Part shown: one piece after another, positions 1-12,650 of the stretch
How positions within the stretch are numbered: the stretch's first letter is position 1
Layout of the letters: each line of letters opens with the position of its first letter
From: a virus
Lineage: Duplodnaviria; Heunggongvirae; Uroviricota; Caudoviricetes
Virus record (IMG/VR): IMGVR_UViG_2850756110_000008
Reading direction: 5' to 3' (one strand)
Length of the DNA: 12,650 nucleotides
Notes under the pieces: model-generated
Database searches by the model: none
Told to the model about the DNA's origin: nothing
Seen by the model: the letters and a program-made list of their open reading frames with translations, nothing else
Made by a program: the position numbers and the translations under genes

Positions 1-294
1 GTGGCGCACGTCTTCGGTGAACGCACTCTGGCCACACTGGAGCGTCTTCTGAGCCTGCTGTCGGCCTTTGAGGTCGTGGTATGGATGACGGATGGCTGGC
101 CGCTGTATGAATCACGCCTGAAGGGAAAGCTGCACGTTATCAGCAAGCGTTACACTCAGCGCATTGAGCGACATAATCTGAATCTGAGACAACATCTGGC
201 AAGGCTGGGACGGAAGTCACTGTCGTTCTCAAAATCGGTGGAGCTGCATGACAAGGTCATCGGGCATTATCTGAACATAAAACACTATCAGTAA
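1..294 (+). CDS. insB: IS1 transposase InsB, C-terminal fragment (5' end outside window)
   Basis: Translation ...[70 protein letters not shown] is near-identical to the InsB C-terminus from memory. Confidence 0.9.
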
Positions 295-309
295 GTTGGA
301 GTCATTACC
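1..309 (+). mobile_element. IS1, right-end portion (element continues upstream of window start)
   Basis: ORF 1..294 is the C-terminal 97 aa of IS1 InsB. Its stop codon lies inside a terminal repeat ATCAGTAAGTTGGAGTCATTACC at 287-309 that matches the IS1 inverted repeat as I recall it. Confidence 0.9.
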
Positions 310-321
310 CAAGTAAATAAA

Positions 322-341
322 AACCCGCTCAACAGCGGGTT
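322..341 (-). terminator. Rho-independent terminator (tR'-like) downstream of the Q gene
   Basis: An 8-bp stem (322-329 pairing 334-341) with a 4-nt loop; on the minus strand it is followed by TTTATTTACTT. It lies about 110 nt downstream of the Q stop codon. Confidence 0.6.
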
Positions 342-374
342 CGTGAAAATTATCAACGGCAGACATACAAAGCC

Positions 375-416
375 CATCGTTGAGAAAATCTTATCCATGT
401 TTTTTGAAAAATGCAA
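375..416 (-). promoter_or_regulatory. Late promoter PR'-like with qut-like pause element
   Basis: On the minus strand: TTGCAT (plus 416-411), 17-bp spacer, TAAGAT (plus 393-388), then AACGAT at about +1 to +6. This resembles the -10-like sigma-dependent pause element of lambda PR' as I recall it. Position immediately after Q is as expected. Confidence 0.45.
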
Positions 417-447
417 GCTTCATGTCGCCATCTTCGGCGAAAATCAC

Positions 448-1200
448 TTATCTCGTCACCTTTCTCAATTGTGTTTCAGCATATGCTTCTTCCTGCCAGC
501 ACTTTGTTACTAGTTTATCAATTACGTCTGCATATCCTTTGTACCACTGATAATCAGTCAGGTCTGGAACCAGCTTCTGGACATGACGTCGTGCCAGTGT
601 AGTTGGTAAACGGCTAAACCGGTTTCCATTGCAACGCCCACAAATCTTATAAACAGGCGTGCCATGAAGCCGGGTCCTTTTTTCATCCAGGACAATACCT
701 TTACCCTTACACCCTCTGCACGCTGTGCTGACTTCTCCCTTACCATGACAATGCTGACATAGTTCCTTCACCCACTCTTCCTTGATAACAGATTCCCCGC
801 TTCTGGAGTGTTTCACCACCTCGCGCAATACATTATGAAATCCAGTACCAGCACAATGCTCACAGCGAGCCTTACTTGCCGCAGACCTAGAATAATCAGC
901 AAAGGCAAAATTCACAAGGTAAGGAATGATCTGTAGCCGGGTTTCTTCACTCAATTTATTCAATGTCGGGTTATCCAGTGCCATCGCGTAATTGAGCAGA
1001 CCTTCAATCGCAAACTGAGGATCCTGAACACCAACTTTTGCCAGGAATAAGGCAAACCCAAGCGGTGCTTTCGACTGCACCATCCCCTGCGCAGCCATCA
1101 CATCCGTAATCGTTAAACCACCAGAGCCTGTCGCCGGTGCGTCATCGCTCAGTTTTGGAGATTTCGGGGAGTAATATTTCGGTAAGGCTTCAAGGTTCAT
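448..1200 (-). CDS. Q: Lambdoid antitermination protein Q (82/Qin-type, 250 aa)
   Basis: 250-aa ORF with GGAG 7-8 nt upstream of ATG. Cys/His-rich zinc-binding region (CEHCAGTG...CQHCHGKGE...CRGCKGKG...CGRCNG) and overall resemblance to prophage Q homologues (QuuQ-like). Located at the end of the nin operon, before PR'/tR'. Confidence 0.85.
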   Translation of the reverse strand: MNLEALPKYYSPKSPKLSDDAPATGSGGLTITDVMAAQGMVQSKAPLGFALFLAKVGVQDPQFAIEGLLNYAMALDNPTLNKLSEETRLQIIPYLVNFAFADYSRSAASKARCEHCAGTGFHNVLREVVKHSRSGESVIKEEWVKELCQHCHGKGEVSTACRGCKGKGIVLDEKRTRLHGTPVYKICGRCNGNRFSRLPTTLARRHVQKLVPDLTDYQWYKGYADVIDKLVTKCWQEEAYAETQLRKVTR

Positions 1201-1213
1201 GCTCGTTCTCCAC

Positions 1214-1924
1214 TTACGCCAGTACGCCTATTGCCAGCGCACGATCGATAAAACGAAATATCAGCTCCAGCTGGGAACCATACTTCTCTTCAAATGCCAC
1301 GGTATCCGCATGCAGCTCGTCGTGATGCTTTCTGCACAAAGGCAACACAAAGAGGTCATGCGCTTTTGTACCCATTCCCCCCTGACCGTGGCCTATCAGG
1401 TGGAGGGGATCATCAGCAGGCTTTCCACAACATGCACACGGCTGTGTCTTAACCCAGCGTGTGTACTTTTCATTAACCCAGCGGCGACGTTTTGGGCGTA
1501 ACATAAAAGACTCCGGCGACTCCGGATCCACTTTCAGCGCCAGCACCTTTTTCACCTTATCCTGGATGATGCTGGTGGCAGGAACCGAAGGCACAAGGTC
1601 ACTTTCCCGGGTGACAGACGGCACAACAGGCTTCGGTAATCTCAGTGCCTTACGGGCTGCACTTTCCGGTAAGGCATCCGCCAGGTCATTACGAATCAGC
1701 CACCAGCACAGTTCCGGCATTGTCACAACGTGACTATCATCAAAACCGAGATCCCGACGCACAACAGACAACACCCAGCGGGCACAGTTATCCGTTGCCA
1801 TTGATTCCAGCCGTTCCGTGAACTGATCGCGCAGCTGGTTATCGCAGTGCCAGCACAGACGGATTGCGCCGGCGCGTGTCGCATTGTTGTCATGTTCTCG
1901 CTGTGCCAGTCGGAATGAGGCCAC
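1214..1924 (-). CDS. YdfU/DUF968-like phage protein, C-terminal part (HNH-like Zn motif); apparently frameshifted relative to 1723..2166
   Basis: C-terminus CACCGKPADDPLHLIGHGQGG...LCRKHHDELH is typical of the DUF968 family found just upstream of Q in Qin-like prophages. The ORF opens with GTG at 1924 with no plausible RBS, and its first 39 codons look like genuine protein (CWHCDNQ). Confidence 0.6.
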   Translation of the reverse strand: MASFRLAQREHDNNATRAGAIRLCWHCDNQLRDQFTERLESMATDNCARWVLSVVRRDLGFDDSHVVTMPELCWWLIRNDLADALPESAARKALRLPKPVVPSVTRESDLVPSVPATSIIQDKVKKVLALKVDPESPESFMLRPKRRRWVNEKYTRWVKTQPCACCGKPADDPLHLIGHGQGGMGTKAHDLFVLPLCRKHHDELHADTVAFEEKYGSQLELIFRFIDRALAIGVLA

Positions 1925-2166
1925 TGGCAGCCTTTTTCACGAAGTAACCAGCTTTCAAGACATTCCACGCCACCAGCACGACGGATCACTGCCTCATTGC
2001 GGAACACGGCCCGAACGTCAGGATCATCCGCCAGCGGTTGTGATGCCGCCGGAACAGCACCACTGGCGAAAGATGAATAACGTTCCGGCTCAGGCTCCAG
2101 CAGGACACGCCCCTGCATAAACAGGGGCATCAGCTCTGAACTTGGTCTGAACAATACGATCCCCAT
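1723..2166 (-). CDS. N-terminal fragment of the same DUF968-like gene (different frame)
   Basis: Begins 40 nt after the KilA-N gene stop. The first ~85 residues look protein-like; downstream of about 1920 the frame becomes Cys-rich low-complexity junk, while the other frame opens at 1924. Likely a single gene with a 1-nt indel near 1895-1925. Confidence 0.4.
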   Translation of the reverse strand: MGIVLFRPSSELMPLFMQGRVLLEPEPERYSSFASGAVPAASQPLADDPDVRAVFRNEAVIRRAGGVECLESWLLREKGCQWPHSDWHSENMTTMRHAPAQSVCAGTAITSCAISSRNGWNQWQRITVPAGCCLLCVGISVLMIVTL

Positions 2167-2208
2167 ACGCGGGGCAATTTCAGGGGCAGTAGTGCTCTCA
2201 CGGTCACC

Positions 2209-3006
2209 TCAATGAACGGTATCGAGCAGCTTTAACAGCTCAGGGAATCGGGATTCGAAGAAATGCGGCTGCGTCTCACGCGGATTTGCGGGACTGGTGA
2301 TATTCTTGCCGAACATGCAGCCTTTCGCTGTCAGCGACCAGAATTTTTTGATGTTGTTAATCGCTGTACGGCTGTATCGTTCGCGCTGTTCGACGATCCC
2401 CAGCTTCGCCATCTGGTGATATGCCTGATTAGCCGTAAGGCGGATACCATACTGCTTCAGCAGTGCACTCAGTGACAGCGTGGGGCGGCTTGAGCCATCA
2501 GGCGCGTCAGCAGGAGCATCAATGGCATAGCGCGGTGCCAGATTCGGTAAGCCAACAGCCTCCTGGAGTTTCTGACAGGCTCCAAGCACTGAAGAGTTAG
2601 ACAGGTTTAATTCCCGGCGCATAAAGTCCAGCAGAATCACACCAGCCTGCATCTTGTCAGCAGTCTGTCCGGATAATTTTTCCGGTGCACTGGTTACCAT
2701 GTCGAAAGTACGGATCACCTTCAGATGGAATGACGGGCTGATCCACATTGCATAGGCATACACCAGTTCTTTGCAGACATACGTCCCTTGGTTATTTCCG
2801 CCACGAATAACGTTAACTGGTTCTATATTGACCGAGTTGCAAATCTGCAACTCGCTTATTAAACGTTCAGTTTGCTCATTGCGGAGCCAGAATGCAGGCT
2901 TATGCTTATCCAGAGAACCAGCAGCCCTGTGCAGATCGTTCAGGCTGTAACGCCCATAAGCATCACGACGAACTTCAATTCCATCAATAACCATCAGATT
3001 ATTCAT
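2209..3006 (-). CDS. KilA-N domain protein (Roi/antirepressor-like)
   Basis: N-terminus MVIDGIEVRRDAYGRYSLNDLHRAAG...GTYVCKELVYAYAMWISPSFHLKVI fits the KilA-N DNA-binding domain pattern. Position between rusA and Q is typical of lambdoid nin regions. Confidence 0.75.
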   Translation of the reverse strand: MNNLMVIDGIEVRRDAYGRYSLNDLHRAAGSLDKHKPAFWLRNEQTERLISELQICNSVNIEPVNVIRGGNNQGTYVCKELVYAYAMWISPSFHLKVIRTFDMVTSAPEKLSGQTADKMQAGVILLDFMRRELNLSNSSVLGACQKLQEAVGLPNLAPRYAIDAPADAPDGSSRPTLSLSALLKQYGIRLTANQAYHQMAKLGIVEQRERYSRTAINNIKKFWSLTAKGCMFGKNITSPANPRETQPHFFESRFPELLKLLDTVH

Positions 3007-3025
3007 ACTTCGTTTCTCCTCTTAA

Positions 3026-3415
3026 TCAGGCTGCTGCACCCGCCGGTTTCTCGTACTTACTGATAGTGATCTCGACCTTCCCTTCCGGGATAACCGGTCC
3101 CCACTCCACCAGCATTCTTTTCACCTGACTGTCGTCTTCCCACACACCCGCGTGGGTCAGGGCGTCAAACAGCGCCTTGTTATAGTTGTTCAGATCGCGG
3201 ATCCGGTTATCCGGAGGAAACAACACGATCTCCACTGAAGCAGGTGCCGACGTTGGTTTTGGCAGACGACGTAACTGCTCAACTATTGCTGCACACGCCG
3301 CGCTCTGGAATTTGCGCCCCGCTGCGCTTATCAGGCTCTTACCAGCAAACGCCCCTTTGTTGGGGTGTCGCCAGTACGTGTTCACGCTGGGCGGAAAAGG
3401 CAGTATTAGCTTCAT
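3026..3415 (-). CDS. rusA: Crossover junction endodeoxyribonuclease RusA (Holliday junction resolvase)
   Basis: Motifs LPFPPSVNTYWR and DLNNYNKALFDALTHAGVWEDDSQV match the RusA family. Start overlaps the upstream stop as ATGA. Confidence 0.85.
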   Translation of the reverse strand: MKLILPFPPSVNTYWRHPNKGAFAGKSLISAAGRKFQSAACAAIVEQLRRLPKPTSAPASVEIVLFPPDNRIRDLNNYNKALFDALTHAGVWEDDSQVKRMLVEWGPVIPEGKVEITISKYEKPAGAAA

Positions 3416-3738
3416 ACTTTCAGGCCCCTCTCATGTAACCAGTGGGCTGCACGCAGCTTGGCGTTTTCCTCACCGGCAAGCAGTGAGCGGATAATCCCGA
3501 CCGCCTCGCTGTCGTCGTCCTTCACCGCGGTATGAAGAGTGATACCACGGGCCACACCACGCTTTATCGTGATGACGCCTTTTTTCTCCAGTGCTCTAAG
3601 ATGCTCCACCGCTGCATTCACTGAACGGTATCCCAGCATGGTTGCCACCTCCTGATTGGTTGGCGGGAAGCCACGTTCTTTCTGGTAAGAAATCAGCATA
3701 TCCAGCACCTGCTGCTGGCATTGAGTTAACGTCGTCAT
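3412..3738 (-). CDS. LexA N-terminal DNA-binding-domain-only protein (no peptidase domain)
   Basis: The 108-aa product aligns by eye with the LexA winged-helix domain (LTxxQQxVxDxI......GxPPTxxExAxxLGxRSxNAAxEHLxALxxKGVIxIxxGxxRGIxL). It lacks the Ala-Gly cleavage site and Ser/Lys peptidase domain. ATGA overlaps with both neighbours. Confidence 0.75.
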   Translation of the reverse strand: MTTLTQCQQQVLDMLISYQKERGFPPTNQEVATMLGYRSVNAAVEHLRALEKKGVITIKRGVARGITLHTAVKDDDSEAVGIIRSLLAGEENAKLRAAHWLHERGLKV

Positions 3739-4388
3739 GCCGCCATCTCCCTGACAAGTTTTTCTGCCTGCTGGCGAACTTGCGCCAGAAAGGCCTCACC
3801 ACATGCCTCAAGTTCATCGCGCCCGATGTAGCTGATTGCCGGTCCCTTCCAGGTCTTGTCGAAAACGGCAATAGCACCAGCGAAGAAAGCACCGGTTGGC
3901 ACCTGCTTCTCGTCTTTCGGGATAAACCAGGCAGGCAGTTCAAAACCAATACGCCCGCGAATAAAAGCAATATGATCCGCATCTTCCGGCCACCACACTT
4001 CGCTGGTGGCAGCTTTGATCAGGAAAACATAGCGCCCGCCCTTATCACGCATGGCACTGGCATGTTTCATGATGTAACGCATGCCGGTGATGTATTGCCC
4101 CTCATGCTGACTGGCGCGGCTGTATGGAGGATTTCCAAAGGCAGCACCTTTAAGCTCCGCAAGACGTTCTGACCAGTCATGCGCCAGCGCGTTGTCTTCC
4201 GCCGTGTAATACGCGGCACATTTGGCGTTATCACCGTCAGTAAACAGATCCAGAACAAACGGGCCAAACAGGGTGTTAATTCCCCAGAAAATGTTGTCCG
4301 GTGTGCGCCACTGATCGCCCACTTCCTTCAGTTCATGGGCTGGTTTGTTTCGCAACTCCACCAGCGCCTGGCAATATTTATTACTCAT
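3735..4388 (-). CDS. Phage Dam-type DNA N6-adenine methyltransferase
   Basis: Catalytic NPPY motif (GNPPYSRA) and overall similarity to phage Dam (PF05869-type) proteins. Start taken at the ATG at 4388, which overlaps the upstream stop (TAATG), rather than the ORF-track start at 4421. Confidence 0.8.
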   Translation of the reverse strand: MSNKYCQALVELRNKPAHELKEVGDQWRTPDNIFWGINTLFGPFVLDLFTDGDNAKCAAYYTAEDNALAHDWSERLAELKGAAFGNPPYSRASQHEGQYITGMRYIMKHASAMRDKGGRYVFLIKAATSEVWWPEDADHIAFIRGRIGFELPAWFIPKDEKQVPTGAFFAGAIAVFDKTWKGPAISYIGRDELEACGEAFLAQVRQQAEKLVREMAA

Positions 4389-4882
4389 TAAGCCCCCACG
4401 TAATTCCCTGACAGATACCACTCATCACCCGATACAGCGCGCTTGCTGCTTTTCCGTAAGCACCGCTCACGACGCGCCAGAAAATTGTTTCGTTCTGGCT
4501 GGGAGTGGCTTTCACGGAATGCCGCCATCCACACCGTTGCAGCACGACGGTATAAGCCCCTGGACTCCAGTTCTTCAGCCTGGCGGGTCAGGCACAAAAT
4601 CACCCGGGGACCGTTAGTGCCGACATAGAAATTGCGCACAGGTCTGGTTTCTCGAACTGATTGTGGTCCCGGTTCCTGCGCTCTCTCAGTCAGGCGCGGG
4701 AAATGTCTGCGTGTATCTCCTTCACAACGGTGAGCCACACGCCCACTCTGACGTAACTTGCTTGCAGACTGCAGAACGCGCTGCCGTGAGTAACCTGCAA
4801 AAGCATCCGCAATGTCTCCGGAAGTACACCCCGGATGGGCTTCAATGAATTTCTGAACGTCATTCAAAAGACTCATGCTCAC
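4388..4882 (-). CDS. PerC/Pch-like regulator with N-terminal winged-helix-like region
   Basis: C-terminal half carries AEELESRGLYRRAATVWMAAF, the same motif as the PerC-like ORF at 10141 (AEELESKGLYRRAAARWMEVM). Start is either GTG at 4882 or ATG at 4876. Translationally coupled to neighbours. Confidence 0.6.
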   Translation of the reverse strand: MSMSLLNDVQKFIEAHPGCTSGDIADAFAGYSRQRVLQSASKLRQSGRVAHRCEGDTRRHFPRLTERAQEPGPQSVRETRPVRNFYVGTNGPRVILCLTRQAEELESRGLYRRAATVWMAAFRESHSQPERNNFLARRERCLRKSSKRAVSGDEWYLSGNYVGA

Positions 4883-5445
4883 CCCCTGAATCCTGCCGGG
4901 ATCTGGCTGTAGTCCACGTTGTCGTAACTGGCTTTGAAGTACGGGTCTTCACGTTTTTCTGTGTGCGTGCTGACGGACGGCGATAAGCGCAGGGAAAGCT
5001 CATCCCATTTTTCCCGCAACTTCGACGGGCTGAGCACGTTACGGCACCAGAACGGATCGCGGCTGACGCGGCTGTACATCTCGCAGATTTGTTTGTGAGT
5101 ACGGCCATCCTGTACACACATCAGGCGAATTTCGTTTGCCCAGGCTGTCCAGTTCGGTTCTTTGGGACGAACCACCTCGCCGTCACATTCGGCAGCCTGC
5201 TCGTACAGGGCGATGATTTTTTTCCAGAGCCACTGTGCGCAGGTCAAATCATCCTGCGTCCCCCACTGGCGCTTTTTAGGGCTGAATACAACCGCATCAG
5301 GATGGCGAGTTAAAAAATCCTGTTCAGCCGTCTGCGTGTCCGGTTGCGAAGCGTCCGGACGAGAAGGTTTTTTATCTGACGGATCATGTTTTGATTTTAC
5401 TGACGGATCCCCGCCAGATTCTGACGGGTGAAAACCCGCTTTTTT
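4879..5445 (-). CDS. Phage early/nin-region protein, 5'-truncated by IS66-family insertion (function unknown)
   Basis: The ORF runs open up to and into the IS66 terminal repeat (the track's TTG start at 5460 is inside IS sequence). Translation is protein-like (…CAQWLWKKIIALYEQAAECDGEVV…). First gene of the coupled operon. Confidence 0.5.
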   Translation of the reverse strand, partial: KKAGFHPSESGGDPSVKSKHDPSDKKPSRPDASQPDTQTAEQDFLTRHPDAVVFSPKKRQWGTQDDLTCAQWLWKKIIALYEQAAECDGEVVRPKEPNWTAWANEIRLMCVQDGRTHKQICEMYSRVSRDPFWCRNVLSPSKLREKWDELSLRLSPSVSTHTEKREDPYFKASYDNVDYSQIPAGFRG

Positions 5446-5482
5446 GTAAGCGTGCAGCAAGAACCGTATTGACGGGGATGTG

Positions 5483-7021
5483 TTATTCAGTCGGCAGTGC
5501 TACGCGCCAGGGGAGCAGTTCGCCGACCCGGTTTATCGGCCAGTCGGCTATGACGTCAAGGACATAGCGGAGGTAGCTTTCTGGCTCCACTCCGTTCAGT
5601 TTGCACGTCCCGATCAGGCTGTACAGCAGCGCTCCCCGCTCTCCTCCATGATCCGAACCGAAGAACAGGTAGTTTTTGCGGCCCAGACTGACCATCCGCA
5701 ACGCATTTTCAGCGATGTTATTGTCCGCCTCAGCCCAGCCATCATCTGCATAGTACGTCAGCGCCGGCCACTGGTTCAGGGCGTATGCGAACGCTTTCGC
5801 CAGTTCTGAGTGTCGCGACAGGGTTTTCATCTTTTCACGCAGCCAGCTTTCCAGGGATTTCAGCAGCGGTTTCGTTTTCAACTGACGTTCGGCAAGGCGC
5901 TGCTCCGCCGTCATTCCCCTTATCTCTGCCTCGATGGCGTACAGTTCGCCGATCCGTTTCAGCGCTTCCTCCGTCAGGGCTGACGGGGTGCGAACGTGCA
6001 CATCGTGGATTTTACGGCGGGCGTGAGCCCAACAGGCGGCTTCCGTTATCCGGCCATCCCGGTACAGCTCGTTGAACCCGGCGTATGCATCCGCCTGCAG
6101 TACACCACTGAACCCCGCAAGATGGGTCTGCGGATGGATGCCTTTTCTGTCCGGGCTGTAAGCGAACCACACCGCCGGCGCCAGCGTTGACCCGGCGTTA
6201 CGGTCGTCACGAACGTAGGTCCATAACCGCCCGGTCTTCGTTTTCTTATTGCCTGGCAACAGCACCGGGACAGGCGTGTCATCAGCATGGAGCTTACCGT
6301 CAGTCAGCACATAGTCCTGAAGCGCTTCTTCCAGCGGTGACAGTAGCCGGCAGCATGCATCCACCCAGCCCGACAGCAGTGAACGACTCAGCTCCACGCC
6401 CTGGCGGCCGTACATTTCAGACTGGCGGTACAGCGGGGTGTGCTCTGCATACTTTGAGATCAGCACGCGGGCCAGCAGCCCCGGTCCTGCGATACCCCGC
6501 TCGATGGGCCGTGAAGGCGCGGGGGCCTGCACGATGGCATCGCACTGAGTACAGGCATGCTTTTCACGTACAGTCCGGATAACCCGGAAGACGCTGCGCA
6601 TCAACTCCAGCTGTTCGGCGGCATCCTCACCCGGATAGCTCAGTGAGCCTCCACATTCCGGGCAGCATGACGCTGCCGGCAGCAGCCGTTTTTCATCGCG
6701 GGGGAGTGATTCGGGGAACGGTTTGCGGGTGCGGGTTTGACGCAGCGGGCGCTGCACGGCCGGGTCGTCAACCCGACCGGTAAGGGTATCACTTTCTTTC
6801 TGAAGTGCCTTCAGGTCAGCTTCCATCTGTGCGATACGACGGGAGACTTTTTCGGAGCGGCTGCCGAAGTTCATCCGGCGCAGCTTATCCAGCTGTGCCT
6901 GCAGATGGTCTATTTCGCGTTCACGCTCGTTCAGCTTTTCCAGCAGGGCACGGTTCAGCGCCTCCTGTTCGGCAAGGAGACGTTTCAGTGCATTGATATC
7001 GTCAGGAAGTGAGCTGCTCAT
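5483..7021 (-). CDS. IS66-family transposase (TnpC/orf3)
   Basis: 512 aa with N-terminal coiled-coil/leucine zipper, CxxC...CxxC zinc finger (CPECGG...CTQC) and conserved LHADDTPV and TGRLWTY motifs. Confidence 0.9.
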
Positions 7022-7069
7022 ACCGGGTATATTACCAGGCTCATTCAGCGTCGACCAGGATAAAGAGGC

Positions 7070-7417
7070 TTACAACATAGTCAGGGACGTAAGCAGTCTT
7101 TTAGGCTGCCGCCAGTCGATACCTTCAAGGAGCATCGCCAGCTGTGCCGGTGTGAGGAACACTTTGCCATCCCGGGCTGACGGCCAGGCGAAGCGGCCGC
7201 GCTCCAGCCGTTTGGTCAGCAGACACAGTCCATCGCCGGTAGACCAGAGGAGCTTTACCTGACTGCCATTACGCCCACGGAAGATAAAAACGTGACCTGA
7301 CATCGGATCGTCTTTCAGCGTCGTCTGCACCTTTGCCGCCAGGCCGTTGAAGCCATTTCTCATATCGGTGATACCGGCAACCAGCCAAATTTTGGTCCCG
7401 GAAGGTAACGGGATCAT
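7070..7417 (-). CDS. IS66 Orf2 (TnpB) accessory protein
   Basis: 115-aa protein (…LVAGITDMRNGFNGLAAKVQ…LWSTGDGLCLLTKRLERGRF…) typical of the IS66 orf2 family. ATGA overlap with orf1. Confidence 0.85.
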   Translation of the reverse strand: MIPLPSGTKIWLVAGITDMRNGFNGLAAKVQTTLKDDPMSGHVFIFRGRNGSQVKLLWSTGDGLCLLTKRLERGRFAWPSARDGKVFLTPAQLAMLLEGIDWRQPKRLLTSLTML

Positions 7418-7794
7418 CGCTTCAGTTCCTGTATCAGCAGAGTCAGGAGCTTTTCGCTGACATTGCCATTGAAGCGGAGCGTCCCGTGCCGGAACGTTAC
7501 CTCACAGCTGATACTGAGGGTTTCCGGATCCTCTGCGAGCGATTCTGGCTGTTCGGCAGCTGCATCGAGAGTCACAGGAAGTAGCTGGGGGCTCTCTGAA
7601 GAAGGTAATAGCAGCTTTCCCTCGCGCCATTGTTGTCGCCATTTGAACAACAGATTGGCGTTAATGCCATTTTCAAGAGCAAGTTTTGAGATGGATATCC
7701 CGGGTTCACAGGAGGCAGCAACGAGCTGCTGTTTAAATTCGGGAGGATAATTAGGGCAGCCTTTTCGCCTGCCGGGATTCACATTTTTCTGCAT
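7414..7794 (-). CDS. IS66 Orf1 (TnpA) accessory protein
   Basis: Helix-turn-helix-like small protein in the first position of the IS66 operon. ATG at 7794 (MQKNVNPGRRK…) preferred; the ORF-track start at 7815 is a GTG. Confidence 0.8.
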   Translation of the reverse strand: MQKNVNPGRRKGCPNYPPEFKQQLVAASCEPGISISKLALENGINANLLFKWRQQWREGKLLLPSSESPQLLPVTLDAAAEQPESLAEDPETLSISCEVTFRHGTLRFNGNVSEKLLTLLIQELKR

Positions 7795-7946
7795 ATCTGA
7801 CACTTTGGTTCCCACTACTTATTTGGTGGACACCACTTTGTCTAATTCGTCAGATTCTGACCAGACGGTTCAGGCTGTACGCTGATATGACTTTCCGTGT
7901 CAAACCGGAATCTCTAATTTTGACGATTTTCTTTTTAGGTTTAATT

Positions 7947-8129
7947 CCCTGAGGGCGACGTAGCAGTAAATCCGACGGTGAATCACGCTGATATTCGCGG
8001 GTTGGATACCGCATTACAGAGGTCCGTCATATGAGCCTGCCACTTTCTTACGTCGCGAATCAGCTTTGTTCCGCCGTCGCCAAGCGCTAACGTGGGTTAC
8101 TCTTGTACCGGGCTACGTCGCCTTCAGGG
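7947..8129. ncRNA. Candidate IS110-family bridge-RNA-like structured noncoding element (strand undetermined)
   Basis: An 18-bp inverted repeat (7947-7964 CCCTGAGGGCGACGTAGC; 8112-8129 GCTACGTCGCCTTCAGGG, one G/U-compatible mismatch) encloses 147 nt. Inside, ACGCTGATAT (7985-7994) is identical to the 10 nt spanning the IS66-terminus/IS110-end junction (7879-7888). Confidence 0.3.
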
Positions 8130-8148
8130 AACTGGTTATTCTCATTTT

Positions 8149-9276
8149 TTATTTGTGACATTGTGGTTGTTGTGCGACAGACATTGCTATTCGGCCCATA
8201 TCCCAGATAAAACCCGCCAGCTCACGTGCAACAGCAACAATTGTAATATTGACATTCTTTCCTTTGGCCTGAAGTTTTCGATACCTCTTACAGAGCCTGA
8301 GTTGAGCATCCCATGCTCTGTCAATGACGGGGCGGGGTAAATTTTCCTGCCTTTTTTGTATTGCCGGACTGATGCGTGCCGGATGACGGTAACTCCACGC
8401 TGCCTCGACCAATAGCTTTCTGGCATAGCTGTTTCCGGCTTTGGTAATGCTGCCCTGATGTCTGCTTCCACCCGATGAATATTCTGATGGCGTGATACCA
8501 AACCATGACATCAGTTGTCGTGGATGTTCAAAACGGGTCAGATCACCCAGTTCAGAAATTAATCCAACCGCAGTAATAAACTGAATCCCTCGCATGGCTT
8601 GCAGCGCCTCTACTACCGGATACAGCCTCCATTCGGTAACGGCCTCCTTCAGGGCGGATTCCAGCCGTTCACATTGTGCCTGCCGGTCTTCTATTGTACG
8701 ACGGTGTTCGTCAAAAGCTAATTGTCGCCAGGGACTTTCGAATGAGTATTTGCTGAGCCAGCGTCGGTGTGCAGGGCCCCAATCTGCTCGCCCGACATAA
8801 TGGACCCCATGAACCAGAAGAAACGATTTCAGACGTTGCCTTGCATGCCGTAAATCATCGCGGGCAGATGCCCATGCCCGGGCCAAATCCCGGAATGCCT
8901 CATCTTCAATGCCGGGTACGTAGACAGCAGAAAGATCTCCTGCACGCAGTGAACGCACAAGTCTGATGGCATCACGGCGATCGGTTTTAACCCGCTCCCC
9001 CGGTTTTTTCGGGATAAGTGAGGGGGCGCAGACCATGCAGTCAAAACCGGATTTCACCAGCCGACGATAAAGTCCATAACCACAGGGCCCCGCTTCATAA
9101 ACGATACTGACCTGCGATGACTTTGACCTGAGACGTTTACAAAGATTCTGAATATCAGTAGGTGATGTGCCAATTTTACCCATCAGTTCAACAGGTTCTG
9201 AATTGATAGCATAAGCGACAGTAATCGATTCTTTGTGAACATCTAACCCGACGTACAATGTGTTATTGTTGTTCAT
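8149..9276 (-). CDS. IS110-family transposase / DEDD recombinase
   Basis: 375 aa from the ATG at 9276, with GGAGG 7 nt upstream. N-terminal RuvC-like DEDD motifs (YVGLDVHK, IVYEAG, KTDRRDA) and C-terminal Tnp domain with conserved Ser (GITPSEYSSGGS). The ORF track extends the start to 9324, which lacks an RBS. Confidence 0.85.
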   Translation of the reverse strand: MNNNNTLYVGLDVHKESITVAYAINSEPVELMGKIGTSPTDIQNLCKRLRSKSSQVSIVYEAGPCGYGLYRRLVKSGFDCMVCAPSLIPKKPGERVKTDRRDAIRLVRSLRAGDLSAVYVPGIEDEAFRDLARAWASARDDLRHARQRLKSFLLVHGVHYVGRADWGPAHRRWLSKYSFESPWRQLAFDEHRRTIEDRQAQCERLESALKEAVTEWRLYPVVEALQAMRGIQFITAVGLISELGDLTRFEHPRQLMSWFGITPSEYSSGGSRHQGSITKAGNSYARKLLVEAAWSYRHPARISPAIQKRQENLPRPVIDRAWDAQLRLCKRYRKLQAKGKNVNITIVAVARELAGFIWDMGRIAMSVAQQPQCHK

Positions 9277-9426
9277 GCTGGCCTCCGTGGTGGAAATACC
9301 GGGGGGTAGCAACAGCTCACCCATGCGGCTCTGACAACGATGTTAACCCGCGTTAAATATCCCACGTTGGCCAGCATCTGTCTCACGGAAAGTCATACTG
9401 CCTTACTTTCCAATGGGCACTCATGT

Positions 9427-9882
9427 TTATACGCTGACCTTACAATCAATCACCGCTTTTAAATTTTCAGCATTGCTTCCCTGACGCTTCCACGCGCTGT
9501 AAATATCTTTATCCCACGCTTTACCAGCTTTTGTTTGATAGCCTGCTTCATTGATCCGTTCAGCTATCACACGCCCATTATCAAATCCCTGTTGGATGGT
9601 ATCGGCAATGATCTTTATAACTGCCGTTTCGTTATATGGCTTTGGTGGGATGTTCGGCTTTCCGGCAATAAGCGACGCAGCGGCTTTTTCCATGCGCTCC
9701 ACCAGCCCAAGCATTCGTGAATCAATAGACTTTTCCGGCTGTCCCAGCTTCATGCGAATCGCATCAACAAGCCAGGAGGTTTTATCCCCTCCAGAAGCGA
9801 GAACAGACCGATTAAACTCATCCTGCAATTCAGATGGGATGCGGAACGCGATCAGATTAGATTTGCTCATTGCAAAGACCAT
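9427..9882 (-). CDS. Hypothetical protein, possibly ribbon-helix-helix (Arc-like) DNA-binding at the N-terminus
   Basis: 151-aa protein-like ORF divergent from the PerC-like gene. N-terminus NLIAFRIPSELQDEFNRSVLASGGDKTSWLVDAIRMKL resembles RHH folds. A palindromic operator-like site lies 20-50 bp upstream. Stop is 30 bp from the IS110 end, so the C-terminus may be altered. Confidence 0.5.
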   Translation of the reverse strand: MVFAMSKSNLIAFRIPSELQDEFNRSVLASGGDKTSWLVDAIRMKLGQPEKSIDSRMLGLVERMEKAAASLIAGKPNIPPKPYNETAVIKIIADTIQQGFDNGRVIAERINEAGYQTKAGKAWDKDIYSAWKRQGSNAENLKAVIDCKVSV

Positions 9883-9899
9883 ATCAGTGAGTAATATCC

Positions 9900-9931
9900 A
9901 TACAGTATACCACTGTATAACACTGTTATAC
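9900..9931. promoter_or_regulatory. Overlapping palindromic operator-like sites upstream of the 151-aa gene
   Basis: ATACAGT-N5-ACTGTAT (9900-9918) and a perfect 17-bp palindrome GTATAACA-C-TGTTATAC (9915-9931). A minus-strand TATACT -10-like hexamer overlaps. Confidence 0.4.
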
Positions 9932-9983
9932 GCTCAAATATCAGCCAGAAAATAACGGACCAATCACAAAGCTATCGCTGTGT

Positions 9984-10104
9984 TGTTGGTTCAGAGCTGG
10001 GCTGTGTTGGTTCAAAATGAGTTGATGTTGGTTCAATATTTTAGAAAAACATAATAAAAACAACGATCTTTACAAATTGAACCAACTGAACCAACTGAAC
10101 CAAC
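9984..10104. repeat. Iteron-like array: six copies of GTTGGTTCA (3 direct at 21-bp spacing, 42-bp AT-rich spacer, 3 inverted in 9-bp tandem)
   Basis: TGTTGGTTCA at 9984-9993, 10005-10014 and 10026-10035. AT-rich 10036-10077. TGAACCAAC at 10078-10086, 10087-10095 and 10096-10104. Confidence 0.7.
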
Positions 10105-10135
10105 ACCTTTTTGCTTATCTATATAATCTGAGAGG
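10096..10135 (+). promoter_or_regulatory. Putative promoter and RBS of the PerC-like gene, overlapped by the inverted repeats
   Basis: Perfect TATAAT at 10122-10127 and GAGAGG at 10130-10135 before the ATG at 10141. The -35 region coincides with the TGAACCAAC repeats. Confidence 0.3.
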
Positions 10136-10140
10136 CAGAA

Positions 10141-10422
10141 ATGATAAGGGACAGGAAAGCTGAAGAGCTGGAGTCAAAAGGGCTATACCGGAGAGCTGCC
10201 GCACGATGGATGGAAGTCATGCTGTTATGCACCGAGGACGATGATCGGGAATGGATAAAGCGCCGCCGTGAAACGTGTCTGGAGAACGTGAAGCGCCCGC
10301 CCGTGAAGGTTGAGGAATTTGGCGACCTGCATAAAGCTGTTACCGAAACGCAACACCGCATGGGGATAGCGCAACCGAACGGTAACGCCTTCCGGTTAAA
10401 TGGCGGCAAGAGGCAAAGGTAG
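10141..10422 (+). CDS. PerC family transcriptional activator-like protein
   Basis: 93 aa with the N-terminal motif RDRKAEELESKGLYRRAAARWMEV characteristic of PerC/Pch proteins as I recall them. Good RBS. Confidence 0.7.
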   Translation: MIRDRKAEELESKGLYRRAAARWMEVMLLCTEDDDREWIKRRRETCLENVKRPPVKVEEFGDLHKAVTETQHRMGIAQPNGNAFRLNGGKRQR

Positions 10423-10718
10423 ACCACCAGAGGGAAATCATCCTCTGGCTGGCGGTTTCTGGTATTTCGGGACAAGTACGCGCGCGCGTAGCACCCAATC
10501 GGTGAGGAAATAGCGGCGACCTGAATGGTCAAAATCACAACGCAGCTATCCCCGTAAGCAGCGCTTAACGGAATAGCAGTAACCTGAATCCAGTGGGGAG
10601 GGGTAGTCAAATCTCTACAGCCCTGACTATCCGGGACTGCCCGCCCCATCGTTTTTTTATACCCGCGAAAAATGAAATTTAATCCGGGCGTGTTTCATCC
10701 TTCCAGAGGGTATGACGT

Positions 10719-10904
10719 ATGACACCACGCGAAATAGCCTTATTGACCATCGCCAAACTTGAGCACGGAGGCCACCAGCTTACACAGGCAGATCAACGGG
10801 AGATAGAACGATCAGTTAATGCCGATATAGCCCGGCGCGACAGGTTCCGCGAAATGATGCGAGCACCTGCCTACCAGTGGAAGAAGCCAGCGCCGCGCAG
10901 GTAG
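10719..10904 (+). CDS. Hypothetical small protein (61 aa)
   Basis: GAGGG 8 nt upstream of ATG; charged helical-looking product; no family recognised. Confidence 0.4.
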   Translation: MTPREIALLTIAKLEHGGHQLTQADQREIERSVNADIARRDRFREMMRAPAYQWKKPAPRR

Positions 10905-11024
10905 ATATGGGATTATTCCACATGTACCTTATGCGTATTAAGCAAATTTCCTTTATTCACCTTTACAGAATTGTGAGTACGTCAGTATCGTTATCCTTCC
11001 GATTCGCATTTATTCAGGATTTGC

Positions 11025-11567
11025 ATGTACCAGCTAAAGATAACCATCCGAGACAGCAAACCACCTATATGGCGGCGTGTGCTGGTTCCAGAGCAAATCC
11101 CCTTTAGTAAACTTCATGCCGTGATCCAGTTAGCTTTTGGCTGGAATGACGAACACCTGTATATGTTCGAGAAAGGGCGTAAAGGTGATCCAGGTAGCGA
11201 GTATCGCGTATGGGGTGAGGATGAAAGCATGGGTAACGCGGCAATCACGCCACTATGGGCGGCGCTCCAGAATGAGGGTGACAAGCTGGTTTACACGTAT
11301 GACTTTGGCGACTGGTGGGATTGCGTCATTGTGCTGGAGAAGCAAACACACGATACGAGTAATCAGCCCATTAGCTGCCTGCGTGGGAAAGGCACCACCC
11401 CGGCGGAAAACTCAGGCGGCTTGCATGGTTACAATGAATTGCTATTACAGGCCAGAGAGTCTGATAATCCTGAGCAGGCCGAGATCCACAATTTCCTGAT
11501 GCTGGATATTGAACGCCGGGTTTACGACCTGAGCCGCATCAACGACAGATTGCAGGCTATTAACTGA
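11025..11567 (+). CDS. Plasmid pRiA4b ORF-3-like family protein
   Basis: N-terminus MYQLKITIRDSKPPIWRRVLVPEQIPFSKLHAVIQLAFGWNDEHLYMF matches the conserved start of PF07929-type proteins as I recall them. Confidence 0.65.
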   Translation: MYQLKITIRDSKPPIWRRVLVPEQIPFSKLHAVIQLAFGWNDEHLYMFEKGRKGDPGSEYRVWGEDESMGNAAITPLWAALQNEGDKLVYTYDFGDWWDCVIVLEKQTHDTSNQPISCLRGKGTTPAENSGGLHGYNELLLQARESDNPEQAEIHNFLMLDIERRVYDLSRINDRLQAIN

Positions 11568-11919
11568 CCCGCATGTATTCACCTGATATTGCGTTGTCAG
11601 CGCCGCCAGTATCGCGCATAACAGCGCACTGACCGGGTAAACCGTAGCGCACGACCGTTGCGTTAGTATCACCGCCGCGCCGTATCTGGCGCGATTCATA
11701 CACTGTCACCCGCTCAAGCAGTCCACCAGCAACCATGCTTTCCAGTGTGCGCCGGGTTGATTCGAGCTGGTGACGCTTATCGAACGACACCATGCCATGA
11801 AGCAGGTAGGCCACACCCGACACATCGAACGGCGGCGCACCAATCTCACCAGTCACCCATTCGAGGTTATCCGGTTCAAAGTAGCTAAGTATCTCTTTTT
11901 TGCGACTGGTCATTCTCAT
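11560..11919 (-). CDS. Hypothetical protein (119 aa), convergent with and overlapping the previous gene by 8 bp
   Basis: Protein-like composition; AGGA 11 nt upstream of ATG at 11919; no family recognised. Confidence 0.45.
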   Translation of the reverse strand: MRMTSRKKEILSYFEPDNLEWVTGEIGAPPFDVSGVAYLLHGMVSFDKRHQLESTRRTLESMVAGGLLERVTVYESRQIRRGGDTNATVVRYGLPGQCAVMRDTGGADNAISGEYMRVS

Positions 11920-12146
11920 GGCTGGCTGATTCCTTATTGTGGGATAGCACTATCATACAATAAGTGGGTTAAAGGGAGAGCGTTACCGCCTGATATGCTG
12001 TATGAATAACAACCAAATTTCAGGGGCGGAAAAAGATATGGGGGTACTTTTGGGGGTATCTATAAAAAATGAACAATAAAAAAGGCAACAAAAACAAAGC
12101 TTATCGCCTATGTGTATTGTTCCTATTATCCATTTAAATCAATAAG

Positions 12147-12650
12147 TTACACATCATTAGTACGTTCCTTATTTCTTGACTGGGACAAATTTGGGACCGA
12201 TGGGTTCAGAATCGAGTCTATTTGCCGTGCGTGTTCGGTAAGGTGATTAGGTGCGAGGTGAGCATATCGACGAACCATTTCGATAGACTCCCAGCCTCCC
12301 ATTTCCTGTAACACTGATAACGGGACTCCGGCTTGAACCAGCCAACTTGCCCAGGTGTGTCTCAAGTCGTGAAATCTGAAATCATCAATACCTGCTCGTC
12401 TCAGCGCCGCTTTCCAGGCTGTGTTTGCGTCATACCGCATCTTCCTGACTGTTGGCGCTTTCGTTCCGTCTGGTTTGGTACAGCTTTCCTTATACACAAA
12501 TACCCAACGGTGATGATTCCCGATTTGTTTTTTCAATACGCGACATGCAGTATCATTCAGCGCAACGCCAATTGCGCGGTTTGATTTACTCTCTTCCGGG
12601 TTTATCCATGCCACCCGGTGAGGTGTACTGGCAATAGCGGACACTACCAT
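12147..12650 (-). CDS. Tyrosine-type phage integrase, C-terminal catalytic domain (5' end beyond window)
   Basis: Conserved HDLRHTWAS (His-x-x-Arg) and catalytic Tyr context EMVRRYAHL. The ORF is open to the window edge. Confidence 0.9.

Follow-up and report, generated by a model that had tools for sequence, protein, structure and literature searches.

A Q-PR'-tR' block next to IS1 in a Shigella chromosome is very probably one half of a prophage split by an inversion

Introduction

In phage λ, the gene for the antiterminator Q, the promoter PR', a pause element, and an intrinsic terminator lie one after another ahead of the late genes. PR' is constitutive in lambdoid phages, with a transcript that ends at tR', and PR'-tR' RNAs can act as regulators (PMC7547250). 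The role of the λ pause element, which includes GGG at +7 to +9, has also been described (PMC5001585). Q proteins fall into separate families, with Qλ in PF03589, Q82 in PF06323, and Q21 in PF06530 (PMC9388147). The locus studied here has close counterparts in Qin of E. coli K-12 (ydfT/quuQ) and in phages SfV, Ayreon, and mEp460. In these elements, phage or moron genes and then a lysis cassette come after the terminator: cspF/cspB and then essQ in Qin, and orf47-48 and then S-R-Rz in SfV.

Members of the IS1 family are about 768 bp long with terminal inverted repeats of about 23 bp, and a simple insertion is flanked by a 9-bp direct target duplication. IS1-mediated inversions and deletions in Shigella leave a complete IS1 without a direct repeat at its ends and reciprocal junctions with swapped flanks. 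In the inversions, two copies in inverted orientation bracket the inverted segment.

Here we describe a 12,650-bp stretch of DNA (the window, meaning the whole stretch analyzed), in which a Q gene, its promoter region, and a terminator adjoin IS1. An earlier sequence-only reading held that IS1 had replaced the late region of the prophage. We conclude that the window is very probably one half of a prophage split by IS1-mediated inversion in a Shigella chromosome. It shares the features of the Shigella inversions described above and differs from them in no respect of kind, its one peculiarity being the position of a breakpoint 10 bp past the late terminator of a phage.

Results

The Shigella chromosome CP026805.1 is identical to the window at 12650/12650 bases (100% identity). 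Further Shigella chromosomes with the same architecture were found by look-up of window-encoded proteins, and the host lineage is Shigella, the window being part of an S. boydii/S. dysenteriae lineage chromosome. The ground beyond the window edge was read from CP026805.1; the window itself ends inside IS1. Its phage DNA is an orphan block of 5.1 kb (310-5445), bounded by IS1 on one side and IS66 on the other. The prophage resembles SfV and has relatives that are integrated at thrW. Over 5.1 kb, the block is 98.3% identical to the prophages of E. coli ECONIH4 and 0H26, and the closest intact prophage is that of 0H26, at tRNA-Thr (thrW) beside proA. It is not a complete inducible lambdoid prophage: there are no repressor, lysis, or structural genes in 310-5445, and no early promoter is left there.

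The Q gene (448-1200, minus strand) is intact and encodes 250 aa. Its product is 100% identical to Q of intact prophages and matches PF03589 (E = 4e-54; 181 bits versus a cut-off of 26.7) and, over both halves, the Qλ structures PDB 7UBM/7UBN (E = 8.2e-39). The Q82 family (PF06323) was considered and rejected, because Pfam gave only PF03589 and a weak DnaJ CxxC match. The pause layout of phage 82, with the element about 9 bp further downstream and a pause at +25, does not fit either, as the element is at the λ position. The "82-type" label given by the sequence-only reading must therefore be dropped. PF03589, PDB 7UBM, and the λ pause element AACGATGGG assign this Q by sequence to the Qλ family and not the Q82 family. 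The corrected typing applies to a widespread Q, which includes Qin ydfT, that of SfV, and matches in records of Stx2c-converting phages. Compared with λ Q (207 aa), the protein has an insertion of about 38 aa, at residues 121 to 158 or so, with an extra CxxC-type motif. This motif gives a sub-threshold DnaJ_CXXCXGXG match.

The PR'-like late promoter (388-416, minus strand) has a -35 hexamer TTGCAT (416-411), a 17-bp spacer, and a -10 hexamer TAAGAT (393-388). A simple consensus promoter scan did not flag it; the -35 hexamer matches at 3/6 positions. Both hexamers are invariant in about 25 relatives, functional phages among them, and the promoter is predicted to be active. A T-to-C change at position 399 (position -18, in the spacer) occurs in every strain with the IS1 junction but in none of about 20 phages and intact relatives. 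The pause element AACGATGGG (373-381, minus strand) is identical to the sigma-dependent pause element of λ PR' (-10-like AACGAT plus GGG), and the spacing would put the transcript start at about base 381. The tR'-like intrinsic terminator (311-342, minus strand) consists of the stem-loop GAACCCGCTGTTGAGCGGGTTT (342-321) followed by TTATTTACTT. A terminator scan found a hairpin of 9 pairs and then the T-run TTATTTACTT, and RNA folding agrees. SfV and Ayreon records have a terminator annotated at the homologous position. It is conserved in seven aligned relatives, and homology between different phages stops right after the T-run. An RNA of about 60 nt is probably made from PR' and ended at this terminator.

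The module resembles that of λ in its Q family and in the order Q, promoter, pause element, and intrinsic terminator. The promoter has the same -35/17 bp/-10 geometry as λ PR', and the 11-mer TCAACGATGGG lies at an equal distance from the -10 hexamer in both. This 11-mer takes in the -10-like pause element and GGG at +7 to +9 (from an alignment of seven relatives, with the λ sequence read directly). However, the spacer, which is the site of the Q-binding element (QBE) in λ, is unrelated in sequence. The terminator is also much nearer the start (about 40 to 60 nt, versus about 190 nt in λ), and no late genes follow it. The whole ydfU(DUF968)-Q-promoter-terminator block is homologous to those of Qin (about 91% identical) and of SfV, Ayreon, and mEp460 (about 96% identical), but here IS1 and, past it, a host gene come after the terminator. 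StxS and λ 6S RNA are short RNAs that start at PR' and stop at tR' in lysogens, and the promoter-terminator arrangement here would likewise yield a short constitutive RNA (PMC7547250). However, there is no sequence relation to either, Rfam had no match in the window, and the RNA here is a prediction.

The right end of IS1 occupies positions 1-309 (plus strand), which are 309 bp of the complete 768-bp element. It includes the last 97 codons of the insB' frame (1-294, plus strand), an open reading frame that matches PF03400 (IS1 transposase; E = 6e-51), and the terminal inverted repeat IRR (287-309), which closes with ...GTTGGAGTCATTACC at 309. The 309-bp part is a 100% match to annotated IS1 and is identical to copies in thousands of E. 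coli records. It looks like a fragment because the window ends inside it, and it had been taken for one, but the copy in CP026805.1 is a complete 768 bp. The full element runs from GGTAATGCTGCC... to ...GGAGTCATTACC (read in loci L007-9 and L052). It has an intact insA (91 aa), an open insB' frame, and the A6C -1 frameshift slip site TTAAAAAACTC. In length, terminal repeats, insA/insB' frames, A6C site, and transposase domain, the element is a member of the IS1 family.

The flanks of this IS1 are GAATTTATG and CAAGTAAAT, so there is no 9-bp direct duplication. One copy of CAAGTAAAT is at 310-318, with no twin at the other end of the element. Instead, twins of GAATTTATG and CAAGTAAAT each adjoin other IS1 copies. 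The differing flanks, with their twins elsewhere, show that this IS1 is a recombinant junction and not a simple insertion. Homology to intact prophages (the best E. coli matches being ECONIH4, 0H26, and others) starts exactly at base 310. This alignment had been proposed as the way to find the breakpoint, and it does so. The earlier description of an intact Q, PR' region, and tR' with IS1 right after the terminator holds up. Its 13-bp gap between IS1 and the hairpin is also fair, being 13 nt to the G+C core and 11 nt to the longest stem. IS1 was found at exactly this site in 0/5,426 complete E. coli genomes. A look-up of the 97-aa InsB' ORF was uninformative about other IS1 contexts because the isoform is too abundant, being listed in 22,125 blocks of the collection.

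In CP026805.1 and at least nine relatives, the other end of IS1 adjoins chromosomal hyi, cut at codon 35. The outer flank is hyi' ...GTTGAATTTATG and the phage-side flank is CAAGTAAAT..., with the duplication absent, and gcl, allR, allA, allS, and selU lie beyond hyi'. These findings bear on whether IS1 simply inserted with the lysis cassette right behind it, outside the window. E. coli NRZ96606 offers a precedent, as it keeps its late genes with an IS1 near Q, 227 bp further downstream. However, there are no lysis genes behind IS1 in CP026805.1. Hyi codons 35-1 and gcl are there instead, as in the relatives, which refutes a simple insertion of this kind and leaves it practically no probability. 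The claim that nothing phage-derived follows was therefore correct, as hyi' and gcl lie beyond IS1. A look across the far IS1 end had been suggested as a check. That end has neither a matching duplication nor lysis genes, but both the duplication and late genes were found at a second, inverted IS1 (see below).

A 43-aa hyi'-IS1 fusion ORF was found in 432 contigs named S. boydii (including CDC 3083-94) or S. dysenteriae. UGER01000001.1 (locus L056, 5227-5994) has a simple IS1 insertion in hyi codon 35 with a perfect 9-bp duplication of GAATTTATG, and this is the older state of the locus. Its IS1 is at the same site and in the same orientation but is a different isoform (91.5% identical). The site may be an insertion hot spot that took up IS1 on two occasions, or gene conversion may have exchanged one IS1 isoform for another. 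The C-terminal Hyi fragment M35-R258 was tried as a marker, but its exact sequences in E. coli are alternative gene calls, and L056 alone was informative. When hyi'-IS1 junctions were compared (loci L081, L083, L085, and L088), the IRR side of hyi::IS1 joined four partners across strains: the rest of hyi, fdrA/allF, the folD side, and phage tR'-Q. In strains other than that of the window, the same copy has a deletion running to fdrA or another inversion to folD. Rearrangements have recurred at the hyi::IS1 copy, which acts as a node for them.

In intact relatives, the first gene past Q-tR' encodes a 111-aa protein, and holin, lysozyme, Rz, HNH, terminase, and head genes come after it. A variant of this 111-aa first late protein bears S. 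dysenteriae names, and its look-up gave loci (L071-L078) with the order folD, IS1, the 111-aa gene, holin, a truncated lysozyme gene, and an IS3-family element. In these loci, ATTTACTTG, which is CAAGTAAAT read as its reverse complement, comes directly after IRL of IS1. The junction reads ...GTGTTTCAGTA CAAGTAAAT|IRL-IS1-IRR|CCTAACCTTCGC, with CCTAACCTTCGC on the folD side, and is carried by CP026840.1, CP026842.1, PSSQ01000001.1, and PSST01000003.1. The twin CAAGTAAAT beside IRL was seen in L071-78, L089, and L090. The phage part of this late half is 99.8% identical to ECONIH4 over 954 bp, and its IS1 differs from the junction IS1 of the window lineage (read in L052) at 2/768 bases.

Both halves share one contig in PSSQ01000001.1 and PSST01000003.1, where the two IS1 copies are inverted and about 193.5 kb apart. 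In PSST01000003.1, they are at about 1,979,732-1,980,499 and 2,173,949-2,174,716, and PSSQ01000001.1 is arranged likewise. The precursor junction hyi'|IS1|CCTAACCTTCGC (folD) is present in CP026866.1 and CP026811.1. The starting junctions are hyi' with the folD side and late-CAAGTAAAT with CAAGTAAAT-tR'-Q, and the product junctions are hyi' with CAAGTAAAT-tR'-Q and late-CAAGTAAAT with the folD side. The four flanks form a reciprocal set. Such a set points to two steps: IS1 inserted simply, and two IS1 copies in opposite orientation then recombined and inverted the DNA between them.

The sequence-only reading favored instead a replacement or deletion of the lysis and late genes, and an IS1-promoted adjacent deletion from hyi::IS1 to behind tR' would be one way to lose them all. 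Nothing phage-derived lies past IS1 locally, and the two 9-bp flanks differ, as this would predict. Adjacent deletion has also occurred at the same hyi::IS1 elsewhere, where hyi'-IS1 is joined to fdrA/allF (L083 and L085). However, no second target 9-mer is left after an adjacent deletion, whereas close relatives still carry CAAGTAAAT, together with the first 954 bp of the late region, next to an inverted IS1. The other flank of that late-half IS1 is the former partner of hyi', so that a deletion is contradicted in PSST01 and PSSQ01. Furthermore, given the orientation of the thrW prophage in E. coli 0H26, hyi' is inverted relative to Q, which a deletion cannot bring about. We consider a deletion unlikely. 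Of the original claim, the local lack of late genes stands, but in relatives the matching CAAGTAAAT with the first late genes is about 193 kb away.

An assembly error that wrongly linked two contigs through the repeated IS1 is less probable still, with only a slight chance of being correct. The abundance of the isoform (22,125 blocks) invites such an error, as repeats of this sort do cause misjoins. However, the junction is base identical in CP026805, CP026807, CP026823, CP026834, CP045784, PSST01, PSSQ01, and UYIT01, which are independent chromosome-scale assemblies, and the reciprocal junction is also consistently assembled.

The late half was not located in CP026805.1, as the look-ups that found it returned other strains. 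Since it was seen only in these, inversion in the window's own strain is inferred from the base-identical Q-side junction and the close relatives. An uninterrupted Q-tR'-IS1-late genes intermediate was absent from every collection searched, including E. coli genomes and genome, viral, and metagenome contigs. Exact-pattern scans for the predicted reciprocal junctions found none in genome_contigs, viral_contigs, or metagenome_contigs, from which Shigella genomes are likely absent. The sole matches were three viral_contigs loci with the Q-side junction. The junction IS1 has no hybrid signature and is a uniform member of the common isoform. For this reason, the flanks are what points to crossing-over inside IS1.

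The rest of the orphan block (1214-5445, minus strand) was analyzed by Pfam scan, per-gene comparison, and indel positions. All of its genes are on Q's strand: a DUF968 gene, KilA-N, RusA, a LexA-DNA-binding protein, Dam, a PerC-like protein, and an O-like replication gene that lacks its first 125 codons. The DUF968 (ydfU-like) gene (1214-2202) is frameshifted by a 1-bp deletion near 1868, and its length varies among relatives (329, 236, or 220 aa). These differing states suggest that the gene is still decaying, separately in each relative.

The O-like gene is truncated by an IS66-family element (5446-7883 plus 9402-9406, minus strand), which was defined by Pfam scan, ends, and flanks. Its flanks, GCTTTTTT and TTTCCAAT, show no 8-bp target duplication, so that both elements bounding the block, IS1 and IS66, are without one. 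An IS110-family element (7884-9401, minus strand; 1518 bp), also identified by Pfam scan, encodes a 391-aa transposase with PF01548 and PF02371 and interrupts the IS66-family element 5 bp into its terminal inverted repeat. It is present in L052 and absent from L007-9 and L044-47, and CP026805.1 is its sole carrier among the relatives examined. By its gene calls, CP026828.1 (L093) has an N-terminal O-like fragment (PF13730, 128 aa) and then IS66 tnpA, beside the late-half remnant. This arrangement suggests that IS66, too, arrived by simple insertion and that the two halves came apart later. The remainder of the window (9407-12650) is a separate island. It carries a 151-aa ORF, a PerC-family gene, a PRiA4_ORF3 protein, and a 119-aa ORF, together with the 3' part of a tyrosine integrase gene. 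That integrase part shares 99.6% identity with the integrase of the thrW prophage in E. coli 0H26. The island occurs in E. coli within the thrW-proA region or beside P22-like satellite remnants (L015 and L043).

Discussion

The evidence for an inversion suggests the following order of events. IS1 would first have inserted 10 bp past the late-terminator T-run and duplicated 9 bp, ATTTACTTG in phage orientation (CAAGTAAAT on the window's plus strand); the footprints of this insertion are seen. A different IS1 copy had by then linked the hyi 5' stub (codon 35) with the folD side, a state that survives in CP026866.1 and CP026811.1. As both reciprocal products indicate, the two inverted IS1 copies would then have recombined, inverting about 193 kb. 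One product would be hyi'-IS1-tR'-PR'-Q, to which the window belongs, and the other would be folD-IS1-(111-aa gene, holin, lysozyme'). In relatives, the rest is seen to have been lost to other IS elements: the lysozyme gene is cut by an IS3-family element and the replication gene by an IS66 element, which also took away the early region. It was therefore not IS1 to which the late region was lost, as had been claimed; the bulk of the late genes was lost at a different IS junction, the one inside the lysozyme gene.

Late-gene expression and lysis from this element should now be impossible. The only candidate drivers of Q expression would be read-through from the same-strand IS66 and IS110 transposase genes. 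As the sequence-only reading anticipated, a Q-modified transcript would run antisense to IS1, through insAB, and we infer that it would continue into hyi'-gcl-allR-allA.

Might the Q-PR'-tR' cassette nevertheless have been kept because it is useful, co-opted for a constitutive small RNA like StxS of Stx phages or for Q-driven antisense transcription across IS1 and the gcl-all operon? The Q protein is 100% conserved next to a DUF968 gene with independent frameshifts, PR'-tR' RNAs can be regulatory (PMC7547250), and read-through is conceivable with all upstream genes and the IS66/IS110 transposase genes on Q's strand. If so, antisense transcription by a terminator-resistant RNA polymerase would damp IS1 transposition or the expression of glyoxylate/allantoin genes. 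However, with at least 99.86% DNA identity among them, the strains are too close for conservation to be read as a sign of selection, no Rfam family matches, and the promoter spacer carries a lineage substitution. We regard co-option as very unlikely.

A prophage split by inversion, the reading that we prefer, is a case of ordinary IS-driven prophage and genome decay in Shigella, which is already known, and it has little significance beyond annotation. It does carry a caution: an IS without a target duplication beside a truncated prophage need not mean a deletion, because the missing half may be hundreds of kilobases away. Sequenced strains still retain all three states: the precursor junction and the two reciprocal products. 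The locus is a clean, fully reconstructed case of IS1 scrambling Shigella chromosomes and dismantling prophages.

Follow-up and report, generated by a model that had tools for sequence, protein, structure and literature searches.

The question raised by this locus was whether a stretch of fewer than 100 nucleotides (positions 322-416) carries a compact late promoter, Q site and terminator (PR'-qut-tR') with a lambda-like pause element on its minus strand, as the first-pass annotation had proposed. The window, that is the whole stretch of DNA which was analyzed, is 12,650 nucleotides long and comes from IMG/VR virus record IMGVR_UViG_2850756110_000008 (Caudoviricetes). A Q-dependent cassette consists of a Q gene, the promoter PR', a sigma-dependent pause element, a terminator and the late genes, and the Q proteins of such cassettes belong to three unrelated families (PMC9388147). 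The observation made in the first-pass annotation was confirmed. The unit is very probably the late-gene regulatory cassette of a lambdoid prophage with an antiterminator of the Q-lambda family, and it is an uncharacterised but straightforward example of the textbook Q-lambda-type cassette.

The coordinates of each element were fixed by pattern searches of the window, and TTGCAT, a 17-bp spacer and TAAGAT were all found at the places where they had first been read on the minus strand. The -35 element TTGCAT occupies positions 411-416, with a TTG which is invariant in 14 members of the clade described below; it is followed by the 17-nt spacer TTTTCAAAAAACATGGA at 394-410 and by the -10 element TAAGAT at 388-393, of which T1, A2 and T6 are invariant in the clade. 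Within the spacer the sequence TTCAAAAA-ACA-TGG (395-408, minus strand) is a candidate Q-binding element, a role suggested by its conservation and by the position of the corresponding sites in lambda and phi80. Beyond the -10 element the minus strand reads TTTCTC (382-387) and then AACGAT (376-381), the sigma-70-dependent pause element at +1 to +6, identical to lambda PR' in sequence and spacing, with a GGG discriminator-like element directly after it at +7 to +9 (373-375). AACGAT had been expected at about +1 to +6 and is indeed present there, but its position had been given one base too low, as it starts at 381 and not at 380. By homology with lambda and phi80, transcription would start at approximately position 381.

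The gene which lies immediately upstream of this unit (448-1200, minus strand) encodes a Q antiterminator of 250 aa. The protein matched Pfam family PF03589 (E 3.8e-54; 181 bits, cutoff 26.7) and was 35% identical to lambda Q end to end except for one insertion (BLASTP 3e-43), and its stop codon, at 450-448, is 31 nt ahead of the -35 element. Further upstream are the genes DUF968/YdfU, KilA-N and RusA, a set which is usual in the nin regions of lambdoid phages. An ORF of 147 aa (1723-2166, minus strand) between the KilA-N and DUF968 genes, which overlaps the start of the DUF968 ORF, gave no Pfam match. The insertion in the Q protein comprises 48 aa (residues ~119-166) with two extra CxxC pairs and is located inside the zinc-ribbon arm; it gave a sub-threshold match to DnaJ_CXXCXGXG. 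In lambda the Q-binding element (QBE) is a 13-bp asymmetric site in which the helix-turn-helix body contacts positions 1-4 and the zinc-ribbon arm contacts positions 11-13 (PMC9388147). As the arm which contacts positions 11-13 in lambda carries the insertion here, the details of DNA recognition probably differ from those of lambda. The Q protein of phi80 (37% identity over its full length) has a comparable arm insertion, so that this extended-arm subtype already has a studied representative. The 250-252-aa form of Q is widespread in Enterobacteriaceae, and one 90%-identity cluster holds 3,896 member sequences.

The late promoter of the lambda record has the sequence TTGACT-TATTGAATAAAATTGGG-TAAATT-TGACTC-AACGATGGGTTAATTCG. 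Alignment with the lambda PR' region, which had been suggested as a check, gave the same spacing throughout (-35/N17/-10/N6/AACGATGGG) and a run of 12 contiguous identical bases, CTCAACGATGGG. Lambda has the same Q family (PF03589), an identical +1 to +9 pause element, an intrinsic terminator and then lysis genes, and its spacer contains TTGAATAA...TGG at the positions of the spacer motif in the window, so that the pattern TT(G/C)A...TGG is common to both at the place where the lambda QBE lies. The two differ in the -35 element (TTGACT in lambda, TTGCAT in the window), in the -10 element (TAAATT and TAAGAT, respectively) and in the distance to the end of the terminator (~+193 versus +61). The TTTCTC which precedes +1 in the window agrees with the TTGACT -35-like element of lambda at only 4 of 6 positions. 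In lambda AACGAT at +1 to +6 is followed by a GGG discriminator-like element and the pause occurs at +16 (PMC4005639), and the sequence T+14-N-Y+16-G+17 favors the scrunched paused state (PMC9191641). The proposed match of AACGAT to the sigma-dependent pause element of lambda PR' was borne out by the lambda record and by both of these papers. In the window the nearest T-N-Y-G is TATG at 364-367 on the minus strand (T+15 N Y+17 G+18), one base downstream of the lambda position. It is a possible pause-site motif with a weak basis, and the match is not kept in the Qin-type relative, which has TATA at this place. By analogy with lambda, a pause would be predicted at about +16/+17.

The hairpin terminator which had been read about 45-60 nt further on corresponds to tR' (315-342, minus strand), located by a terminator scan and by folds. 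Its hairpin, GAACCCGCU-GUUG-AGCGGGUUU, lies at 342-321, which is +40 to +61 if +1 is position 381, and is followed by UUAUUUA. The terminator scan gave a stem of 9 bp with 5 G-C pairs, a 4-nt loop and the U-run UUUUUAUUU, which is interrupted; the SfV counterpart has seven U. In the records of SfV and Ayreon the homologous hairpin carries a terminator annotation, and HK225 has an annotated terminator as well. The 3' ends of the RNA are predicted near 320-315, which would give an RNA of ~62-67 nt. A predicted RNA of 68 nt (381 to 314) folded into two hairpins with -21.3 kcal/mol, a value which beat 200 of 200 shuffles (z = -3.44), and the tR' hairpin dominated both the MFE and the centroid structures. 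Rfam searches of the whole window at gathering thresholds and of positions 290-450 in E-value mode found nothing near a family threshold; the best match, Trp_leader with 19.5 bits against 41, was rejected as a generic hairpin-plus-terminator match. RNAalifold gave no structure for 16 terminator segments, a result which was uninformative because MAFFT had mis-registered stems with unequal loop lengths, and we therefore relied on hairpins predicted for each sequence individually. By this approach a tR' hairpin and T-run were found at the same position in every clade member which has the unit, with stem sequences that differ.

A small inverted repeat, TCGCC-GAAGAT-GGCGA (425-440, minus strand), is present between the Q stop codon and the -35 element, and lambda and P22 have TTGCCA-CGGA-TGGCAA at the same place. 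A conserved stem in this interval was considered and rejected, as the stem is weak in the window (z = -1.9) and lambda, phi80 and Qin lack it. Strong terminator-like stems between Q and the -35 element were seen in mEp237, in Erwinia phage 49 and at one further locus, L042 (z -3.8 to -5.4).

The promoter hexamers are weak. They agree with the sigma-70 consensus at 7 of 12 positions, and PR' was not called in a generic promoter scan of the window. AACGAT by itself is not informative, as the window has 11 copies where 6.2 would be expected. The composite TAAGAT-N6-AACGATGGG carries more weight, with an expectation of 0.04 occurrences per window at up to 2 mismatches. It could be argued that the hairpin only ends the early-right (nin/Q) operon and that the hexamers upstream of it are a chance resemblance, with no promoter present. 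The hairpin follows the Q stop codon at a distance of ~105 nt and would halt polymerase which arrives unmodified from upstream, the hexamers fall below the threshold of the generic scan, and in the SfV and Ayreon records the terminator is the only annotation at this place. Chance resemblance would, however, leave unexplained the identity of layout with lambda PR' and phi80 pR', the block-wise conservation of the -35 element, spacer motif, -10 element and AACGATGGG across genera where neighboring sequence diverges, and the restriction of the pause hexamer in the scan described below, and we regard it as very improbable. The two roles of the hairpin, as terminator of the nin/Q operon and as tR', are not mutually exclusive. 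The decisive evidence for a promoter unit is comparative, rather than statistics on a single sequence.

The diversity of loci for this comparison was drawn from a genome scan together with tblastn against annotated phages, as lambda Q and the Q alignment, when used to scan viral contigs, brought up near-identical copies only. The genome scan with the Q alignment, in which each species was represented by one genome, gave 48 loci; 24 were examined, with lambda-identical copies represented once. Sixteen loci had the 250-252-aa type of Q, and the unit was present in 15 of these, whose Q is 64-98% identical to that of the window and which come from Escherichia, Shigella, Enterobacter, Mangrovibacter, Kosakonia, Phytobacter, Atlantibacter, Scandinavium and Buttiauxella. 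These 15 loci follow the pattern TTG...-N17-TA...T-N6-AACGATGGG (variants AAAGAT and AATGATAGG), then a hairpin and T-run, and the sixteenth locus (L017) has a different sequence directly after Q. In an alignment of 14 sequences the invariant columns were TTG of the -35 element, TTC, AA and TG(G) of the spacer, T, A and the final T of the -10 element, AA.GAT.GG and some further positions as far as ~+27. Upstream of the -35 element, in the linker at +28 to +39 and in the terminator stem the sequences were divergent. The conserved spacer motif TTC(A/G)(A/G)AAA-N3-TGG is a candidate for the Q site of the extended-arm subtype.

Across the Q-lambda family as a whole the blocks are conserved at loci from ~15 genera. 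The same layout, with sequences of their own, was found in the distant phages P22, phi80, mEp237, HK225, SEN22 and Bp96115, as well as in Erwinia vB_EhrS_49, Proteus Brookers, Klebsiella and Cronobacter phages and an Stx2a phage. Two phages, mEp021 and Providencia PSTCR3, have a Q-lambda-family gene without a recognizable PR'/pause/terminator unit right behind it (in mEp021 the next ORFs begin there at once), so that their late promoters must be elsewhere or differently organized.

Q/PR' copies identical to lambda also came up in the same scans. The assemblies which contain them (L026-L052) bear the labels Oceanobacillus, Neobacillus, Kitasatospora, Bradyrhizobium, Shewanella, Segatella, Collinsella and others, and one such copy is in a record named Campylobacter phage CJLB-4. 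Contamination of public assemblies with lambda DNA, or its use as a spike-in, is the most likely source of these copies. An Escherichia-type Q locus (95% identity) was also present in a metagenome-assembled genome assigned to Veillonella parvula, and here the label is probably a binning error.

The viral collection was also searched with a pattern in which the spacer motif, the T-A...T of the -10 element and GG were fixed and the pause hexamer was left free. This gave 120 hits, 102 of them with a -35 TTG at the right distance and therefore true promoter contexts. In these the hexamer was AACGAT in 96, AATGAT in 4, AACAAT in 1 and AACGCT in 1, the last being of the phi80 type and offset by one base. 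The 18 hits without a -35 context had unrelated hexamers and served as an internal negative control. Among the 102 true contexts only positions 3 and 4 of the hexamer vary, and positions 2 and 6 never do. In recognition of a -10 element, positions 2 and 6 are the two bases which are flipped out by sigma region 2, and the motif is therefore conserved exactly as the proposed function in binding sigma region 2 predicts. The natural variants collected in this way indicate that positions 3 and 4 are the only ones of the sigma-dependent pause element which are free to vary. The first-pass annotation had made its reading depend on conservation of the motif in homologous regions downstream of Q, and such conservation was found in the clade alignment, in the distant phages and in the free-hexamer scan. 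Its reading of a PR'-qut-tR' unit with a lambda-like pause is accordingly supported by the Q family, the lambda geometry, the literature and conservation. What was observed directly comprises the sequence elements, with their geometry and conservation, and the family to which the Q protein belongs.

A studied counterpart with an extended zinc arm in its Q protein (gp17) is phi80, in whose record the -35 and -10 elements of pR' and a terminator are annotated. Its -35 element, TTGCAT, is identical to that of the window, its 17-bp spacer ends in ...AAAACTGGA, its -10 element is TAGATT, and a -10-like element followed by GGG and a compact terminator are also present; the Q site is annotated within the spacer, at -28 to -22. 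Phi80 differs from the window in its pause element, AACGCT, which begins 7 rather than 6 bp after the -10 element, in a second terminator ahead of the holin gene, and in the core of its spacer (TCGCGGA rather than TTTCAAA), the last of which implies a different specificity of the Q site. In P22 (gene 23) a Q of the Q-lambda family is likewise followed by a late promoter and a compact terminator, and a short late-leader RNA is described in the literature; here the Q protein is 96-97% identical to lambda Q and lacks the arm insertion, and the element reads AACGAA-TGG. The Q21 and Q82 cassettes follow the same logic, with a promoter, a sigma-dependent pause, a Q site and a terminator, but their Q proteins are unrelated (PF06530 and PF06323) and the Q site and pause are placed differently, the pause in phage 82 being at +25.

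The predicted short transcript had been expected to be much shorter than lambda 6S RNA. This held, as the U-run of the lambda terminator ends ~193 nt from +1, but shortness is not a distinguishing feature of this locus and is typical of the family. The end of the terminator stem was placed near +58 in P22, near +70 in phi80, near +52 in mEp237/HK225 and at +51 to +68 in the clade with the 250-aa Q, and these values rule out the idea that the compactness of the unit is unusual. With P22, phi80 and HK225 equally compact, the short unit is the typical form and the ~193-nt RNA of lambda is the outlier. Short late-leader RNAs regulated by antitermination are documented for lambda, 21, phi80, 82 and P22 (PMC7547250 and its references).

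The only peculiarity of the copy in the window is an IS1 element just past tR'. The end of this element (C-terminal part of the transposase and terminal inverted repeat; DDE_Tnp_IS1, E 5.9e-51) occupies positions 1-309 on the plus strand. The insertion lies 12 nt beyond the tR' stem with its junction at 309/310, and IS1 continues beyond position 1 of the window. Positions 470-310 of the window are matched by many E. coli chromosomes at 99.4% identity and the match ends exactly at the IS1 boundary; the IS1/tR' junction itself was found in none of the complete E. coli genomes of the collection, and the DNA may therefore come from an IS1-rich relative, for example Shigella. An uninterrupted relative continues past the junction as ...GGGTTTTTATTTACTTG|TACTGAAAC, and beyond this point an ORF of 111 codons comes first, then a second hairpin resembling a terminator, and after these the genes for holin, lysozyme and Rz. 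From such uninterrupted relatives the native order can be given as Q, the PR'-tR' unit and the lysis genes. Late genes are thus found downstream of tR' in the family, whereas in this window IS1 is there instead, and the late operon of this prophage has probably been displaced or lost.

For the intact cassette, homology with lambda and phi80 suggests the following course of events, from initiation and pausing to Q binding and antitermination. When Q is absent, sigma-70 RNA polymerase would start at PR' with +1 at ~381, and sigma region 2 would then re-bind the -10-like AACGAT and GGG on the non-template strand of the initial transcribed region, so that polymerase would pause near +16/+17. On leaving the pause it would terminate at the tR' hairpin (320-315) and release a non-coding RNA of ~62-67 nt. 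When Q is present, the protein would bind its site in the -35/-10 spacer and load onto the paused complex, and the Q-modified polymerase would resist pausing and termination and read through tR' into the late operon for lysis and morphogenesis. A genome-wide sigma-70 pause study contained no start or pause data for the Qin copy, and a literature search on quuQ/ydfT returned nothing about this promoter.

In lysogens PR' is constitutively active and its transcription is terminated, and the ~65-nt PR'-tR' RNA could in addition be a functional, constitutive trans-acting sRNA, a proposal which would add to the cassette reading and not replace it. A precedent is StxS, the PR'-tR' RNA of an Stx phage, which is an Hfq-dependent sRNA and which led its authors to propose such RNAs as a general source of sRNAs (PMC7547250). 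StxS is likewise made constitutively from PR' and ended at tR' in lysogens (Sy et al. 2020), but its PR' and tR' are 258 nt apart and RNase E processing yields a 74-nt Hfq-bound RNA, whereas the RNA of the window would be ~65 nt as a whole; we found no sequence relation between the two. The predicted RNA has an sRNA-like architecture, with a 5' hairpin, an A/U-rich linker and a terminator with a U-tail. The unit is very common, its Qin-type copy being present in 1,629 of 5,426 complete E. coli genomes, and the same would hold for such an RNA. Against this, the single-stranded linker at +28 to +39, which would be the natural candidate for a seed, is the least conserved part and shrinks to almost nothing in the Enterobacter, Atlantibacter and Buttiauxella relatives, the conserved positions +1 to +27 are already accounted for by the pause element and pause region, and no Rfam family came near threshold for the ~65-nt RNA. 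We consider a trans-acting function for this RNA unlikely.

For the conserved CGTT(G/A) at +24 to +28 a further explanation was considered, namely that a 5'-terminal stem-loop which includes the pause element is formed by nucleotides +1 to +27 of the late RNA (355-381, minus strand). The pause element AACGAUGGGC is complementary to +18 to +27 (GUCUG.CGUU), and the predicted pairs are +1 to +4 with +24 to +27 and +6 to +10 (UGGGC) with +18 to +22. A stem of this kind could shield the long late mRNA from decay that depends on the 5' end, or limit backtracking after escape from the pause. It appears in both the MFE and the centroid predictions, and across 32 distinct clade variants 93% of cells were paired, compared with 29-47% in slid registers. 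The same complementarity with other loops was seen in lambda (CAACGA/TCGTTG), P22, mEp237 and a Proteus phage, and apparently compensated pairs were seen in Citrobacter and Yokenella (AATGA/TCATT), in Pectobacterium (AACAA/TTGTT) and in SEN22 and Bp96115 (AACAG/TTGTT). The own-arm score was 4.13 against 3.45 +/- 0.09 for shuffles, and a combined lineage test gave p ~1.6e-5 if lineages are treated as independent. Individually, however, only 5 of 17 lineages were significant (<=0.05), with 0.19 for the clade of the window and nothing in SEN22, Erwinia and Serratia. Covariation within the clade was not above shuffles, because the 5' arm is nearly invariant there; 5 of 33 natural variants break a pair of the stem without compensation, most of the changes are transitions, which are common anyway, and the two sigma-70-pause papers searched for a stem of this kind make no mention of one.

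The 5' stem is therefore suggestive but unproven as a model, and as an explanation of the conserved CGTT(G/A) we hold it possible but doubtful. Were it true, the pause element would have a second role at the level of RNA. The wider proposal, that +1 to +27 folds as a 5' stem which aids the late mRNA or Q-modified elongation, that the ~65-nt RNA is a constitutive prophage sRNA, or both, has in our judgment a small chance of being correct.

For the late-gene regulatory cassette itself, the understanding of Q antitermination is unchanged, and the main gain is one of annotation, in that PR', the pause element, the likely Q site and tR' have been located for the QuuQ/SfV type of Q; a promoter is annotated at this place in none of the records inspected. 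The same Q/PR' type is present in SfV and in Stx2c-converting phages. In one Stx2c phage (L230, 4325-6918) a near-identical PR'-tR' has two small ORFs behind it, along with a DNA methylase of 352 aa and a pair of tRNAs (tRNA-Met/tRNA-Arg), the layout usual upstream of stx genes, so that this type of PR' presumably drives stx2c. In the Stx2c-converting phages control of the late promoter governs toxin output, and it is the Q/PR' type found in this window which heads their late region.

Follow-up and report, generated by a model that had tools for sequence, protein, structure and literature searches.

The two PerC-like genes of the 12,650-nucleotide stretch of DNA considered here (from a Caudoviricetes record and called the window throughout) are probably two catalogued members of the PerC/ANR superfamily that originate from two different decayed mobile elements. 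An IS66-family insertion sequence joined the remnants of these elements, and the pairing of the two genes therefore probably carries no functional meaning. Neither gene is new: both bear the RefSeq name 'PerC family transcriptional regulator', the first (ORF A) is the yfdN gene known from Escherichia coli K-12, and the second (ORF B) is a published and experimentally tested gene of a phage satellite.

A sequence-only reading of the window had described the pair as PerC-like regulators in one locus, akin to the prophage-encoded PerC/Pch activators of host virulence loci in attaching–effacing E. coli and with ler-type promoters as possible targets. Both reading frames exist at the positions proposed there, on opposite strands (Table 1). 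The family assignment, which the lack of a PerC profile match would have overturned, also stands: ORF B and ORF A score 104.5 and 38.1 bits against Pfam PerC (PF06069), and both exceed the gathering threshold of 22.6 bits. The unity of the locus and the activator role are a different matter and are taken up below.

Table 1. Features of the window, with the evidence on which each is based
Feature	Position	Strand	Evidence
Phage Dam methyltransferase, directly downstream of ORF A	3735..4388	-	Pfam Dam PF05869, 155.7 bits; RefSeq annotation of ECONIH4 prophage
ORF A, YfdN-type PerC-family protein, 164 aa	4388..4882	-	Pfam PerC, phrog_1324, K-12 YfdN match
Three-helix PerC/ANR core, ORF A residues 92-151	4430..4609	-	AlphaFold2, Pfam PerC, ANR, hhalign
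Predicted disordered linker, ORF A residues 65-89	4616..4690	-	pLDDT < 50
Predicted winged helix-turn-helix, ORF A residues 2-62	4697..4879	-	AlphaFold2 and Foldseek
C-terminal remnant of O-like replication initiator, cut by IS66-family element	4879..5445	-	phrog_391, positions 119-298 of 298 only
ISEc22-like IS66-family element (tnpA, tnpB, tnpC)	5446..7883, last 5 bases 9402-9406	-	RefSeq: ISEc22 family
ISSso6-like IS110-family element, inserted in right end of IS66-family element	7884..9401	-	RefSeq: ISSso6 family
151-aa hypothetical protein gene, divergent from ORF B across iteron array	9427..9882	-	ORF list; hypothetical in E. coli islands
Iteron array	9984..10105		Repeat count and shuffles, related islands
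TATAAT hexamer, candidate -10 for ORF B, just after last iteron	10122..10127	+	Read from sequence
ORF B, PerC-family protein, 93 aa, = EcCIMP1 PerC-like protein WP_000617443.1	10141..10422	+	Pfam, identity to MP1 gene
EcCIMP1-type far-end genes: 61-aa ORF (+), PRiA4_ORF3 protein 11025-11567 (+), 119-aa ORF 11560-11919 (-)	10719..11919		Pfam PRiA4_ORF3, 146.2 bits
Tyrosine integrase C-terminal fragment, 167 aa, of neighbouring island	12147..12650	-	Phage_integrase product in L004

The phage-borne gene

The GTG start codon of ORF A overlaps the stop codon of the O-like gene (GTGA) and its own stop codon overlaps the ATG of the Dam gene (TAATG); an ATG at position 4876 is possibly the true start and would yield a protein of 162 aa. 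The truncated O-like gene (phrog_391) lies on one side, and genes for Dam, a LexA-like protein, RusA, a KilA-N protein, DUF968 and Q follow on the other, which bears out the location in a nin operon proposed from the sequence. The intact O-like homologue in ECONIH4 measures 942 bp, and relative to ECONIH4 the DUF968 gene of the window is split by a frameshift.

The Pfam PerC match of ORF A (E 1.9e-09) comprises residues 100–153 and profile positions 5–58 of 90: the last third of the profile is missing and a 95-residue N-terminal extension is added. Residues 1–95 thus fall outside the match, in agreement with the extra N-terminal domain of the earlier description. Over its full length ORF A matches phrog_1324 and K-12 YfdN (b2357), a protein of equal length, with 96% identity across 164/164 residues. 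The order O fragment, YfdN, Dam is also the same in the window and in K-12 (yfdO/yfdN/yfdM). By full-length identity and gene order, ORF A is classed as the YfdN orthologue, and its type is that of the YfdN proteins of SfV/e14/CPS-53-like lambdoid phages. The two genes differ by 11 synonymous codon changes and seven amino acids. Three of the seven replacements fall within the linker, with residues 58 and 91 beside it; all are accounted for by residue 58 (in the predicted wing loop), positions in or beside the linker and the C-terminal tail. In K-12 the gene resides in the cryptic prophage CPS-53, likewise preceded by an O-like fragment (yfdO) and followed by a Dam fragment (yfdM), whereas ORF A is part of a different, IS-truncated prophage remnant. 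The K-12 gene has been called 'the K12 unique PerC homologue' and was removed from a reporter strain as a precaution (PMC5931665). PchD and PchE were considered as identities for ORF A and rejected, as both are single-domain proteins of ∼90 aa.

The AlphaFold2 model of ORF A is of medium confidence (mean pLDDT 72.5, pTM 0.38). In its N-terminal domain, helices at residues 2–15, 21–27 and 33–46 are followed by a beta hairpin at 49–62, with pLDDT of about 73–86. Foldseek superposes ∼60 of these residues at 1.6–3 Å rmsd on winged helices of the ArsR/SmtB, MarR/MepR, BlaI and Fur types, at E-values of 0.003–0.2, none of them ≤ 0.001. The extra domain is accordingly described as a predicted winged helix. 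A Pfam search with this domain alone, at E-values up to 10, returned no family. An exhaustive HMMER search of 1.84 billion representatives returned 55 matches, nearly all from the same family or fragments of it, which at sequence level restricts the domain to proteins of the YfdN type. The core helices are modelled at residues 92–107, 111–124 and 128–151 with pLDDT of 83–93. No match to ORF A was found in a sequence search of the PDB.

The satellite-borne gene and the common core

ORF B covers profile positions 1–85 of 90 of Pfam PerC (E 3.7e-30). It is identical to a gene of EcCIMP1, the phage-inducible chromosomal island (PICI) of E. coli MP1, with 100% protein identity and 0 nucleotide differences. 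MP1 has one annotated PerC-family CDS between proA and yagU, the one identical to ORF B, and it is on this annotation that the equation of ORF B with the published EcCIMP1_025 rests. EcCIMP1_025 silences LEE1-lux in Citrobacter rodentium in a dose-dependent manner, whereas EPEC perC activated the reporter in the same assay; the protein was proposed to be ANR-like, and the PerC-family regulator was found to be variably present among EcCIMP1-like elements (Pick, Stadel and Raivio 2025, PMC11773190).

The surroundings of ORF B are those of EcCIMP1. From position 10005 onward the iterons upstream of the gene are the same, the 61-aa ORF, the PRiA4_ORF3 gene and the 119-aa ORF follow downstream, and positions 10005–12130 are 99% identical to the far end of the island; to the left of 10005 the sequence differs from that in MP1. 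The trio that follows the PerC gene is also found in E. coli P15-25, SWHEFF_68 and the Enterobacter-type loci L021 and L023, as in MP1. Only this far end of the island remains in the window: the integrase, AlpA, Ash, primase and ejection-protein genes of EcCIMP1 are absent. What persists of the island at 9407–12130 is only the iteron array, the PerC-like gene, the 61-aa ORF, PRiA4_ORF3 and the 119-aa ORF. A complete EcCIMP1-type PICI has an integrase, an AlpA-type regulator and a primase/replication gene followed by an origin, within about 10–25 kb between attachment sites; the window, lacking genes for primase, AlpA and an island integrase, does not contain such a complete element. No Pfam match was obtained for the 151-aa protein, no RNA family of Rfam was detected in the window, and PADLOC gave no defence-system match for ORF A, ORF B or the island genes.

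The iteron-like array noted earlier beside ORF B is borne out by counting: six copies of TGTTGGTTCA (with ≤ 1 mismatch) occur at 9984–10105, where 1.0 is expected by chance, and none of 200 shuffles reached six. Three direct copies at 21-bp spacing and three inverted copies at 9-bp spacing flank a spacer of 83% A+T (10036–10077). The same iteron is located directly after the primase gene in islands of Salmonella, L023, E. coli L003 and MP1. The 3 + 3 architecture around the A+T-rich spacer fits the origins of Gram-negative PICIs (PMC6092414), with no adjacent primase gene in the window. By analogy with these islands, the array probably represents the replication origin of a satellite, or a copy of such an origin. 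Arm sites of an integrase were considered and rejected, since the same iteron always follows primase genes and the iteron sequence differs between islands in step with the primase-bearing element.

A perfect TATAAT hexamer does follow the array, as had been reported; as a promoter element of ORF B it is a candidate only. A two-hexamer promoter scan and a terminator scan of 9800–10750 found none, the best -35 candidate matches 3/6 positions, and the hexamer ends 13 nt before the ATG, so that its use as a -10 would cut off the GAGAGG Shine–Dalgarno sequence. The predicted -35 position overlaps the last iteron. This upstream region of iterons and TATAAT is native, being identical to that of mobile EcCIMP1. 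The run from the last iterons through CTATATAA to the Shine–Dalgarno sequence GAGAGGC is common to ORF B and to the SSB gene of L023; in the latter island the CTATATAA element stands ahead of the SSB gene at the position equivalent to that of TATAAT. Homologues of ORF B with 82% identity (Enterobacter, by the name of the source) and 63% identity (Salmonella), together with pchE of strain Sakai, are always placed after a primase gene, iterons and then SSB or ProQ, an order kept in islands with four different iteron sequences.

The two proteins are related to each other through their core. BLASTP aligns them with 43% identity over 56 aa (E 4e-11), and hhalign of their family profiles gives 98.9% probability (E 3.3e-17) over the 55-residue three-helix core. 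Both contain the motif that the earlier description gave as GLYRRAA-x-W; the motif is common to the two, and its spacing is in fact x2 (GLYRRAATVW in ORF A, GLYRRAAARW in ORF B). Its residues G, R, R, A and W are invariant in PerC, PchA, PchD, PchE and YfdN. EPEC PerC (BfpW) and the group 1 proteins PchA/B/C of EHEC belong to the same Pfam family as both ORFs, with which they share the invariant residues A, L, E, G, R, R, A, W, R and C of the core. ORF A aligns with PerC and PchA over the core only: the part in common with group 1 is the first ∼55 residues of the domain, to which ORF A adds the predicted winged helix. The small single-domain form of ∼90–105 aa that spans the whole profile is that of ORF B, as opposed to ORF A with its partial match and N-terminal extension. 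ORF B is 37% identical to EPEC PerC, 34% to PchA, 39% to PchD and 47% to PchE; by the first two figures, it does not count as a close relative of the group 1 LEE activators. PchE (group 3; Sakai Sp7, equivalent to EcCIEDL933) is its closest characterised relative and is likewise encoded on a satellite-type element after primase, iterons and SSB. The PchE element differs from the window in its iteron, ATAACCCGCA, and in carrying capsid genes, and PchE acts on curli and flagella, with LEE hardly affected.

A kinship with the ANR family (Aar, Rnr, Cnr) is also visible, as the three-helix core and the signature residues match both ORFs. Against the NCBIfam ANR profile (NF033650), ORF B scores 31.1 bits (E 1.6e-07) and ORF A a weak 23.4 bits (E 3.9e-05), both below the curated cut-off of 32, and by this profile neither is assigned to ANR. 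ANR proteins are < 10 kDa, whereas ORF B is larger, with an additional C-terminal helix and tail; its modelled helices span residues 5–13, 16–29, 33–50 and 61–73. A three-helix core is predicted in this 93-aa protein and in the 164-aa ORF A alike. Foldseek of the ORF B model against the PDB gave nothing significant (the best matches were MIT/TPR-like bundles at E > 1), and a PDB sequence search returned noise only. The repressing phenotype of the protein identical to ORF B is an ANR-like trait. VirF and other regulators of the AraC type are bound by ANR proteins, which also modulate H-NS (PMC4983702, PMC5570504); the ORF list of the window holds no gene for an AraC-family partner.

The insertion-sequence junction

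The IS66-family element, with GTAAGCG as the first bases of its end at 5446, links two remnants: one, of 5 kb, is lambdoid, and the other is the far end of an island like EcCIMP1. The flanks of the element, GCTTTTTT and TTTCCAAT, show no 8-bp target duplication. Homology to E. coli breaks up at positions 5446 and 9406, the first of which ends the match to prophages, and no genome among 5426 complete E. coli genomes spans either junction. For these reasons the junction is ascribed to the insertion sequence. The two genes are indeed both present, as the description of two regulators in one locus had it; the locus itself is no unit, being an IS-made junction between remnants of two unrelated elements. 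An exact 40-nt query across the boundary of the O fragment and the IS66-family element had no match in contigs representing one genome per species.

The same arrangement, free of the IS110-family element, was found by way of the exact ORF A protein in five assemblies (L004–L008), where window position 7883 is joined directly to 9402 and the loci are otherwise 99.95% identical. One of the five, CP026832, is Shigella dysenteriae 14, and judging from these near-identical loci the chromosome appears to be of Shigella type. At the other border of the island remnant, the integrase fragment adjoins an IS3-family transposase gene in L004, and integrase pseudogenes occupy the position equivalent to 12147–12650 in E. 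coli.

Distribution and possible roles

ORF A-like genes occur in 2547–2674 of the 5426 complete E. coli genomes (about 47%) and ler in 697 of the 5426, both counts being genome totals. SfV, Stx2c phages and ST64B are among the 56 phage records that also have ORF A-like genes; for ORF B-type proteins, phage records yielded next to nothing (2 weak matches).

In the explanation preferred here, ORF A is a member of a lambdoid early-right (nin-type) operon, between the replication gene and dam, and combines a predicted winged helix with a disordered linker and, of the PerC domain, the first two-thirds. ORF B belongs to an EcCIMP1-type phage satellite, directly after an iteron-type origin, in a slot that in related islands follows primase, origin and SSB or ProQ. 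The Pch and ANR literature suggests that the three-helix core is not a classical DNA-binding activator and that it may work by contacting other proteins, namely nucleoid silencers (H-NS, StpA, Hha) and/or activators of the AraC type; Pch, for instance, relieves H-NS silencing at LEE1 (PMC4764244). By analogy, ORF B may act as a negative modulator, and the model of ORF A would allow it to tether the core to DNA via the winged helix. The operon promoter of ORF A was presumably lost to the insertion sequence, and the gene may be silent here.

It is very improbable that the two proteins are activators of the PerC/Pch type which turn on a virulence locus of the ler type at another place in the host genome. 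YfdN-like genes are found in 2547 genomes, and in K-12 as well, as against 697 genomes with ler, and the PerC match of ORF A leaves out the last third of the profile. The arrangement recurs in Shigella dysenteriae, a member of a genus that is not known to carry LEE. Both ORFs do match the PerC profile, group 1 Pch proteins and EPEC PerC activate LEE1 (PMC5931665, PMC4764244), and LEE activation has been stated for some of the PerC variants that PICIs encode (PMC6092414). In contrast, LEE1 is silenced by the protein identical to ORF B (PMC11773190), and the affinity of ORF B is with PchE rather than with PchA and PerC, PchD and PchE having little effect on LEE (PMC6265319). The activator role suggested for the pair from the sequence is not supported by this comparison, the more so as ORF A is the orthologue of a gene of K-12, a non-pathogenic strain.

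A different possibility, unlikely yet worth keeping in mind, is that both genes are functionless relics in this chromosome, intact only through the recency of the decay and neither expressed nor used. The prophage is reduced to 5 kb with a truncated O gene, a frameshifted DUF968 and its early promoter region gone; the integrase is a fragment, the window lacks the island integrase, primase and other genes, the locus is crowded with IS1, IS66-family and IS110-family elements, and the scan detected no canonical promoter for ORF B. Against this, both reading frames are intact, ORF B has kept its native upstream region identical to that of mobile EcCIMP1, and ORF A could be transcribed by read-out from the IS66-family element. 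Such a state of decay concerns current activity and not identity, and is compatible with the explanation favoured here. Rather doubtful, too, is the proposal that ORF B, instead of regulating host genes, is a working part of the replication and life-cycle module of the satellite, co-transcribed with SSB/ProQ from an origin-embedded promoter and acting on the helper phage or the satellite. The conserved position across four different iteron sequences, the sequence common to ORF B and the L023 SSB gene and the overlap of the predicted -35 position with the last iteron speak for it; the variable presence of the PerC-family regulator among EcCIMP1-like elements (PMC11773190) argues against an essential role, and LEE1 is the only phenotype reported.

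Taken as two catalogued genes brought together by an insertion sequence, the pair illustrates that LEE activation cannot be read from a PerC-family match: the nearest relative of ORF B to have been tested has the contrary effect, and ler is missing from most genomes with ORF A- or ORF B-type genes. Apparently 'paired' regulators in IS-rich Shigella-type genomes can be scars of rearrangement. Two modest leads emerge, namely the predicted winged-helix/PerC fusion of YfdN, which about half of the complete E. coli genomes contain, and the origin-adjacent PerC-like genes of primase-type satellites, whose position is strictly conserved. On a speculative view that we hold to be unlikely as a whole, the PerC/ANR core would be a standard part of the regulatory circuits of mobile elements and not a virulence regulator. 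The satellite PerC would then be expressed, in an operon of origin, SSB/ProQ and PerC, from a promoter within the right-hand iterons of the origin, where a replication initiator bound to the origin would control its expression; YfdN of lambdoid phages would tether the same core to DNA via its winged helix, and LEE would be affected only incidentally, through a general contact with H-NS-type silencers or with regulators of the helper phage.

Family membership and architecture of the two PerC-like proteins

The sequence-only reading assigned two genes, ORF A and ORF B, to the PerC/Pch family, and this assignment is correct for both. Against the Pfam PerC profile (PF06069; curated threshold 22.6 bits) ORF B scores 104.5 bits over profile positions 1–85 of 90 and ORF A 38.1 bits, the latter matching positions 5–58 only with its residues 100–153. 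The condition under which the sequence-only reading would have been refuted, a lack of any significant PerC profile match, thus does not apply. Pairwise, 43% of 56 aligned residues are identical between the two products (E 4e-11), and profiles made from the homologues of each align at a probability of 98.9% (E 3.3e-17). The motif ascribed to both is indeed common to them, with two residues instead of one before the tryptophan (GLYRRAA-x2-W); its G, RRA and W are invariant in EPEC PerC, PchA, PchD, PchE, YfdN (the K-12 homologue), ORF A and ORF B. The published ANR signature matches this core, and the NCBIfam ANR model (cut-off 32) gives 31.1 bits for ORF B and 23.4 bits for ORF A.

Coordinates of features in the window
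Feature	Coordinates	Strand	Size or remarks
DUF968/HNH-like gene	1214-2166	minus	broken into two overlapping frames of 236 aa and 147 aa
ORF A	4388-4882	minus	164 aa
ISEc22-like IS66-family element	5446-7883 and 9402-9406
ISSso6-like IS110-family element	7884-9401		lies within the right terminal repeat, at the right end of the IS66-family element
Iteron array	9984-10105		three direct TGTTGGTTCA at 21-bp spacing, 83% A+T spacer, three inverted at 9-bp spacing
ORF B	10141-10422	plus	93 aa
Integrase fragment	12147-12650		167 aa

The extra N-terminal domain claimed for ORF A is recovered as a predicted unit outside the PerC match. In the AlphaFold2 model (14 homologues, mean pLDDT 72.5) residues 2–62 form three helices followed by a beta-hairpin (pLDDT about 73–86), residues 65–89 are disordered and residues 92–151 form three helices (pLDDT 83–93). 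PHROG holds separate families for the full-length protein (phrog_1324), the N-terminal half alone (phrog_23071) and the C-terminal half alone (phrog_2608), which marks the halves as separable modules. Foldseek superimposes the ~60 N-terminal residues on winged helices of the ArsR/SmtB, MarR/MepR, BlaI and Fur/PerR types at 1.6–3 Å, with E-values of only 0.003–0.2; neither Pfam nor the PDB provided sequence-profile support for such a fold. The domain is probably a winged helix, judging from the model, and is confined to the YfdN-type family (55 representative clusters in a set of 1.84 billion proteins). The ORF B model comprises three confident helices (5–13, 16–29 and 33–50) and a weaker fourth, with no recognisable DNA-binding fold.

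ORF A as YfdN in a decayed prophage

K-12 YfdN (b2357), encoded by the cryptic prophage CPS-53, is 96% identical to ORF A over the full length and, like it, is preceded by an O-like replication-gene fragment and followed by a Dam methyltransferase gene. It has been described as "the K12 unique PerC homologue" and was deleted from a ler reporter strain (PMC5931665). RefSeq labels the gene "PerC family transcriptional regulator", at times with the name yfdN. Matches to the protein occur in 56 phage records, 51 of them near full length, including Shigella phage SfV, Stx2c-converting phages, mEp460-type phages and Salmonella ST64B. The placement of ORF A in a nin operon is correct, as indicated by the gene order of an intact relative in E. 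coli ECONIH4: cI-like repressor, Cro-like gene, YmfL, DUF4222, HTH/O-like replication gene, PerC-like gene, Dam, LexA-like gene, RusA, KilA-N, DUF968 and Q.

The GTG start of ORF A (4882) shares bases with the stop of the O-like frame (GTGA), and its stop with the Dam ATG (TAATG). A second candidate start, the ATG at 4876, lies two codons inward behind an AGGGGG Shine-Dalgarno sequence and may be the true one; many homologues begin at the equivalent position (MSL...). Compared with K-12 YfdN, 11 codon changes are synonymous and 7 non-synonymous; the latter are confined to residue 58, the linker and its immediate borders, and the C-terminal tail, a distribution that fits constraint on both folded parts.

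What is left of the prophage runs from Q to the O fragment; next to it lies IS1, and gcl, allR and allA follow further on. This boundary is visible in window 1–310 and at 12590–16495 of L004, a near-identical assembly, where the remnant stops at Q and IS1 adjoins gcl-allR-allA; the phage lysis and structural genes are all missing. The DUF968/HNH-like gene, a single 329-aa gene in ECONIH4, is frameshifted in the window and is likely a pseudogene.

The sequence-only reading placed ORF A and ORF B in one locus, which is not supported: window 310–5446 is homologous to E. coli prophages and 9406–12305 to an EcCIMP1-type satellite island, with two insertion sequences separating the two parts. Not one complete E. 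coli genome contains a single-place match to at least 80% of the window. The IS66-family element cuts the O-like gene, leaving profile positions 119–298 alone; its two flanks read GCTTTTTT and TTTCCAAT. A simple insertion was rejected, since the flanks carry no 8-bp duplication and the remainder of the O gene is not found beyond the element; the sequence thus identifies the site as a recombination junction. The same arrangement minus the IS110-family element occurs in five assemblies at 99.94–99.98% identity, so this insertion is recent and strain-specific; one of the five, CP026832, is Shigella dysenteriae 14 ATCC 49346 (PMC10132075).

ORF B and the satellite origin

ORF B shares 37% identity with EPEC PerC, 34% with PchA, 39% with PchD and 47% with PchE. 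Its protein is 100% identical to WP_000617443.1, with zero nucleotide differences between the genes; in E. coli MP1 no other PerC-family CDS is annotated in the interval from proA/tRNA-Thr to yagU. The phage-inducible chromosomal island (PICI) EcCIMP1 has been mapped to this interval (Pick, Stadel, Raivio, ISME J 2025, PMC11773190), and its far end is 99% identical to window 10005–12130. Phage genome records contain almost no ORF B-type proteins (2 weak matches); chromosomes and plasmids of Enterobacteriaceae carry them widely.

The iteron-like array reported beside ORF B is genuine, with six copies of TGTTGGTTCA where about one is expected by chance. The relatives compared (82% identical in a source named as Enterobacter, 63% identical in one named as Salmonella, and Sakai pchE) all display the order Ash, small ORFs, primase (Zn-ribbon/Toprim/DUF927 or D5), a 200–400-bp gap, SSB or ProQ, and PerC-like gene; two Enterobacter-type loci, L021 and L023, continue as the window does with a 61-aa ORF, PRiA4_ORF3 and a 119-aa ORF. 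In every case the gap holds two opposed iteron sets, the architecture reported for Gram-negative PICI origins, in which two sets flank an A+T-rich region 3' of the primase/replication gene (PMC6092414). The window array is thus most likely the origin of a satellite, or a duplicate of such an origin. The identical TGTTGGTTCA iteron recurs in Salmonella loci, L023, E. coli SWHEFF_68 and MP1; other islands use AGTAGGGAT or TGTTGTCTCA, and Sakai Sp7 ATAACCCGCA. Across L015 (Sp7), L020, L021, L023 and L024–L027 the layout is constant and the iteron words differ, which suggests that initiator and origin switch specificity in concert among related islands.

EcCIMP1-type islands carry two TGTTGGTTCA arrays several kb apart, one just after the primase gene and one just before the PerC-like gene (5171–5262 and 12579–12701 in the E. 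coli island locus L003; about 20296–20403 and from 11836 downward in L028), with ejection-protein cargo genes between them. The pair may represent an origin that was duplicated, with cargo inserted between the copies. In Sakai Sp7 (L015 9712–25172) pchE resides in a 15-kb element organised like a capsid-forming satellite, in which integrase, primase, iterons, SSB and pchE are followed by capsid, protease, portal and terminase genes.

The TATAAT promoter proposed for ORF B fared less clearly. The hexamer is present (10122–10127), and the right-hand iterons of L023 lead into CTATATAA and a GAGAGGC Shine-Dalgarno before the SSB gene, a nearly identical sequence to that preceding ORF B, which lends some comparative support to a real -10 element; however, a scan of the region found no full promoter, and the distance from hexamer to ATG, only 13 nt, counts against one. 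Directly 3' of the ORF B stop is a 7-bp inverted repeat (CCAGAGG ... CCTCTGG, 10423–10470) with no clear T-run, which the terminator scan did not call. Divergent from ORF B, a 151-aa ORF (9427–9882, minus strand) has no family match; its N-terminus (IAFRIPSELQDEFNRSV...) resembles a ribbon-helix-helix motif by eye, and it could bind the neighbouring repeats. The MP1 sequence differs at this position.

Regulatory role

The family assignment in the sequence-only reading was right, while activation, a virulence-locus target and a single locus are unsupported. EcCIMP1_025, the island's PerC-family gene, whose protein is identical to that of ORF B, silences LEE1-lux dose-dependently in Citrobacter rodentium; EPEC perC activates the same reporter, and EcCIMP1_025 was proposed to be really ANR-like (PMC11773190). 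The ANR scores obtained here agree in direction with that proposal. As totals over the complete E. coli set, ler and its promoter occur in 697 of 5426 genomes and ORF A DNA (at least 80% coverage) in 2547, so at least 1850 genomes carry ORF A-like genes without ler. Shigella is not known to carry the LEE. For ORF B-like genes the total is 334 genomes at 80% coverage or more and 630 if every match is counted; pig ETEC, O139:H1, wastewater, panda and deer isolates are among the hosts.

At LEE1, Pch lifts the silencing exerted by H-NS, StpA and Hha (PMC4764244), and the reported targets of PchE are curli and flagella rather than the LEE. ANR proteins modulate H-NS and bind the linker of AraC-type activators, a two-hybrid signal for Aar being detectable with 10 of the 16 tested, Shigella VirF included (PMC4983702, PMC5570504). 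The common three-helix core may be a protein-interaction module for nucleoid silencers or AraC-type regulators, with ORF B acting as a putative negative modulator and ORF A tying the core to DNA through its predicted winged helix. ORF A would normally be produced from the early-right transcript upon prophage induction; in this genome its promoter region appears to be gone, and the gene may not be expressed. For either protein, if produced in Shigella, H-NS or VirF would be a plausible, if speculative, partner.

The analysis establishes family membership of both ORFs, the predicted domain architecture, the operon context of ORF A, and the origin-adjacent context of ORF B and its identity with a tested protein. 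Both genes were already known and annotated, and the protein identical to ORF B has been characterised experimentally. Two leads emerge: YfdN as an uncharacterised fusion of a predicted winged helix to a PerC core, and the strictly conserved placement of PerC-like genes next to the origin in primase-type satellites.

Follow-up and report, generated by a model that had tools for sequence, protein, structure and literature searches.

Mismatched flanks of an ISEc22 element in a Shigella prophage remnant point to recombination between IS copies

Inversion rates are reported to be very high in Shigella, above all in S. dysenteriae, and have been linked to the expansion of IS elements (PMC8072062; PMC7373316). 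Mobile elements can also serve as landing sites for each other, e.g., within the IS1111 group, IS4321 and IS5075 target Tn21-family terminal repeats and ISEc21 inserts at a conserved position within the transposase genes of the IS3 family (PMC11187229). Both kinds of behavior bear on the locus described here, which lies in a 12,650-bp stretch of DNA (hereafter "the window") that is 100.000% identical to the Shigella chromosome CP026805.1 across all 12,650 bp. At its center is a copy of the known element ISEc22, with which it shares the tnpA-tnpB-tnpC trio, the GTAAGCG repeats, the length of 2,441 bp and, in the copy held by relatives, an 8-bp target duplication. The window copy is unlike the usual ISEc22 in that its flanks are mismatched and one terminal repeat is split 3 bp from the tip by another IS. 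As in the IS-mediated inversions and deletions already known from Shigella, the breakpoints fall in IS copies, the flanks are exchanged and both isomers occur in close strains; nothing essential sets the locus apart from these, and it represents a small (5.4 kb) local case in which a prophage remnant and an island have become interleaved.

Identity and true ends of the ISEc22 element

The first-pass annotation had called an IS66-family insertion, and this was borne out by Pfam and by sequence identity, which identify the element as ISEc22 on the minus strand. All but its last 3 bp occupy positions 5446–7883 (minus strand), as delimited by Pfam, megablast, the repeat arms and an intact reference copy. 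It encodes the three genes characteristic of the family, all on the minus strand and assigned by Pfam: tnpA (7414–7815; HTH, PF01527), tnpB (7070–7417; IS66 Orf2-like, PF05717), and tnpC (5483–7021; DDE_Tnp_IS66, PF03050, E 7e-107), the last also matching PF13005, PF13007, and PF13817, with zinc-finger and leucine-zipper parts. By megablast against complete E. coli genomes, the element was 99.7–99.8% identical over ~2,440 bp to many copies annotated as "IS66-like element ISEc22 family", i.e., near-identical to ISEc22.

The matches in complete E. coli genomes all stop at window position 7883 (...GTACGCT); on the left, the element starts at 5446 (GTAAGCG...). The repeat arms lie at 5449–5467 and 7865–7883, and the terminal repeats are imperfect and start with GTAAGCG, the left one being intact and the right one split into 7865–7883 and 9404–9406. 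For comparison, an intact reference ISEc22 (L004) is 2,441 bp long, runs from GTAAGCGTGCAG to GGCTGTACGCTTAC (...GTACGCTTAC), and has the 8-bp duplication TCTTCTCC on either side. At its right end the window reads ...GGCTGTACGCT (to 7883), GATATGACTTTCCGTG ... CACGGAAAGTCATACTGCCT, TAC (9404–9406), and then TTTCCAAT, while L007 and others lack the intervening insert and read ...GTACGCTTAC/TTTCCAAT (a slash marks a junction). Because L007 without the insert has this continuous sequence, ISEc22 must span 5446–9406 and be broken 3 bp from its tip. The TAC at 9404–9406 (minus strand), with which the right repeat of the intact element also ends (GTACGCTTAC), is its true right end, and its length is 2,441 bp once the insert is removed. 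The first reading, in which both terminal repeats were present, the element ended at 7886 and an IS110 element abutted it, thus had to be revised: a 1,520-bp ISSso6-family element of IS110 type is inserted inside the right repeat, and the true end of ISEc22 is 9406.

These corrected ends also change the bases that flank the element. The left 8 bp, GCTTTTTT, had been given correctly, but the right 8 bp compared with them, ACTGCCTT (9397–9404), are the last bases of the inner element plus the ISEc22 tip; the wrong bases were compared because the IS110-type element has sub-terminal repeats of 14 bp, which had been taken for its ends. The true right flank is TTTCCAAT (9407–9414), which still differs from GCTTTTTT, and therefore the absence of a target duplication holds, although it had been derived from the wrong bases. 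The 8-bp direct repeat that exact ends might have uncovered did not appear. As argued below from related genomes, the missing duplication reflects later recombination rather than a different transposition chemistry.

The prophage and island flanks

To the left of ISEc22, positions 1–4878 (minus strand) hold the late-early region of a lambdoid prophage remnant, as assigned from Pfam, PHROGs, identical loci and the intact related prophage L002. An IS1 fragment lies at the window edge (about 1–310), followed on the minus strand by a Q-like antiterminator (448–1200), a truncated DUF968/HNH gene (1214–1924), and genes for KilA-N (2209–3006), RusA (3026–3415), a 108-aa LexA-type DNA-binding protein (3412–3738), a Dam methylase (3735–4421), and a PerC-like activator (4388–4882). 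The PerC-like, Dam, RusA, KilA-N, DUF968, and Q genes form a nin-like set downstream of a replication gene. It is this replication gene that ISEc22 interrupts: a prophage gene is indeed truncated, as first proposed, but it is a lambda O-like replication initiator gene rather than the first gene of the nin operon. Positions 4879–5445 (minus strand) hold the 3′ part (last 189 codons) of this 313-aa gene, as judged from PHROGs (the complete protein has a hit to phrog_391, "replication initiation O-like", E 9e-136) and from a 100% match to L002, which ends exactly at the IS; codons 1–125 are missing from the window. L002 is a lambdoid prophage of E. coli L3452210II in which the gene is intact, reading ...CCCGCTTTTTT then GCCAGATTTCG... 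across the insertion site. The 193-aa ORF (4879–5460) does run into the left repeat, by 15 nt, and takes a TTG start plus five codons from ISEc22.

The right flank has a different origin. Positions 9407–12650 come from an unrelated integrative island, of which they form the right end (100% match to L003), with a 151-aa ORF (9427–9882, minus strand), a PerC-like 93-aa ORF (10141–10422, plus), a 61-aa ORF (10719–10904, plus), a PRiA4_ORF3 gene (11025–11567, plus), a 119-aa ORF (11560–11919, minus), and an integrase fragment (12147–12650, minus). In L003 this sequence runs on into P22-type ejection genes at one end and into yagU/ykgJ/ecp at the other. Leftwards from TTTCCAAT, other strains continue (...AACAGC/TTTCCAAT...) into a 73-aa gene and the P22-type ejection genes, and rightwards into the integrase fragment, yagU, and the ecp operon. 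The TTTCCAAT at 9407–9414 is thus the flank of a different ISEc22 site in the island (site B), which reads aacagcTTTCCAATgggc where uninterrupted in L003. An in-frame start, ATGAGTGCCCATTGGAAA, lies just right of the IS and would read into the truncated gene; this is a coincidence, as the sequence belongs to the island. The flank comparison with an intact related prophage that had been suggested earlier thus accounts for the left side as the 3′ part of the O-like gene, and the right side is island and not prophage. Upstream replication and immunity DNA does not adjoin the IS, in agreement with the first-pass annotation, but the DNA across the IS is not a more distal part of the prophage exposed by a deletion.

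Arrangements in related genomes and the origin of the mismatch

Since the 193-aa ORF includes five IS-derived codons, its exact sequence is a marker for the tnpC-end junction, and its exact look-up led to Shigella chromosomes (S. boydii and S. dysenteriae being the database names attached to the protein). The tnpC-end junction CGCTTAC/AAAAAAGCggg (CGCTTAC/AAAAAAGCGGG) was common to all loci found with this ORF, while the tnpA end existed in two states, adjoining either the 5′ gene part (GAAATCTGGCAAAAAAGC/GTAAGCG) or the island (CCCATTGGAAA/GTAAGCG). At least 10 independent assemblies, mostly complete chromosomes, have the window-type junction pair (the window plus at least nine more). In a search of 5,426 complete E. 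coli genomes with the joined flanks, the halves matched different loci and were contiguous in none; neither the left nor the right ISEc22 junction of the window occurred in complete E. coli genomes, and the left junction had no match in a search of one genome per species.

Two related assemblies, PSSQ01000001.1 and CP026828.1, retain the parental state of the replication-gene insertion. Both read ...ggcAAAAAAGC/ISEc22/AAAAAAGCggg..., with a perfect 8-bp duplication and both gene halves present, and at the tnpA end ...gaaatctggcAAAAAAGC/GTAAGCG, where the missing 5′ gene part forms a 128-aa ORF stopped by the IS tip. Given this perfect duplication and the two gene halves, the insertion into the O-like gene was originally an ordinary one. 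By comparison with these assemblies, the GCTTTTTT at 5438–5445 is the surviving copy of the 8-bp target duplication (site A); in L009/L037 and L013/L038, where the insertion is the same, these 8 bp (AAAAAAGC when read on the opposite strand) occur at either end of it. Short contigs with a "128-aa" protein (L041–L046) were also considered as IS junctions and rejected, these being genes cut by contig ends at ...AAAAAAGCG, and the exact 128-aa 5′ fragment was not among cluster representatives in a protein search.

PSSQ01000001.1 contains a second ISEc22 in inverted orientation 5.4 kb away. The tnpA end of this copy carries the window's exact island junction (cccATTGGAAA/GTAAGCG), the site-B junction seen on a second ISEc22 copy in L037/L047. 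Its tnpC end adjoins CGATATCC, beyond which lie a 201-aa gene and the cI/cro region of the prophage, i.e., cI (224 aa, Peptidase_S24), cro, a CP76 gene, and a 112-aa gene. This second copy is itself mismatched (ATTGGAAA vs CGATATCC), which implies that ISEc22 originally occupied at least three sites and that another exchange came before. A replicative inversion through intramolecular transposition was rejected: ATTGGAAA and CGATATCC are not identical, nor is one the reverse complement of the other, and different DNA follows at the uninterrupted site B. A simple insertion at site B, with TTTCCAAT duplicated, was found nowhere: its predicted sequence (CTGCACGCTTAC+ATTGGAAAGCTG) had no match in one genome per species, and only uninterrupted islands were returned for the 73-aa gene that lies across site B.

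The exchanged state is preserved in CP026842.1, which holds both combinations: the island, ISEc22 and the 3′ gene part on one copy, and the 5′ gene part, ISEc22 and the CGATATCC-cI-cro region on the other, the junctions of the reciprocal product being GAAATCTGGCAAAAAAGC/GTAAGCG and GCACGCTTAC/CGATATCC. The 5.4-kb segment between the copies aligns in reverse between CP026842.1 and PSSQ01000001.1 (99.63%). With flanks exchanged and both isomers seen, the alignments identify PSSQ01000001.1 (parental) and CP026842.1 (exchanged) as the two isomeric forms that result when inverted IS copies recombine homologously and invert the DNA between them. CP026805.1 has no reciprocal copy (5′ gene part/ISEc22) within 10 kb. 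Single-nucleotide differences between ISEc22 copies (14 variable columns, mostly private) gave only a weak hint of a crossover at position 1573, which could not be mapped because the copies differ at too few positions.

Taking these arrangements together, we consider it very likely that the window ISEc22 is a chimera produced by RecA-type homologous recombination between two independently inserted ISEc22 copies, each of which arrived by normal transposition, and that the two flanks differ as a result of this recombination. In such a history, one ISEc22 first entered the O-like replication gene of the lambdoid prophage and duplicated GCTTTTTT, as is still seen in the relatives. Another copy, whose junction is preserved in the window, would have inserted into the unrelated island at ...TTTCCAAT. 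The two inverted copies would then have recombined in this genome as they did in its relatives, flipping the 5.4 kb between them, so that the tnpC-proximal end kept the 3′ gene part and the tnpA-proximal end gained the island flank. Thereafter, the displaced segment (5′ gene part, cro, cI, and the second ISEc22) was probably lost through recombination between two directly repeated IS911 copies.

The fate of the immunity region is consistent with such a loss. Among contigs >1 Mb, exact look-ups found the 128-aa fragment, the 224-aa cI, and the junction ORF only in PSSQ01000001.1, CP026828.1, and CP026842.1; as they did not return these sequences for CP026805.1, the source genome has probably lost them. 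In CP026842.1 the immunity region is displaced and inverted, not deleted, and lies between two directly repeated IS911 copies. PSST01000003.1, which shares an island variant (133-aa ORF) with PSSQ01000001.1, equals the latter after one inversion and the loss of exactly the IS911-bounded segment. The earlier proposal that the replication and immunity region was removed is therefore probably right as to the outcome, but not as to the mechanism and probably not as to the place: the deletion in the source lineage was probably an IS-IS recombination event and may have occurred elsewhere than at the window junction.

These steps could also have followed in the other order, with the IS911 copies inverting first and a deletion between the now directly repeated ISEc22 copies then creating the window junction and removing cI/cro and the 5′ gene part. 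As far as the compared sequences go, the same end state would be reachable either way. Starting from PSSQ01000001.1, this two-step route leads to exactly PSST01000003.1 and the window-type arrangement, and it agrees with the exact look-ups, in which the 5′ fragment and cI were absent from window-type genomes. However, its intermediate was seen in no locus, while that of the route beginning with the ISEc22 inversion exists in CP026842.1, and we regard the IS911-first order as possible but rather unlikely.

Much less probable is the adjacent deletion proposed in the first-pass annotation, in which ISEc22 would have transposed intramolecularly into a nearby target and removed the DNA between, leaving no duplication. 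The window does lack a target duplication, and upstream prophage genes are missing from the neighborhood. Such an event, however, draws its new flank from DNA of the same molecule that had lain on that side of the IS, and leaves a junction unique to that copy, and neither was observed: the new flank comes from an unrelated island, and in PSSQ01000001.1 the same island/IS junction sits on a separate ISEc22 copy while the copy in the replication gene keeps both copies of its duplication. We reject this reading, which would have destroyed the boundary of the 5′ gene part with the IS and created the island junction on that very copy. Both reciprocal junctions, moreover, coexist in CP026842.1. The two mechanisms can be told apart here because related genomes keep both the parental and the exchanged arrangements. 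Finally, although near-identical IS copies are a classic cause of misjoins, a false junction made by a collapsed or mis-joined repeat has a negligible probability given that the same junction pair recurs across independent assemblies and that the alternative isomers are each internally consistent.

Target choice of the ISSso6-family element and decay of the prophage

The latest event was the arrival of the element that splits the right ISEc22 repeat, which among window-type assemblies is present only in CP026805.1 and is absent from L007, otherwise 99.97% identical. This 1,520-bp insert (7884–9403, minus strand) belongs to the ISSso6 family (IS1111 group, IS110 family) by its Pfam domains (PF01548 and PF02371) and RefSeq label, with >99% identical copies named "IS110-like element ISSso6 family transposase" in RefSeq. 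It sits in the GTAAG^CG of the ISEc22 tip (the caret marks the insertion point), and its ends are ambiguous by 2 bp since CT occurs at both junctions. By splitting the terminal repeat, it would probably have immobilized this ISEc22 copy.

The ISSso6-family element has the features of its group. These are a DEDD transposase (PF01548 and PF02371; 8149–9276, ORF to 9324, minus strand), perfect 14-bp sub-terminal repeats (7886–7899 and 9384–9397) lying 2–6 bp inside the ends, and, 3′ of the transposase, 265 nt of non-coding sequence (7884–8148). This sequence has a folding energy of −88 kcal/mol (z = −4.64 vs shuffled controls) and is a predicted seekRNA/bridge RNA; a search of the whole window against Rfam returned no family at gathering score.

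Target choice was surveyed in 14 copies from several genomes. The left flank ended in (G/A)TAAG in all 13 copies where it was visible (11 GTAAG, 2 ATAAG), and the right flank started AGCG(T/C) in 13 of the 14, the exception being L063, in an ISEc22 repeat without 6 bp. The target is thus sequence-specific, with no duplication beyond the shared core. It corresponds to the tip of IS66-family repeats, GTAAG^CG(T/C), and about half of the 14 copies were in IS66-family ends, the remaining ones being at chromosomal sites with the same motif. In an ISEc22-like element of E. coli, one copy sits at exactly the same position as in the window. Separately, other ISSso6-family copies show partial tandem duplications of their own right end.

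From these sequence patterns, the ISSso6-family element is plausibly an RNA-guided IS of the seekRNA/bridge-RNA type, with the 8-bp target GTAAG^CG(T/C) programmed to the IS66-family repeat tip, so that it would repeatedly land in and disable IS66 elements; the right-end duplications could then reflect self-targeting at guide-encoding segments. If true, it would prey on a different family of IS elements. The likeness to IS4321/IS5075 and ISEc21 extends to the DEDD transposase, the sub-terminal repeats, the structured non-coding region, the absence of a duplication and a fixed short target in a mobile element. The ISSso6 family differs from them in the target itself, GTAAG^CG(T/C), and in also using this motif at ordinary chromosomal sites. 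This target preference is the only mildly new-looking point of the locus. For annotation, the lesson is that IS1111-type elements with sub-terminal repeats can hide the true end of the element that they interrupt.

The rearrangement in the window is known biology, i.e., a routine consequence of IS expansion in Shigella, and does not change current understanding. In an IS-rich genome, recombination between IS copies explains a missing duplication beside an IS far more often than transpositional adjacent deletion does. The case illustrates the stepwise dismantling of a prophage, in which ISEc22 splits the replication gene, an inversion displaces the immunity region, and a second IS-IS event apparently removes it.

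Target choice of the ISSso6-family element

We compared the flanks of 14 copies of the ISSso6-family (IS1111-type) element, namely the one at 7884-9403 of the window and those at L001, L005, L006, and L055-L064, and these gave the insertion motif (G/A)TAAG^CG(T/C), with L063 as the sole overall exception. This target motif is also the tip of the IS66-family terminal repeats, and about half of the 14 copies interrupt IS66-family ends; the remaining copies occupy the same 8 bp at chromosomal sites. On the minus strand, the element's non-coding region at window 7884-8148 shows strong structure (z = -4.64), and it contains both AUAUCAGCG, which is identical to the right-end/target junction, and CGUAAG, which is identical to the left half of the target.

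In several copies, the right end is partly duplicated in tandem over 106-205 bp (L001 5443-5560, L005 2125-2245, L060 about 2891-3096, and L061 about 2891-3052). The extra right end adjoins sequences internal to the non-coding region (AGCGTGATT, AGCGCTTGG, and AGTGGCAGG) that are similar to the target or donor of the element, and these duplications may reflect self-targeting at guide-encoding segments.

The insertion position seen in the window recurs identically in E. coli (L001, NZ_CP102947.1), where the element lies within an ISEc22-like copy (3001-7068) of composite ~95.6% identity. The flanks of this copy are mismatched (CCTCACTC vs CTATCTTA), and it is therefore probably another recombinant copy.

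The interrupted replication gene and the edges of the remnant

ISEc22 splits the lambda O-like replication initiator gene at window 5445/5446, and many unrelated short-read assemblies (contigs L041-L046) break this gene within 1-3 bp of the same position, at ...GGCAAAAAAGCG. This position probably marks where a conserved N-terminal HTH module gives way to variable C-terminal modules common to several prophages. In CP026842.1 (L048 14700-15755), the inverted 5′ fragment of the gene is called together with IS911 orfB as one 351-aa fusion ORF, which is why an exact look-up of the 128-aa 5′ fragment missed this genome.

Within window 1214-2208, the DUF968/HNH gene encodes 236 aa and is followed by a gap of ~285 bp, as against 329 aa in PSSQ01000001.1 and CP026828.1, and it looks frameshifted or otherwise damaged internally in the window lineage. 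Directly after the Q antiterminator gene, an IS1 copy (window 1-310) ends the prophage remnant; in the neighbouring DNA of related loci (L007/L036), gcl-allR-allA-allS lie beyond this IS1 copy, and lysis and structural genes are missing. IS elements therefore bound both sides of the remnant.

The integrative-island family at the right end

The module of PerC-like, PRiA4_ORF3, and 119-aa proteins (window 9407-12650; also L017-L035) is conserved as the right end of integrative islands that belong to a very widespread family, and the index of the collection lists the PRiA4_ORF3 protein in 22,640 blocks. P22-type ejection-protein genes (gp7, gp20, and gp16), an unusual cargo for a satellite-like element, are found alongside a P4-like integrase, AlpA, AntA, an ASH-type protein, and a primase in combinations that vary among members.

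What the first reader, a model, noticed from the sequence alone, without database searches (positions are those of the whole stretch)
7887..9396. IS110-family element with perfect 13-bp inverted repeats inserted exactly at the IS66 terminus
IS110-family recombinases insert site-specifically, guided by an element-encoded bridge RNA, and some family members target the terminal repeats of other transposons. Here the 13-bp repeat begins at the first base after the IS66 repeat (…GTACGCTGAT|ATGACTTTCCGTG…). The other flank (ACTGCCTTAC… at 9397) would then be the original IS66 flank. A second TACGCTGA-containing stretch at 9429-9436 lies just outside.
Basis: partly seen in the sequence, partly recalled or inferred. 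Interest (0 to 1): 0.65.

Follow-up and report, generated by a model that had tools for sequence, protein, structure and literature searches.

The report
ISSso6 nested in an ISEc22 end
The feature is a copy of the already catalogued insertion sequence ISSso6 (IS1111 group of the IS110 family) sitting 3 bp inside the terminal repeat of an IS66-family element, a site that matches its own predicted guide RNA; this is ordinary biology for the family, with one modest new detail, a preference for IS66-family ends.

Summary
The 13-bp perfect inverted repeat is real (7887-7899 / 9384-9396), but it is subterminal, not terminal. The element is ISSso6, an IS1111-group member of the IS110 family. It is 1520 bp long and spans 7884-9403, with the 3-bp and 7-bp extensions typical of that group. 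Deleting 7884-9403 rebuilds a 2441-bp ISEc22 that is 2436/2441 identical to an intact copy flanked by an 8-bp target duplication. ISSso6 therefore lies inside the ISEc22 terminal repeat, 3 bp from its tip (TAC, 9404-9406), not at the terminus. ACTGCCT belongs to ISSso6, not to the flank. The second TACGCTGA is native DNA and a coincidence.

All 21 distinct ISSso6 sites examined share GTA|AGCG-type flanks in one orientation. Seventeen lie in IS66-family terminal repeats of at least seven sequence types; at least three do not.

The non-coding region downstream of the transposase gene folds into a conserved scaffold. Two variable blocks in one of its internal loops covary with each relative's own flanks (0 of 20,000 permutations). 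In ISSso6 they specify GTA|AGCGCTA.

The element and the mechanism (seekRNA / bridge RNA) are already known. The homing to IS66 ends appears undescribed and parallels IS4321/IS5075 in Tn21 ends.

The parts
7884..9403 (-). Complete ISSso6 (IS1111 group of the IS110 family), 1520 bp. The left end in the element's own orientation is at 9403 and the right end at 7884. Because CT occurs at both junctions (7882-7883 and 9402-9403), the boundaries can equally be written 7882-9401.
   Evidence: 99.9% identical to copies annotated ISSso6. One nucleotide differs from a S. dysenteriae plasmid copy and the protein is identical. Removing it rebuilds a 2441-bp ISEc22. Shared similarity among copies in other contexts ends at 7879-7882 and 9406-9410.
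7887..7899 (.). Subterminal inverted repeat at the right end of ISSso6
9384..9396 (.). Subterminal inverted repeat at the left end of ISSso6
7884..7886 (-). 3-bp right terminal extension (ATC in element orientation)
   Evidence: Present in all copies and all relatives. Fits the 7 bp left / 3 bp right rule for the IS1111 family (PMC11187229).
9397..9403 (-).
   Evidence: PMC11187229
8149..9276 (-). ISSso6 transposase/recombinase gene, 375 aa plus stop. Contains the DEDD residues D12, E61, D98 and D101, and the C-terminal SITKAGN motif.
   Evidence: Pfam PF01548 and PF02371. C-terminal domain matches the IS621 transposase structure 8wt6, E = 2e-5. Alignment. The first ~104 residues are identical to the ISSso6 entry in the supplement of PMC11187229.
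7943..8134 (-). Structured non-coding region downstream of the transposase gene: the predicted long seekRNA / bridge RNA. A 21-bp closing stem encloses two sub-domains.
   Evidence: Inverted repeat I2. Single-sequence fold z = -5.25. Consensus fold of 20 relatives. 97.6% of cells paired against 34-42% when partners are slid; 11 pairs with compensatory changes against 4.3 in shuffles.
8082..8089 (-). Guide block V1, UAGCGCUU, on the 5' side of the internal loop. It pairs with the target top strand 5'-AAGCGCTA (positions -1 to +7); equivalent to a right-target guide.
   Evidence: In 21 relatives V1 is the reverse complement of each element's own flank: mean 6.3/8 against 3.1/8 for other elements' flanks.
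8047..8052 (-). Guide block V2, CGUAAG, on the 3' side of the same loop. It is identical to the target top strand (C)GTA|AG and so pairs with the bottom strand; equivalent to a left-target guide plus core.
   Evidence: Covaries with the left flank: 5.0/8 against 3.4/8. V1 and V2 together give 0 of 20,000 permutations.
7988..7994 (-). Nearly invariant AUAUCAG (AUGUCAG in 2 of 26 relatives' sequences), equal to the right end of the element plus the AG core. A candidate donor-end guide (inference only).
   Evidence: no covariation available to test it
7898..7903 (-). TTGACA, 14 nt from the right end. After circularisation it would lie 17 nt upstream of CAGTAT in the left end, giving a candidate junction promoter (inference).
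   Evidence: Sequence. TTGACA is conserved in nearly all relatives (TTGCTA in one). Junction promoters are described for the family (PMC11187229).
5446..7883 (-). ISEc22 (IS66 family), main body: tnpC 5483-7021, tnpB 7070-7417, tnpA 7414-7815, all on the minus strand. The tnpC-side tip GTAAGCGTGCAG starts at 5446.
   Evidence: Pfam. 99.6-99.8% identical to annotated ISEc22 copies. Reconstruction.
9404..9406 (-). Last 3 bp (TAC, that is GTA of the GTAAGCG tip) of the tnpA-side terminal inverted repeat of ISEc22, cut off from the rest by ISSso6
   Evidence: Intact ISEc22 ends ...GGCTGTACGCTTAC and has the 8-bp target duplication TCTTCTCC. Native flank begins at 9406/9407.

Best explanation
Window 7884-9403 is an intact copy of ISSso6, an IS1111-group member of the IS110 family. 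It inserted without target duplication into the tnpA-side terminal inverted repeat of an ISEc22 (IS66-family) element, between GTA and AGCG of the conserved tip 5'-GTAAGCG. This left the outermost 3 bp of ISEc22 at 9404-9406.

The 13-bp repeats are the subterminal inverted repeats of the group. They are extended by 7 bp at the left end (AGGCAGT) and 3 bp at the right end (ATC).

The site was most likely chosen by an RNA transcribed from the 265-nt non-coding region downstream of the transposase gene (a seekRNA / bridge RNA). This region has a conserved scaffold in which one internal loop carries two short programmable segments. [quoted passage not shown] CGUAAG pairs with the bottom strand. 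The two overlap on an AG core that is also the first two bases of the element. Together they specify 5'-(C)GTA|AGCGCTA. The ISEc22 tip GTA|AGCGTAC matches the first eight positions, one of them through a G.U pair.

Because GTAAGCG is the shared tip of IS66-family terminal repeats, both ends of many IS66-family elements are targets.

Shown here: identity, boundaries, exact restoration of ISEc22, the shared target motif and orientation, and the guide/flank covariation. Inferred: that the RNA is made and bound by the recombinase; transposition through a circle with a junction promoter; the AUAUCAG donor guide; and that the insertion disables this end of ISEc22.
For: - Identity: 99.9% nucleotide identity to annotated ISSso6 copies. 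The protein's N-terminal ~104 residues are identical to the ISSso6 entry of PMC11187229. Pfam DEDD_Tnp_IS110 plus Transposase_20.
- Boundaries: intact ISEc22 ends ...GTACGCTTAC with a perfect 8-bp target duplication. Deleting 7884-9403 gives 2441 bp, 2436/2441 identical to it. ISSso6 copies elsewhere share exactly GAT+IR...IR+ACTGCCT.
- Family rule: 11-13 bp subterminal repeats, 7/3-bp extensions and a downstream non-coding region (PMC11187229).
- Target: 21 distinct sites all carry GTA on the left; 19 have AGCG on the right, one AGTG and one GGCG. All are in the same orientation.
- Guide: an alignment of 26 non-coding regions shows two hypervariable blocks in a conserved scaffold. Each block matches its own element's flanks, with exact 8-nt matches in 9 of 21 unique elements and 0 of 20,000 permutations reaching the observed total.
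- Structure: the two blocks face each other across an internal loop in the consensus structure, which is supported by compensatory changes and slide controls.
- Literature fit: the top-strand match lies 5' of the bottom-strand match, as reported for IS1111-type seekRNAs. The two pairings overlap on the core, as reported for bridge RNAs (PMC11208160).
Against: - No RNA, circle junction or transposition was observed; everything is comparative.
- Rfam 15 finds no family in 7800-9500.
- The guide matches the ISEc22 tip imperfectly (8 of 10, one wobble). Sites with a better match remain empty: GTAAGCGCTGGG occurs four times in one Shigella plasmid. The other ISEc22 tip in this window (5446) is also empty. 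Base pairing therefore does not by itself explain which sites are occupied.
- A donor-binding part could not be established, because the ends are invariant among relatives.
- Copies in ISEc22 ends with different outer flanks could partly reflect movement or recombination of ISEc22 carrying ISSso6 rather than separate ISSso6 insertions.
Confidence: 0.9

Rival explanations
1. One reading: an IS110-family element bounded by terminal 13-bp inverted repeats (7887-9396) inserted exactly at the outer edge of the IS66-type element, so that ACTGCCTTAC is the old flank.
For: The repeat is perfect and lies close to where similarity to ISEc22 ends.
Against: - GAT and ACTGCCT travel with every ISSso6 copy.
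- Intact ISEc22 continues ...GCT-TAC, and TAC is found at 9404-9406.
- Native DNA starts only at 9406/9407.
- Removing 7887-9396 would not rebuild ISEc22; removing 7884-9403 does.
Confidence: 0.02
2. Chance nesting: ISSso6 has no real preference for IS66 ends. In IS-rich Shigella and enteroinvasive E. coli genomes it simply survives where insertions are harmless, and any GTAAGCG-like site will do.
For: - At least three sites are in non-IS DNA.
- The motif is short, and one plasmid alone holds 37 empty GTAAGCG sites.
- Purifying selection against insertions in genes would enrich insertions in IS ends.
Against: - 17 of 21 distinct sites lie in IS66-family terminal repeats of at least seven sequence types, at both ends of such elements, always at the same position (plus a relic).
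- In the S. dysenteriae plasmid, 8 of 20 guide-compatible IS66 tips are occupied against 0 of 12 guide-compatible non-IS66 sites. The one-sided Fisher P is about 0.012 by my own hand recalculation with 8 occupied; one search gave 0.0076 with 9.
- This rival disputes only the reason for the enrichment, not the sequence-directed insertion.
Confidence: 0.3
3. Hitch-hiking: one or a few ancestral ISSso6 insertions into an IS66-family end were then spread by transposition, duplication or recombination of the composite, which inflates the apparent targeting.
For: - The same ISEc22 junction occurs with five different outer flanks.
- The S. dysenteriae plasmid has three ISSso6 copies spaced exactly 2990 bp apart, a tandem amplification.
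- The ISEc22 in the window has no target duplication, and its two flanks are never contiguous in 5426 E. coli genomes, so rearrangements at these elements are common.
Against: - At least seven different IS66-family repeat sequences, at both tnpA-side and tnpC-side ends, are occupied, which requires several independent insertions.
- With its outermost 3 bp displaced by 1.5 kb, the interrupted end is unlikely to be used efficiently by the IS66 transposase (inference).
Confidence: 0.2
4. Protein-only recognition: the recombinase reads GTAAGCG directly, and the downstream non-coding region is regulatory or a transcription terminator.
For: No RNA evidence was obtained here, and no Rfam family matched.
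Against: Recombinases that are 71-81% identical insert at quite different sequences. In each case the two variable blocks of the non-coding region match that element's own flanks. seekRNAs are essential and reprogrammable in other IS1111 members (PMC11187229).
Confidence: 0.03

Closest known systems
ISSso6 (ISfinder name; IS110 family, IS1111 group), as annotated in Shigella and enteroinvasive E. coli
   Same: It is this element: 99.9% nucleotide identity, identical protein, and the same ends in all copies.
   Different: Nothing in the element itself. No held paper describes its target, its guide segments or its habit of sitting in IS66-family ends.
[quoted passage not shown]
   Same: IS1111-type element with subterminal repeats and asymmetric extensions. 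It inserts at one position and in one orientation inside the terminal inverted repeat of another mobile element.
   Different: The host element is an insertion sequence of the IS66 family, not a Tn3-family transposon. The recognised motif is short (about 8-10 bp, the very tip GTAAGCG), so many different IS66-family members and some unrelated sites are hit.
ISEc11, ISKpn4, ISPst6 and ISPa11 with their seekRNAs (Siddiquee et al. 2024, PMC11187229)
   Same: Non-coding region downstream of the transposase gene. Two short target matches, the top-strand match 5' of the bottom-strand match, overlapping at the insertion point. Natural reprogramming among relatives.
   Different: Different target. For ISSso6 the RNA is only predicted. 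The ISSso6 recombinase is distant from ISEc11's (alignment).
IS621 bridge RNA system (Durrant et al. 2024, PMC11208160; structures 8wt6 and related entries)
   Same: DEDD recombinase with a homologous C-terminal domain. Guide segments on the two sides of an internal loop, each including a 2-nt core.
   Different: IS621 belongs to the IS110 group: its RNA is in the left end, the guide order is the reverse, and it has only 2-3-bp subterminal repeats. In ISSso6 the residue aligned with the catalytic S241 is Thr. A donor-binding loop could not be defined here.

Membership tests
IS110 family, IS1111 group | DEDD (RuvC-like) N-terminal catalytic domain | tested here: met
   PF01548, E = 2.7e-11. D12, E61, D98 and D101 lie in the conserved motifs GLDVHK, YEAG and KTDRRDA.
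IS110 family, IS1111 group | C-terminal Tnp domain (Transposase_20) with a conserved Ser/Thr-Lys-x-Gly motif | tested here: met
   PF02371, E = 8.5e-24. Matches IS621 transposase 8wt6 residues 173-266. The motif is SITKAGN, with Thr where IS621 has S241. Thr versions are common in the curated family set: ITKAG 10, ITKRG 10, ITKTG 2 against ISKRG 37.
IS110 family, IS1111 group | Subterminal inverted repeats of 11-13 bp with asymmetric extensions (7 bp left, 3 bp right) | tested here: met
   13-bp perfect repeats, AGGCAGT on the left and ATC on the right. Rule quoted from PMC11187229.
IS110 family, IS1111 group | The longer non-coding region lies downstream of the transposase gene | tested here: met
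   265 nt downstream against 127 nt upstream.
IS110 family, IS1111 group | Insertion without target duplication, at a specific sequence and in one orientation | tested here: met
   Exact restoration of ISEc22. 21 of 21 sites are GTA|AGCG-type in the same orientation.
IS110 family, IS1111 group | seekRNA / bridge RNA with a top-strand match followed by a bottom-strand match to the target, overlapping at the crossover | tested here: met
   Sequence and covariation evidence only. No Rfam model matched.
IS110 family, IS1111 group | The RNA is expressed, co-purifies with the recombinase and is required for movement; a circular intermediate forms with a junction promoter | not testable with these tools
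   Only the sequence prerequisites were seen: TTGACA in the right end, 17 nt from CAGTAT in the left end after joining.
ISSso6 (the specific element) | At least 95% nucleotide identity over the full length to the reference element | tested here: met
   99.9% to RefSeq copies annotated ISSso6. The N-terminal ~104 residues are identical to 'ISSso6' in the supplement of PMC11187229. The ISfinder record itself could not be consulted.
IS66 family (ISEc22), the host element | tnpA, tnpB and tnpC genes; terminal repeats starting GTAAGCG; 8-bp target duplication | tested here: met
   PF01527, PF05717 and PF03050 with accessory domains. 99.6-99.8% identical to annotated ISEc22. The two tips match at 23/30 positions and both start GTAAGCGT. 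The 8-bp duplication is seen in the intact copy L002 but not around the window's copy.
Transposon-end-targeting IS1111 elements (IS4321/IS5075 type) | Copies lie at one fixed position and orientation inside the terminal inverted repeat of another mobile element | tested here: met
   17 of 21 distinct sites (18 if the L004 relic is counted) lie 3 bp inside IS66-family tips. A further relic was seen. The rule is not exclusive: three sites are in unrelated DNA.

The most novel reading that the evidence does not exclude
ISSso6 carries a guide tuned to the one sequence that all IS66-family elements share, their GTAAGCG tip. It therefore homes into both ends of many different IS66-family members. 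Its occupancy of these tips exceeds what base pairing alone predicts. That would imply either an extra recognition feature of transposon ends or a real IS-on-IS relationship, in which IS66 copies serve as safe harbour and vehicle and the occupied IS66 end is disabled. This would be an insertion-sequence counterpart of IS4321/IS5075 in Tn21 ends and is not described in the papers I could search.
Probability: 0.45. Interest if true: 0.4.

Novelty: already known. Interest (0 to 1): 0.27.

Why it matters
- Annotation: it corrects the anatomy. The ends of IS1111-type elements lie 7 and 3 bp outside their inverted repeats, and the neighbouring ISEc22 is interrupted rather than merely adjacent. Its tnpA-side end is split 3 bp from the tip and is probably non-functional.
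- Biology: it gives a worked natural example of how a roughly 10-nt guide programme explains where an IS1111-type element lands. It assigns the target-binding segments for ISSso6 and for about 20 relatives in Burkholderiaceae.
- Shigella and enteroinvasive E. coli genomics: it explains why ISSso6 is so often found connected to another IS, which is also why short-read IS mappers miss it (bioRxiv 10.64898/2026.03.18.712784).
- It does not reveal a new kind of system.

Tried and rejected
- Rfam 15 scan of 7800-9500 at E <= 1: no match.
- Donor-binding guide. AUAUCAG (right end plus core) and UACUGC (complementary to left-end bases 3-8) were found. The ends are invariant in all relatives, so nothing covaries. 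UACUGC overlaps the closing stem. A third variable block (around 8026-8035, CAUAUGAC in ISSso6) matched neither flanks nor ends. I leave the donor side as inference.
- Empty site. A query made of the 300 bp left of ISEc22 joined to the 300 bp right of it found no genome where the two are contiguous. The original ISEc22 insertion site cannot be rebuilt; the right flank alone is native island DNA.
- The second TACGCTGA (9429-9436) as a second target or duplication: rejected. It lacks the GTA half, is native DNA and is at chance level.
- Thr in place of the catalytic Ser of IS621 as something unusual: rejected. Thr versions of the motif are frequent in the curated family set.
- Partridge and Hall 2003 (PMC219399) could not be read. 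It is cited only through the papers that quote it.
- Literature searches for ISSso6 or IS1111 together with IS66 gave only generic IS surveys.
- The single-sequence fold of the non-coding region differs internally from the consensus fold. I rely on the consensus, which has covariation support.
- The large protein searches, structure prediction and the metagenome scan were not used because the identification was unambiguous.
Full report
**Observation**

The sequence ATGACTTTCCGTG at 7887-7899 and its exact reverse complement at 9384-9396 are present as described. The repeat finder extends the pair by one base to 14 nt (pair I13). Between the arms lies a single long ORF on the minus strand. Read from the ATG at 9276, which follows a GGAGG, it encodes 375 aa with the two Pfam domains of IS110-family recombinases: DEDD_Tnp_IS110 and Transposase_20. 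A perfect 13-bp inverted repeat 1-2 kb apart somewhere in a 12.6-kb window is not very improbable (about 0.19 expected). One falling within the two short non-coding ends of such a gene is improbable (about 5e-4). The same repeat also recurs in relatives with only 71-81% protein identity.

**Identity of the two elements**

The stretch is 99.9% identical to copies that RefSeq annotates as 'IS110-like element ISSso6 family transposase' in enteroinvasive E. coli and in Shigella virulence plasmids. It differs by one nucleotide from a copy on a S. dysenteriae plasmid, and the protein is identical. The first ~104 residues equal the ISSso6 entry in the supplement of Siddiquee et al. 2024.

The neighbour on the left is ISEc22, an IS66-family element. 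It has tnpA (7414-7815), tnpB (7070-7417) and tnpC (5483-7021) on the minus strand.

**True boundaries**

Similarity to intact ISEc22 copies stops at 7883, three bases before the repeat. ISSso6 copies in unrelated contexts share similarity from 7879-7882 to 9406-9410, that is, beyond the repeat on both sides.

An intact ISEc22 (locus L002) is 2441 bp long. It ends ...GGCTGTACGCTTAC and is flanked by a perfect 8-bp target duplication, TCTTCTCC. In the window the same end reads ...GGCTGTACGCT [GAT-repeat ... repeat-ACTGCCT] TAC. Deleting 7884-9403 (1520 bp) gives a 2441-bp ISEc22 that is 2436/2441 identical to the intact copy.

Consequences:
- ISSso6 spans 7884-9403.
- Its 13-bp repeats are subterminal.
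- The ISEc22 tip is TAC at 9404-9406.
- CT occurs at both junctions, so the crossover can be placed anywhere within that dinucleotide.

In the element's own orientation the ends are AGGCAGT plus repeat on the left and repeat plus ATC on the right. This is exactly the '7 bp on the left and 3 bp on the right' rule for the IS1111 family, which also has 11-13-bp subterminal repeats and a long non-coding region downstream of the transposase gene (PMC11187229).

Native, IS-free DNA to the right begins at 9406/9407. It already contains TACGCTGA at the position corresponding to 9429-9436 in genomes without either IS. That second motif is a coincidence.

**Other copies**

I collected 26 copies, of which 21 are complete with distinct flank pairs. 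They came from:
- E. coli chromosomes and plasmids;
- a whole S. dysenteriae virulence plasmid (NZ_CP026809, eight complete copies and one truncated);
- S. boydii and S. sonnei plasmids.

In the element's orientation every site reads ...GTA | element | AGCG..., with one AGTG and one GGCG exception. The orientation is always the same.

Seventeen sites lie 3 bp inside terminal inverted repeats of IS66-family elements, or 18 if the L004 relic is counted. At least seven repeat sequence types are involved, at both the tnpA side and the tnpC side. A further relic of the same arrangement is present in other E. coli chromosomes, for example UMNF18; seven records show this match pattern.

Three sites are in unrelated DNA: inside sopA, in the mokC-nhaA intergenic region, and at the 3' end of a caiF/grlA-like gene.

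The S. dysenteriae plasmid also holds 37 empty GTAAGCG sites. Among guide-compatible GTAAGCG(C/T) sites, 8 of 20 IS66 tips are occupied against 0 of 12 other sites. The one-sided Fisher P is about 0.012, recalculated by hand with 8 occupied; one search gave 0.0076 with 9.

The copies do share a flanking motif and mostly sit in IS66 ends, but not always.

**Guide RNA**

The closest relatives outside Escherichia and Shigella are in Burkholderiaceae, at 71-81% protein identity. They have the same end structure: AG(G/T/A)CA.. plus repeat, and repeat plus ATC. Their right flanks start with AG or AA (GG in one), but their targets are quite different.

An alignment of 26 downstream non-coding regions shows a strongly conserved scaffold with two hypervariable blocks.
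- Block V1 (UAGCGCUU in ISSso6, window 8082-8089) is the reverse complement of each element's own target from position -1 to +7. The match is an exact 8-nt match in nine of 21 unique elements. The mean is 6.3/8 against 3.1/8 for other elements' targets.
- Block V2 (CGUAAG, window 8047-8052) repeats the last bases of the left flank plus AG, with 5.0/8 against 3.4/8.
- Taken together, none of 20,000 permutations reached the observed total.

In the consensus secondary structure the two blocks face each other across an internal loop closed by conserved helices, inside a 21-bp closing stem. The structure has 97.6% of cells paired against 34-42% when partners are slid. Eleven pairs show compensatory changes, against 4.3 in shuffles.

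Two features agree with published systems. The top-strand match lies 5' of the bottom-strand match, as reported for IS1111-type seekRNAs. The two pairings overlap on a two-base core, as described for bridge RNAs (PMC11208160).

For ISSso6 the programme reads 5'-(C)GTA|AGCGCTA. The mokC-nhaA site matches all ten positions. The ISEc22 tip GTA|AGCGTAC matches eight, one through G.U.

**How it most likely works**

By analogy with ISEc11 and IS621, the proposed sequence is:
1. The element excises as a circle joining ...GTCATATC to AGGCAGTATGAC....
2. This places a TTGACA (conserved in nearly all relatives) from the right end 17 nt upstream of CAGTAT in the left end, giving a candidate promoter.
3. 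The recombinase and the downstream RNA are then made.
4. The RNA-protein complex pairs V1 and V2 with the two strands of GTA|AGCG.
5. Strand exchange occurs at the AG core without target duplication.

These steps are inferred. What is shown is the anatomy, the restoration of the target, the shared motif and the covariation.

The nearly invariant AUAUCAG (7988-7994, minus strand) equals the right end plus core and may be a donor guide. Because the ends do not vary among relatives, this could not be tested.

Splitting the outermost GTA from the ISEc22 repeat probably disables that end of ISEc22, by analogy with IS4321/IS5075 in Tn21 repeats. This was not tested.

**Why IS66 ends**

GTAAGCG starts every IS66-family repeat seen here. 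A guide reading GTAAGCG therefore has many multi-copy, selectively neutral targets. The excess over equally well-matched non-IS sites could come from selection against insertions in genes, from spread of composites, or from an extra recognition feature. The data do not separate these.

Rearrangement around these elements is evident:
- The window's ISEc22 has no target duplication (GCTTTTTT against TTTCCAAT), and its two flanks are never contiguous in 5426 E. coli genomes.
- The Shigella plasmid has three ISSso6 copies spaced exactly 2990 bp apart.

**Comparison and novelty**

The element is a catalogued IS, its family features are textbook, and the RNA-guided mechanism was published in 2024. 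I therefore rate it as already known.

The only part I could not find in the literature is the target of ISSso6 and its habit of nesting in IS66-family ends. One preprint notes only that most missed ISSso6 insertions in S. sonnei are 'connected' to other IS. This is a further example of the IS4321/IS5075 type of behaviour, of modest interest.

**Caveats**

- The survey is a sample: the best hit per record plus one whole plasmid. It is not a census.
- The sites are not all independent events.
- The ISfinder record and Partridge and Hall 2003 could not be consulted.
- No experiment stands behind the RNA.

Noticed in passing
window 7879-7888 and 7985-7994; loci L001, L003, L097: The 10-mer ACGCTGATAT occurs twice in the window: at the ISEc22/ISSso6 junction, and 106 bp inside ISSso6, where it overlaps the conserved AUAUCAG of the non-coding region. 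Some ISSso6 copies are 1626 bp long because the 106 bp between these two repeats is tandemly duplicated. The cause could be slippage or the recombinase acting on an internal mimic of its own end junction; this is not resolved.
   Followed up: partly
window 5438-5445 and 9407-9414: The ISEc22 in the window has no 8-bp target duplication (GCTTTTTT against TTTCCAAT). Its left and right flanks are not contiguous in any of 5426 E. coli genomes. The left flank is a prophage-type helix-turn-helix gene. The right flank is an island with a hypothetical gene and a PerC-family regulator. This points to a rearrangement or deletion at this ISEc22.
   Followed up: partly
window 5446-5455 and 6158-6164: The other tip of the same ISEc22 (GTA|AGCGTGC) matches the ISSso6 guide equally well but is empty. 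A further GTAAGCG lies inside tnpC (GTAAGCGAAC) and is also empty.
   Followed up: no
loci L010-L089 (genome contigs): Outside Escherichia and Shigella, the closest relatives of the ISSso6 recombinase (71-81% identity) are all in Burkholderiaceae: Caballeronia, Paraburkholderia, Cupriavidus and Mycetohabitans, plus one Variovorax. They share the same ends and RNA scaffold but have different guide blocks and targets. Several of those targets are themselves repeated sequences, for example L074-L076 and L040-L046. This suggests transfer between bacterial classes and natural reprogramming.
   Followed up: partly
NZ_CP026809.1 127309-134808 (loci L093, pSd): Three ISSso6 copies lie exactly 2990 bp apart, each followed by an IS66-type repeat remnant. 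This is a tandem amplification of an ISSso6 plus remnant unit. A fourth copy nearby (about 138-139 kb) has only its left end within reach and lies next to an IS911.
   Followed up: no
window 8149-9276, residue T276 region (SITKAGN): The residue aligned with the catalytic Ser241 of IS621 is Thr in ISSso6 and in all its Burkholderiaceae relatives, whereas ISEc11 has Ser. Thr versions of the motif are common in the curated IS110/IS1111 protein set, so this is ordinary.
   Followed up: yes
window 9275-9283 with 9369-9377 (minus strand, 5' untranslated region): AUGCUGGCC near the left end pairs with GGCCAGCAU, which covers the transposase start codon and lies next to the GGAGG ribosome-binding site. 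The fold has z = -3.0. This is possible translational occlusion, as in many insertion sequences.
   Followed up: partly
hits H80-H98, locus L090: Many Shiga-toxin-producing E. coli carry a roughly 95.6% identical, frameshifted relative that shares only window 8069-9406. It lacks the distal non-coding region, including V2 and the right end. In L090 it abuts an IS3-family remnant. Newer RefSeq records label it 'IS110 family RNA-guided transposase'.
   Followed up: partly
locus L007 (E. coli CFSAN029787, mokC-nhaA intergenic region): This is the only site found that matches the predicted guide at all ten positions (GTA|AGCGCTA). Its next bases (AACGGGTGACC) loosely resemble IS66-type repeats (AACGGAGTGCC). 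It might be a solo repeat relic rather than truly unrelated DNA.
   Followed up: no
window 7884-8148 relative to 7414-7815: ISSso6 and ISEc22 tnpA are co-directional. Any transcription running out of the ISSso6 right end would therefore enter ISEc22 tnpA-tnpB-tnpC. At tnpC-side tips the fixed orientation would instead give antisense transcription.
   Followed up: no

What the first reader, a model, noticed from the sequence alone, without database searches (positions are those of the whole stretch)
7887..8148. Candidate bridge-RNA locus in the 262-bp 3' tail of the IS110-family element
The region between the recombinase stop (8149) and the element end has no plausible ORF but is highly structured. 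An 18-bp inverted repeat (7947-7964 / 8112-8129) forms a perfect stem if transcribed from the plus strand (the single mismatch becomes a G-U pair) and encloses 147 nt. Inside it, ACGCTGATAT (7985-7994) exactly matches the 10 nt spanning the insertion junction at 7879-7888, as expected of a guide segment that encodes target and donor sequences. The 121-bp 5' region (9277-9396) is the alternative location.
Basis: inference. Interest (0 to 1): 0.7.

Follow-up and report, generated by a model that had tools for sequence, protein, structure and literature searches.

The report
Bridge (seek) RNA gene of ISSso6

Summary
The inverted repeat and the duplicated 10-mer are at the stated coordinates and exceed chance. 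The element is ISSso6 (IS110 family, IS1111 group), 7884-9401, flanked by a CT core dinucleotide. It sits 3 bp inside the terminal inverted repeat of an IS66-like element.

The 3' non-coding region holds a ~190-nt structured RNA (7942-8135). It is conserved in about 80 related elements down to 50% recombinase identity and always lies downstream of the recombinase gene.

- An internal loop carries two hypervariable segments, 8082-8090 and 8047-8053.
- These co-vary with the DNA flanking each element (0 of 10,000 shuffles as good). This is a target-binding loop like that of IS621.

G-U counts, family-wide placement and published IS1111 data favour the recombinase-sense (minus) strand, not the plus strand. 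Durrant et al. 2024 already list ISSso6 with a bridge RNA in its right end. I therefore rate it a new member of a known kind. No left-end donor guide was found, and expression is untested.

The parts
7884..9401 (-). ISSso6 element (IS110 family, IS1111 group), 1518 bp plus one copy of the CT core
   Evidence: RefSeq annotation of identical copies. Boundaries come from 7 independent insertions and an uninterrupted IS66 end.
7882..7883 (.). Core dinucleotide CT (AG in recombinase orientation), right-end copy
   Evidence: The empty site reads ...ACG-CT-TAC. CT is present at both junctions in the window.
9402..9403 (.). Core dinucleotide CT, left-end copy
8149..9276 (-). Recombinase gene (375 aa, DEDD/RuvC-like plus Tnp domains)
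   Evidence: Pfam PF01548 and PF02371. NCBIfam NF033542 'IS110 family RNA-guided transposase', 273.9 bits against a cut-off of 140. The protein is identical to that of L001 and L002.
7942..8135 (-). Conserved structured core of the bridge RNA / seekRNA (~190 nt)
   Evidence: Alignment A2 of 37 distinct homologues. The covariance model R1 finds it downstream of the recombinase gene, on the same strand, in distant homologues.
8112..8133 (-).
   Evidence: 22 pairs. 11 have compensatory changes in A2 and 19 in A3.
7943..7964 (-).
8092..8095 (-). P4 5' strand (CCAC), which closes the target-binding loop; it pairs with 8040-8043 (GUGG)
   Evidence: CCAC/GUGG in the window, CCGC/GCGG in most relatives, CCUC/GAGG in the distant clade. 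These are compensatory changes.
8082..8090 (-). Guide A, UUAGCGCUU (5' side of the loop). It is complementary to the recombinase-sense top strand of the target: last left-target base + core + 6 nt of the right flank.
   Evidence: Hypervariable block. Its reverse complement matches the right-end flank at 137/186 positions, against 56.8 +/- 7.1 in shuffles (0/10,000). The core positions co-vary as well. An unbiased MI scan recovers columns 58-61. It matches the insertion site in locus L004 at 9/9 and the window site at 6 Watson-Crick + 1 G-U.
8055..8080 (-). P5 (GCGA 8077-8080 / UCGC 8055-8058) and the P6 hairpin that separate the two target guides
   Evidence: All P5 and P6 pairs show compensatory changes in A3.
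8047..8053 (-). Guide B, ACGUAAG (3' side of the loop). It is identical to the top strand: 5 nt of the left flank + core AG, so it would pair with the bottom strand. Two variable nt follow at 8045-8046.
   Evidence: 76/115 matches to left-end flanks against 36.3 +/- 4.9 in shuffles (0/10,000). The MI scan recovers columns 145-147.
7997..8012 (-). P7 hairpin (GCGG-UAUCCAAC-CCGC), immediately 5' of guide C
   Evidence: 99-100% of cells paired; one pair has compensatory changes.
7987..7994 (-). Guide C, AUAUC-AG-C: right-end donor guide (5 nt) + core + one handshake nucleotide.
   Evidence: AUAUCAG matches right ends ...CATATC-AG, and AUGAGAG matches right ends ...CATGAG-AG in the L090/L091 clade. 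The next base equals the first flanking base in 17/20 pairs (1/10,000 shuffles). The following two bases do not co-vary (9/40).
7962..7968 (-). UACUGCU, a possible left-end donor guide in the multiloop (tentative)
   Evidence: Complementary to the left-end top strand AG(N)CAGTA with a one-base bulge. It is constant in the window clade, does not co-vary and is absent from the distant clade.
7886..7899 (.). Subterminal inverted repeat, right end (partner 9384-9397)
   Evidence: 14 bp, perfect. The inner bases co-vary between the two ends across the family.
9384..9397 (.). Subterminal inverted repeat, left end
7898..7903 (-). Conserved TTGACA (-35-like) facing out of the right end. After circle formation it would lie 17 bp from CAGTAT in the left end.
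   Evidence: Nearly invariant across the right-end alignment (a few rows vary by one base). The junction-promoter role is inferred from Siddiquee et al. 2024.
7860..7881 (.). Target DNA: inner part of the terminal inverted repeat of an IS66-like element (tnpA/tnpB/tnpC at 5483-7815). Its last 3 bp (TAC) are displaced to 9404-9406.
   Evidence: An uninterrupted copy reads ...GGCTGTACGCTTAC. IS66 genes identified by NCBIfam.

Best explanation
The 265-nt right-end non-coding region of ISSso6 encodes the element's bridge RNA (seekRNA). It is read on the same strand as the recombinase gene, which is the window's minus strand.

Structure (shown). One arm (P3-P4-loop-P5-P6) carries a target-binding internal loop.

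Target guides (shown by covariation).
- The 5' strand of the loop, UUAGCGCUU (8082-8090), would pair with one DNA strand across the core and 6 nt of the right half of the target.
- The 3' strand, ACGUAAG (8047-8053), would pair with the other strand across the left half and the core.
- Together they specify GTA-AG-CGCTAA, which is the tip of IS66-family terminal inverted repeats (GTAAGCG...).

Donor guide (shown by sequence match and covariation). A further single-stranded segment, AUAUCAG (7988-7994), would pair with the element's own right end plus the core. The next base (7987) pairs with the first target base that becomes joined to that end, as a handshake guide does in IS621.

Inferred by analogy with IS621 and ISEc11, not shown here. 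The DEDD/serine recombinase bound to this RNA brings the circularised element (right end-AG-left end junction) together with the target and exchanges strands at the AG/CT core. The window copy is inserted at a sub-optimal version of that target (6 Watson-Crick + 1 G-U of 9 for guide A, 6 of 7 for guide B). RNA expression, processing, protein binding and left-end recognition are not shown.
For: Identity and ends.

Conserved RNA. Alignment A2 covers 37 distinct homologues. The covariance model finds the RNA in the 50%-identity clade at E 1e-9 to 1e-25 (weaker partial hits aside), always on the recombinase strand and downstream of the gene.

Structure.
- A2: 96.5% of cells paired; 20 pairs with compensatory change against 5.0 +/- 1.4 in shuffles.
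- A3: 95.1% paired; 33 of 46 pairs compensatory; sliding the 3' partner by 1-3 columns drops pairing to 34-44%.

Guides.
- Permutation tests give 0/10,000 for guide A (6 non-core nt), for its core positions, and for guide B.
- An unbiased mutual-information scan recovers the same columns with the expected polarity.
- Guide C tracks the right-end sequence across clades.
- The handshake base matches in 17/20 pairs.

Strand.
- 102 G-U cells against 46 A-C cells.
- Mismatches at the guides lean towards sense-strand wobbles, 17 against 9.
- IS1111 seekRNAs co-purified with the transposase and mapped downstream of tnp. The top-strand match lies 5' of the bottom-strand match, as here (PMC11187229).

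Literature. Durrant et al. Supplementary Table 5 lists ISSso6 as 'Detected Bridge RNA End: RE; group IS1111'. The same paper notes that many IS1111 RNAs carry their donor-binding bases in a multiloop.
Against: There are no expression, RNA-end or RNA-protein data for ISSso6. The simple scans found no promoter or terminator next to the RNA.

No left-end donor guide could be shown. UACUGCU (7962-7968) fits only with a bulge and does not co-vary.

Stem X (8024-8028 / 7974-7978) has almost no compensatory change (one cell in A3).

One conserved A-C mismatch in P1 would be a G-U pair on the opposite strand.

Rfam 15 has no matching family, even at E <= 10, so no curated model confirms the call.

Alignment A3 was fitted to the model, which inflates its pair counts somewhat.
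Confidence: 0.88

Rival explanations
1. The same locus makes the functional RNA from the plus strand, antisense to the recombinase gene, as the first reader hinted from the G-U in the 18-bp stem.
For: The plus strand folds as well as the minus strand (z = -4.6). The conserved P1 mismatch (A2 columns 13/203) is A-C on the minus strand and G-U on the plus strand in 30 of 37 sequences. Guide-to-flank complementarity alone cannot tell the strands apart.
Against: G-U cells valid only on the minus strand outnumber A-C cells 102 to 46. They are spread over 17 pair positions against 8. Paired cells are 96.5% for the minus strand and 93.2% for the plus strand. The window copy has three minus-only G-U pairs. 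The RNA sits just downstream of the recombinase gene, in the same orientation, in every clade. Published IS1111 seekRNAs map downstream of tnp with the same 5'-to-3' order of guides.
Confidence: 0.06
2. The inverted repeat acts at the DNA level or as a plain 3' UTR element, for example a recombinase-binding site, a cruciform, or an mRNA terminator or stabiliser, with no guide function. The 10-mer would then be a chance or junction-derived duplication.
For: No promoter was found for a separate RNA. IS1111 elements do use subterminal inverted repeats as DNA signals.
Against: G-U-tolerant compensatory changes in seven helices point to RNA, not DNA. Two hypervariable loop blocks track the flanking DNA of each element, with 0/10,000 shuffles as good; no terminator or protein-site model predicts that. 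There is no U-run after P1 on the minus strand.
Confidence: 0.03
3. This copy is a decayed relic: the RNA family is real, but the window copy is not functional.
For: The window's target matches guide A only partly, at 6 Watson-Crick + 1 G-U of 9. Relics do exist: L010 is a lone RNA without a recombinase gene, L009 is truncated and lacks the RNA, and L007/L008 are frameshifted.
Against: The RNA core is identical to that of four other E. coli copies at different sites, and the recombinase protein to two of them (one difference in a third), with an intact ORF and intact ends. One genome carries 16 copies, which argues for recent activity.
Confidence: 0.03

Closest known systems
seekRNA / bridge RNA of IS1111-group elements (ISEc11, ISPa11, ISKpn4; Siddiquee et al. 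2024, PMC11187229; ISPa11 and others in Durrant et al. 2024, Fig. 6 and Extended Data Fig. 10)
   Same: The RNA lies in the long non-coding region downstream of the recombinase gene. Subterminal inverted repeats are present (14 bp here). Two short segments are complementary to opposite strands of the target and overlap at the crossover, with the top-strand match 5' of the bottom-strand match. An outward-facing -35 box in the right end could form a junction promoter. Each element has its own specific target. The likely donor-binding bases lie outside the target-binding loop, partly in a multiloop.
   Different: The recombinase is 375 aa, against 330-350 aa for typical IS1111 members, and only about 17-25% identical to the other IS compared in the published identity matrix. 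The RNA core is about 190 nt and enclosed by a 22-bp stem, whereas the 'peak' seekRNAs are 82-96 nt. Sequence-level homology to those RNAs was not tested here, and no RNA has been detected experimentally for ISSso6.
IS621 bridge RNA (IS110 group; Durrant et al. 2024, PMC11208160; Hiraizumi et al. 2024, PMC11208158)
   Same: An internal loop whose 5' strand (9 nt, ending in the core CU) and 3' strand (ending in the core AG and followed by variable bases) read opposite strands of the target. The core dinucleotide is CT/AG. A donor guide ends in AG and is followed by a base that co-varies with the target, as a handshake guide does. The short ATA...TAT flanking the donor is mirrored here by the CATA/TATG repeat tips.
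   Different: The RNA is at the right end and points out of the element, so the guide frame is inverted relative to the recombinase gene. The two arms are enclosed by a long closing stem instead of being two consecutive stem-loops. No simple donor-binding internal loop and no clear left-end guide were found. The subterminal repeats are long.
IS elements that target other mobile elements: IS4321/IS5075 (terminal repeats of Tn21-family transposons) and ISEc21 (a conserved site in IS3-family transposase genes)
   Same: The preferred target is a conserved sequence inside another transposable element. Here it is the GTAAGCG... tip of IS66-family terminal inverted repeats, seen at 4 of 7 distinct E. 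coli sites.
   Different: The target family and the sequence differ. I did not find the IS66-end preference of ISSso6 described in the searched literature.

Membership tests
IS110-family RNA-guided recombinase system (bridge RNA / seekRNA) | Recombinase with an N-terminal DEDD RuvC-like domain and a C-terminal Tnp (PF02371) domain | tested here: met
   PF01548 (E 2.4e-11) and PF02371 (E 8.1e-24). NCBIfam equivalog NF033542 'IS110 family RNA-guided transposase', 273.9 bits against a cut-off of 140.
IS110-family RNA-guided recombinase system (bridge RNA / seekRNA) | Conserved structured non-coding RNA in one non-coding end of the element | tested here: met
   The covariance model is recovered in about 80 homologues. 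33 of 46 pairs are compensatory and 95-96% of cells are paired.
IS110-family RNA-guided recombinase system (bridge RNA / seekRNA) | A loop with two segments complementary to opposite strands of the target, overlapping at a core dinucleotide and co-varying with the target | tested here: met
   Guide A scores 137/186 and guide B 76/115, both 0/10,000 shuffles as good. The core positions co-vary (55/62).
IS110-family RNA-guided recombinase system (bridge RNA / seekRNA) | Segments complementary to both halves of the donor (the circle junction) | tested here: inconclusive
   A right-end guide is present and tracks the end sequence (AUAUCAG or AUGAGAG). A left-end guide was not demonstrated.
IS110-family RNA-guided recombinase system (bridge RNA / seekRNA) | The RNA is expressed, binds the recombinase and is required for transposition | not testable with these tools
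   Needs RNA-seq, co-purification and transposition assays.
IS1111 group | Subterminal inverted repeats of 7-17 bp with short terminal extensions | tested here: met
   A 14-bp perfect repeat at 7886-7899 / 9384-9397, with extensions of 2 bp (right end) and 4 bp (left end) before the core.
IS1111 group | The long non-coding region, with the RNA, lies downstream of the recombinase gene; the left end is short | tested here: met
   The right-end non-coding region is 265 nt and the left end 125 nt. Listed as RE / IS1111 by Durrant et al..
IS1111 group | Recombinase related over its full length to IS1111-type enzymes (330-350 aa) | tested here: inconclusive
   The protein is 375 aa. Durrant et al. 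place it in the IS1111 group. The published identity matrix shows only about 17-25% identity to other IS. No phylogeny was run here.
Rfam RNA families | Match to a curated covariance model | tested here: not met
   No hit at the gathering threshold in the whole window, and none at E <= 10 in 7860-8200. No Rfam family matches this RNA.

The most novel reading that the evidence does not exclude
The recombinase 5' UTR in the left end carries a motif, CGCGGGUUAGC (9345-9352 on the minus strand), that is perfectly complementary over 8-10 nt to the bridge RNA strand UAACCCGCG. That strand closes the target-binding loop. The motif changes in parallel with it in the distant clade (CGAGGGUU with AACCCUCG, P4 partner GAGG). 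The same 5' UTR also has a conserved, co-varying stem that buries the ribosome-binding site and the AUG. If the left-end motif really pairs with the bridge RNA, in cis within a full-length transcript or in trans, it would couple recombinase translation or RNA processing to the folding state of the guide RNA. I did not find such a regulatory layer described in the bridge-RNA/seekRNA papers I consulted.
Probability: 0.2. Interest if true: 0.5.

Novelty: new member of a known kind. Interest (0 to 1): 0.3.

Why it matters
It gives a base-level map of a natural bridge RNA from a deep, little-studied branch of the IS1111 group. The map covers the ends, the CT core, the closing stem, two target guides, one donor guide and a handshake base. 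Only a table entry existed before.

It explains why ISSso6 copies in E. coli and Shigella sit at the tips of IS66-family elements, and it predicts which sites are at risk (GTA-AG-CGYTAA).

The family alignment holds 26 distinct target guides with matching flanks. That is a ready-made natural reprogramming series for anyone engineering IS1111-type recombinases.

It does not change the understanding of the system as a whole.

Tried and rejected
- Rfam 15 found nothing, either at the gathering threshold on the whole window or at E <= 10 on 7860-8200.
- Folding energy cannot choose the strand, because both strands fold equally well.
- Simple promoter and terminator scans found nothing next to the RNA.
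- The left end (9277-9401) as an alternative RNA site is rejected. The covariance model hits only the right end, and the left end looks like a 5' UTR with a stem that buries the ribosome-binding site.
- The full 10-mer as a guide is rejected. Bases 9-10 (GU, 7985-7986) are conserved whatever the target (9/40 matches, below the chance level of 13).
- A handshake role for the two bases after guide B is unsupported in the window clade. They match the left end only in the distant clade, where they do not vary.
- The left-end donor guide was sought with a mutual-information scan and a fuzzy search. These gave only clade-level correlations, plus a constant UACUGCU that needs a bulge and is absent from distant relatives.
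- The E. coli variants at about 95.6% identity (H11-H15) are not re-targeted elements. The one inspected (L009) is truncated by another IS and lacks the RNA.
- The lone right-end copy (L010) is a deletion relic in an IS66 end, not a mobile RNA-only module.

Full report
**Observation.** The region is as described.
- The repeat finder reports arms 7945-7964 / 8112-8131, 20 nt with one mismatch and 147 nt between them. It also reports the direct 10-mer ACGCTGATAT at 7879-7888 and 7985-7994.
- The 10-mer occurs only twice in the window, against 0.03 expected by chance.
- The recombinase ORF is on the minus strand at 8149-9276. It carries the DEDD_Tnp_IS110 and Transposase_20 domains and passes NCBI's equivalog model 'IS110 family RNA-guided transposase'.

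**Identity and ends.** Megablast against complete E. coli genomes finds near-identical copies annotated as ISSso6, including 16 in one genome.
- Seven independent insertions share sequence only between ...CTGATAT and ...ACTGCCTTAC.
- The window's left flank is the end of an IS66-like element (tnpA/tnpB/tnpC at 5483-7815).
- An uninterrupted copy of that end reads ...GGCTGTACG-CT-TAC. The window reads ...ACG-CT-[GATAT...ACTGC]-CT-TAC.
- So the element is 7884-9401 and CT is the duplicated core (AG in recombinase orientation). The insertion lies 3 bp inside the IS66 terminal repeat (GTA|AG|CG...).
- Three other site groups (L001, L003, L005/6) have homologous IS66-type left flanks but unrelated right flanks. 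That is expected if the target is the IS66 tip.
- The 14-bp subterminal repeats are 7886-7899 and 9384-9397.

**Literature.** Durrant et al. 2024 list ISSso6 in Supplementary Table 5 as 'Detected Bridge RNA End: RE; IS110 Group: IS1111'. They note that IS1111 RNAs often hold their donor-binding bases in a multiloop. Siddiquee et al. 2024 showed three things for ISEc11, ISPa11 and ISKpn4: the RNA maps downstream of tnp, it co-purifies with the transposase, and it carries a top-strand match 5' of a bottom-strand match. No paper in the library describes the ISSso6 RNA itself.

**Comparative data.** The protein family is large, with 73-95% identity in Enterobacteria and Burkholderiaceae. A genome scan returned 80 loci, including a clade at about 50% identity. 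Aligning the right-end non-coding regions of the ISSso6 clade shows a strongly conserved ~190-nt core. It is interrupted by two hypervariable blocks and a variable triplet.

**Structure.** I defined seven helices.
- P3, P4, P5 and P6 form one arm.
- 'Stem X' and the P7 hairpin form the other arm.
- On 37 distinct sequences, 96.5% of cells pair and 20 pairs show compensatory change, against 5.0 +/- 1.4 in shuffles.
- A covariance model built from this alignment finds the RNA in the distant clade at E 1e-9 to 1e-25 (weaker partial hits aside), always downstream of the recombinase gene and on its strand.
- On the wider, model-fitted alignment, 33 of 46 pairs are compensatory and 95.1% of cells pair. 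Sliding the partners drops pairing to 34-44%.
- Stem X has essentially no compensatory support and remains provisional.

**Guides.** The two hypervariable blocks are the two strands of the internal loop between P4 and P5.
- The reverse complement of block A (window UUAGCGCUU, 8082-8090) equals [last left-flank base]-[core]-[first six right-flank bases] of each element. The score is 137/186 non-core matches, against 56.8 +/- 7.1 in shuffles, and the core positions also track the flank (AA against AG).
- Block B (window ACGUAAG, 8047-8053) equals the five left-flank bases plus the core: 76/115 against 36.3 +/- 4.9.
- No shuffle in 10,000 reached either value.
- A blind mutual-information scan of all RNA columns against all flank positions recovers exactly these columns, with the expected complement or identity polarity.
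- For ISSso6 the guides spell GTA-AG-CGCTAA. The E. coli sites match guide A at 9/9 (L004), 8+1 G-U (L003), 7+1 (L001), 7 (L002) and 6+1 (the window).

**The 10-mer.** In recombinase sense it reads AUAUC-AG-CGU.
- AUAUCAG is constant wherever the right end is ...CATATC-AG. It becomes AUGAGAG where the right end is ...CATGAG-AG, so it is a donor (right-end) guide.
- The next base equals the first flanking base in 17 of 20 non-redundant pairs (1/10,000 shuffles). This behaves like the IS621 handshake guide.
- The last two bases do not co-vary (9/40). In the window they match by coincidence.
- Viewed in the frame where the core reads CT (the window's plus orientation), guide A ends in CU. Guides B and C end in AG followed by variable bases. 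That is the IS621 rule for left and right guides.

**Strand.** Guide complementarity cannot decide the strand. Four lines favour the recombinase sense.
1. G-U cells valid only on that strand number 102, at 17 pair positions. Pairing is 96.5% against 93.2%.
2. The window copy itself has three such G-U pairs.
3. Guide mismatches lean towards sense-strand wobbles, 17 against 9, which is weak.
4. Placement is constant across clades, and the published IS1111 experiments agree.

**What remains open.**
- No left-end donor guide was demonstrated.
- There is no promoter, terminator or expression evidence.
- Rfam holds no matching family.

**Verdict.** This is a real, well-supported bridge RNA / seekRNA gene of ISSso6. 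It is already flagged at table level in the literature and is mapped here in detail. I rate it a new member of a known kind, of moderate to low interest.

Noticed in passing
window 9345-9352 (minus strand CGCGGGTT) versus 8092-8099 and 7997-8004: The left-end / 5' UTR motif CGCGGGUUAGC is perfectly complementary over 8-10 nt to the bridge-RNA sequence UAACCCGCG. That sequence occurs twice, just before guide A and just before guide C. 23 of about 35 loci show 8 nt or more of perfect complement. In the distant clade the left end has CGAGGGTT and the RNA has AACCCTCG, a parallel change. The motif can also form its own local hairpin.
   Followed up: partly
window 9270-9380 (minus strand; recombinase 5' UTR): A conserved long-range stem GCUGGCC...GGCCAGC(AUG) would bury the Shine-Dalgarno GGAGG and the start codon. 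It shows compensatory changes in relatives: GCUAGCC/GGCUAGC in L037 and GCUGACC/GGUCAGC in L055 ([I1], 77).
   Followed up: partly
window 5483-7881 plus 9404-9406: An IS66-like element (tnpA 7414-7815, tnpB 7070-7417, tnpC 5483-7021, all on the minus strand) has its terminal inverted repeat split by ISSso6. The outermost 3 bp (TAC) are displaced 1.5 kb away, which probably disables that end.
   Followed up: yes
window 7898-7903 (minus strand TTGACA): A nearly invariant -35-like hexamer at the inner edge of the right subterminal repeat faces outward. In the circle it would lie 17 bp from CAGTAT in the left end, matching the junction promoter reported for other IS1111 and IS110 elements.
   Followed up: partly
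L010 2001-2284 (E. coli JML285; also hit H38): A lone right-end non-coding region with a complete RNA (158 bits, 90% identity) but no recombinase gene. It is again inserted in an IS66-type end. The gene is deleted 18 nt upstream of its stop codon, so this is a relic and not an RNA-only module.
   Followed up: yes
L009 (E. coli STEC435; hits H11-H15): ISSso6-like copies at about 95.6% identity match only from window position 8069 onward. In L009 another IS has cut off the right end, so the copy has no bridge RNA and a frameshifted recombinase gene.
   Followed up: partly
L076 2550-2743 and 2928-3121 (Desulfosarcina MAG): Two identical-scoring copies of the RNA lie in tandem downstream of one recombinase gene.
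   Followed up: no
L019, L023, L025, L028 (Paraburkholderia) junctions: In this sub-group the right junction has core AA and the left junction AG, while guide A encodes AA (UU in the RNA). This suggests that a one-base core mismatch between donor and target is tolerated.
   Followed up: no
window 9427-9882 (minus strand ORF, 151 aa): The gene next to the insertion on the other side has no NCBIfam match. It is annotated 'hypothetical protein' in a genome that carries this flank without ISSso6 or IS66.
   Followed up: no

Follow-up and report, generated by a model that had tools for sequence, protein, structure and literature searches.

The window analyzed here, a stretch of 12,650 nucleotides from the IMG/VR virus record IMGVR_UViG_2850756110_000008, carries a minus-strand gene at 9427-9870, placed by the PGAP call and by alignment of homologs, that encodes a protein of 147 amino acids. 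Between its start and that of a divergent gene for a PerC protein (start at 10141) lie two overlapping inverted repeats, which are the subject of this work, and, between these repeats and perC, a cluster of iterons at 9984-10105. The cluster consists of three direct copies of GAACCAAC spaced by 21 bp (9984-10035) and three inverted copies spaced by 9 bp (10077-10105), separated by a spacer that is 82% AT and contains GATC. Two sets of iterons around an AT-rich stretch is the layout described for the replication origins of PICIs (PMC6092414). The cluster is conserved in E. coli, Cedecea, Pantoea, Rosenbergiella, Erwinia and Mixta, with some loci containing two or three clusters.

The gene belongs to the remnant of a PICI-like phage satellite and stands directly beside this origin-like cluster. 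It is also found in NZ_CP148430.1, a 12,152-bp circular E. coli record that encodes int, an AntA/B (Bro-type) protein, an Icd-like protein, a TOPRIM-DUF927 primase, PerC and the regulator, the last being the only minus-strand gene of the record. The features of a Gram-negative PICI are thereby present (an integrase, a primase or replicase, and an origin with two iteron sets around an AT-rich stretch), the gene order fits the zone organization of these elements (PMC10111431, PMC6092414), and among the annotated hypothetical ORFs of the record that were scanned, none matched Phage_AlpA. Although labeled a plasmid, NZ_CP148430.1 looks like an excised PICI-like element, and its positions 8324-8597 correspond to 9850-10145 of the window. 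Distant relatives of the regulator are likewise encoded near DUF927, D5_N/DUF5906 or Replicase genes. Two further loci are worth describing for their arrangement. In E. coli SWHEFF_68 (L001, 2909-7567), the TOPRIM-DUF927 primase is separated from the regulator by P22-like DNA-ejection/injection genes, which fits the 'late gene capture' zone of PICIs (PMC10111431). In Pantoea coffeiphila (L010, 6001-8137), the iterons, the operator, the regulator and a convergent gene for a 62-aa protein, homologous to window 10719-10904, are tandemly duplicated, and the duplication adjoins a gene for a 514-aa serine recombinase.

Only a remnant of the module is left in the window, separated on its left from lambdoid prophage genes by ISSso6-like and IS66 elements. 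These two insertions, an ISSso6-like element of the IS110 family at 7990-9409 and an IS66-family element with three ORFs at 5483-7815, sit back to back. The prophage genes to their left are ones that we take to be Q-like, DUF968-like, KilA-N-like, RusA-like and methyltransferase-like, and a fragment of IS1 occupies the left end of the window (1-294). The window also encodes, both on the minus strand, a 108-aa protein made up of a LexA DNA-binding domain alone (3412-3738; PF01726, E = 3e-19) and, in its lambdoid part, a second PerC-domain protein of 164 aa (4388-4882).

The regulator gene had been described in the initial annotation as a 151-aa reading frame, ending 30 bp from the IS110 element and possibly damaged by it. 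The minus-strand ORF does extend over 9427-9882, with an upstream in-frame ATG at 9882 that gives 151 aa. However, the orthologs all start with MSKS, the sequence here reads MSKSN from the ATG at 9870, and PGAP annotates the 147-aa form, so that this ATG is the conserved start codon and 147 aa the more likely length. Homology with IS-free alleles restarts at 9406 and ISSso6-like IS110 copies match up to 9409-9410, which places the end of the element at 9405-9409, or 17-21 bp past the stop codon. The coding sequence is therefore complete, and the ORF is full length when compared with 365 homologs. What the insertions did remove is whatever stood downstream of the gene.

The protein is a member of a family of at least 365 proteins of 141-147 aa from Enterobacterales, with 61-100% identity among the aligned members, and of 5,426 complete E. 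coli genomes, 95 carry the 1.1-kb module almost in full. No homolog was found in 50,697 phage records, at the DNA or the protein level, and the idea that the gene sits at the 'Mnt position' of the P22 immI region was for this reason dropped as a claim of homology. Pfam (at E values up to 10), NCBIfam and PADLOC returned nothing useful for the 147-aa protein; the sole PHROG match was to phrog_30270, of unknown function (E = 8e-4). Literature searches on the accessions, the iteron and the operator turned up nothing of relevance, and both the family and its constant position next to the origins of satellites are undescribed.

Both inverted repeats reported in the initial annotation are present, each with arms that the repeat finder scores as 100% complementary. 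The plus strand at 9900-9931 reads ATACAGTATACCACTGTATAACACTGTTATAC. The proposed operator core within it is a perfect 17-bp palindrome, GTATAACACTGTTATAC, at 9915-9931, with arms at 9915-9922 and 9924-9931 (8+1+8), and can be divided into two GT-N3-AC units 10 bp apart. The other dyad, the first one of the initial annotation, ATACAGT-N5-ACTGTAT at 9900-9918 (arms 9900-9906 and 9912-9918; 7-N5-7), combines the end of one of these units with sequence just downstream of the -10 element described below, on which it is centered. Read on the gene strand, the region becomes GC-GTATAACAGT-GTTATACAGT-GGTATACTGT-ATGG, that is, three units in 10-bp phase. We call the promoter-distal unit (GTATAAC, 9925-9931, minus strand) O1 and the promoter-proximal one (GTTATAC, 9915-9921, minus strand) O2; since O1 and O2 are mirror images of each other, together they produce the 17-bp palindrome of the E. 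coli allele.

By themselves the dyads are only moderately non-random, and it is the comparative data that carry the weight. In first-order Markov simulations of the 270-bp intergenic region, a perfect inverted repeat with 8-bp arms and a loop of at most 6 arose with P ~0.04, and such a repeat accompanied by a second dyad with 7-bp arms within 30 bp with P ~7e-4. Four inverted repeats with 8-bp arms occur in the whole window, against 1.4 expected. The 17-mer itself has no second match in the window at up to three mismatches (0.01 expected), and a search for extra operator copies, as a regulon would have, came back empty for the window, the 12-kb circular element and the E. coli SWHEFF_68 locus. 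Elsewhere, the 106-kb record IMGVR_UViG_3300009788_000091 (L074, L083, L085) contains six exact copies of GTATAACAnTGTTATAC, with no regulator homolog in the stretches examined around them, and in another contig (L064, 5294-5344) an unrelated 65-aa ORF whose N-terminus is RHH-like (KKTVTFNLSEE) stands 35 bp from the GTATAACAnTGTTATAC 17-mer.

The initial annotation had placed the site where the promoter of the divergent gene must be, and the position of the units agrees with this: they end 5 nt before a conserved extended -10 element. In the window this element, TGGTATACT, would occupy 9904-9912 on the minus strand, with its hexamer running from 9909 to 9904 and its TG at 9912-9911, and it is at the same time a degenerate third member of the 10-bp series, GGTATAC. 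The orthologs have TGnTAAAAT, TGnTATACT or TGATATAAT at the same place. No acceptable match to a -35 box was found at the promoter, and a scan for consensus sigma-70 promoters with two hexamers found none, so the promoter call rests on the conserved extended -10. From geometry alone, transcription would start at the A at 9897 (minus strand), 7 nt after the -10, leaving a leader of 27 nt to the ATG at 9870. Relative to this putative start O1 would lie at about -34 to -28 and O2 at about -24 to -18, and the two units together would fill -34 to -18, the place of the -35 box and the spacer. It is worth mentioning that the leader (9871-9894) contains CACTGATATGG, which is conserved in class 1 loci (defined below) and looks like a further extended -10 (TGATATGGT), 7 nt upstream of the ATG at 9870; a leaderless transcript from this motif is conceivable. 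The apparent start codon of the 151-aa reading, at 9882, falls inside the same motif.

The comparison of orthologous loci drew on 30 loci from one GTDB species-genome scan, supplemented by contig look-ups and by IMG/VR. Orthologs with an intact upstream region (about 40 loci) always have two such units, or sometimes three, phased by 10 bp. Among the 43 distinct upstream sequences with a site, O2 without exception ends exactly 5 nt before TGnTAnnnT. The number of units varies by exact steps of 10 bp. Tatumella terrea and one Pantoea contig (L008, L035) have three, and NZ_CP148430.1 (L036) has one 10-bp unit fewer than the window, with the 17-bp palindrome kept and TGTTATACT recreated as the -10 (TGnTATACT). 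The first dyad fares differently. ATACAGT-N5-ACTGTAT is kept only in loci from Escherichia, Klebsiella, Pluralibacter and Serratia fonticola; it is broken in Buttiauxella (L014), in Morganella (L028), in a Proteus-like group from IMG/VR and in all class 2 loci, and a natural 10-bp deletion allele, that of pZ1323CEC0013_1-4, removes it. Thus both of the overlapping dyads exist, but the site is better read as 10-bp-phased units beside an extended -10, of which only the 17-mer is conserved across genera.

These observations bear on one alternative, that the dyads have no protein-binding role and are a by-product of an AT-rich promoter and of 10-bp slippage repeats, or else form an RNA or DNA hairpin. 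A single repeat with 8-bp arms is, after all, not very rare in 270 bp of AT-rich DNA, as the simulations indicate, the units overlap promoter elements, and a 10-bp slippage allele does exist. However, the register and the sequence of the site are kept across genera despite flanks that cannot be aligned from one genus to another, and the site switches together with the adjacent protein, as described below. As to a hairpin, the predicted RNA folds are weak and no better than those of shuffled sequences (-5.9 and -8.5 kcal/mol; z = -1.4 and -0.5), no terminator-like site was found, and the site lies upstream of the putative transcription start. An RNA hairpin or terminator was rejected on these grounds, Rfam had no match in the window, and we consider an origin of the dyads without protein binding very improbable.

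The sequence of the units falls into two classes. Class 1 sites, GTATAAC-N3-GTTATAC, are found in Escherichia, Klebsiella, Raoultella, Pluralibacter, Serratia, Morganella and one Buttiauxella, and class 2 sites, GTCTTAC-N3-GTCTTAC, in Pantoea, Erwinia, Tatumella, Rosenbergiella, Mixta, Cedecea and others. Since the latter are direct repeats, palindromic symmetry is not the conserved property. The class of the operator is matched, with no exceptions, by the class of a short N-terminal strand of the protein, which reads x-L-[VI]-A-F-R with class 1 sites and x-S-V-T-F-R with class 2 sites. The two differ at protein positions 6 and 8 (L/A or S/T), and it is with these positions that the inner 3 bp of the units co-vary, while R10 of the protein does not vary, nor does the outer GT/AC of the units. 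Protein and upstream DNA are physically linked, and part of this co-variation is therefore shared ancestry. The protein of Buttiauxella izardii is, outside the strand, closest (84%) to the class 2 protein of B. noackiae and yet carries the class 1 strand together with the class 1 operator, so the strand and operator classes do not merely reflect one deep split; independent co-switch events that can be pointed to number only two or three.

The strand that co-varies with the operator belongs to a protein that had been called ribbon-helix-helix (RHH)-like from its sequence, with a profile search for an RHH/Arc/MetJ fold suggested as the check. For the protein itself the outcome of such searches was negative. 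No curated RHH model matched the 147-aa protein, whether from Pfam at E values up to 10 or from NCBIfam, and Pfam Arc (PF03869) matched neither this protein nor any of 28 aligned orthologs. No solved RHH structure was found in the PDB by phmmer with the single protein or by hmmsearch with a profile of the whole protein; Foldseek with the full-length monomer model found nothing in the PDB below E 0.8; and a word-indexed profile search that used the N-terminal alignment recovered nothing beyond truncated copies of this family. Its distant relatives, on the other hand, do match. An exhaustive N-terminal profile search of 1.84 billion representatives identified 72 relatives, and, among 34 of the more distant ones, matches were to RHH_1 (8), NikA-like (3), TacA1 (3), HicB (2), Arc (2), TraY, RHH_3 and VapB, the two Arc matches having E values of about 1e-3. 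Moreover, (S)NLIAFRIPSEL...GGDKTSWLVDAIRMKL follows the motif of Arc and Mnt, and hhalign with a profile of residues 1-48 gave P = 1e-3 for Arc and P = 6e-4 for Mnt, each from a single pairwise comparison. Its F-R-x-P is in register with Arc and Mnt, such that positions 6, 8 and 10 correspond to Q9, N11 and R13 of Arc, which are the base-contacting residues of that repressor. The AF2 model has an N-terminal extended segment followed by helices at 13-25 and 30-41, and the low confidence of the monomer at residues 1-48 is expected for an obligate dimer, for which a monomer is a poor test. Taken together, the transitive profile evidence and the Arc/Mnt register support an N-terminal domain of the RHH type, within a layout of an RHH-like region (residues 1-45), a helix (50-67) and a conserved C-terminal four-helix domain (77-147). 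The protein would work like Arc and Mnt, yet at the gathering threshold it is not a member of PF03869.

Could the site be a real operator that is bound by another protein, such as PerC, the 61-aa protein, a helper-phage regulator or the host LexA, with the 147-aa protein being simply the product of the regulated gene? With its single copy per element, the site could be where a signal from outside is received, and the window does encode, elsewhere, the protein with only a LexA DNA-binding domain. However, the sequence of the site switches with the strand residues of the adjacent protein, also within Buttiauxella. In addition, a relative of about 50% identity with L/A at positions 6 and 8 (P0171, strand S-L-T-A-F-R) has upstream of its gene two copies of a 19-bp palindrome, TGTATAACAnTGTTATACA, at a locus whose neighbors and iterons are quite different, so that the same palindrome is found beside a homolog in another setting. 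The PerC and 61-aa genes are missing from many loci that keep the site, and an SOS box (CTGT-N8-ACAG) is absent from 9883-9960 and its vicinity with one mismatch allowed. A LexA-controlled site was rejected on this count: the range 9850-10150 has no such box with one mismatch allowed, and the six matches elsewhere in the window are at chance level. We therefore regard a different binder as improbable.

The reading that we prefer, with a probability of roughly 75%, is that 9904-9931 is the promoter and the negative autoregulatory operator of the 147-aa RHH protein. Autoregulation had already been proposed in the initial annotation, and the reading of the site as the protein's own operator is now backed by the fixed register to the -10 in about 40 loci, by the co-switch of strand and operator, and by the distribution of exact 17-mer matches in IMG/VR, 24 of 43 of which lie about 45 bp upstream of a homolog. 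We infer that one RHH dimer would bind each unit, inserting its two-stranded sheet into the major groove through L6, A8 and R10. Two dimers would then occupy one face of the DNA, perhaps held together by the helix at 50-67 as in Mnt. A tetramer bound in this way would exclude RNA polymerase from the promoter, resulting in negative autoregulation. In the E. coli clade, where the -10 resembles a third unit, occupancy may extend over the -10 itself. Counted against this reading is the single site per element, which leaves an autoregulated stand-alone gene without an evident purpose; wider roles in the control of the island are possible.

Another reading is that the protein binds the site but that self-repression is not the main outcome, the site serving either as an accessory element of the origin, used for replication licensing or copy control in the manner of CopG or of iteron handcuffing, or as a site of positive autoregulation. 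The operator is about 50 bp from the conserved cluster that resembles a PICI origin, with its two iteron sets around the 82% AT spacer (PMC6092414), and an origin-like neighborhood recurs in the distant relatives with different iterons. Furthermore, a promoter that lacks a -35 box is a setting in which activators often act. But a position at -34 to -18 is inside the footprint of RNA polymerase, an arrangement typical of repressors such as Arc and CopG rather than of class I or class II activators. Moreover, several loci (L002-L005, L014, L028 and the Proteus-like group) keep the site without a GAACCAAC cluster within 330 bp. An origin-associated or activating role is thus unlikely, though less so than binding by another protein.

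A type II toxin-antitoxin system, in which the protein would be the antitoxin, was also considered and was rejected because no conserved partner gene exists; PADLOC gave no hit. The downstream neighbor varies, being an IS element here, a 73-aa ORF 80 bp away in E. coli SWHEFF_68, a convergent Abi_2 gene in Pantoea, and the convergent gene for the 62-aa protein in P. coffeiphila.

Among known systems, the proposed autorepressor most resembles, in different respects, three groups of RHH proteins. Like Arc and Mnt of the P22 immI region (PF03869), it has an N-terminal F-R-x-P-x-E-L strand-helix-helix motif in register, a symmetric site inside the promoter (17-21 bp, with Arc and Mnt binding as two dimers about one helical turn apart), a gene divergent from its neighbors and, as we propose, negative control; and like Mnt, it has a helix after the RHH domain that could serve for tetramerization. 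It is unlike them in its length of 147 aa with an additional, highly conserved C-terminal four-helix domain, in GT-N3-AC half-sites that are unrelated to the Arc and Mnt operators, in the lack of an adjacent antirepressor partner, and in its occurrence in satellite-like islands with no homolog in the sequenced phages searched. CopG (RepA of pMV158) and other RHH_1 autorepressors similarly bind a pseudo-symmetric element over their own promoter beside a replication origin, with several dimers binding cooperatively to one face of the DNA, as proposed here. However, the hhalign comparison with CopG was not significant (P = 0.18), and the gene described here is monocistronic and does not precede a replication gene, the primase being encoded elsewhere and on the other strand. 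Omega of pSM19035, ParG and MetJ-type proteins also recognize short units that are direct or inverted and variable in number (two or three here), with one dimer per 7-8-bp unit; the differences are a unit spacing of 10 bp here compared with 7-8 bp, the absence of a partition ATPase or co-repressor context, and membership that is not detected at the sequence level. As a regulator carried by a PICI-like element, the protein is also comparable to Stl/Rpr of Gram-positive PICIs and to AlpA of Gram-negative ones (PMC6092414). The Stl proteins, in contrast, are HTH repressors whose operators control the whole island, whereas here there is one site at the protein's own promoter, and AlpA is an activator of a different fold.

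The C-terminal domain (residues 73-147, window 9427-9645) is nearly invariant in the family and is modeled by AF2 as four helices with a pLDDT of 92. Pfam matches to it, HTH_62 and Recombinase, were only sub-threshold (23 of 28 members), a PDB search with the C-terminal profile gave nothing, and Foldseek with the C-terminal model found nothing in the PDB below E 0.8. In BFVD there were resemblances to anti-sigma70/AsiA-like proteins (E 0.14-0.33) and to serine recombinases, all of them weak (overall E 0.14-0.7), and this likeness of the models may be taken as a lead, not as a result. Binding of the domain to the GAACCAAC iterons was not supported, as the same domain is retained in Proteus-like and Klebsiella-like loci where no such iterons are close by.

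Autorepression by RHH proteins is textbook knowledge, and the mechanism proposed here would be an ordinary one; the protein family, on the other hand, is unannotated and yet widespread in islands of Enterobacterales. Its two specificity classes, together with the variants in unit number, offer a ready-made test of the rules of RHH recognition, in which L6/A8 with ATA or TAT cores can be contrasted with S6/T8 with CTT cores. For Gram-negative PICIs, no global repressor is known (PMC6092414), and the consistent place of the protein by PICI-like origins makes it a concrete candidate. In the most far-reaching version, which we would call a long shot, this undescribed two-domain family (RHH plus four-helix) would, from its place by the origin, act as the repressor or licensing factor so far missing from Gram-negative PICI-like satellites, setting its own level by way of the operator and using its C-terminal domain to sense a helper or host factor or to contact sigma-70, the last idea being suggested by the weak AsiA-like resemblance. 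If true, replication or induction of these islands would be coupled to infection by the helper.

Follow-up and report, generated by a model that had tools for sequence, protein, structure and literature searches.

The window analysed here is the whole 12,650-nt stretch of tailed-phage (Caudoviricetes) DNA, IMG/VR record IMGVR_UViG_2850756110_000008; related loci are referred to by L numbers. The left part of the window includes a lambdoid nin/Q region. Towards the right end lies an intergenic array of short repeats, followed by a perC-family gene, a 61-aa ORF, a pRiA4b-ORF3-family gene, a 119-aa ORF, and the C-terminal part of an integrase, in that order. The features that matter for the array are as follows.

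4388-4882: second PerC-domain protein, 164 aa, YfdN-like
4879-5460: lambda-O-like replication gene, C-terminal 193 aa (PHROG 391), cut by an IS66-family element
5483-7815: IS66-family element
8149-9324: IS110 transposase gene
9406-9409: left limit of homology to the intact islands, where the ISSso6-like IS110 element stops (IS match up to about 9409)
9427-9870, minus strand: hypothetical gene of the left flank, 147 aa, cargo, no Pfam family
9985-10035, plus strand: inner arm of the probable origin unit, three spaced iterons GTTGGTTCA (9985-9993, 10006-10014, and 10027-10035; 21 bp start to start)
10036-10077: AT-rich spacer between the iteron arms, 42 bp, 83% A+T, putative DNA-unwinding region
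10078-10104, minus strand: outer arm of the probable origin unit, a head-to-tail tandem triplet with a 9-bp period (10078-10086, 10087-10095, and 10096-10104; TGAACCAAC three times when read on the plus strand)
10105-10140, plus strand: conserved post-origin leader and candidate perC promoter, with ACCTTTTTGCTTATC, TATAAT (10122-10127), and the Shine-Dalgarno sequence GAGAGG (10130-10135)
10141-10422, plus strand: perC-family gene, 93 aa (Pfam PF06069, E = 3.7e-30)

Six exact copies of GTTGGTTCA are present in the window, three per strand, and the array had been described to the base in the preliminary description: six repeats, direct copies spaced by 21 bp, a 42-bp AT-rich stretch, and inverted copies in 9-bp tandem. 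In dinucleotide-preserving shuffles of the window, the mean number of exact copies is 0.13 and the maximum is 1, and six copies are reached in none of 200 shuffles. The sole other near-match to the iteron in the window, GCTGGTTCA at 12334, is at chance level. The iteron can be extended to the 10-mer TGTTGGTTCA. The A+T content of the whole window is 48%, much lower than that of the spacer, where the local GC content falls to a minimum of 20%. The right part of the spacer, AAAACAAC-GATC-TTTACAAAT, is conserved among relatives, and the spacer measures 43 bp in each of the nine further distinct versions of the unit that we examined, the window version having lost one A from an A-run. This 1-bp shortening rotates the two arms relative to each other by about 34 degrees. 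When the window/L001 type is compared with the L002 type, none of the 27 iteron bases but 15 of the 24 inter-iteron bases differ, a comparison limited to the three spaced iterons, which are not required by retrieval, since the same substitution test on regex-selected units is partly circular. Variation in iteron number or sequence is also seen: a perC-linked variant of the unit has four tandem iterons instead of three (L049 231-266), and the outermost spaced iteron is degenerate (GTTAGTTCA) in L003 and L049. No DnaA box (TTWTNCACA with at most one mismatch) is present within 9900-10140, and the window-wide counts equal chance; the lack of a DnaA box at the array fits a self-loading initiator rather than a DnaA-dependent plasmid origin. 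An Rfam scan of the whole window gave no match.

A search of viral contigs for two tandem copies of GTTGGTTCA, along the lines proposed in the preliminary description, returned more than 120 loci. Most of these loci hold larger arrays, with up to 12 copies in about 300 bp. Among the 93 arrays of at least three copies in these motif-found contigs, 74 start about 25-50 bp past the stop codon of a primase-helicase gene, while 7 sit immediately in front of perC. As a check on retrieval bias, 80 loci were fetched by the initiator protein alone, 79 of them with a readable C-terminus; for 77 of these 79, the commonest 9-mer in the 360 bp downstream is GTTGGTTCA. Altogether, about 150 satellite loci have a GTTGGTTCA array as the sequence just 3' of a DUF927 primase-helicase gene. 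Among deposited phages, neither megablast of 9400-10700 nor tblastn of the 147-aa protein yielded a match. The only distant blastn match is Klebsiella phage P12620-1, in which the array again follows a 711-aa DUF927 gene. That initiator gene is unannotated in the 106-kb record (L216, PQ569648.1, 2164-4618), and a match to the origin array lies downstream at a distance of about 200 bp; the array is matched by Klebsiella plasmid records (H68-H72) too. A literature string search for the iteron motif gave nothing relevant among the matches listed.

The full origins have a stereotyped layout. Behind the primase gene lie tandem iterons and an AT-rich stretch, and then inverted iterons with a spacing of 11 or 21 bp. 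Beyond a central CTGGCTGGCA come spaced iterons, and a second spacer leads to tandem inverted iterons; a TATATAA-like motif precedes the next gene. Column by column, the window array can be aligned with the distal origin units of L112 and L043, which lie less than 350 bp from the primase-helicase stop codon. Its iterons start at relative positions 0, 21, 42 and, in the opposite orientation, 93, 102, 111, while those of the L112 distal unit start at 221, 242, 263 and 315, 324, 333. The primase-proximal unit of the E. coli island L001, taken as its reverse complement, can be aligned with the window array as well (blastn 77.7% over 121 nt). A tandem triplet of the window type closes the full origins of L012, L028, L090, L112, and L043. 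The CTGGCTGGCA motif is conserved between the two origin units of L001 (about 5300-5320), L012, L043, L008, L010, and L112, and the homology of L001 to the full origins stops just after it, at the start of a 7.3-kb segment of late genes and cargo. We therefore consider the array, with good confidence, to be one complete unit of an iteron-type origin from a family of enterobacterial phage satellites of the Gram-negative PICI (phage-inducible chromosomal island) type with some P4-like features. The resemblance to a phage or theta-type origin suggested in the preliminary description is thus borne out by homology, by the position 3' of a DUF927 primase-helicase gene, and by the co-variation of the iteron with the initiator hairpin described below. 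The window may hold just one half of a full origin.

The large genes upstream of the arrays encode, according to Pfam, either Zn-ribbon-primase, Toprim, and DUF927 domains or DUF927 alone; the L001-type primase-helicase is WP_001719727.1. The cognate initiator of GTTGGTTCA origins would thus be a self-loading primase-helicase of (zinc ribbon-TOPRIM-)DUF927 architecture. All GTTGGTTCA-linked initiators end in ...GRGYQRKSPRI.GRQ..., and their last 90 or so residues are predicted to form a winged-helix domain. A 153-aa AlphaFold model had a pLDDT of 54, which is too low, and was set aside, so an 88-aa C-terminal model was used instead; its fold matches are moderate, with a best Foldseek E-value of 0.04. 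In this model the hypervariable segment of the initiators is the hairpin between the last two strands, that is, the wing. Origins of unchanged layout pair each hairpin with its own iteron, giving seven hairpin/iteron pairs with few independent lineages per specificity. RKSPRI is paired with GTTGGTTCA, and the other pairs are as follows.

GRV-RE: iteron GTTGTCTCA (L006, L008, L010, L189)
RKTPRI: iteron GTCGGTTCA (L213)
KKSPRV: iteron TGTGGTTCA (L221)
IRTPRLKHL: iteron TGGGAYAA (L218)
IRMPRLRHL: iteron TGGGCTAA (L219)
KKKALRK: iteron GTGGGTTA (L220)

The PerC protein does not follow this pairing. L006 encodes a PerC 94% identical to that of the window, yet its origin iteron is GTTGTCTCA, whereas L012 encodes a PerC only 77% identical and its origin iteron is GTTGGTTCA; the iteron therefore tracks the initiator and not PerC, and a PerC autoregulatory site was rejected on this ground. 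A broader proposal is that the array now serves only as a promoter or operator for perC, bound by the initiator or another regulator, and has no part in replication. The tandem triplet does end 36 bp ahead of the perC ATG, with its last iteron covering the -35 position relative to the perfect TATAAT, and copies of the unit that have no initiator nearby keep six perfect iterons. In addition, the junction of iteron, T-rich stretch, and TATATAA recurs behind origins with other iterons (L012, L043, L008, L219, and L220), which makes a promoter adjoining the origin plausible. The overlap of the inverted triplet with a -35 region, as first described, thus stands as a position relative to TATAAT, but no recognisable -35 hexamer is present there, and a scan of 9800-10250 for consensus promoters and terminators found no sigma-70 promoter and no terminator. 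If the -10 element is at 10122-10127, the mRNA would start at about 10134, inside the Shine-Dalgarno sequence, leaving a leader of only about 7 nt. The link between the iteron and the initiator hairpin also argues against a role confined to perC, as does the distribution of the arrays, which for the most part do not have perC behind them (74 of 93). The array is not a general upstream element of perC either, because at seven perC loci of other genera perC directly follows ssb and no array lies directly upstream. A role as perC operator is compatible with origin function and need not replace it, and as the sole function of the array we regard it as improbable.

The satellite origin reading can be compared with characterised systems. 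In Gram-negative PICIs, the origin lies immediately 3' of pri/rep and perC lies downstream of pri-ori-ssb, and the pri-ori of EcCICFT073 is functional, with two iteron sets flanking an AT-rich region (Fillol-Salom et al. 2018, PMC6092414). The window array likewise has opposite iteron sets around an AT-rich region and 9-bp tandem iterons, and the gene order of L012 (pri, GTTGGTTCA origin, ssb, perC) is that of EcCICFT073. Unlike the window array, EcCICFT073 has the iteron CTGTCTACC and an initiator of a different primase family; no GTTGGTTCA was found in EcCICFT073, EcCI042, or EcCIIHE3034, whose initiators are different. The window unit also differs from the published PICIs in being detached from an initiator gene and placed directly ahead of perC. 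In the SaPI origins, an AT-rich centre is flanked on each side by at least two iterons, those of one side being opposite in orientation to those of the other, and one hexamer per side is thought to be loaded there; the SaPI Reps recognise 6-12 iterons by means of a C-terminal winged helix (PMC9371898). The initiators of the GTTGGTTCA family resemble the SaPI Reps (SaPIbov1, SaPI1, and SaPI5) in that their helicase part matches 8tch by sequence and their C-terminal model does so by fold. They thus show the PICI/SaPI-type combination of a helicase initiator with a predicted iteron-specific C-terminal winged helix. In contrast to SaPIs, the iterons here are 9-10 nt rather than 5-6 nt long, the host is Gram-negative, and the primase part is fused and related to the N-terminus of P4 alpha.

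Phage P4 shows the same design as the window in its crr units, which are annotated in X51522 at the following positions of that record.

4291-4410: first P4 crr unit
4471-4590: second P4 crr unit

Each crr unit has two tandem iterons with 9-bp spacing, a T-rich spacer of about 35 bp, and inverted copies. The crr lies directly 3' of the alpha gene; the ori, a second iteron cluster at a distance of 4.5 kb, precedes the sid operon. The P4 type I iteron, TGTTCACC, has only the core GTTCA in common with GTTGGTTCA. Residues 7-361 of the L001 initiator are 33% identical to the N-terminal primase of P4 alpha, but the helicase is of the DUF927 type, and the helicase and origin-binding parts have no detectable sequence similarity to P4 alpha; searches by sequence (single C-terminal sequence and profile) or fold did not recover the P4 alpha origin-binding domain. 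The two crr units of P4 are direct repeats, while the two units of the satellite family are mirror images. Theta plasmids such as P1, F, R6K, and RK2 carry repeated initiator sites beside an AT-rich unwinding region and may have extra clusters. The array differs from theirs in having no DnaA box by it and no adjacent Rep gene in the window, in its much shorter iterons, and in an initiator that would itself be a helicase-primase and not a DnaB-recruiting Rep.

From the homology, position, co-variation, and fold similarity described above, we infer how the unit would act in binding, melting, replication, and an effect on perC. By analogy to SaPI Rep and P4 alpha, initiator molecules would bind at both iteron arms, which have opposite orientations, and would melt the AT-rich spacer between them and load themselves as helicases. 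The putative role of 10036-10077 as the unwinding region is taken from PICI and SaPI origins (PMC6092414; PMC9371898). Occupancy of the tandem arm by the initiator should also affect perC transcription, because this arm abuts the leader of the next gene. The protein expected to bind the repeats can now be named as the RKSPRI-type primase-helicase.

No such initiator is encoded near the array, as noted in the preliminary description, and we found no primase-helicase gene anywhere in the window, so that the position immediately 3' of pri/rep seen in PICIs does not apply here. Since the initiator side is absent, the window unit is an orphan, and it could fire only if a co-resident satellite supplied an RKSPRI-type initiator in trans. 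The intact islands show two positions for the unit. In one, it is the distal half of a two-unit origin of about 310 bp directly 3' of the initiator gene. In the other, found in the E. coli island nearest to the window, it lies about 7.4 kb from the initiator gene. This island is L001, whose 12001-14750 segment corresponds to window 9406-12149 at 99.7% identity, and in which the initiator gene and a mirror-image unit lie about 7.3-7.4 kb to the left of the perC-linked unit, separated from it by P22-like ejection genes and variable cargo. The initiator also lies about 7.4-8.7 kb to the left in at least five E. coli genomes besides L001, and mirror-image units at this distance are present in L092, L110, and at least six genomes common to both match lists. 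The P4 system is characterised by two separate iteron clusters that are both required in cis. Two clusters about 7-8 kb apart are found in L001, L092, L110, and other E. coli genomes; the window has one cluster, and many relatives have a single one. In the viral contig L110 (12857-12977 and 13426-14103), a second copy of the unit has no perC; its distance from the initiator gene is 8.4 kb, and a chloramphenicol acetyltransferase gene follows it directly.

Iteron plasmids carry separate extra iteron clusters for copy control. The window unit could correspondingly be an auxiliary iteron site, either a crr-like positive element or a negative element for copy control or handcuffing, which needs a primase-proximal unit and is inert here. 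The paired mirror-image units of the closest E. coli islands fit such a site, and P4 has this two-site arrangement in its crr and its distant ori upstream of sid. On the other hand, in many elements (the '44> 53> 114< 146<' type, e.g. L019) a single unit beside the initiator gene is the only array within 6 kb, so one unit looks sufficient, and the window unit has the full anatomy of a minimal origin. An auxiliary site is thus unlikely, although it deserves more weight than the other alternatives. A wider and more speculative extension of the origin reading, which we hold to be rather doubtful, is that the E. coli/Shigella island family has a bipartite origin, with mirror units about 7 kb apart bracketing late genes and cargo, and that orphan units answer co-resident initiators. 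If this is true, a helper-induced satellite could replicate in situ from an orphan unit and amplify perC and the adjacent chromosomal DNA, or initiator binding at an orphan unit could instead switch perC on or off, and the inverted units could mediate inversion or exchange of the cargo between them.

Orphan units are also found elsewhere. L222, L223, and L002 all have the unit with no nearby initiator and no IS at the junction; in L222 the truncated rusA of a lambdoid prophage abuts the cargo, and in L223 the unit is at the yicC-dinD site. All three keep six perfect iterons, which a transcriptional role, a recent loss, or an origin role could explain alike. As these IS-free relatives also lack an initiator, an IS need not have caused its absence, and the loss of an initiator gene through an IS-associated deletion, as suggested in the preliminary description, is unproven. 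The window itself does appear to have been rearranged. The ISSso6-like IS110 element begins 20 bases beyond the 147-aa gene, and this junction is absent from complete E. coli genomes. The lambdoid block of the window is the L222 block inverted, with IS66 and IS110 (ISSso6) at the joint, and the inverted block together with the absent junction suggests an IS-mediated rearrangement in a source genome that is rich in IS elements and Shigella-like. A comparison of window 3208-5446, 9406-12150, and 12241-12618 with L222 (E. coli Survcare253) places the prophage integrase on the opposite side of the island remnant.

The 147-aa gene bears on the suggestion that the array takes part in partition control. 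By eye, the N-terminus of the 147-aa protein resembles a ribbon-helix-helix domain, and the array could be a partition centromere or operator that this protein binds. Ribbon-helix-helix centromeres typically consist of short tandem repeats, and the 147-aa gene and perC are adjacent and divergent. However, the array, with all six 9-mers and the 21-bp spacing, is kept in L002 and L003, where the left neighbour is a different gene, and the 147-aa gene is missing at all primase-linked arrays, while its homologues in L090, L020, L043, and L057 have no arrays. Because each occurs without the other, the 147-aa gene is not part of the origin, and partition control is unsupported. The protein, moreover, belongs to no Pfam family, and two overlapping perfect palindromes upstream of its gene, ATACAGT-N5-ACTGTAT (9900-9918) and TATAACA-C-TGTTATA (9916-9930), are better candidates for its own operator than the array. 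They are likely the operator/promoter region of the 147-aa gene, and we regard a centromere as very improbable. A variant in L004 lacks 10 bp (GTATACCACT) in the palindrome region.

Even less credible is the idea that an integrase binds the repeats as arm-type sites of an attP, or that they are the iterons of the truncated lambda O-like protein (4879-5460). An integrase gene does lie 2 kb to the right of the array and the O-like gene fragment 4.5 kb to the left, and the P4 attP annotation shows that arm-type sites, too, can form tandem and inverted sets. The array, however, co-occurs and co-varies with the primase-helicase and not with integrases or O proteins, and the flanking integrase and prophage are different or absent in relatives. 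Lambdoid iterons, furthermore, are located inside the O gene.

As an iteron-type origin unit, the window array is an added orphan example of a kind of element that is already known, and should the wider readings fail, it is simply a correctly recognised remnant of a known origin type. An unannotated repeat becomes a defined cis-element, with GTTGGTTCA arrays marking the origins of a common satellite family. Of 5426 complete E. coli genomes, 563 contain the intergenic region with the array; the 3' end of an L001-type initiator gene together with its origin unit is found in 364 complete E. coli genomes. The hairpin-to-iteron table is a small recognition code that could help to predict cross-activation between the origins of different satellites. 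The orphan units beside perC, a member of a virulence-regulator family, raise the question of whether resident satellites replicate or regulate DNA beyond their own borders. The left flank of the perC-linked unit varies between strains (L001 10586-12465, L003 1885-4521, L004 3565-5012, and L002 4299-4457) and contains, depending on the strain, an Abi-family gene, a pair of genes encoding 145 and 318 aa, an AlpA-like HTH gene, or the 147-aa gene; this flank looks like a cargo/defence hotspot bounded by the origin unit.

Follow-up and report, generated by a model that had tools for sequence, protein, structure and literature searches.

The 296-bp stretch at positions 10423-10718 of the window (the whole 12,650-nt stretch of DNA that was analyzed) is very likely the packaging-signal region of a truncated EcCIMP1-type PICI, with an SfV-type cos that the terminase of SfV-type phages would cut and package. 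The stretch sits between a gene for a PerC-family regulator and a conserved 61-aa ORF. Comparison with phage genomes shows that its right third, 10595-10690, precisely reproduces the cos region of phages SfV, SfI, SfII and SfIV. The cos region and the genes on either side of it are listed here.

10141-10422, + strand: PerC-family regulator gene, homologue of EcCIMP1_025 (Pfam PerC, E = 3.7e-30)
10595-10690, + strand: complete SfV/SfI/SfII/SfIV-type cos region, made up of left flank, cohesive-end sequence and terS-proximal flank (blastn, multiple alignment)
10634-10682, + strand: 49-nt block GGACTGCCCGCCCCATCGTTTTTTTATACCCGCGAAAAATGAAATTTAA, the same as in the phages, with T7 at 10652-10658 and A5 at 10668-10672
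10638-10647, + strand: cosN, the 10-nt cohesive-end sequence TGCCCGCCCC, equal to the gap at the SfI virion ends
10719-10904, + strand: conserved 61-aa ORF, at the position where terS begins in the phages (PHROG 7271)

There is evidence for the cos assignment from both alignment and the published ends of virion DNA. In a blastn search against phage genomes, window positions ~10595-10692 match the physical ends of phage records, namely SfV 4-61, SfI 2-44, SfII 22-119, ST64B 40073-40149 (the last 77 bases of that record) and SfIV. A multiple alignment was built with the SfV junction joined end to start, SfII, phage SKA5, an O157:H7 prophage and a second satellite. In this alignment, 10595-10690 matches the phage HNH-terS intergenic region over its full length, with 49 consecutive identities at 10634-10682, and the left flank is 80-95% identical to its phage counterparts. 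The cohesive end of SfI is known from sequencing of virion DNA, where it appears as a 10-nt gap (PMC3636060), and SfI, SfII, SfIV and SfV have been reported to have a common cos. The SfI 10-mer is found exactly, and only once, in the window. The SfV record begins 7 nt ahead of this 10-mer, and the exact cut positions are uncertain between the two. Because the segment is identical to the SfI-type cos, the G/C-rich sequence and T7 run singled out in the original prediction are therefore cosN and the terS-proximal flank; they were correctly recognized as conspicuous and would form the core of a functional cis-element, but not a terminator.

The position of this cos differs from that in the phages. 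In phage genomes, the sequence follows an HNH endonuclease gene and precedes a P27-family terS gene. The window cos, whose 10-mer and 49-nt block are identical to those of SfV, SfI, SfII and SfIV, is instead located between the PerC gene and the 61-aa ORF. Neither a terminase gene nor an HNH gene lies next to it, in the window or in intact relatives of the island, which marks the site as hijacked from a phage and not as one that a phage uses for itself. The edges of the copy are sharp: homology starts ~20 nt past the stop codon of the phage HNH gene and ends ~10 nt before the ribosome-binding site of terS, and the cassette is not flanked by remnants of HNH or terS coding sequence.

The 49-nt block at 10634-10682 is presumed to be the side of cos that the small terminase recognizes, by analogy with HK97. 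HK97 has the same HNH-cos-terS-terL layout as the SfV-type phages and a T/A tract at a similar distance from the cut, and the minimal site for its TerS, at +15 to +29 from the cut, covers that tract (PMC11331095). The analogy is architectural only, and it is weakened by the lack of detectable sequence similarity between the TerS of SfV (Pfam Terminase_4) and that of HK97. In the left flank of cos, a search by eye for compensatory changes among phage and satellite variants gave no consistent pairing.

How widely is this cos distributed? In IMG/VR, a 24-nt cos core occurs at 121 sites; terS is the next gene at ~117 of them, and two are in a satellite context. At least 105 of the phage sites have the same right flank as the window. 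A terS-linked phage (L083) has a near-identical version of the satellite-type left flank as well, which argues that the satellite cos is a faithful phage cos and not a decayed one. A scan of genome contigs with an 18-nt cos core returned mainly chance matches in G+C-rich genomes, and the only relevant matches were in Kluyvera and Shigella flexneri. Among complete E. coli genomes, the cos-bearing stretch is present in 253 of 5,426, and the cos core together with the 61-aa gene is present in more. The cassette also lies 5' of the 61-aa ORF in elements whose upstream parts are unrelated. For example, cos in E. coli YZ22MPE6 is preceded by a P4-family primase gene, an SSB gene and two hypothetical genes, with no PerC gene, and the order in Kluyvera intermedia is primase, SSB, PerC, an insert of 1.1 kb that contains a 203-aa ORF, and then cos. 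The 61-aa ORF itself has 115 homologues across Enterobacterales, and it differs from the copies in Kluyvera and YZ22MPE6 by synonymous changes only.

The island to which the cos belongs is a close relative of EcCIMP1, a 19,963-bp PICI located in tRNA-Thr of E. coli MP1 with the att core TCCTATTATC (Pick, Stadel, Raivio 2025, PMC11773190). Positions 10005-12130 of the window share 99.0% identity with the right end of EcCIMP1, with homology stopping exactly at 12130. Within the 296-bp stretch, a single base differs between the two, a G missing from the G-run in the left flank of the window cos. The island in the window is a right-end remnant of ~2.7 kb (~9406-12130), cut near 9406 by an IS110-family element. 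The remaining features of the remnant, and the prophage gene that adjoins it, are given below.

9984-10105: origin-like structure 5' of the PerC gene, with three TGTTGGTTCA repeats (21-bp spacing), an AT-rich spacer and three inverted TGAACCAAC repeats
11025-11567, + strand: pRiA4b ORF-3 family gene, right-end cargo (Pfam PRiA4_ORF3, E = 1e-42)
11560-11919, - strand: 119-aa gene, right-end cargo
12121-12130, + strand: att core TCCTATTATC, marking the right end of the satellite and its boundary with the prophage (single match in the window)
12147-12650, - strand: 3' part of an integrase gene, start of an SfII-type prophage (tblastn, Pfam Phage_integrase)

EcCIMP1 and its relatives likewise have the pRiA4b ORF-3 and 119-aa genes at their right ends, and EcCIMP1 has a copy of the origin-like structure, 82.7% identical, just downstream of its primase gene. 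The PerC gene product in strain MP1 is RefSeq WP_000617443, and the PerC-family protein of EcCIMP1 has been published as a LEE-silencing regulator (PMC11773190). None of the five island proteins matches a defence system in PADLOC.

Intact relatives show what the remnant has lost. They are ~20 kb long, are inserted at thrW, and lack capsid, lysis and terminase genes. In E. coli CE0032f, for example, the left part of the island reads proA, tRNA-Thr, integrase, DUF6387, AlpA-type HTH, AntA/B, DUF4222 and Ash. After Ash come small genes, a DUF5906 primase gene, two P22-like ejection-protein genes and three minus-strand cargo genes, and the right part consists of PerC, cos, the 61-aa ORF, pRiA4b ORF-3, the 119-aa gene, attR and paoD. 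Both EcCIMP1 and the CE0032f island thus have the integrase, AlpA and primase genes of a PICI and no structural genes; the window keeps the right end and the att core. The absence of int, alpA and primase from the remnant is explained by the truncation that accompanied IS insertion. With these genes gone, the cos is stranded though essentially intact, and this copy of the island is presumably immobile.

The right neighbor of the remnant is a prophage of the same type as its cos, and the two stand in tandem. [quoted passage not shown] SfI-type phages integrate at thrW (PMC3636060), and the att core of the island directly abuts the SfI/SfII/SfIV-type integrase gene, which indicates that the satellite and the phages with the matching cos share this site. 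EcCIMP1 has the same att core and PerC gene as the window, but its right neighbor is a MarR/vat island rather than an SfII-type prophage.

How would an intact island of this type be packaged? When a phage with a matching packaging module (HNH endonuclease, P27-family TerS and TerL) enters lytic growth, the island would excise and replicate to form concatemers. The phage terminase would then bind and cut the island cos as though it were phage DNA, and island DNA would fill the phage capsids. A dimer of the island, at 39.9 kb (2 x 19,963 bp), is about the size of one SfI-SfIV genome (37.1-41.5 kb), and these sizes suggest that dimers could be the packaged form. No Rpp-type adaptor would be needed, since the recognition side of the island cos is 100% identical to that of the phage.

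The sole helper demonstrated so far for EcCIMP1 is Kapi1, a P22/Sf6-like headful phage without this cos. Excision and transfer of EcCIMP1 by this P22-like phage have been shown experimentally, and transfer is very inefficient, at about 5e3 particles/ml (PMC11773190). No sequence similar to the window cos was found in the Kapi1 genome, and E. coli MP1 contains a single copy of this cos. The very low frequency of Kapi1-mediated transfer fits with both observations. According to its authors, the packaging mechanism of EcCIMP1 is hard to define, and the words “cos” and “pac” are absent from the text of their paper (PMC11773190).

The part of the stretch to the left of cos has a much narrower distribution. 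Its left 174 bp are confined to a single near-clonal lineage, with matches at >=95% identity in 253 E. coli genomes, and YZ22MPE6 and Kluyvera have different sequence in their place. A blastn search against phages found no phage or other homologue of this part. A decayed HNH or other gene was also considered here and rejected, as a tblastx comparison with the SfV end and with related loci was empty. The left ~170 bp are a lineage-specific spacer or PerC 3' region. They contain most of the elements to which attention was first drawn.

10427-10448, + strand: hairpin CCAGAGG-N8-CCTCTGG with a 7-bp stem and an 8-nt loop, directly 3' of the PerC stop codon
10465-10488, + strand: one copy of the repeated motif TTTCGrGACmAGTACGCGCrCG, FRDKYARA-coding, which includes the 14-bp palindrome TACGCGCGCGCGTA at 10477-10490
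10509-10589, + strand: two 18-nt imperfect direct repeats (10509-10526 and 10572-10589) with a spacer between them, lineage-specific

The original prediction had described the stretch as noncoding with four conspicuous elements, and this description holds, though in its details it was only partly confirmed. RefSeq annotates no gene within 10423-10718, a 176-aa antisense ORF merely reflects an open frame antisense to the PerC gene, and all four elements were found. Some of the positions needed correction: the hairpin is at 10427-10448 rather than 10428-10449, the palindrome is at 10477-10490 rather than 10478-10491, and the repeated sequence ACCTGAAT, correctly placed at 10582, has its other copy at 10519 rather than 10529. 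The two copies of ACCTGAAT belong to the longer 18-nt direct repeat, which is 83% identical between 10509-10526 and 10572-10589. Of 2000 dinucleotide-preserving shuffles of the 296 bp, 11% had a 7-bp hairpin, 22% had an 8-mer repeated directly within 100 nt, and 2.4% had a palindrome of 14 bp. Taken singly, the elements are near chance and not significant; it is their homology that counts.

One element of the left part, the motif at 10465-10488, recurs elsewhere. It is present on the same strand in 4-5 copies per EcCIMP1-like element and in three copies in the Kluyvera relative, and the (CG)n part of its palindrome differs in length among strains. The motif matches the terS gene of Kapi1 at nt 18873-18894, where FRDKYARA corresponds to FRDKYAKA in TerS, a Pfam Sf6_terminase protein. 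Scanning IMG/VR with a degenerate 21-mer gave 126 matches, of which 80 are within Sf6-type terS genes and ~38 are noncoding copies in satellites. The window copy agrees with some terS alleles at 26 of 29 positions, and the Kluyvera variant of the motif, GACCAGTACGCGCAC, also occurs in another Sf6-type terS allele, where it encodes FRDQYAHARE. The link to terS comes from pattern scans of this kind, since a BLAST search of all phages with a single 44-nt copy of the motif returned chance-level matches only. In these scans, the correspondence with Sf6-type terS is specific. The synonymous-site profile of terS shows nothing distinctive.

P22-like phages have their pac site within terS, as in gene 3 of P22. 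Leavitt and colleagues are reported to have placed the pac site of Sf6, in 2013, inside terS (gene 1) as well. Given this location of pac and the match to a ~25-35-nt segment of Sf6-type terS, the repeats are possibly pac mimics, although the satellite copies differ from a P22-like pac in being noncoding and multiple. Speculatively, then, the motif repeats may mimic pac sites for the Sf6-type TerS of Kapi1-type helpers. An equally tentative extension is that the stretch could hold two packaging signals, an SfV-type cos and pac-mimic repeats, which would make these islands dual-helper satellites, mobilized either by a cos myovirus/siphovirus or by a headful podovirus. EcCIMP1-type islands bear P22-like ejection-protein genes.

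It is doubtful, but the likeliest of the competing explanations, that the motif at 10465-10488 and its sister copies have a role other than packaging, either as an operator for AlpA, PerC or an RHH protein or in producing antisense RNA that targets the terS mRNA of a helper. Repeated motifs on the same strand are typical of operators. In addition, three of the copies in EcCIMP1-like elements lie between minus-strand genes, so they could be transcribed antisense to the terS-sense orientation. However, matches to terS are not expected of an operator, yet well over half of the IMG/VR matches are in Sf6-type terS, and variant motifs match variant terS alleles. The copy in the window, which is downstream of PerC and in the sense orientation, also speaks against this reading.

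For the cos segment, the alternative to a working packaging signal is a dead relic, a scar left where the island recombined with an SfV-type prophage at thrW, with no role in the life cycle of the island. Several observations favor this: the island and SfII-type prophages use the same attachment site and are in tandem here, the region has been strongly rearranged by IS elements, and Kapi1, the one helper shown by experiment, makes no use of this cos. A recombination scar is nonetheless unlikely, as the structure and distribution of the cassette argue against it. First, its edges coincide with those of the phage intergenic region, and no leftover HNH or terS coding sequence flanks it. Second, E. 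coli and Kluyvera satellites have an identical 49-nt core even though the sequence to its left is unrelated. Third, satellite variants that differ in their replication modules all have the cassette at the same place. Fourth, the cassette is found in several hundred E. coli genomes.

Last, the stretch had been proposed to be a small RNA or a structured leader, and a related form of this idea is a structured 3' UTR or leader that terminates or regulates transcription of PerC or the 61-aa ORF. The stretch is flanked by two co-oriented genes, the fold of the whole region has z = -1.98, and the hairpin after the PerC stop codon, at -15.5 kcal/mol and z = -3.3 when folded alone, is the only one of the whole- and sub-region folds to stand out. 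An RNA element is nevertheless very unlikely, because an Rfam scan found no relevant family at the gathering threshold or at E <= 10, a promoter/terminator consensus scan predicted neither a terminator-like site nor a sigma-70-like promoter inside the stretch, the sequence next to the T7 run (-5.6 kcal/mol, z = -0.7) has no terminator-type stem, the U7 segment is sequence that in the phages lies inside the late operon between HNH and terS, and the hairpin, of a length that 11% of shuffled sequences also show, is missing from the homologous Kluyvera unit. The hairpin may be a weak transcript end. The third early suggestion, a recombination site, came nearest, in that a cos is a site of site-specific DNA cleavage and packaging. 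It is not a recombinase target, however: cos is acted on by phage terminase, and the real att core is 1.4 kb further right, at 12121-12130.

Packaging through an SfV-type cos, the preferred explanation for the stretch, has precedents among known satellites. The S. aureus island SaPIbov5 is reported to be packaged by the cos phages phi12 and phiSLT by means of the phage HNH, TerS and TerL proteins (Quiles-Puchalt 2014). SaPIbov5 resembles the EcCIMP1-type islands in being a satellite without a terminase of its own, in carrying a copy of the helper cos, and in needing an HNH-associated terminase. It differs in having a Gram-positive host, an unrelated sequence, and a capsid-size determinant, Ccm, for which no equivalent was identified here. 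A second precedent is EcCICFT073, which has cos1 and cos2 sites of the lambda/phi80 type with a divergent cosB that is read by an Rpp-TerS heterocomplex, to which HK97 is insensitive (Fillol-Salom 2018, 2019). Like the island in the window, EcCICFT073 is an E. coli PICI with its cos downstream of the replication genes, and its multimers are packaged in full-size helper capsids. Unlike that of EcCICFT073, the window cos is not lambda-like, and its whole recognition side is identical to that of the phage. By analogy, the closest functional parallel of the window element is therefore SaPIbov5 rather than EcCICFT073.

The 61-aa ORF was considered as an Rpp-like or cos-coupled factor and rejected. 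It has no match among PDB chains, in Pfam or in PADLOC, and no Rpp-like protein was detected in the window island by the PDB comparison. Moreover, its homologues in Serratia and Leclercia have no SfV-type cos upstream, so the ORF is not obligatorily tied to cos.

What are the implications of an SfV-type cos in these islands? Satellites that bear the cos of their helper are of a kind already known, but an SfV-type, HNH-associated cos in EcCIMP1 and its many relatives seems to be unreported. It bears directly on the packaging question left open by the EcCIMP1 paper, and EcCIMP1-like islands are common in E. coli. For annotation, it suggests that “structured intergenic regions” should be compared with phage termini before an RNA is proposed. 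If the proposed mechanism is correct, island transfer would depend on cos, HNH and TerS, and the helpers that move the island efficiently would be the Sf serotype-converting phages, together with related E. coli phages, which use thrW as well. EcCIMP1 and its relatives would then be the first E. coli satellites with an HNH-associated cos and no adaptor, a Gram-negative counterpart of SaPIbov5. Finally, the LEE-silencing PerC regulator carried by these islands would be tied to the serotype-converting phages of Shigella and E. coli as its vehicles.

The island has an origin-like architecture upstream of the PerC gene (window 9984-10105), in which three TGTTGGTTCA repeats spaced 21 bp apart are separated by an AT-rich spacer of ~36 bp from three inverted TGAACCAAC repeats. 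In EcCIMP1 (L165 18496-18603), a copy with 82.7% identity closely follows the primase gene on its 3' side, and the island therefore has two origin-like sites. They recall either the ori/crr of P4 or the ori of a SaPI.

The PerC gene and the terS-like motif share one reading frame; past the PerC TAG stop, the same frame encodes TTRGKSSSGWRFLVFRDKYARA and then reaches a stop (window 10423-10491). The stretch may be a former or read-through C-terminal extension of PerC. Alternatively, the shared frame may be a coincidence, with a 1 in 3 chance of occurring. Within this stretch, the length of the (CG)n run (window 10479-10484) differs among strains: the window and MP1 both have (CG)4, P15-25 has one CG unit fewer, and in CE0032f the run is broken by an A. 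In the left flank of cos (~10599), the window lacks one G of the GGGGAGGGGG tract when compared with every other satellite copy that was examined. Two phage-type copies of the SfV-type cos, each followed by terS, are found 2.9 kb apart in the IMG/VR contig L053 (3527-3550 and 6398-6421).

The 61-aa ORF (window 10719-10904) belongs to a small-protein family that is kept across Enterobacterales, with 115 cluster representatives (P0001-P0115) and identity down to ~56%. On islands that carry a primase gene, members of this family are usually located close to the right end; in E. coli and Kluyvera, the gene takes the position held by terS in the phages. In Kluyvera and Serratia islands, it is preceded by a 189-203-aa ORF, itself with tandem TTCGCAGT / (A/T)GCGCA repeats on its 5' side (island loci L020 6470-6560 and L161 7140-7330; for example, cgcagttaatgcgcagtaattcgcagttaatgcgcagtaattcgcag). 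These repeats may be a further iteron or operator set.

At the right junction (window 12121-12650), the att core TCCTATTATC is succeeded directly by a minus-strand integrase gene of the SfI/SfII/SfIV type. The thrW site thus holds, in tandem, what is left of the satellite and a prophage of the type that matches its cos. The tRNA gene of that site is absent from the window. The left part of the window (1-9400) is a mosaic of IS elements and lambdoid genes:

1-294, IS1 fragment
448-1200, minus strand, Q antiterminator (lambdoid)
1214-1924, minus strand, DUF968 (lambdoid)
2209-3006, minus strand, KilA-N (lambdoid)
3026-3415, minus strand, RusA (lambdoid)
3735-4421, minus strand, Dam-type methylase (lambdoid)
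4388-4882, minus strand, second PerC-domain protein (lambdoid)
5483-7815, IS66 element
8149-9324, IS110-family transposase

In one Shigella flexneri genome (loci L032 and L039), the sequences that match the Q-region genes at 97% identity lie ~5 kb away from SfV-type cos sites. Among the complete E. coli genomes searched, no single genome covered at least 80% of the window, which suggests that the locus is IS-rich, rearranged, and Shigella-like.

Among the genes of EcCIMP1-type satellites (L165 12681-17849, and loci L010 2835-6406 and L009 238-5406) are some whose products are homologous to P22-like ejection/injection proteins, specifically a DNA ejection protein, a lytic transglycosylase-domain protein, and DUF2824. 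Such proteins are unusual as satellite cargo, and their presence fits with adaptation of these satellites to P22-like virions.

What the first reader, a model, noticed from the sequence alone, without database searches (positions are those of the whole stretch)
10719..11919. Uncharacterised cargo module next to the integrase
A 61-aa ORF, a 180-aa pRiA4b-ORF3-like protein and a 119-aa convergent ORF whose 3' end overlaps the previous gene by 8 bp. None belongs to the standard lambdoid core. Their position between integrase and regulatory region is where prophages carry accessory or moron functions. The tail-to-tail overlap leaves no room for a terminator, implying transcriptional interference between the two genes.
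Basis: inference. Interest (0 to 1): 0.5.

Follow-up and report, generated by a model that had tools for sequence, protein, structure and literature searches.

The report
Accessory gene slot at a satellite's end
The three genes are real, but they are the last 1.4 kb of a phage satellite island of the described EcCIMP1 type, not cargo of the prophage that owns the neighbouring integrase: two small conserved island genes bracket a variable slot, which here holds one gene of unknown function.

Summary
All three ORFs and the 8-bp tail-to-tail overlap are present as described, and all three are under purifying selection. The context reading is wrong. The module lies inside the right end of an EcCIMP1-type phage-inducible chromosomal island (PICI). 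That island's published att core, TCCTATTATC, sits at 12121-12130. The integrase at 12147-12650 lies outside the island. It is the IS-truncated 3' end of a lambdoid prophage integrated in tandem.

The trio is not an obligate unit. The 61-aa gene and the 119-aa gene are island backbone genes that face each other across a variable slot. Elsewhere the slot is nearly empty, or holds the pRiA4b gene, a Panacea/SocA pair plus pRiA4b, an IS, or other genes. The pRiA4b gene (PF07929, MM3350 fold) has its own conserved promoter-like site.

The 119-aa protein is probably a winged-helix autoregulator. A 15-nt-arm palindrome containing a -10-like hexamer lies directly upstream of its gene in every homologue examined.

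No known defence, toxin-antitoxin or phage family matches any of the three. Function remains unknown. The best lead is EcCIMP1's unexplained superinfection immunity. Overall this is a modestly interesting, uncharacterised part of a known kind of element.

The parts
9406..12130 (.). Remnant (about 2.7 kb) of the right end of an EcCIMP1-type PICI. It is cut on the left by an IS110-family element and ends on the right at the att core.
   Evidence: Homology to thrW islands of E. coli starts at window 9406. The module is 99.9% identical to E. coli MP1, the type host of EcCIMP1 (H30). In MP1 the experimentally defined PICI end lies 211 bp beyond the 119-aa start, which corresponds to window 12130 (PMC11773190).
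9427..9882 (-). 151-aa backbone gene. Its N-terminus looks like a ribbon-helix-helix domain when read by eye.
   Evidence: ORF. Homologues of 141-170 aa lie inside or next to the slot in L008-L011, L028, L032, L036 and L039. There is no significant Pfam hit.
9984..10106 (.). Array of GTTGGTTCA motifs, three direct and three inverted, between the divergent 151-aa and PerC genes. It is a candidate operator or iteron region.
   Evidence: The array is conserved in many related islands, often in two copies.
10141..10422 (+). PerC/ANR-family regulator. It is identical to the protein that carries the same accession as EcCIMP1_025 of MP1.
   Evidence: PF06069 at E 3.7e-30. It is 100% identical to WP_000617443.1 loci, the same accession as in MP1. 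PMC11773190 shows that it silences LEE1 in Citrobacter rodentium.
10593..10658 (+). Terminator-like hairpin followed by a T run, at the start of the conserved 123 nt upstream of the 61-aa gene.
   Evidence: Fold of -24.3 kcal/mol, z -1.7. Window 10596-10718 travels with the 61-aa gene in other loci.
10719..10904 (+). 61-aa island backbone gene forming the left flank of the cargo slot. Its C-terminal tail APAYQWKKPxPRR is conserved.
   Evidence: dN/dS is 0.28-0.35. It matches phrog_7271, unknown function, at E 2e-6. tblastn finds it in none of 50,697 phage records.
10962..10991 (+). Sigma-70-like promoter (TTTACA, 18-nt spacer, TATCGT) for the cargo gene.
   Evidence: It is conserved upstream of pRiA4b in nine further loci from several genera and partly in Serratia L007.
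11025..11567 (+). pRiA4b ORF-3-like protein (PF07929, MM3350 fold). It is the dispensable cargo gene in the slot.
11560..11919 (-). 119-aa island backbone gene, the terminal gene at the att end. It is a probable winged-helix DNA-binding autoregulator.
11933..11964 (.). Palindrome CTTATTGTGGGATAG-CA-CTATCATACAATAAG, a candidate operator overlapping the 119-aa gene's -10-like hexamer (TATGAT on the minus strand).
   Evidence: It is present upstream of every intact homologue examined (about 25 distinct sequences). Inner bases co-vary. Homology between islands with different att sites stops at its outer edge. It occurs once per island. The RNA hairpin is not unusual, z -0.9.
12121..12130 (+). att core TCCTATTATC, the right boundary of the PICI.
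   Evidence: Single match in the window, against 0.01 expected. The core sequence and island ends were determined by sequencing the attP junction in PMC11773190.
12147..12650 (-). 3' part of a tyrosine integrase from a tandemly integrated lambdoid prophage. It is outside the PICI and is truncated by an IS end at about 12618.
   Evidence: PF00589. In many E. coli genomes homology starts at window 12130 next to tRNA-Thr. The last 35 nt match transposase-bearing records. The full-length copy in L005 is followed by xis-like, exo, bet, gam, cI and cro genes.

Best explanation
The region is the att-proximal (3') end of an EcCIMP1-type phage-inducible chromosomal island, of which only about 2.7 kb survives in this window.

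Shown:
- The 61-aa gene and the 119-aa gene are conserved island backbone genes that converge on each other.
- Between them lies a variable accessory slot.
- In this lineage the slot holds a single cassette, a PF07929 (pRiA4b ORF-3 / MM3350-fold) gene preceded by its own conserved sigma-70-like promoter.
- The neighbouring integrase belongs to a different, tandemly inserted lambdoid prophage.

Inferred (about 0.6):
- The 119-aa protein is a winged-helix dimer that binds the palindrome overlapping its own -10 element and represses itself.
- No terminator fits between the convergent genes, whether the slot is full (8-bp overlap) or nearly empty (gaps of 16-40 bp). Its transcript and the cargo transcript must therefore run into each other, which could damp cargo expression.

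Guess (about 0.2):
- The pRiA4b protein is an accessory factor acting in the satellite-helper-host conflict.
- It is the most obvious uncharacterised candidate for the helper-dependent superinfection immunity reported for EcCIMP1, an island in which no known defence system is detected.
For: - Identity with EcCIMP1: the module is 99.9% identical to the MP1 chromosome (H30). It lies at 16070-17270 of L049, just inside the published island end. The published att core occurs once in the window, at 12121-12130.
- Layout in intact relatives: the order is int, AlpA-type HTH, AntA/B, Ash/Icd, P4-type primase, ejection proteins in some, a variable region, PerC, the 61-aa gene, pRiA4b, the 119-aa gene on the opposite strand, then att.
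- Backbone versus cargo, from 33 species-representative loci:
  - The 119-aa gene has a 61-aa homologue within 3 kb in 19 loci, but pRiA4b in only 8.
  - The two backbone genes are directly convergent with 16-20 bp gaps in Shimwellia, Yersinia and a Pseudomonas record.
  - E. coli MSB1_1D has a 40-bp gap that retains a 15-nt pRiA4b remnant.
  - E. coli UTME-9 and Atlantibacter add a SocA/Panacea pair.
  - Other loci carry an IS256-type transposase (by its sequence; not profile-tested), or CHAD, DUF2280 or unknown genes.
- Operator.
- Cargo promoter.
- Literature: PICIs are reported to carry immune systems at their 5' or 3' ends (PMC11364771). EcCIMP1 gives superinfection immunity, yet PADLOC and DefenseFinder find nothing in it (PMC11773190).
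Against: - No experiment or profile links any of the three proteins to a function.
- The -35 region upstream of the palindrome is not conserved and is poor.
- The palindrome occurs only at the 119-aa gene, so the protein has no visible second target.
- Distant PF07929 homologues sit alone among housekeeping genes, with no mobile-element or defence context. This argues against an intrinsically anti-phage family.
- EcCIMP1 has other hypothetical genes that could explain its immunity phenotype.
- The slot's other contents are mostly unknown rather than recognised defence genes.
Confidence: 0.7

Rival explanations
1. One reading: the three genes are a moron or cargo module of the lambdoid prophage that owns the adjacent integrase, carried between int and the regulatory region.
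For: An integrase ORF lies 228 bp away, and lambdoid replication, nin and Q genes lie at 448-5460.
Against: - The integrase's 3' end faces the module, as lambda int faces attL. Its full-length copy in L005 is followed, away from the module, by xis-like, exo, bet, gam, cI and cro genes.
- In most genomes this integrase abuts tRNA-Thr, with homology starting at window 12130.
- The PICI att core lies between the module and the integrase.
- The module occurs without this integrase next to dinD (L003, L055) and in MP1.
- Homologues of the 119-aa and 61-aa proteins are essentially absent from 50,697 phage records.
Confidence: 0.03
2. The pRiA4b gene and the convergent 119-aa regulator, with or without the 61-aa gene, form a dedicated two- or three-gene defence or toxin-antitoxin-like system. 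The winged-helix protein would neutralise or repress the effector.
For: - The convergent pair with an identical 8-bp overlap is kept in 342 E. coli genomes and 8 other species, down to 72-75% protein identity.
- Autoregulating small DNA-binding partners are typical of such systems.
- The location is the PICI 3' end, a known immune hotspot (PMC11364771).
- EcCIMP1 has an unexplained immunity phenotype (PMC11773190).
Against: - The 119-aa gene is far more widespread than pRiA4b. It is found with other neighbours or none.
- pRiA4b occurs without it in Serratia, and alone in distant genomes. The gene is therefore unlikely to be toxic or to need this partner.
- The genes are convergent, not co-transcribed.
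- PADLOC gives no hits.
Confidence: 0.1
3. pRiA4b serves the mobile element itself, for example in DNA handling, maintenance or transfer, or is a near-neutral passenger. It has no role in phage defence. The 119-aa and 61-aa proteins are PICI life-cycle regulators.
For: - PF07929 genes are recurrent passengers of plasmids and of ISAzba1-group transposons (PMC3942029).
- The two flanking genes are conserved across islands with different integrases and att sites, as expected of core functions.
Against: - The gene is dispensable for the island family. Empty slots and deletions exist.
- Strong purifying selection (dN/dS about 0.1) argues against a neutral passenger.
- No nucleic-acid-binding or enzymatic family match is available.
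Confidence: 0.3

Closest known systems
EcCIMP1, the thrW-integrated PICI of E. coli MP1 mobilised by the P22-like phage Kapi1 (Pick, Stadel and Raivio 2025, PMC11773190)
   Same: The window's PerC, 61-aa, pRiA4b and 119-aa genes and the att core TCCTATTATC are essentially identical to the right end of EcCIMP1. The gene order and the distance from the 119-aa start to the island end (211 bp) are the same.
   Different: Only the last 2.7 kb is present here. The int, alpA, primase and ejection-protein genes are missing, cut off by an IS110-family element. The window also carries a 151-aa gene that MP1 lacks at this position. The paper does not discuss the three genes.
Accessory or immune regions at the 3' end of Gram-negative PICIs, and the defence hotspot of P4-like satellites (PMC11364771; Rousset et al. 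2022, recalled from memory)
   Same: A variable set of genes sits between conserved satellite genes next to the att site. It sometimes includes recognisable conflict genes, such as a Panacea/SocA pair, or Abi genes nearby.
   Different: Here the flanks are a 61-aa gene and a winged-helix gene, neither described as a hotspot marker. Most slot contents, including pRiA4b, match no known defence family.
MM3350 of Methanosarcina mazei (PDB 2I1S), the structural type of PF07929
   Different: 2I1S is a structural-genomics entry with no function. The window's gene is satellite-borne, whereas many family members are solitary chromosomal genes.
Small autoregulated winged-helix repressors (MarR, ArsR and PadR types)
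   Same: The size, the predicted helix-turn-helix plus beta-hairpin wing, and a palindromic site overlapping the gene's own -10 region.
   Different: There is no significant sequence match to any Pfam wHTH family. No second target site is present in the island. An extra C-terminal beta segment is variable.

Membership tests
PF07929 PRiA4_ORF3 / MM3350-like | Scores above the Pfam gathering threshold over the full domain | tested here: met
   146.2 bits against a cut-off of 26.6, covering residues 2-170 of 180.
PF07929 PRiA4_ORF3 / MM3350-like | Adopts the MM3350 fold (PDB 2I1S) | tested here: met
EcCIMP1-type PICI | Sequence continuity with the characterised island up to its experimentally mapped end and att core | tested here: met
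   99.9% identity to MP1 over 10650-12000. The att core TCCTATTATC lies at 12121-12130, 211 bp from the 119-aa start, as in MP1.
EcCIMP1-type PICI | Island carries int, alpA and a primase/replication gene and lacks phage structural and lysis genes | tested here: not met
   These genes are absent from the window. The island is truncated at 9406 by an IS. Intact relatives L005 and L049 do have them. The window therefore holds a remnant, not a functional PICI.
EcCIMP1-type PICI | Helper-phage-dependent excision, circularisation and transfer | not testable with these tools
   Shown for MP1 with Kapi1 in PMC11773190. The remnant here lacks an integrase of its own.
Lambdoid prophage moron | Lies inside the boundaries of the prophage that owns the adjacent integrase | tested here: not met
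   The integrase's homology block starts at 12130, next to tRNA-Thr in other genomes. The att core separates it from the module. Its prophage extends in the opposite direction in L005.
Known anti-phage defence systems (PADLOC-DB 2.0) | Profile match to a component of a described system | tested here: not met
   No hits at E up to 1 for the 61-aa, 180-aa, 119-aa, PerC and 151-aa proteins. PMC11773190 reports the same for the whole EcCIMP1.
Type II toxin-antitoxin pair | Co-transcribed adjacent genes that are always inherited together | tested here: not met
   The genes are convergent. The 119-aa gene occurs without pRiA4b in most loci, and pRiA4b occurs without it.
Winged-helix transcription regulators (119-aa protein) | Helix-turn-helix followed by a beta-hairpin wing | tested here: inconclusive
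Winged-helix transcription regulators (119-aa protein) | Cognate palindromic DNA site at a regulated promoter | tested here: met
   A 15-nt-arm palindrome lies 13 nt upstream of the start codon. It is conserved with co-varying inner bases in about 25 distinct loci. Binding itself is untested.

The most novel reading that the evidence does not exclude
The PF07929 (pRiA4b ORF-3 / MM3350) protein is the effector of the helper-dependent superinfection immunity that EcCIMP1 confers without any recognisable defence system. It would be expressed from its own promoter and tuned by convergent transcription from the autoregulated winged-helix gene. This would give the first function to a protein family found across bacteria and archaea. 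It would also define the 61-aa/119-aa gene pair as markers of a new satellite cargo hotspot.
Probability: 0.12. Interest if true: 0.65.

Novelty: new member of a known kind. Interest (0 to 1): 0.35.

Why it matters
The finding corrects an annotation trap. In IS-rich enterobacterial genomes, a satellite remnant lying against a tandem prophage's integrase looks like prophage cargo.

It also identifies a concrete place to look for new satellite accessory or defence genes in Enterobacterales. This is a variable slot bracketed by two small conserved genes, with a conserved palindrome marking one side.

Finally, it nominates three specific genes for testing in a system that already exists, MP1, EcCIMP1 and Kapi1, where an immunity phenotype has no known cause. 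One of them belongs to the widespread but function-less PF07929 family. If none of them has a phenotype, this is simply an ordinary uncharacterised island end.

Tried and rejected
- Profile searches of the three proteins in Pfam, NCBIfam, PHROGs and PADLOC gave only PF07929 and an unknown-function PHROG.
- PDB sequence and profile searches for the 119-aa protein gave nothing credible.
- An exhaustive profile search of 1.84 billion representatives found a tiny family of 93 members, mostly fragments, with no link to a named family.
- Neighbourhoods of distant PF07929 homologues showed no conserved partner and no mobile or defence context.
- Rfam found nothing in the window. The PerC to 61-aa spacer is partly a terminator-like hairpin, not a recognised RNA.
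- The palindrome as an RNA hairpin was rejected: z is -0.9.
- I first read L006 as a mosaic, with the 119-aa protein at 95% identity and pRiA4b at 61%. I dropped this. That metagenome contig has fragmented housekeeping genes and a dN/dS of 0.53, so assembly error is likelier.
- The MP1 transcriptome paper gave no gene-level data for the module, and no supplements were held.
- A literature search for PF07929 and pRiA4b found no functional study.

Full report
**Observation**

They are 10719-10904 (+, 61 aa), 11025-11567 (+, 180 aa) and 11560-11919 (-, 119 aa). The two stop codons give an 8-bp tail-to-tail overlap at 11560-11567.

The 180-aa protein is a clear PF07929 PRiA4_ORF3 member, at 146 bits against a cut-off of 26.6. 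The other two match no Pfam, NCBIfam or PADLOC model. The 61-aa protein matches only an unknown-function PHROG.

All three are genuine genes. dN/dS against orthologues in other genera is 0.07-0.14 for the 119-aa gene, 0.04-0.11 for pRiA4b and 0.28-0.35 for the 61-aa gene. Each has many homologues in Enterobacterales.

**What element this is**

The window is E. coli or Shigella-like DNA with a heavy IS load. No complete E. coli genome holds the whole arrangement. The 1.35-kb module itself is found in 384 of 5426 complete genomes, always on the chromosome.

Annotated contexts show the module at the far end of a 12-20 kb island. The gene order is:
- a P4-type integrase next to thrW, or at a site near dinD/yicG;
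- an AlpA-type HTH gene, AntA/B, and Ash/Icd;
- a P4-type primase;
- P22-like ejection proteins in some islands;
- a variable region;
- PerC, the 61-aa gene, pRiA4b, and the 119-aa gene on the opposite strand.

One of the 99.9%-identical hits is E. coli MP1 (H30). MP1 is the host of EcCIMP1, a PICI shown experimentally to be excised, circularised and transduced only with the helper phage Kapi1 (PMC11773190). That paper maps the island ends by sequencing the attP junction and gives the att core as TCCTATTATC.

In MP1 the island ends 211 bp beyond the start of the 119-aa gene. In the window the same 10-mer occurs once, at 12121-12130, which is also 211 bp from 11919. The window therefore holds the last 2.7 kb of an EcCIMP1-type PICI (9406-12130). 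An IS110-family element truncates it on the left.

**The integrase is not part of it**

The integrase ORF at 12147-12650 points towards the island end. In thousands of E. coli genomes its homology block begins at window 12130, right next to tRNA-Thr.

In strain CP131_Sichuan the full-length copy sits in the same position relative to the module. Leading away from the module, it is followed by an xis-like gene, exo, bet, gam, a cI-type repressor and cro.

This is the lambda layout, in which int faces attL. The integrase therefore belongs to a lambdoid prophage inserted in tandem at the satellite's att site. In the window it is cut by an IS end at about 12618.

The module also occurs without this integrase, next to dinD (L003, L055) and in MP1.

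**Backbone versus cargo**

A scan of one genome per species with the 119-aa family returned 33 loci. Their contents break down as follows:
- In 8 loci the 119-aa gene is convergent with pRiA4b with the identical 8-bp overlap. These are Lonsdalea (2), Enterobacter (3), Atlantibacter, Kluyvera and a Klebsiella sp., the last at 72-75% protein identity.
- A 61-aa homologue lies within 3 kb in 19 loci.
- In Shimwellia, Yersinia and one Pseudomonas record, the 61-aa and 119-aa genes converge directly, with a gap of only 16-20 bp and no pRiA4b.

Other slot contents are a SocA/Panacea pair plus pRiA4b (Atlantibacter; E. coli UTME-9), an IS256-type transposase, a CHAD protein, DUF2280, homologues of the window's 151-aa gene, an integrase, and unknown genes in Klebsiella.

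E. coli MSB1_1D has a 40-bp gap that still contains a 15-nt piece of pRiA4b, so there the gene was lost by deletion. Conversely, a Serratia pRiA4b at 77% identity has no 119-aa neighbour. Distant PF07929 genes are solitary among housekeeping genes.

So the 61-aa and 119-aa genes are island backbone genes, and pRiA4b is one dispensable occupant of the slot between them. Neither backbone protein is found in phage genomes: there is one weak hit for one and none for the other.

**The 119-aa gene and its palindrome**

A palindrome lies 13 nt upstream of the 119-aa start codon, at 11933-11964: CTTATTGTGGGATAG-CA-CTATCATACAATAAG. The following points describe it:
- The 45 nt containing it and the ribosome-binding site are conserved upstream of every intact homologue examined, across genera. 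Homology between islands with different att sites stops exactly at its outer edge.
- The outer half-sites TTATTGTA/TACAATAA are near-invariant. So is the predicted recognition helix, ESTRRTL.
- The inner bases co-vary: GATAG/CTATC, GAGA/TCTC and GACAG/CTGTC. This holds even between two tandem paralogues in one E. coli island.
- A conserved asymmetry keeps TATGAT or TAGGAT, a -10-like hexamer, in the arm on the coding strand.
- The site occurs once per island.
- As RNA it folds no better than shuffled sequence.

The most economical reading is a winged-helix dimer that represses its own promoter. This is inferred, not shown.

**The cargo gene**

The family alignment has invariant W16, R17, R18, H31 and H44. 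The motifs Y-x-Y-D-F-G-D-x-W and P-x-E-x-x-G-G are nearly invariant. This hints at a binding or catalytic site but identifies nothing.

A promoter-like TTTACA, 18-nt spacer, TATCGT lies at 10962-10991. It is conserved wherever the gene directly follows the 61-aa gene, and partly in Serratia. Where the Panacea pair is present, pRiA4b follows that pair directly, at a spacing of 44 bp.

The literature holds no functional study. The family is noted only as a passenger of plasmids and ISAzba1-group transposons.

**Convergent transcription**

No terminator-like element exists at the junction. The same is true when the slot is nearly empty. Whether it causes interference is untested.

**Function**

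Nothing here assigns a function. Two published facts make a conflict role the best guess:
- PICIs are reported to carry immune systems at their 5' or 3' ends (PMC11364771).
- EcCIMP1 strengthens superinfection immunity of Kapi1 lysogens, although PADLOC and DefenseFinder find no system in it (PMC11773190).

pRiA4b is the only non-backbone gene in the terminal slot of EcCIMP1, so it is an obvious candidate. I put this at about 0.1-0.2. My reasons for keeping it low are that other hypothetical genes exist in the island, distant family members look like ordinary chromosomal genes, and most other slot contents are not recognisable defence genes.

**Verdict**

The region is an uncharacterised part of a known, recently described kind of satellite. 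It has a tidy and previously undescribed anatomy: two backbone genes, a conserved operator-like palindrome, and a variable slot. It offers a testable candidate gene. Interest is modest at 0.35.

Noticed in passing
window 9984-10106: Six copies of GTTGGTTCA, three direct and three inverted, lie between the divergent 151-aa gene and PerC. The block is conserved, often twice, in many related islands (L007, L016, L017, L021, L029, L030, L032, L036, L039, L042). It could be an operator array or a replication iteron set.
   Followed up: partly
window 9427-9882 (-): A 151-aa gene whose N-terminus reads like a ribbon-helix-helix domain, with no significant Pfam hit. Homologues lie inside or beside the cargo slot in Klebsiella, Pantoea, Erwinia, Tatumella and Symbiopectobacterium islands, so it is another mobile backbone gene. 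MP1's EcCIMP1 lacks it at this position.
   Followed up: partly
window 10593-10658 (+): A long-loop hairpin followed by a run of seven T (-24.3 kcal/mol, z -1.7) lies at the start of the 123 nt that always travel with the 61-aa gene. It probably terminates PerC transcription, so the 61-aa gene would have its own promoter. The 176-aa ORF on the minus strand here looks spurious.
   Followed up: partly
window 12121-12650: The satellite and a lambdoid prophage appear to use the same att core beside thrW and sit in tandem. The prophage integrase is cut at about 12618 by the end of an IS, whose last 35 nt match transposase-bearing plasmid records.
   Followed up: partly
window 1-9405: The IS load is heavy: an IS1 InsB fragment (1-294), a three-ORF IS66-family element (5483-7815) inserted in a lambdoid replication gene, and an IS110-family transposase (8149-9324). 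The lambdoid Q, DUF968, KilA-N, RusA, LexA-like and methylase genes (448-5460) are in inverted orientation relative to the integrase's prophage. No complete E. coli genome has this arrangement, which suggests a Shigella-like, rearranged genome.
   Followed up: no
window 4388-4882 (-): The 164-aa lambdoid ORF has a C-terminal stretch (ELESRGLYRRAA..W) resembling the PerC motif of the island's PerC protein. This was read by eye and not tested.
   Followed up: no
L012-L015, 7001-7372 and 8409-8711: Some E. coli islands near thiM carry two paralogues of the 119-aa gene about 1 kb apart (54% identical). Each has its own variant of the palindrome with compensating inner-base changes. This is a natural specificity-swap pair for testing operator recognition.
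   Followed up: partly
L055 4256-4295 (E. coli MSB1_1D): The 'empty' slot keeps 15 nt of the pRiA4b coding sequence (GCGTCATTGTGCTGG, equal to window 11324-11338). This shows loss by internal deletion rather than an ancestral empty site.
   Followed up: yes
protein P0413: A 200-aa relative has the 119-aa-type domain fused to a T5orf172/MUG113 (GIY-YIG-related) domain. This fits a DNA-binding role for the N-terminal domain.
   Followed up: no
L006 (JGI metagenome contig): Housekeeping genes (gmk, spoT, ligB) are split into pieces, and pRiA4b shows dN/dS of 0.53. The contig is probably error-rich and its apparent mosaicism should not be trusted.
   Followed up: partly
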